Part shown: positions 1-64,000 of the stretch, one piece after another
How positions within the stretch are numbered: the stretch's first letter is position 1
Layout of the letters: each line of letters starts with the position of its first letter
NCBI RefSeq assembly: GCF_003334315.1
Contig: NZ_QOWR01000001.1
Source: Escherichia coli
GTDB taxonomy: Bacteria > Pseudomonadota > Gammaproteobacteria > Enterobacterales > Enterobacteriaceae
Reading direction: 5' to 3' (one strand)
Length of the DNA: 64,000 bases
Program-made: the position numbers and the translations under genes
Notes under the pieces: model-generated
Told to the model about the DNA's origin: nothing
Seen by the model: the letters and a program-made list of their open reading frames with translations, nothing else
Database searches by the model: none

Positions 1-14058: not shown

Positions 14059-16241
14059 TCTGCCTCCCGAACCAGCCAGATAGTGGCCAGCGGTGGTAGC
14101 GTCAGGCTTAGTGAATGCTGACGACCGTGGCTGGCAATCTCATCGCTGTGTACCGTGCCGCCATTGCCTGCATTACTGCCGTGATAGTGCATGGAATCGG
14201 TATTGAGGATTTCACGCCATTTGCCCGGCTGGTTTATGCCGAAGCGATAATCATGACGCGGTACCGGCGTAAAGTTACTGGCAACGATGATTTCGTTACC
14301 CTCTTTATCGCGACGCACAAAGATCAGCACCGAGCGTTCTTTGTCATCCACCACCAGCCATTCAAAGCCGTACGGGTCAAAATCCAGTTCATGCATTGCT
14401 TTATGGTGGCGGTAGGTGAGGTTCAGATCGCGCACCAGACGCTGGACACCGTGGTGCCAGTTATCGCCGCCTTCCAACAGATGCCAGTCGAGGCTGGCGT
14501 CATGGTTCCACTCGCGGCCCTGGGCAAATTCGTTACCCATGAACAGTAGTTTCTTGCCCGGGAATGCCCACATCCAGCCATAGTAGGCGCGCAGGTTCGC
14601 GAATTTCTGCCATGCGTCGCCCGGCATGCGGTCGAGAATCGATTTTTTACCGTGGACCACTTCATCATGCGACAACGGCAGGACGAAGTTTTCAGTGTAG
14701 TTGTAGAGAATCCCGAAGGTCAGTTTATCGTGATGATACTGACGATAAACCGGGTCGAGCTTCATGTAGTCCAGGGTGTCATGCATCCAGCCGAGGTTCC
14801 ACTTGTACCAGAAGCCCAGACCGCCCATATCCTGCGGACGAGAAACGCCAGGGAAATCGGTAGACTCCTCAGCCATTGTCACCGCACCGGAAACCTGCTC
14901 ACCAAGAATACGGTTGGTATTACGCAAGAATTCAATCGCTTCAAGATTCTCGCGCCCGCCAAATTCGTTCGGGATCCACTCCCCCTCTTTACGGCTGTAG
15001 TCGCGATAAATCATTGACGCCACCGCATCGACGCGCAGCGCATCAATACCAAAACGTTCAATCCAGTAAAGCGCGTTACCGACGAGGAAGTTACTGACTT
15101 CACGGCGACCATAGTTGTAGATCAGCGTGTTCCAGTCCTGATGATAGCCTTCACGCGGATCGCTGTGTTCATACAAGTTCGTGCCATCAAATTCGGCAAG
15201 CGCAAAGTCATCAGTCGGGAAGTGGCCTGGCACCCAGTCGAGAATCACGTTCAGACCAGCTGCGTGTGCGGCATCAATGAAATAACGGAAGTCGTCGCGA
15301 GTACCAAAACGGCGGGTTGGCGCATACAGGCCGGTTGGCTGATAACCCCAACTGCCATCGAAGGGATGCTCGTTAATGGGCAGTAGTTCGAGGTGGGTAA
15401 AGCCCATCCATTTAGCATAAGGCACCAGTTGATCGGCCAGCTCGCGGTAGCTCAACCAGAAATTGTTGTCGGTGTGGCGACGCCAGGAACCCAGGTGAAC
15501 TTCATAAATAGAGATTGGCGCATCAAACTGATTCGCTTTTTTGCGCTCTTCAGTCTGTACAACCTTTTCCGGCAGCCCGCAAATAAGAGACGCGGTTTCC
15601 GGGCGCATTTGCGCTTCAAAGGCATAAGGGTCGGACTTCAGACGCAAGTTGCCATTGGCATCAATCATCTCGTATTTATAGAGCTGACCGTTATGCGCCC
15701 CAGGGATAAACAGTTCCCAGATGCCGCTCTCTTTACGCAGGCGCATCGGGTGACGGCGACCGTCCCAGTAGTTGAATTGCCCAACCACCGAGACCCGACG
15801 GGCGTTTGGAGCCCAGACAGAGAAACGCGTACCTGTGACGCCATCCATAGTATCTGCATGCGCGCCTAAGGTTTCATACGGGCGCAGGTGAGTACCTTCA
15901 GATAATAGCCAGGCATCCATTTCCTGGATTAGCGGACCAAAACGGTAAGGATCATCAATCAGGTTTTGCTGACCATGCCAGACAACAGCCAACTGATAGC
16001 GGAAAAAATTCTTACGTCGCGGAATGACGCCGCTAAAGAATCCCCGTGAGTCGAGACACTCCAGTTTTGCGAGTTTGCGCCCGGTTTTCGGTTCAATCAC
16101 CCACACATCGGTAGCGTCGGGTAAAAGGGCACGGACTTCCAGTCCCGCGGTGGTTTTATGCATTCCCAGTACGGAAAAAGGATCCGCAAAATGGCCTGCA
16201 ATTAGCGCGTTAATCACGTCTCTATCGATACGATCGGACAT
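14055..16241 (-). CDS. glgB: 1,4-alpha-glucan branching enzyme GlgB
   Basis: 728-aa [31 protein letters not shown]... Confidence 0.95.
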
Positions 16242-16513
16242 GCTTGTCTTCCTGTTTTATTGTGTCACCCCATCCAATTGGATTTTTGACTTCTGGTTGT
16301 GACATTTTTTTGACCTGAACGGCGCAGCACTCTGTGCATCCTCTCTGCGTCGTCCTCACTTCAGGTAAGGCTGTGAATACTCATGTATTCAGCCACCCTT
16401 AAAGAATAGCCAATGCTCTATTTAACTCCCGGTAAATCATGAAACATCTGCGCTTACTCCTGTATTACGCACTAACAGGGGCGGCATCGCGCCCCAGATT
16501 TAATGAATAAAGA

Positions 16514-17617
16514 TTACGCCAGTTGACGAAGCATCCGACGCAGCGGCTCCGCGGCCCCCCACAGCAGCTGGTCGCCCACTGTAAAGGCTGACAGGAACTC
16601 TGGTCCCATATTCAGCTTACGCAGGCGGCCTACCGGCGTGGTCAGCGTGCCGGTAACGGCAGCTGGGGTTAGCTCACGCATAGTGATTTCCCGATCGTTC
16701 GGAACGACTTTCGCCCACGGATTGTGCGCAGCCAGCAGTTCTTCCACGGTCGGAATAGACACATCTTTTTTCAATTTAATAGTGAATGCCTGGCTGTGGC
16801 AGCGCAATGCCCCGACACGCACACATAAACCATCTACCGGAATTACGGAAGATGTGTTGAGGATCTTGTTGGTTTCCGCCTGCCCTTTCCACTCTTCGCG
16901 GCTCTGACCGTTATCGAGCTGTTTGTCGATCCACGGAATCAGGCTACCCGCCAGCGGCACGCCAAAGTTATCCACCGGCAGCTCACCGCTACGGGTTAAG
17001 GTTGTGACTTTGCGTTCGATATCGAGAATAGCAGAGGACGGGGTCGCGAGTTCATCTGCCACATGGCCATACAGATGGCCCATCTGGGTTAATAACTCAC
17101 GCATATGTCGCGCACCACCGCCGGAAGCGGCCTGGTAGGTTGCAACGGACACCCAATCAACAAGATCATTGGCGAATAAACCACCCAACGACATCAACAT
17201 CAGGCTTACGGTACAGTTACCGCCAACAAAAGTCCTGATGCCATTATTTAATCCGTCGGTAATGACGTCCTGATTGACGGGGTCAAGAATGATGATGGCG
17301 TCATCTTTCATGCGCAGAGACGATGCTGCGTCAATCCAGTAACCTTGCCATCCGCTTTCACGAAGCTTTGGATAGATTTCGTTGGTATAATCGCCGCCCT
17401 GACAGGTCACAATGATATCGAGGGCCTTTAGCGCCTCCAGATCAAAGGCATCCTGAAGTGTGCCAGTGGTTCCGCCAAAAGACGGCGCAGCCTGGCCAAG
17501 CTGAGAAGTAGAAAAGAAGACAGGGCGAATGGCGTCGAAGTCGCGCTCTTCAACCATGCGTTGCATGAGAACGGAGCCGACCATACCGCGCCAGCCGATA
17601 AAACCAACATTTTTCAT
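16514..17617 (-). CDS. asd: aspartate-semialdehyde dehydrogenase Asd
   Basis: Track ORF 16514..17677 trimmed to [21 protein letters not shown] (ATG at 17615-17617); 367 aa. Confidence 0.93.
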
Positions 17618-17808
17618 AAGCGTTTTTTCCTGCAAAGATGTGTGCTGTATAAATGTGCCGGTCTCCTCTTGGCACATCTTTCACCATACAAAAAGCAGCC
17701 AAAGTCGCAAGTGAAATTAATCAATGATAGCGAAGCCATCAGTAATGCGACTTATCCTGCTTTGTTAGCACGCAGAAAGTCCGCGGCAATTATCAGGGAA
17801 TTTGAGTT

Positions 17809-18402
17809 ATGAATGAAATCATTTCTGCAGCAGTTTTATTGATCCTGATTATGGATCCGCTCGGAAACCTACCTATTTTCATGTCCGTACTGAAACATAC
17901 TGAACCGAAAAGACGGCGGGCAATCATGGTGCGAGAGTTGCTTATTGCTCTCCTGGTGATGCTGGTGTTCCTGTTTGCGGGTGAGAAAATTCTGGCATTT
18001 CTCAGCCTGCGAGCAGAAACCGTCTCCATTTCTGGCGGCATCATTCTGTTTCTGATCGCCATTAAGATGATTTTCCCCAGCGCTTCAGGAAATAGCAGCG
18101 GGCTTCCTGCAGGTGAAGAGCCATTTATCGTGCCGTTGGCAATTCCGTTAGTCGCCGGGCCGACTATTCTCGCCACGCTGATGTTGTTGTCTCATCAGTA
18201 CCCGAATCAGATGGGGCATCTGGTGATTGCTCTGCTGCTGGCCTGGGGCGGCACCTTTGTCATCCTGCTACAGTCTTCGCTATTTTTACGTCTGCTGGGC
18301 GAGAAAGGGGTGAACGCACTTGAACGCCTGATGGGATTGATTCTGGTGATGATGGCAACCCAGATGTTCCTCGACGGCATTCGAATGTGGATGAAGGGGT
18401 AA
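17809..18402 (+). CDS. yhgN: MarC-family inner membrane protein YhgN
   Basis: 197-aa hydrophobic ORF MNEIISAAVLLILIMDPLGNLPIF... Confidence 0.88.
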   Translation: MNEIISAAVLLILIMDPLGNLPIFMSVLKHTEPKRRRAIMVRELLIALLVMLVFLFAGEKILAFLSLRAETVSISGGIILFLIAIKMIFPSASGNSSGLPAGEEPFIVPLAIPLVAGPTILATLMLLSHQYPNQMGHLVIALLLAWGGTFVILLQSSLFLRLLGEKGVNALERLMGLILVMMATQMFLDGIRMWMKG

Positions 18403-18425
18403 CGAGGAGAGTTTTTCGAAAAGAA

Positions 18426-18449
18426 CCCGGTAGCGTCACAACTACCGGG
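18426..18449. terminator. hairpin between convergent yhgN and gntU (putative bidirectional terminator)
   Basis: cccggtagcgtcacaactaccggg with 8-bp perfect stem, flanked by T/A-rich runs. Confidence 0.45.
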
Positions 18450-18458
18450 CGAACAAAC

Positions 18459-19799
18459 TTAACTCAACAGCTGGAACGCAATCATCCCAACGATGGCACC
18501 GACAGTGCCGAGAATGGTTTCCATCATGGTCCAGGTTTTCAGCGTTTCGGCTTCGGTCGCGCCGGTAAATTTACCGAACAACCAGAAACCAGCGTCGTTA
18601 ACGTGGCTGACAACAATCGAACCACCAGCGATACAAATCGACAGTGCCGCCATTTGCGCACCAGAGTAGTTCAGTTGTTCAATGACTGGCATCACCAGTC
18701 CCACCGCCGTTAAACAGGCTACGGTGGCAGACCCCTGAATGATGCGCACTGCAGCGGCCAGCACGAAGCAGGTGATAGCAATCGGCAGGCCCATGCCGGT
18801 TAACGCTTCGCCCAGTGCCGGACCTACGCCAGAGTCAACCAGCACCTGTTTGAACACGCCGCCCGCACCAATCACCAGCAGAATGATCCCCGCCGGTTGC
18901 AGCGCGTGACCGCAAATCTCCATCACTTTGTCTTTTGGCATGCCCTGACGCATCGCCAGGCCATAAATCGCCACCAGACAAGCAACCAGAATCGCGGTAA
19001 ACGGATGACCAATAAACTCGAACCATTCGTAAGCGGTAGAGCCTTCTGGCACAAAACGCGCGGCAATGGTTTTCAGCCCCACCAGCACCAGCGGCAACAG
19101 GATCAGCGACAGGCTGAATCCGAAGGACGGCATTTTGCCTTCGCCGAGATGCGGTTCGCTGATGTCGTCAGGAATATGCAACTCCACGTAACGGCTGATG
19201 AAATTACCCCACAGCGGCCCGGCAATAATCATTCCCGGAATTGCCGCACACAGGCCAATCAGGATCATCCAGCCAAAATCGGCGTTCATCTGCGATGCCA
19301 GCAGCATTGGCGCTGGCCCTGGCACCAGGAACGCCGCCGCTGCCGCCACGCCTGCGAATAATGGGATTACCAGCTTCACCAGGTTCGTACCGGTGTGGCG
19401 CGCCATTGAGAAAGCAACGCTAATCAGCAGAACAATCGCCACTTCAAAGAACAGCGGTAGCGCACAGACCAGCCCCGCAAGGCCGATGGCATAATGCGCG
19501 CGGCTGTGACCGAAGGATTTGAGCATTTTGACGGCAATCTGATCGACTGCGCCGGTTTCATGTAAGATCTTGCCAAACATAGCTCCCAGGGCGACAACCA
19601 CCGCCAGGAAGCCGAGGGTGCCTCCCATCCCTTTTTCCATCGTCGCTGCGATTTTATCGAGCGGCATACCGGAAAAAAGGCCAGCCCCCATGGACACCAC
19701 CATTAAAGCCAGGAAAGCGTGCATACGCGCCTTCATGACTAAAAACAGCAGCAGTAAAACAGACCCTACTGCTGTTAAAACAAGCGTTAATGTAGTCAC
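18459..19799 (-). CDS. gntU: gluconate:H+ symporter GntU (GntP family, low affinity)
   Basis: 446-aa polytopic membrane ORF MTTLTLVLTAVGSVLLLLFLVMKARMHAF... Confidence 0.92.
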   Translation of the reverse strand: MTTLTLVLTAVGSVLLLLFLVMKARMHAFLALMVVSMGAGLFSGMPLDKIAATMEKGMGGTLGFLAVVVALGAMFGKILHETGAVDQIAVKMLKSFGHSRAHYAIGLAGLVCALPLFFEVAIVLLISVAFSMARHTGTNLVKLVIPLFAGVAAAAAFLVPGPAPMLLASQMNADFGWMILIGLCAAIPGMIIAGPLWGNFISRYVELHIPDDISEPHLGEGKMPSFGFSLSLILLPLVLVGLKTIAARFVPEGSTAYEWFEFIGHPFTAILVACLVAIYGLAMRQGMPKDKVMEICGHALQPAGIILLVIGAGGVFKQVLVDSGVGPALGEALTGMGLPIAITCFVLAAAVRIIQGSATVACLTAVGLVMPVIEQLNYSGAQMAALSICIAGGSIVVSHVNDAGFWLFGKFTGATEAETLKTWTMMETILGTVGAIVGMIAFQLLS

Positions 19800-19802
19800 T
19801 AC

Positions 19803-20330
19803 TTATTTGCCTTTTTTAATAACCTCAATGGTGCTTGCCACAACACCTTCCAGCGGTTGATCGATATCCACCACCAGTACATCAGTTTCGTCCGCACCCG
19901 GCTCCTGCAGCGTTTCAAACTGCGTCACCAACATTTGGGTTTTAAAGAAATGGCCTTTGCGCGCTTTCAGGCGGCTTTCAATCACGTCAAAATCGCCTTT
20001 CAGGTAGATGAAAGAGAGATTCGGATTACCTTCACGCAGCAAGTCGCGATAGTGTTTTTTCAATGCAGAACAGACGATCAGTGACACTTTATTAGTGCGC
20101 TGCATAGCAAACGCGGCGTCGTTCAGCGCCTGCAACCAGGGTTTGCGATCGTCGTCATTCAGCGGTTCGCCAGACGCCATTTTTTCGATATTGCGCCGTG
20201 GATGGAGGAAATCGCCATCAAGAAACGCGGCATGAAGTTGATGCGCCACTTCACTGGCGACCGCAGATTTGCCGCTGCCCGATACGCCCATCAAGACGTA
20301 AATGTGGTGATCATGGTTAGTCGTGCTCAA
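19803..20330 (-). CDS. gntK: gluconokinase GntK (thermoresistant), TTG start
   Basis: Track ORF 19803..20351 starts at a TTG; the recognised N-terminus MSTTNHDHHIYVLMGVSGSGKS (P-loop) begins at an internal TTG at 20328-20330, read here as the initiator. Confidence 0.85.
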   Translation of the reverse strand: MSTTNHDHHIYVLMGVSGSGKSAVASEVAHQLHAAFLDGDFLHPRRNIEKMASGEPLNDDDRKPWLQALNDAAFAMQRTNKVSLIVCSALKKHYRDLLREGNPNLSFIYLKGDFDVIESRLKARKGHFFKTQMLVTQFETLQEPGADETDVLVVDIDQPLEGVVASTIEVIKKGK

Positions 20331-20468
20331 AGTGGTGCCCCCACAATACAAGAATTAAAAATGTTACGGGTAACTGTTATCGGTAACATTGTCCAGCCGG
20401 ACAATATCAGAAGCAATATCCATCCGTGCCTTAAGTGTATAAGTGTGAGCTACTTCAAATTTGTAGGC

Positions 20469-21464
20469 TTAAATAGATCCGCCCGGTGACAAGGTGAAAC
20501 CTAAATCTAACATTTTCGGTGTCACAGATTCGCCACGAATACGCGCCAGCAGGCGTTCAGCGCCAATACTGCCCATCCGCTCACGCGGCGTCAGTACGCT
20601 CGCCAACCGTGGTTCCATCACCTGACCAATGTCATGACCGTGGAAACCGGCAATCGCCATATCGTCAGGAACTTTTAACCCCAGACGCTGGCATTCAAAC
20701 GCCGCGCCGACCGCCAGGTCATCATTAGTACAGAACACGCCATCCAGCTGCGGATATTCCCGCCTCGCCTGGCGAATCAGTTCAATACCGGAAGAGTAAG
20801 AAGAAGATTGCTCAACCATCACGCTATATGGCACCAGGTCTGCATCCAGCATCGCCTGTTCGTATCCCTTCTGTTTGATGATAGTACGTTCGTCGAGACG
20901 TGCGCCGAGATAAGCAATGTGGCGATGCCCGCGAGCAATAATGGCGGTGGTCATCTGGCGTGCCGCTTCAAAGTTATCAAAACCGACGGCAATATCGAGG
21001 CACGGCGACTTGCTGTCCATCAACTCCACCACCGGGATCCCCGCCACTTCAATCATCTTTAAGGTGCGTGGCGTGTGAGTACGTTCGGTGAGGATCAGTC
21101 CGTCGATATTCCATGAGAGCATGGATTCGAGACGTTCTTGCTCCATTTCCGGTTTATAACCGTAGTGAGCCAGCATGGTCTGATAACCGTGCGCGTCGGT
21201 GACGCTTTCGATTCCGCGTAATACTTCCGCGAAAACCTGGTTGGTGAGAGAAGGTAACAGGACGCCAATCGCCCGGCTGGTGGCGTTAGAGAGGATATCG
21301 GGCGCACGATTGGGAATATAGCCCAGTTCATCAAGAGCCGCGGCAATCTTGCCGCGTAGAGCGACGGAAACCTGCTCCGGGTTGCGTAAAAAACGGCTGA
21401 CCGTCATTTTGGTCACGCCTACACGGTCAGCCACATCCTGAAGTACGGGTCTTTTCTTTTTCAT
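20469..21464 (-). CDS. gntR: LacI-family gluconate repressor GntR
   Basis: 331-aa ORF MKKKRPVLQDVADRVGVTKMTVSRFL..., N-terminal HTH plus periplasmic-binding-like fold. Confidence 0.93.
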   Translation of the reverse strand: MKKKRPVLQDVADRVGVTKMTVSRFLRNPEQVSVALRGKIAAALDELGYIPNRAPDILSNATSRAIGVLLPSLTNQVFAEVLRGIESVTDAHGYQTMLAHYGYKPEMEQERLESMLSWNIDGLILTERTHTPRTLKMIEVAGIPVVELMDSKSPCLDIAVGFDNFEAARQMTTAIIARGHRHIAYLGARLDERTIIKQKGYEQAMLDADLVPYSVMVEQSSSYSSGIELIRQARREYPQLDGVFCTNDDLAVGAAFECQRLGLKVPDDMAIAGFHGHDIGQVMEPRLASVLTPRERMGSIGAERLLARIRGESVTPKMLDLGFTLSPGGSI

Positions 21465-21687
21465 CGTCCTGAAGGTACAAAAGAGATAGATTCTCTTAGT
21501 TTAACACGGACACATCAGAACCTTCCCGGGGAAAACAGTGCTTGTTTACAATTATTAGATATACACTAAATCAATTGCATCGCATTGTGCTAACGACGCG
21601 GCAAAACCCCGGAAGCGTACATCAGCACGCGACCGGAGCGAGCGAGGAAGCCTGCAAAAAGGCAGGCTTCAAATATGCCGTTGAGTT

Positions 21688-22383
21688 TTAAACCGGCGGC
21701 AGATCGAACAGTAACACTTCGCTGTCGCTATCCGCATGGATGGAGATTGCCTGCTCATCCCAGATTGCCAGACCATCGCTGGTCGAGGCTTTCACGCCGT
21801 TAATGGTGACATTGCCTTTCACCACCTGGATCCAGACGCGGCGTTCAGCGGCAATCTGATGCACCGACTGCTCATCTTTCAGCAACGCCCAGCGGTACAG
21901 TTCCATATCCTGATGCACTTTCAATGAACCATCTCGCGCATCCGGCGAGAGCACCAGCTGTTTGCCCTGTACGGCATCGAAGCGACGCTGTTCATAACGC
22001 GGCGTAATACCGTTTTCTTCAGGCATGATCCAGATCTGATACAGATGCAGACGCTCGGTGCTGCTTGGGTTGTACTCTGAGTGACGAATACCCGTACCAG
22101 CACTCATAATCTGGAACTCACCCGCCGGAACCTGCTCTTTATTGCCCATGCTGTCCTGATGCTCAACAGTACCTTCCAGCACGTAGGTCAAAATTTCCAT
22201 ATCTTTATGCGGGTGAGTGCCGAAGCCCTGCCCTGCTTCAATCACGTCGTCGTTAATCACGCGCAGCGCGGAGAAGCCCATAAAGTTCGGATCGTAATAG
22301 TTGGCAAAAGAGAAAGTATGCCAGGAGTCCAGCCAGCCATGATTTGCATGACCACGTTCATTTGCTTTGCGTAAGTAGATCAT
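21688..22383 (-). CDS. yhhW: pirin-like cupin protein YhhW (quercetin 2,3-dioxygenase)
   Basis: 231-aa ORF MIYLRKANERGHANHGWLDSWHTFSFANYYD... Confidence 0.9.
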   Translation of the reverse strand: MIYLRKANERGHANHGWLDSWHTFSFANYYDPNFMGFSALRVINDDVIEAGQGFGTHPHKDMEILTYVLEGTVEHQDSMGNKEQVPAGEFQIMSAGTGIRHSEYNPSSTERLHLYQIWIMPEENGITPRYEQRRFDAVQGKQLVLSPDARDGSLKVHQDMELYRWALLKDEQSVHQIAAERRVWIQVVKGNVTINGVKASTSDGLAIWDEQAISIHADSDSEVLLFDLPPV

Positions 22384-22505
22384 TTGTATTCGCCCCCTGA
22401 ATGATTTCGATGGGCTTAGTGTGGACCCGATCTGCCTGGGATGATAGAGGGTGAAAATTGACCCCTCTGTTCAAAAAAATTGAACTATTCGAGGGGCCAT
22501 CAAAC

Positions 22506-23543
22506 TTACTTAGCGAGAGTTACTGTGGAGGGAGAGGCTTGCTCAAATCCGCGTTCAAGGATTTCCAGATTGGTAAGAACTTCAGATTCCTTGACGTAAT
22601 TTGGCGCACCGTGGGTGATGGTTTGATACAACGCATCATAAACGCGCCCGTAATCGCCCATCTCCGGCTTCATCTCTTCTCTGACCGTCACGCCCTCGTC
22701 ATTGACATACTCCAGCACACCGACCGAATCATCCGCTGCGAATCCCGGTTCGCCCGGCATAATATTAGCCTTCAGGCTGGTTTCCTGCTGGTCGATACCG
22801 TATTTAATAAACGAACCTTTCTTACCGTGAACGATAAATTTCGGATAATCGATTTTCACCAGATGGCTGGTTTTGACGATGGCTTTCAGGTCGCCATAAA
22901 ACAGTTGCGCTTCAAAGGTGTCGTCAGGATTGGCTTTATTACGCAGGCTGCGGATGTCATAAGCGACGTGATCCGGGCGACCGAACAGAGAAATAATCTG
23001 GTCCATCGTATGCACACCAAGGCCATAAAACGCGCCATCCTGCGGCAGCCCAGGTTTGGTTTCTGCCACCGGGCGGTAATAGTCAAAATGGCTTTCCACT
23101 TCAACAATCTCTCCCAACTTGCCACTTTCAATCGCTTTTTTCGCTGTCAGGAAGCAGGAGTCAAAGCGACGATTCTGATACGGCGTGACGGTCAGCCCTT
23201 TGCTTTTCGCCAACGCAAACAGCTCTTTCGCCTGCGCAAGTGTCGGAGTGAACGGTTTTTCGACCAGCACATTTTTCCCGGCTTCCAGCGCGCGTTTCGC
23301 GTACTCGAAATGGCTGTCCGCGTGGGTGCAGACAACAACCAGCTTAACATCGGGATCGTTTAGTACTTCGTCGAGATCGCTGGTGAAATGGATATGGGAA
23401 TAAATGGGAGCCTGTTCTTCCGGCTTCGCATGGCGACGAAAAATATGCGCGACATGCCAGCTATCCTTGCGGTTAAGTACATACGGCAGATGGTAACGGG
23501 TGGTGCTTTTGCCGAAGCCAATAAAGGCGCAGTTGATGACCAT
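22506..23543 (-). CDS. yhhX: Gfo/Idh/MocA-family NAD(P)-dependent oxidoreductase YhhX
   Basis: 345-aa ORF MVINCAFIGFGKSTTRYHLPYVL..., N-terminal Rossmann motif. Confidence 0.9.
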   Translation of the reverse strand: MVINCAFIGFGKSTTRYHLPYVLNRKDSWHVAHIFRRHAKPEEQAPIYSHIHFTSDLDEVLNDPDVKLVVVCTHADSHFEYAKRALEAGKNVLVEKPFTPTLAQAKELFALAKSKGLTVTPYQNRRFDSCFLTAKKAIESGKLGEIVEVESHFDYYRPVAETKPGLPQDGAFYGLGVHTMDQIISLFGRPDHVAYDIRSLRNKANPDDTFEAQLFYGDLKAIVKTSHLVKIDYPKFIVHGKKGSFIKYGIDQQETSLKANIMPGEPGFAADDSVGVLEYVNDEGVTVREEMKPEMGDYGRVYDALYQTITHGAPNYVKESEVLTNLEILERGFEQASPSTVTLAK

Positions 23544-23659
23544 GATTTCGTCCTTTTTAAGGTGGTTATTTACACCTTAGCGCAAAGCGGACGTGGTTCC
23601 TACTGGAGTGCGCATAACGAACACAAGCACTCCCGTGGATAAATTGAGAACGAAAGATC

Positions 23660-23754
23660 AAAAAAAAAGCCAGCACCCGGCTGGCTAAGTAATACTGGAA
23701 GCAATGTGAGCAATGTCGTGCTTTCAGGTTCTCCGCGAGGGTCTTCCTGATCGC
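23660..23754 (-). ncRNA. ryhB: RyhB, Fur-repressed iron-sparing small RNA
   Basis: Reverse complement of 23660-23754 reads GCGATCAGGAAGACCCTCGCGGAGAACCTGAAAGCACGACATTGCTCACATTGCTTCCAGTATTACTTAGCCAGCCGGGTGCTGGC plus a T-run (hairpin GCCAGC/GCTGGC + U9 terminator). Confidence 0.92.
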
Positions 23755-23755
23755 G

Positions 23756-23790
23756 AGACAATAATAATCATTCTCATTCGCACTTGTCCA
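23756..23790 (-). promoter_or_regulatory. Fur box / ryhB promoter
   Basis: aataataatcattctcattcgc immediately upstream of the RyhB 5' end resembles the GATAATGATAATCATTATC Fur consensus. Confidence 0.6.
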
Positions 23791-23875
23791 ACACTTTTTG
23801 CAAAAAAATGCATTTGACTCGCATTTGAAAGTCAATGATGTTGAAAGGGACATTTACCCCAAAGAGGACAAAGGA

Positions 23876-24364
23876 ATGAGTGAGATAGTAATACGCCACG
23901 CAGAAACACGGGATTACGAGGCCATCAGGCAGATTCACGCCCAGCCGGAGGTGTATTGCAACACACTACAGGTGCCTCATCCTTCCGATCATATGTGGCA
24001 GGAGCGACTCGCCGATCGTCCCGGCATCAAGCAACTCTTCGCCTGTATTGATGGAGACGTCGTGGGCCATCTCACCATTGACGTGCAACAGCGCCCACGC
24101 CGCAGTCATGTTGCCGATTTTGGTATCTGTGTCGACTCTCGTTGGAAGAACCGCGGCGTCGCCAGCGCCCTGATGCGAGAGATGATTGAAATGTGCGACA
24201 ACTGGTTGCGGGTAGATCGCATTGAACTAACCGTGTTTGTCGATAACGCCCCGGCAATTAAGGTCTATAAAAAATACGGCTTTGAAATTGAAGGGACTGG
24301 TAAGAAGTACGCATTGCGTAATGGTGAATATGTCGATGCATATTATATGGCGCGGGTGAAGTAA
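23876..24364 (+). CDS. yhhY: GNAT-family N-acetyltransferase YhhY
   Basis: Track ORF 23798..24364 trimmed to MSEIVIRHAETRDYEAIRQIHAQPEV (ATG 23876); 162 aa. Confidence 0.88.
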   Translation: MSEIVIRHAETRDYEAIRQIHAQPEVYCNTLQVPHPSDHMWQERLADRPGIKQLFACIDGDVVGHLTIDVQQRPRRSHVADFGICVDSRWKNRGVASALMREMIEMCDNWLRVDRIELTVFVDNAPAIKVYKKYGFEIEGTGKKYALRNGEYVDAYYMARVK

Positions 24365-24600
24365 GATAGTGCCCTTTTTCTGAGATGGAAAAAGGGTGTC
24401 ATTCAAAATCGACATACCTTCCTTTAAGGTATTTATTTGCCCAATACATATATTGAGATTTAACTCATAATTACTTCCTAAAGTGTAATATTTTATTTTT
24501 TAATATATACGCCTACAATTTCCTGGAGTAAATAAATAACAATTAACAAGCATAATATTGCCATTGATAAAATAGCATGCCATAAAAGGACTTTTCAGGG

Positions 24601-64000: not shown

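Follow-up and report, generated by a model that had tools for sequence, protein, structure and literature searches.

The gntK gene of Escherichia coli, in the 64,000-nucleotide stretch of DNA that we analysed (hereafter the window), very probably begins at an internal TTG codon, 20330..20328 on the minus strand, and this start is an ordinary one that is already annotated. The gene lies in a mechanically derived open reading frame of 182 codons that reads MYCGGTT-L-STTNHDHHIYVLMGVSGSGKS…, in which the eighth codon, written as leucine, is the TTG in question; read directly, its surroundings are …gtgggggcaccact TTG agc acg act aac…. A sequence-only reading of this region had proposed that gntK initiates at TTG and that its recognised N-terminus falls on the internal codon, with the TTG at the head of the open reading frame adding only seven residues. 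The last point is accurate to the base (20351..20349, adding exactly MYCGGTT), and the first two are borne out below by annotation, structure, family model, Shine–Dalgarno (SD) sequence and cross-species comparison. Two further candidates lie downstream in the same frame, namely the first in-frame ATG, which encodes Met14 (20291..20289), and the TTG of Leu13 that adjoins it, so that four codons compete for the role of initiator (Table 1). That two in-frame TTG codons stand 21 nt apart is unremarkable by chance; what is non-random at the internal TTG is the SD match before it and a conservation boundary located at that very codon. The 182-residue open reading frame is a mere artefact of longest-ORF logic.

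Table 1. Positions of gntK, its candidate start codons, its neighbours and the elements of the gntR–gntK spacer in the window. Duplex energies are for pairing with the anti-SD sequence.
Feature	Position	Strand	Details
gntR, LacI-family gluconate repressor gene	20469..21464	−	Immediately upstream of gntK; ORF list and RefSeq
CRP-like site AAATTTGAAGTAGCTCACACTT	20441..20462	−	17/22 positions of the CRP consensus
Inferred sigma-70 promoter	20388..20416	−	−35 TTGCTT (20416..20411), 17-nt spacer, −10 GACAAT (20393..20388)
Tandem palindromic operator AATGTTACCGATAAC-A-GTTACCCGTAACATT, presumed GntR sites	20360..20390	−	Inverted repeat; 15-nt arms, 87% complementary
In-frame TAA closing the frame upstream	20355..20357	−	Stop at −66 from the Met14 ATG
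Mechanical ORF, opening with TTG	19803..20351	−	182 aa; translation MYCGGTTLSTTNHDHH… (ORF list)
Upstream in-frame TTG, judged a non-start, in the 5′ UTR	20349..20351	−	Opens the mechanical 182-aa ORF; duplex +0.6 kcal/mol
SD element GGGGG	20338..20342	−	7 nt before the gntK TTG
gntK initiation codon TTG, decoded as fMet	20328..20330	−	Eighth codon (L) of the 182-aa ORF; duplex −8.4 kcal/mol at about 6–7 nt spacing
gntK CDS, most likely extent (thermoresistant gluconokinase)	19803..20330	−	175 codons plus TAA stop
Leu13 TTG	20294 (first base)	−	Duplex +0.6 kcal/mol
Met14 ATG	20291 (first base)	−	Duplex +1.2 kcal/mol
Met14 and P-loop GVSGSGKS (residues 15–22)	20265..20291	−	
gntU, gluconate transporter gene	18459..19799	−	GTG start; ORF list and RefSeq

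A 901-nt query spanning the region matched 5425 of 5426 complete E. coli genomes and was 100% identical to strain CP53, in which the match covers the annotated features gntR, gntK and gntU. RefSeq gives gntK a length of 528 nt both in CP53 and in K-12 MG1655 (b3437), and this interval maps onto the 175-codon extent in the window. The K-12 gene (b3437, NP_417894.2, GNTK_ECOLI, 1KNQ) is the same gene with the same TTG start and SD context, the stretch GTGGGGGCACCACT-TTG-AGC being identical in K-12, and the neighbourhood yhhW-gntR-gntK-gntU-yhgN is common to both. Compared with K-12, the window carries only strain-level substitutions in the gntR–gntK spacer (for example, gcctacaaa versus gcccacaaa, and ggcacgg versus ggcatgg).

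The protein evidence places the N-terminus at the same codon. Residues 1–175 of the GntK chain in PDB entry 1KNQ correspond to residues 8–182 of the open reading frame with 175/175 identity (E = 3e-115), and five further PDB entries carry the 175-residue chain (MSTTNHDHH…). Position 1 of the NCBIfam equivalog profile NF008583 likewise falls on residue 8. The protein scored 372.3 bits against this profile (cutoff 265) and 241.5 against the TIGR01313 subfamily model (cutoff 113.75). For NF007336, the profile of the paralog IdnK, the score was 183.9 against a cutoff of 304; since NF008583 is exceeded and NF007336 is not reached, the protein is GntK rather than IdnK. A Walker A motif of the form GxxGxGK[ST] is present near the N-terminus (GVSGSGKS, residues 15–22 of the 175-residue protein), and from its identity to the characterised protein this GntK would be expected to phosphorylate D-gluconate in an ATP-dependent manner.

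The TTG start is thus already known, in that the reference annotation and the crystal-structure sequence both use it. Because the RefSeq annotation and the NCBIfam model are mutually dependent, and because the PDB chain is a recombinant construct, annotation, chain and family model do not prove the native N-terminus. A search of the accessible literature yielded no N-terminal or initiation-site data bearing directly on gntK, and gntK/b3437 was absent from the supplements of TetRP (PMC4909307) and TRAINSPOTTER (PMC13245402). Repressed as it is by GntR, gntK probably has too low an expression level in standard media to be seen in initiation or N-terminomics datasets.

Exact-sequence look-ups indicated how the start has been called in deposited genomes. 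The 175-residue form occurs on at least 1000 contigs and is also the form in RefSeq and UniProt (GNTK_ECOLI), while the 182-residue form occurs on 25 contigs from GenBank submissions of O157:H7 (for example, ACI35719.1), with strains TW14588, EC869 and EC4115 among them. A record from E. albertii TW07627 holds a 163-residue form that begins at Met14 and is named shikimate kinase. The caution in the sequence-only reading that non-ATG starts are often misannotated therefore applies to a minority of deposited genomes, which still carry wrong gntK starts (182 or 163 residues), but not to mainstream annotation, which is already right.

To compare starts across species, we scanned species-representative genomes with a start-blind DNA pattern anchored on the P-loop codons (MGVSGSGKSAVA), which returned at least 120 loci; Salmonella was not among the matches listed. 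By tblastn, gntR upstream and/or gntU downstream was detected at 93 of the loci listed. Among these matches, 89 of the 93 syntenic loci have a start codon placed exactly 39 nt ahead of the P-loop Met, namely TTG in 33 (34 with the window) and ATG in 56. TTG is found in Escherichia, Citrobacter, Enterobacter, Klebsiella, Kosakonia, Leclercia, Lelliottia, Kluyvera, Phytobacter, Pluralibacter, Pseudocitrobacter, Pseudescherichia, Superficieibacter and Silvania (the TTG clade). ATG is found in the more distant Enterobacterales and in a few Enterobacteriaceae (Trabulsiella, Cedecea, Shimwellia and Mangrovibacter), the genera including Erwinia, Pantoea, Mixta, Proteus, Providencia, Morganella, Xenorhabdus, Photorhabdus, Hafnia and Edwardsiella. 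In Trabulsiella and in Enterobacter sp. R1(2018), the MSTTNHD… N-terminus is encoded from an ATG, which identifies the homologous codon as the initiator.

The ATG-start orthologs share the gntR-gntK-gntU synteny and the homologous start position, with an SD 6–10 nt upstream; they differ from the TTG group in the start codon itself and in an SD that is on average slightly weaker. An SD precedes the start codon in all 89 TTG and ATG loci among the matches listed, and its mean energy there is −7.9 kcal/mol in the TTG group versus −6.8 kcal/mol in the ATG group, a comparison that ignores phylogeny. Six Serratia and six Gilliamella loci encode gluconokinases 57–77% identical to E. coli GntK that have an ATG 33 nt, not 39 nt, before the P-loop Met and an N-terminus two residues shorter. 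Most of these copies lack the gntR-gntK-gntU order; one Serratia locus has gntU downstream, and another has gntR and gntU both upstream. Hafnia paralvei has three P-loop-matching loci among the matches listed, and two Serratia species have two each.

Within the TTG clade, coding-type conservation starts exactly at the internal TTG. This codon is invariant in all 31 unique sequences, and over the 12 codons after it the per-site entropy is 0.15, 0.12 and 0.67 at codon positions 1, 2 and 3, a low/low/high profile that is classic for a protein under purifying selection. The 21 nt that precede the TTG give 1.43, 1.25 and 1.14, with no periodicity, and nothing but the G-run of the SD is conserved there. 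Just 7 of 34 TTG-clade sequences have TTG at the position of the upstream TTG, and the two Pluralibacter loci have a stop codon there (TGA in a Pluralibacter MAG, TAA in P. gergoviae); in 16 of the 34 there is no in-frame alternative start between the internal TTG and the preceding stop. The start codon lies between 18 and 75 nt from the conserved operator half-site TTACCCGTAAC in the 34 sequences (32 nt in E. coli), and the remainders of this distance modulo 3 are spread 17/9/8, so that indels in this spacer ignore the reading frame. Given the lack of coding-type conservation, the frame-breaking indels and the poorly kept upstream TTG, the seven extra codons are untranslated leader, and the extension of the mechanical open reading frame is non-coding 5′ UTR.

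These comparisons make it highly improbable that translation from the upstream TTG yields a 182-residue GntK with a MYCGGTT extension. In its favour, the E. coli frame is open from position 20351, the longer form has been deposited for several O157:H7 genomes, and, provided that the promoter is correctly inferred, the codon is probably part of the mRNA. Against this, apart from its poor retention and the frame-breaking indels, the upstream TTG has no SD (Table 1), the operator of the Enterobacter cloacae group ends only 20 nt before the true gntK start, and the extension lies outside both the family model and the solved chain. Just as hard to credit is the use of both TTG codons, in Escherichia only, to give a major 175-residue and a minor 182-residue form. 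SD-less UUG codons can support low-level initiation, and the upstream TTG is kept in E. coli, E. albertii, Citrobacter koseri and a few others, but dual use meets the same counter-evidence, and the presence of the codon in close relatives is explained by shared ancestry, with no sign of selection on the extension.

The ribosome-binding site points to the internal TTG as well. For each of the four in-frame candidates, we calculated, as a duplex energy, how strongly the preceding 20 nt pair with the 3′ end of 16S rRNA (Table 1). Only TTG 20330 has an SD, an anti-SD element 5–10 nt upstream of the TTG as in SD-led UUG initiation; of all 5,814 start-like triplets in the window, only 1.4% attain −8 kcal/mol. 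Folding of the mRNA leader did not discriminate between the two TTG starts: the predicted fold is weak (−9.1 kcal/mol), and the SD and both TTG codons are about half accessible.

The same calculation bears on initiation at Met14 or the adjacent Leu13 TTG, which would give a protein of about 162 residues and which we regard as the least probable of all the readings. Met14 is the first in-frame ATG, and the E. albertii TW07627 gene call begins at the homologous Met, but neither codon is preceded by an SD. Moreover, the 31 unique sequences conserve the 12 preceding codons, with wobble at the third position, and these codons are hence translated. Such a start would also delete the conserved HH[IV]Y[VI]L stretch directly before the P-loop, which belongs to the solved chain and the equivalog model and which we take to be the first β-strand of P-loop kinases.

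The genes gntR, gntK and gntU follow one another on one strand, an order also seen in 75 comparative loci with both neighbours among the matches listed, and 138 nt separate gntR from gntK. The tandem palindrome at 20390..20360 is presumed to be a GntR operator pair; its core is essentially invariant, with few single-base changes, in 34 Enterobacteriaceae sequences. The GntR operators were reportedly mapped by Izu et al. 1997 (J Mol Biol 267:778). The two hexamers of the inferred promoter, TTGCTT and GACAAT, were picked out by eye and are conserved across the TTG clade; a consensus promoter scan returned no minus-strand promoter in the gntR–gntK spacer, the inferred promoter being below the scan threshold. 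From this promoter, transcription would start near 20381, giving a predicted 5′ UTR of about 50 nt. Three bases of the −10 hexamer also belong to the first operator arm, in which the inferred transcription start is located. In reporter assays, P_gntK was repressed more than fivefold by GntR (PMC13386637). As both TTG codons are on the predicted mRNA, the start would be chosen by the ribosome-binding site and not by transcription.

Other features of the spacer vary among relatives. The CRP-like site, which the TTG clade conserves, has its centre about 71 nt upstream of the predicted transcription start; in two Kluyvera loci an 11-nt insertion next to it repeats the adjoining ATTCACTT motif. In Klebsiella oxytoca and K. 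spallanzanii, about 45 nt are inserted between the GntR operator and the ribosome-binding site of gntK, and the operator-to-start distance is 75 nt.

At the other end of the gene, the gntU GTG at 19799 begins only 3 nt after the gntK stop; in the Enterobacter cloacae group its counterpart is TTG. Within the first 17 or so codons of gntU, a hairpin CAGCAGTAG…CTACTGCTG (about −16 kcal/mol) is followed by CTGTTTTT (19774..19749, minus strand), and hairpin and T-run are kept in nearly all of the 30+ Enterobacteriaceae loci examined. The arrangement looks like an intragenic attenuator or terminator between gntK and gntU. An attenuator of this gntK–gntU kind is reportedly described in the gnt papers of 1996–97, and the gluconokinase enzyme itself is said to have been purified by Izu et al. 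1996, in FEBS Lett 394:14.

Taken together, the 30S subunit would be positioned by the GGGGG element (20342..20338), and fMet-tRNA would initiate on the near-cognate UUG at 20330..20328 to produce the 175-residue MSTTNHDHH… gluconokinase. The native N-terminal peptide expected from this start is (f)MSTTNHDHHIYVLMGVSGSGK, or STTNHDHH… once Met is removed, and the upstream TTG, left unused, would fall within the untranslated leader, downstream of the GntR operators and ahead of the ribosome-binding site. About 3% of the known genes of E. coli have UUG as their start codon, which supports initiation at 10–100% of the level seen with AUG (Hecht et al. preprint, 10.1101/063800). Initiator-tRNA decoding and SD positioning are alike in gntK and in other UUG-initiated E. 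coli genes (10.1101/063800), and nothing sets gntK apart from them. UUG, as a weaker start codon than AUG, probably holds GntK translation to a moderate rate.

The distribution of start codons suggests that the gntK TTG derives from an ancestral ATG and was then kept invariant in at least 14 core Enterobacteriaceae genera. Among the matches listed, the outgroup Enterobacterales (Erwiniaceae, Morganellaceae, Hafniaceae and others) have ATG at this codon, and in the genera with TTG it has stayed invariant while nearby synonymous sites diverged. A derived TTG paired with a somewhat stronger SD might mean that selection keeps GntK translation submaximal or IF3-sensitive, an idea that we put forward only tentatively and consider somewhat less probable than its negation.

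For E. coli itself, these results confirm the reference annotation of a textbook gene and have little significance beyond housekeeping. More generally, a start-blind comparison across genera, anchored on the P-loop, settles start-codon cases of this kind cheaply. If selection on translation is indeed at work, the weak start could balance kinase against transporter within the gntKU transcript, and the conserved, apparently derived TTG is a possible small test case for selection on start-codon strength.

Follow-up and report, generated by a model that had tools for sequence, protein, structure and literature searches.

A ryhB locus identical to that of K-12 between yhhX and yhhY of an Escherichia coli genome, near a variable cassette

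Introduction

What is encoded on the minus strand at positions 23660-23790 of this stretch of E. coli DNA: a small RNA, a protein, both, or a piece of the AT-rich islet that begins nearby? The question arises because the same letters can be read in more than one way. The initial annotation recognized the small RNA RyhB at this site, with a terminator and a promoter, and a list of open reading frames (ORFs) reports a 95-codon frame across it.

RyhB is among the best-studied bacterial small RNAs, and its dependence on Hfq is established knowledge. In 2002, Massé and Gottesman reportedly observed a transcript of about 90 nt from K-12 ryhB under iron limitation, and its action is said to have been Hfq-dependent. 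The discovery value of a copy identical to that of K-12 is small, and the use of the present analysis lies in annotation.

In this study, we analyzed a 64-kb stretch of E. coli DNA (referred to below as the window, with positions counted from its first letter) by covariance-model searches, promoter and terminator scans, alignment of relatives and comparison with complete genomes. We asked what the locus is, how it would be regulated and act, and whether a peptide, the neighboring islet or the 95-codon ORF offers a better account of it.

Results

Identity of the locus

A covariance-model search had been proposed as a check on the reading of RyhB from the minus strand. When the 64 kb were scanned with Rfam 15, the RyhB model RF00057 matched 23661-23725 of the minus strand with 83.1 bits (E 3.6e-14), against a gathering score of 55 bits, and the match spans model positions 1-67 of 67. 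RyhB was the sole RNA family found at gathering level in the window, and a local rescan gave the same result. The gene and its two neighbors are placed as follows.

23660..23754, minus strand: ryhB gene, from mapping of MG1655 b4451 and Rfam; +1 at 23754, 3' end in the T-run 23660-23667
22506..23543, minus strand: yhhX (oxidoreductase), 116 bp downstream of the ryhB terminator and on the same strand
23876..24364, plus strand: yhhY (GNAT N-acetyltransferase), NCBIfam NF007527 equivalog at 370.8 bits and MG1655 annotation

The window is 99.4% identical to MG1655 when the K-12 IS1E, absent from the window strain, is left aside. The ncRNA ryhB (b4451, 95 nt), annotated in MG1655 between yhhX and yhhY, maps to 23660-23754 of the minus strand with identical sequence, and the entire yhhX-yhhY intergenic region equals that of MG1655 with no differences. 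From 23790 down to 23660, the minus strand reads TGGACA, 18 nt, TATTAT, 6 nt and then GCGATCAGGAAGACCCTCGCGGAGAACCTGAAAGCACGACATTGCTCACATTGCTTCCAGTATTACTTAGCCAGCCGGGTGCTGGCTTTTTTTTT. The RNA is 95 nt long in the MG1655 annotation, and a length of about 90 nt is usually quoted. This copy of ryhB is thus one already known, unchanged from K-12, and since both the gene and the intergenic region are identical, published results on K-12 ryhB apply to the window sequence. The surrounding segment 23300-24700 was matched in 5425 of 5426 complete E. coli genomes. The reading of RyhB was borne out by the RF00057 match, by K-12 identity, and by the synteny and sodB seed complementarity described below.

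Promoter and Fur box

The initial annotation had also read a Fur-box-like promoter on the minus strand, and both of its parts are present. A promoter scan found a sigma-70 promoter, TGGACA-18-TATTAT, at 23790-23761 of the minus strand with 10/12 matches; it is the only promoter-like site in 23300-24700. Fur sites were sought in the whole 64 kb with the 19-nt consensus GATAATGATAATCATTATC, allowing at most 3 mismatches.

23785..23790, minus strand: -35 hexamer TGGACA (promoter scan); TnGACA or TTTACA is kept there in the alignment
23761..23766, minus strand: -10 hexamer TATTAT (promoter scan), within the invariant block of the 31-species alignment
23757..23775, unstranded: Fur box with 16/19 matches to the consensus, overlapping the -10 and ending 3 bp upstream of +1

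The -10 sits seven nucleotides upstream of the annotated 5' end of ryhB. The Fur-box match is unique in the window, where 0.01 would be expected by chance, and a 24-nt block of Fur box and -10 (23759-23782) is invariant in the alignment of 31 Enterobacteriaceae orthologues. Because the box overlaps the -10 and ends just short of the start, its geometry is that of a repressor site. The promoter region in the window is identical to that of K-12, for which a Fur site cluster of 25.2 bits was predicted at -15 of ryhB and an oligonucleotide with a predicted ryhB-promoter site was gel-shifted by Fur in vitro (Chen et al. 2007, PMC2189734). Together, these data support the Fur box as the likely iron-responsive operator of ryhB, with the binding itself taken from the K-12 literature on the identical sequence (PMC2189734).

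In the region of the divergent ryhB and yhhY promoters, an A/T palindrome, TTTTTGCAAAAA, directly precedes the ryhB -35 at 23795-23806 of the minus strand and is largely kept across the alignment of 31 Enterobacteriaceae. It could act as an UP element or as a regulator site, and may represent an unrecognized regulator site common to the divergent ryhB and yhhY promoters.

The RNA and its terminator

The following elements were located within the transcribed part.

23735..23754, minus strand: 5' stem-loop, nt 1-20 (MFE single-sequence fold), the most variable part of RyhB between species in the alignment
23694..23721, minus strand: invariant 28-nt core GCACGACAUUGCUCACAUUGCUUCCAGU, the target-pairing region in stem-loop 2
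23668..23686, minus strand: terminator stem-loop (terminator scan) AGCCAGCCGGGTGCTGGCT, with 7 pairs (5 G-C) and a loop of 5
23660..23667, minus strand: terminator U-tail, read from the sequence; with the AU-rich stretch 23687-23696, the expected Hfq-binding module

The terminator noticed earlier on the minus strand was recovered by the terminator scan as a Rho-independent one, with the 7-bp hairpin followed by the T-run at 23686-23660. Among 55 unique hairpins collected across genera, the middle pair of its stem is A-U in 46, C-G in 8 and G-C in 1, with no mismatches; the stem undergoes compensatory pair changes across genera. An Hfq-binding module at the U-tail and the AU-rich stretch is expected from established knowledge of RyhB.

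Folding gave a different picture for close relatives. RNAalifold, applied to 26 Enterobacteriaceae RyhB sequences, found zero covariation, with every predicted pair invariant or nearly so, so that the result counts neither for nor against the structure. At the 5' end, RNAalifold placed a long-range helix unlike that of the single-sequence fold and, with no covariation either, the 5' hairpin of nt 1-20 is left without comparative support. The single-sequence fold itself is no more stable than those of shuffled sequences (z = -0.67). Since the helices are invariant in close relatives, the structural support comes from the Rfam model and from the terminator covariation in distant genera.

Within E. 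coli and in close relatives, the terminator T-run is polymorphic in length; the window has 9 T (23660-23668). A weak second terminator-like hairpin lies at 23622-23637 of the minus strand, between the ryhB terminator and the start of yhhX; it has 6 pairs and a poor T-tail, and sites of this kind are no more numerous than chance predicts.

Conserved core and gene order

Exact copies of the 28-nt core occur in at least 120 genomic stretches of other species, in Enterobacterales, Vibrionaceae and Aeromonas. It is conserved at every position, would-be third codon positions included. The gene order is conserved as well: yhhY, transcribed divergently from ryhB, stays on one side and yhhX/yhhW downstream on the other across Enterobacterales, from Escherichia to Yersinia, Serratia and Pantoea. 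A position between yhhX and yhhY is the enterobacterial context of RyhB, in agreement with an earlier report (PMC2189734).

Several departures from this arrangement were observed. A second RyhB is present on another contig in many genomes of Yersinia, Photorhabdus, Serratia, Pectobacterium and Pantoea. Tandem RyhB cores occur about 306 nt apart in L028 (Salinivibrio sharmensis, at 11696 and 12002) and in L086. In L115, a locus from another species, the core lies at 4090 and the YhhY match at 9717-10202, about 5.6 kb apart versus the usual distance of about 150 bp; this is an insertion between the normally divergent ryhB and yhhY.

Membership of the locus in the PrrF family (RF00444) was also considered and rejected: a permissive local scan gave 21.3 bits versus a gathering score of 90 (E = 0.74), which is chance level.

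Target pairing and a proposed peptide

Part of the core faces a known target.

23709..23717, minus strand: sodB-pairing stretch, RyhB nt 38-46, GACAUUGCU; 9 nt that pair with sodB mRNA -4..+5

The perfect reverse complement of this stretch, AGCAATGTC, spans the sodB ATG in MG1655; in the mRNA, the start-codon stretch AGCAAUGUC (-4..+5) is the perfect complement of RyhB nt 38-46. We assessed the pairing by a seed-restricted duplex in place of full-length duplexfold, a computation that ignores intramolecular structure and in which control TIRs scored better than sodB. The duplex of the seed with the sodB TIR reached -18.0 kcal/mol; the 45 control TIRs averaged -10.85, and not one equalled it. 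The complementarity seen in the window matches the published 9-nt RyhB-sodB duplex, whose formation was coupled to RNase E cleavage (PMC1807950).

The same segment has been proposed to have a second use.

23685..23714, minus strand: RyhP ORF with an ATT start and 9 codons (IAHIASSIT, then stop; PMC5331693), in a frame different from that of the 95-codon ORF

In this proposal, made for EHEC, ryhB has a dual function and gives both the sRNA and a nonapeptide, RyhP (MAHIASSIT), from the ATT start. Neuhaus et al. (2017, PMC5331693) found ribosome footprints on ryhB and, at low iron, an effect of plasmid-expressed RyhP on competitive growth relative to stop-codon controls; the window contains this ORF without change. 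However, initiation would use a non-canonical codon behind a weak Shine-Dalgarno sequence, and the authors themselves qualify the claim with "supposedly" (PMC5331693). The first seven RyhP codons lie inside the invariant seed of the RNA, so their conservation says nothing about coding. Beyond the seed, the stop position is not conserved: 1-nt indels ahead of the terminator give products of 7 to more than 50 codons in different species. The ORF also overlaps both the seed and the stretch for Hfq binding, neither of which is free while the sRNA acts. Translation of RyhP is therefore an unconfirmed rival to which cross-species comparison lends no support, and we regard a dual function of the locus as improbable. 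The reading of ryhB as an sRNA gene is retained below.

The neighboring cassette

From roughly 24200 to 26800, G+C is 0.29-0.35, down from about 0.50, and the initial annotation had set RyhB about 600 bp from the boundary of this islet. The features involved are the following.

24363..26703, plus strand: AT-rich variable cassette, G+C 0.29-0.35, bounded by comparison with strain 042 (which has yhhY-yrhB-ggt only); outside the ryhB unit
24601-25779, plus strand: yhhZ (Hcp-HNH), with an N-terminal Hcp/TssD domain (TIGR03344)
25776-26270, plus strand: yrhA, intact, matching family NF038335

YhhZ has been classed as an Hcp-HNH toxin (PMC5714182), and yrhA is split in MG1655 by the IS1E that the window strain lacks. 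The interval between yhhY and ggt has at least three alleles in E. coli. The yhhY-yhhZ-yrhA-yrhB-ggt allele is that of the window, with the yhhZ junction covered in 3815 of 5425 genomes; for the yhhY-yrhB-ggt allele, 1185 genomes have the flanks this close together; a third carries other cargo, as in O55:H7 with a frameshifted DUF4225 gene and a hypothetical gene, where homology resumes only at 27006. In its arrangement, the cassette resembles an orphan toxin/immunity module of a T6SS, set in a slot whose contents can be replaced.

Between the window and strain 042 (L124), the segment from yrhB (26704-27004) through ggt is 94.5% identical, and the yhhX-yhhY side 98.7%. This elevated divergence beside the variable cassette suggests that recombination may have occurred there.

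Homology to E. coli strains without yhhZ ends at 24362-24364, i.e., at the yhhY stop codon, which is 608-610 bp from the RyhB 5' end (23754). The distance of about 600 bp was thus confirmed by measurement. The further statement that RyhB sits at the edge of the islet is imprecise, since the complete yhhY (23876-24364) lies between them.

Proximity could nevertheless mean that ryhB is mechanistically tied to the islet, for instance as an integration target in the manner of tRNA, tmRNA and some sRNA genes. A separation of about 610 bp is the observation in favor of such a link, and it is offset by the junction itself, which falls at the yhhY stop codon with the whole yhhY gene separating it from ryhB. 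The yhhX-ryhB-yhhY segment matches E. coli genomes as closely when they lack the cassette as when they have it, and homology breaks only at that stop codon. Moreover, the yhhY-ryhB linkage far predates the cassette, being found across Enterobacterales loci none of which has a YhhZ homologue. Searches revealed no tRNA in the 64-kb window, no integrase in or beside the cassette (by its ORFs and family searches) and no mobility genes, and as flanking repeats only low-identity AT-rich matches. With no tRNA, integrase or flanking repeat, ryhB is a fixed neighbor and not the integration site. We rejected it as an att site of an island on these grounds (a junction 610 bp off at the yhhY stop, and no integrase, tRNA or convincing repeats), and consider any mechanistic tie highly improbable. 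As a landmark for the insertion site, the role it had been given, ryhB serves only as a map reference; the junction is the yhhY stop codon, with no mechanistic tie to ryhB.

The 95-codon ORF

The last alternative is a protein-coding gene overlapping ryhB.

23566..23853, minus strand: 95-codon ORF across ryhB, from the ORF list; a chance open frame

In the window, MG1655 and strain 042, the frame begins with an ATG and stays open. Yet ORFs as long or longer arise by chance antisense to real genes within the same 4 kb, for example one of 301 aa opposite yhhX and one of 97 aa opposite yhhW. Among 122 homologous copies in other species, the length that stays open around the core is highly variable, and most copies have a broken frame or lack the start codon. 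The Enterobacteriaceae alignment has indels of one to four nt inside the ORF, including non-multiples of three; E. albertii has no start codon for it; and the terminator T-run of E. coli O55:H7 differs in length, which shifts the frame over the C-terminal third and leaves 28 unrelated residues at that end. Database evidence agrees: NCBIfam gave 0 families, the best Pfam i-Evalue was 1.5, and the exact 95-aa sequence is absent from a collection of about 15 billion proteins. The annotations of MG1655, O55:H7 CB9615 and strain 042 have no CDS here, and the features beneath the match in the 25 listed genomes include none either. Finally, the ORF would start at the ATG at 23853, which is beyond the -35 and 99 nt upstream of where ryhB transcription begins, so the ryhB transcript cannot encode it. 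There is next to no chance that this is a real gene; the frame is open by chance and plays no part in coding, and the earlier suspicion of an artefact proved right in view of the unconserved frame, the lack of a family match and the lack of annotation.

Downstream of the T-run, the ORF frame is shifted in O55:H7 (L002), E. albertii (L010) and L085.

Discussion

It is virtually certain that the locus is the canonical ryhB of E. coli, encoding the Fur-repressed iron-starvation sRNA, with its promoter, terminator and seed pairing, and no result of the analysis spoke against this reading. The evidence from the window covers the RNA family, identity to K-12, the anatomy of promoter, Fur box and terminator, conservation, and sodB complementarity. 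Fur binding, iron-regulated expression, the sodB duplex and RNase E cleavage would carry over from the literature on the identical K-12 sequence.

The action of the locus may be proposed on this basis. When iron is sufficient, Fe2+-Fur on the Fur box over the -10 would block the sigma-70 promoter. When iron is scarce, Fur would depart, and an RNA of about 90-95 nt would be made from 23754 to the terminator at 23660-23686. This RNA would consist of three parts: a variable 5' hairpin, a central stem-loop with the invariant single-stranded seed, and the Rho-independent terminator. By analogy with what is known of RyhB, Hfq would bind the terminator U-tail and the AU-rich stretch upstream of the terminator. 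With Hfq, the seed would pair with the TIRs of mRNAs whose protein products use iron and are non-essential, such as sodB and sdhCDAB, and this pairing would block ribosome entry and lead to RNase E decay, sparing iron.

For annotation, these findings have three uses. The window can be recognized as the gntR-yhhW-yhhX-ryhB-yhhY-ggt region of E. coli, a false 95-aa gene call can be removed, and the left boundary of the variable yhhZ-yrhA cassette can be placed at the yhhY stop codon and not at ryhB.

How does the locus compare with known systems? PrrF1 and PrrF2 of Pseudomonas are functional analogues, i.e., Fur-repressed sRNAs that spare iron via repression of sodB and sdh. By the covariance model (RF00444), they are not homologous to the RyhB of the window. 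RyhB paralogues and orthologues, including the second copies in Yersinia, Serratia, Photorhabdus and Pectobacterium and the RyhB of Vibrio, share the 28-nt core exactly, and where flanks were examined these other gammaproteobacterial copies also share the Fur-box promoter and the terminator. They differ from the window in the length and sequence of their 5' regions and in their terminator stems, which are GCCCGC/GCGGGC in some loci and GGGGCCAG in Aeromonas, and the second copies sit outside the yhhX/yhhY context. The RNA of Vibrio is about 225 nt long, compared with about 90 nt in E. coli (PMC1807950). Against E. coli K-12 ryhB (b4451, RF00057), no difference was found: the copy in the window is alike in gene, intergenic region, promoter, Fur box and terminator, and its neighboring genes and sodB-pairing nucleotides are the same.
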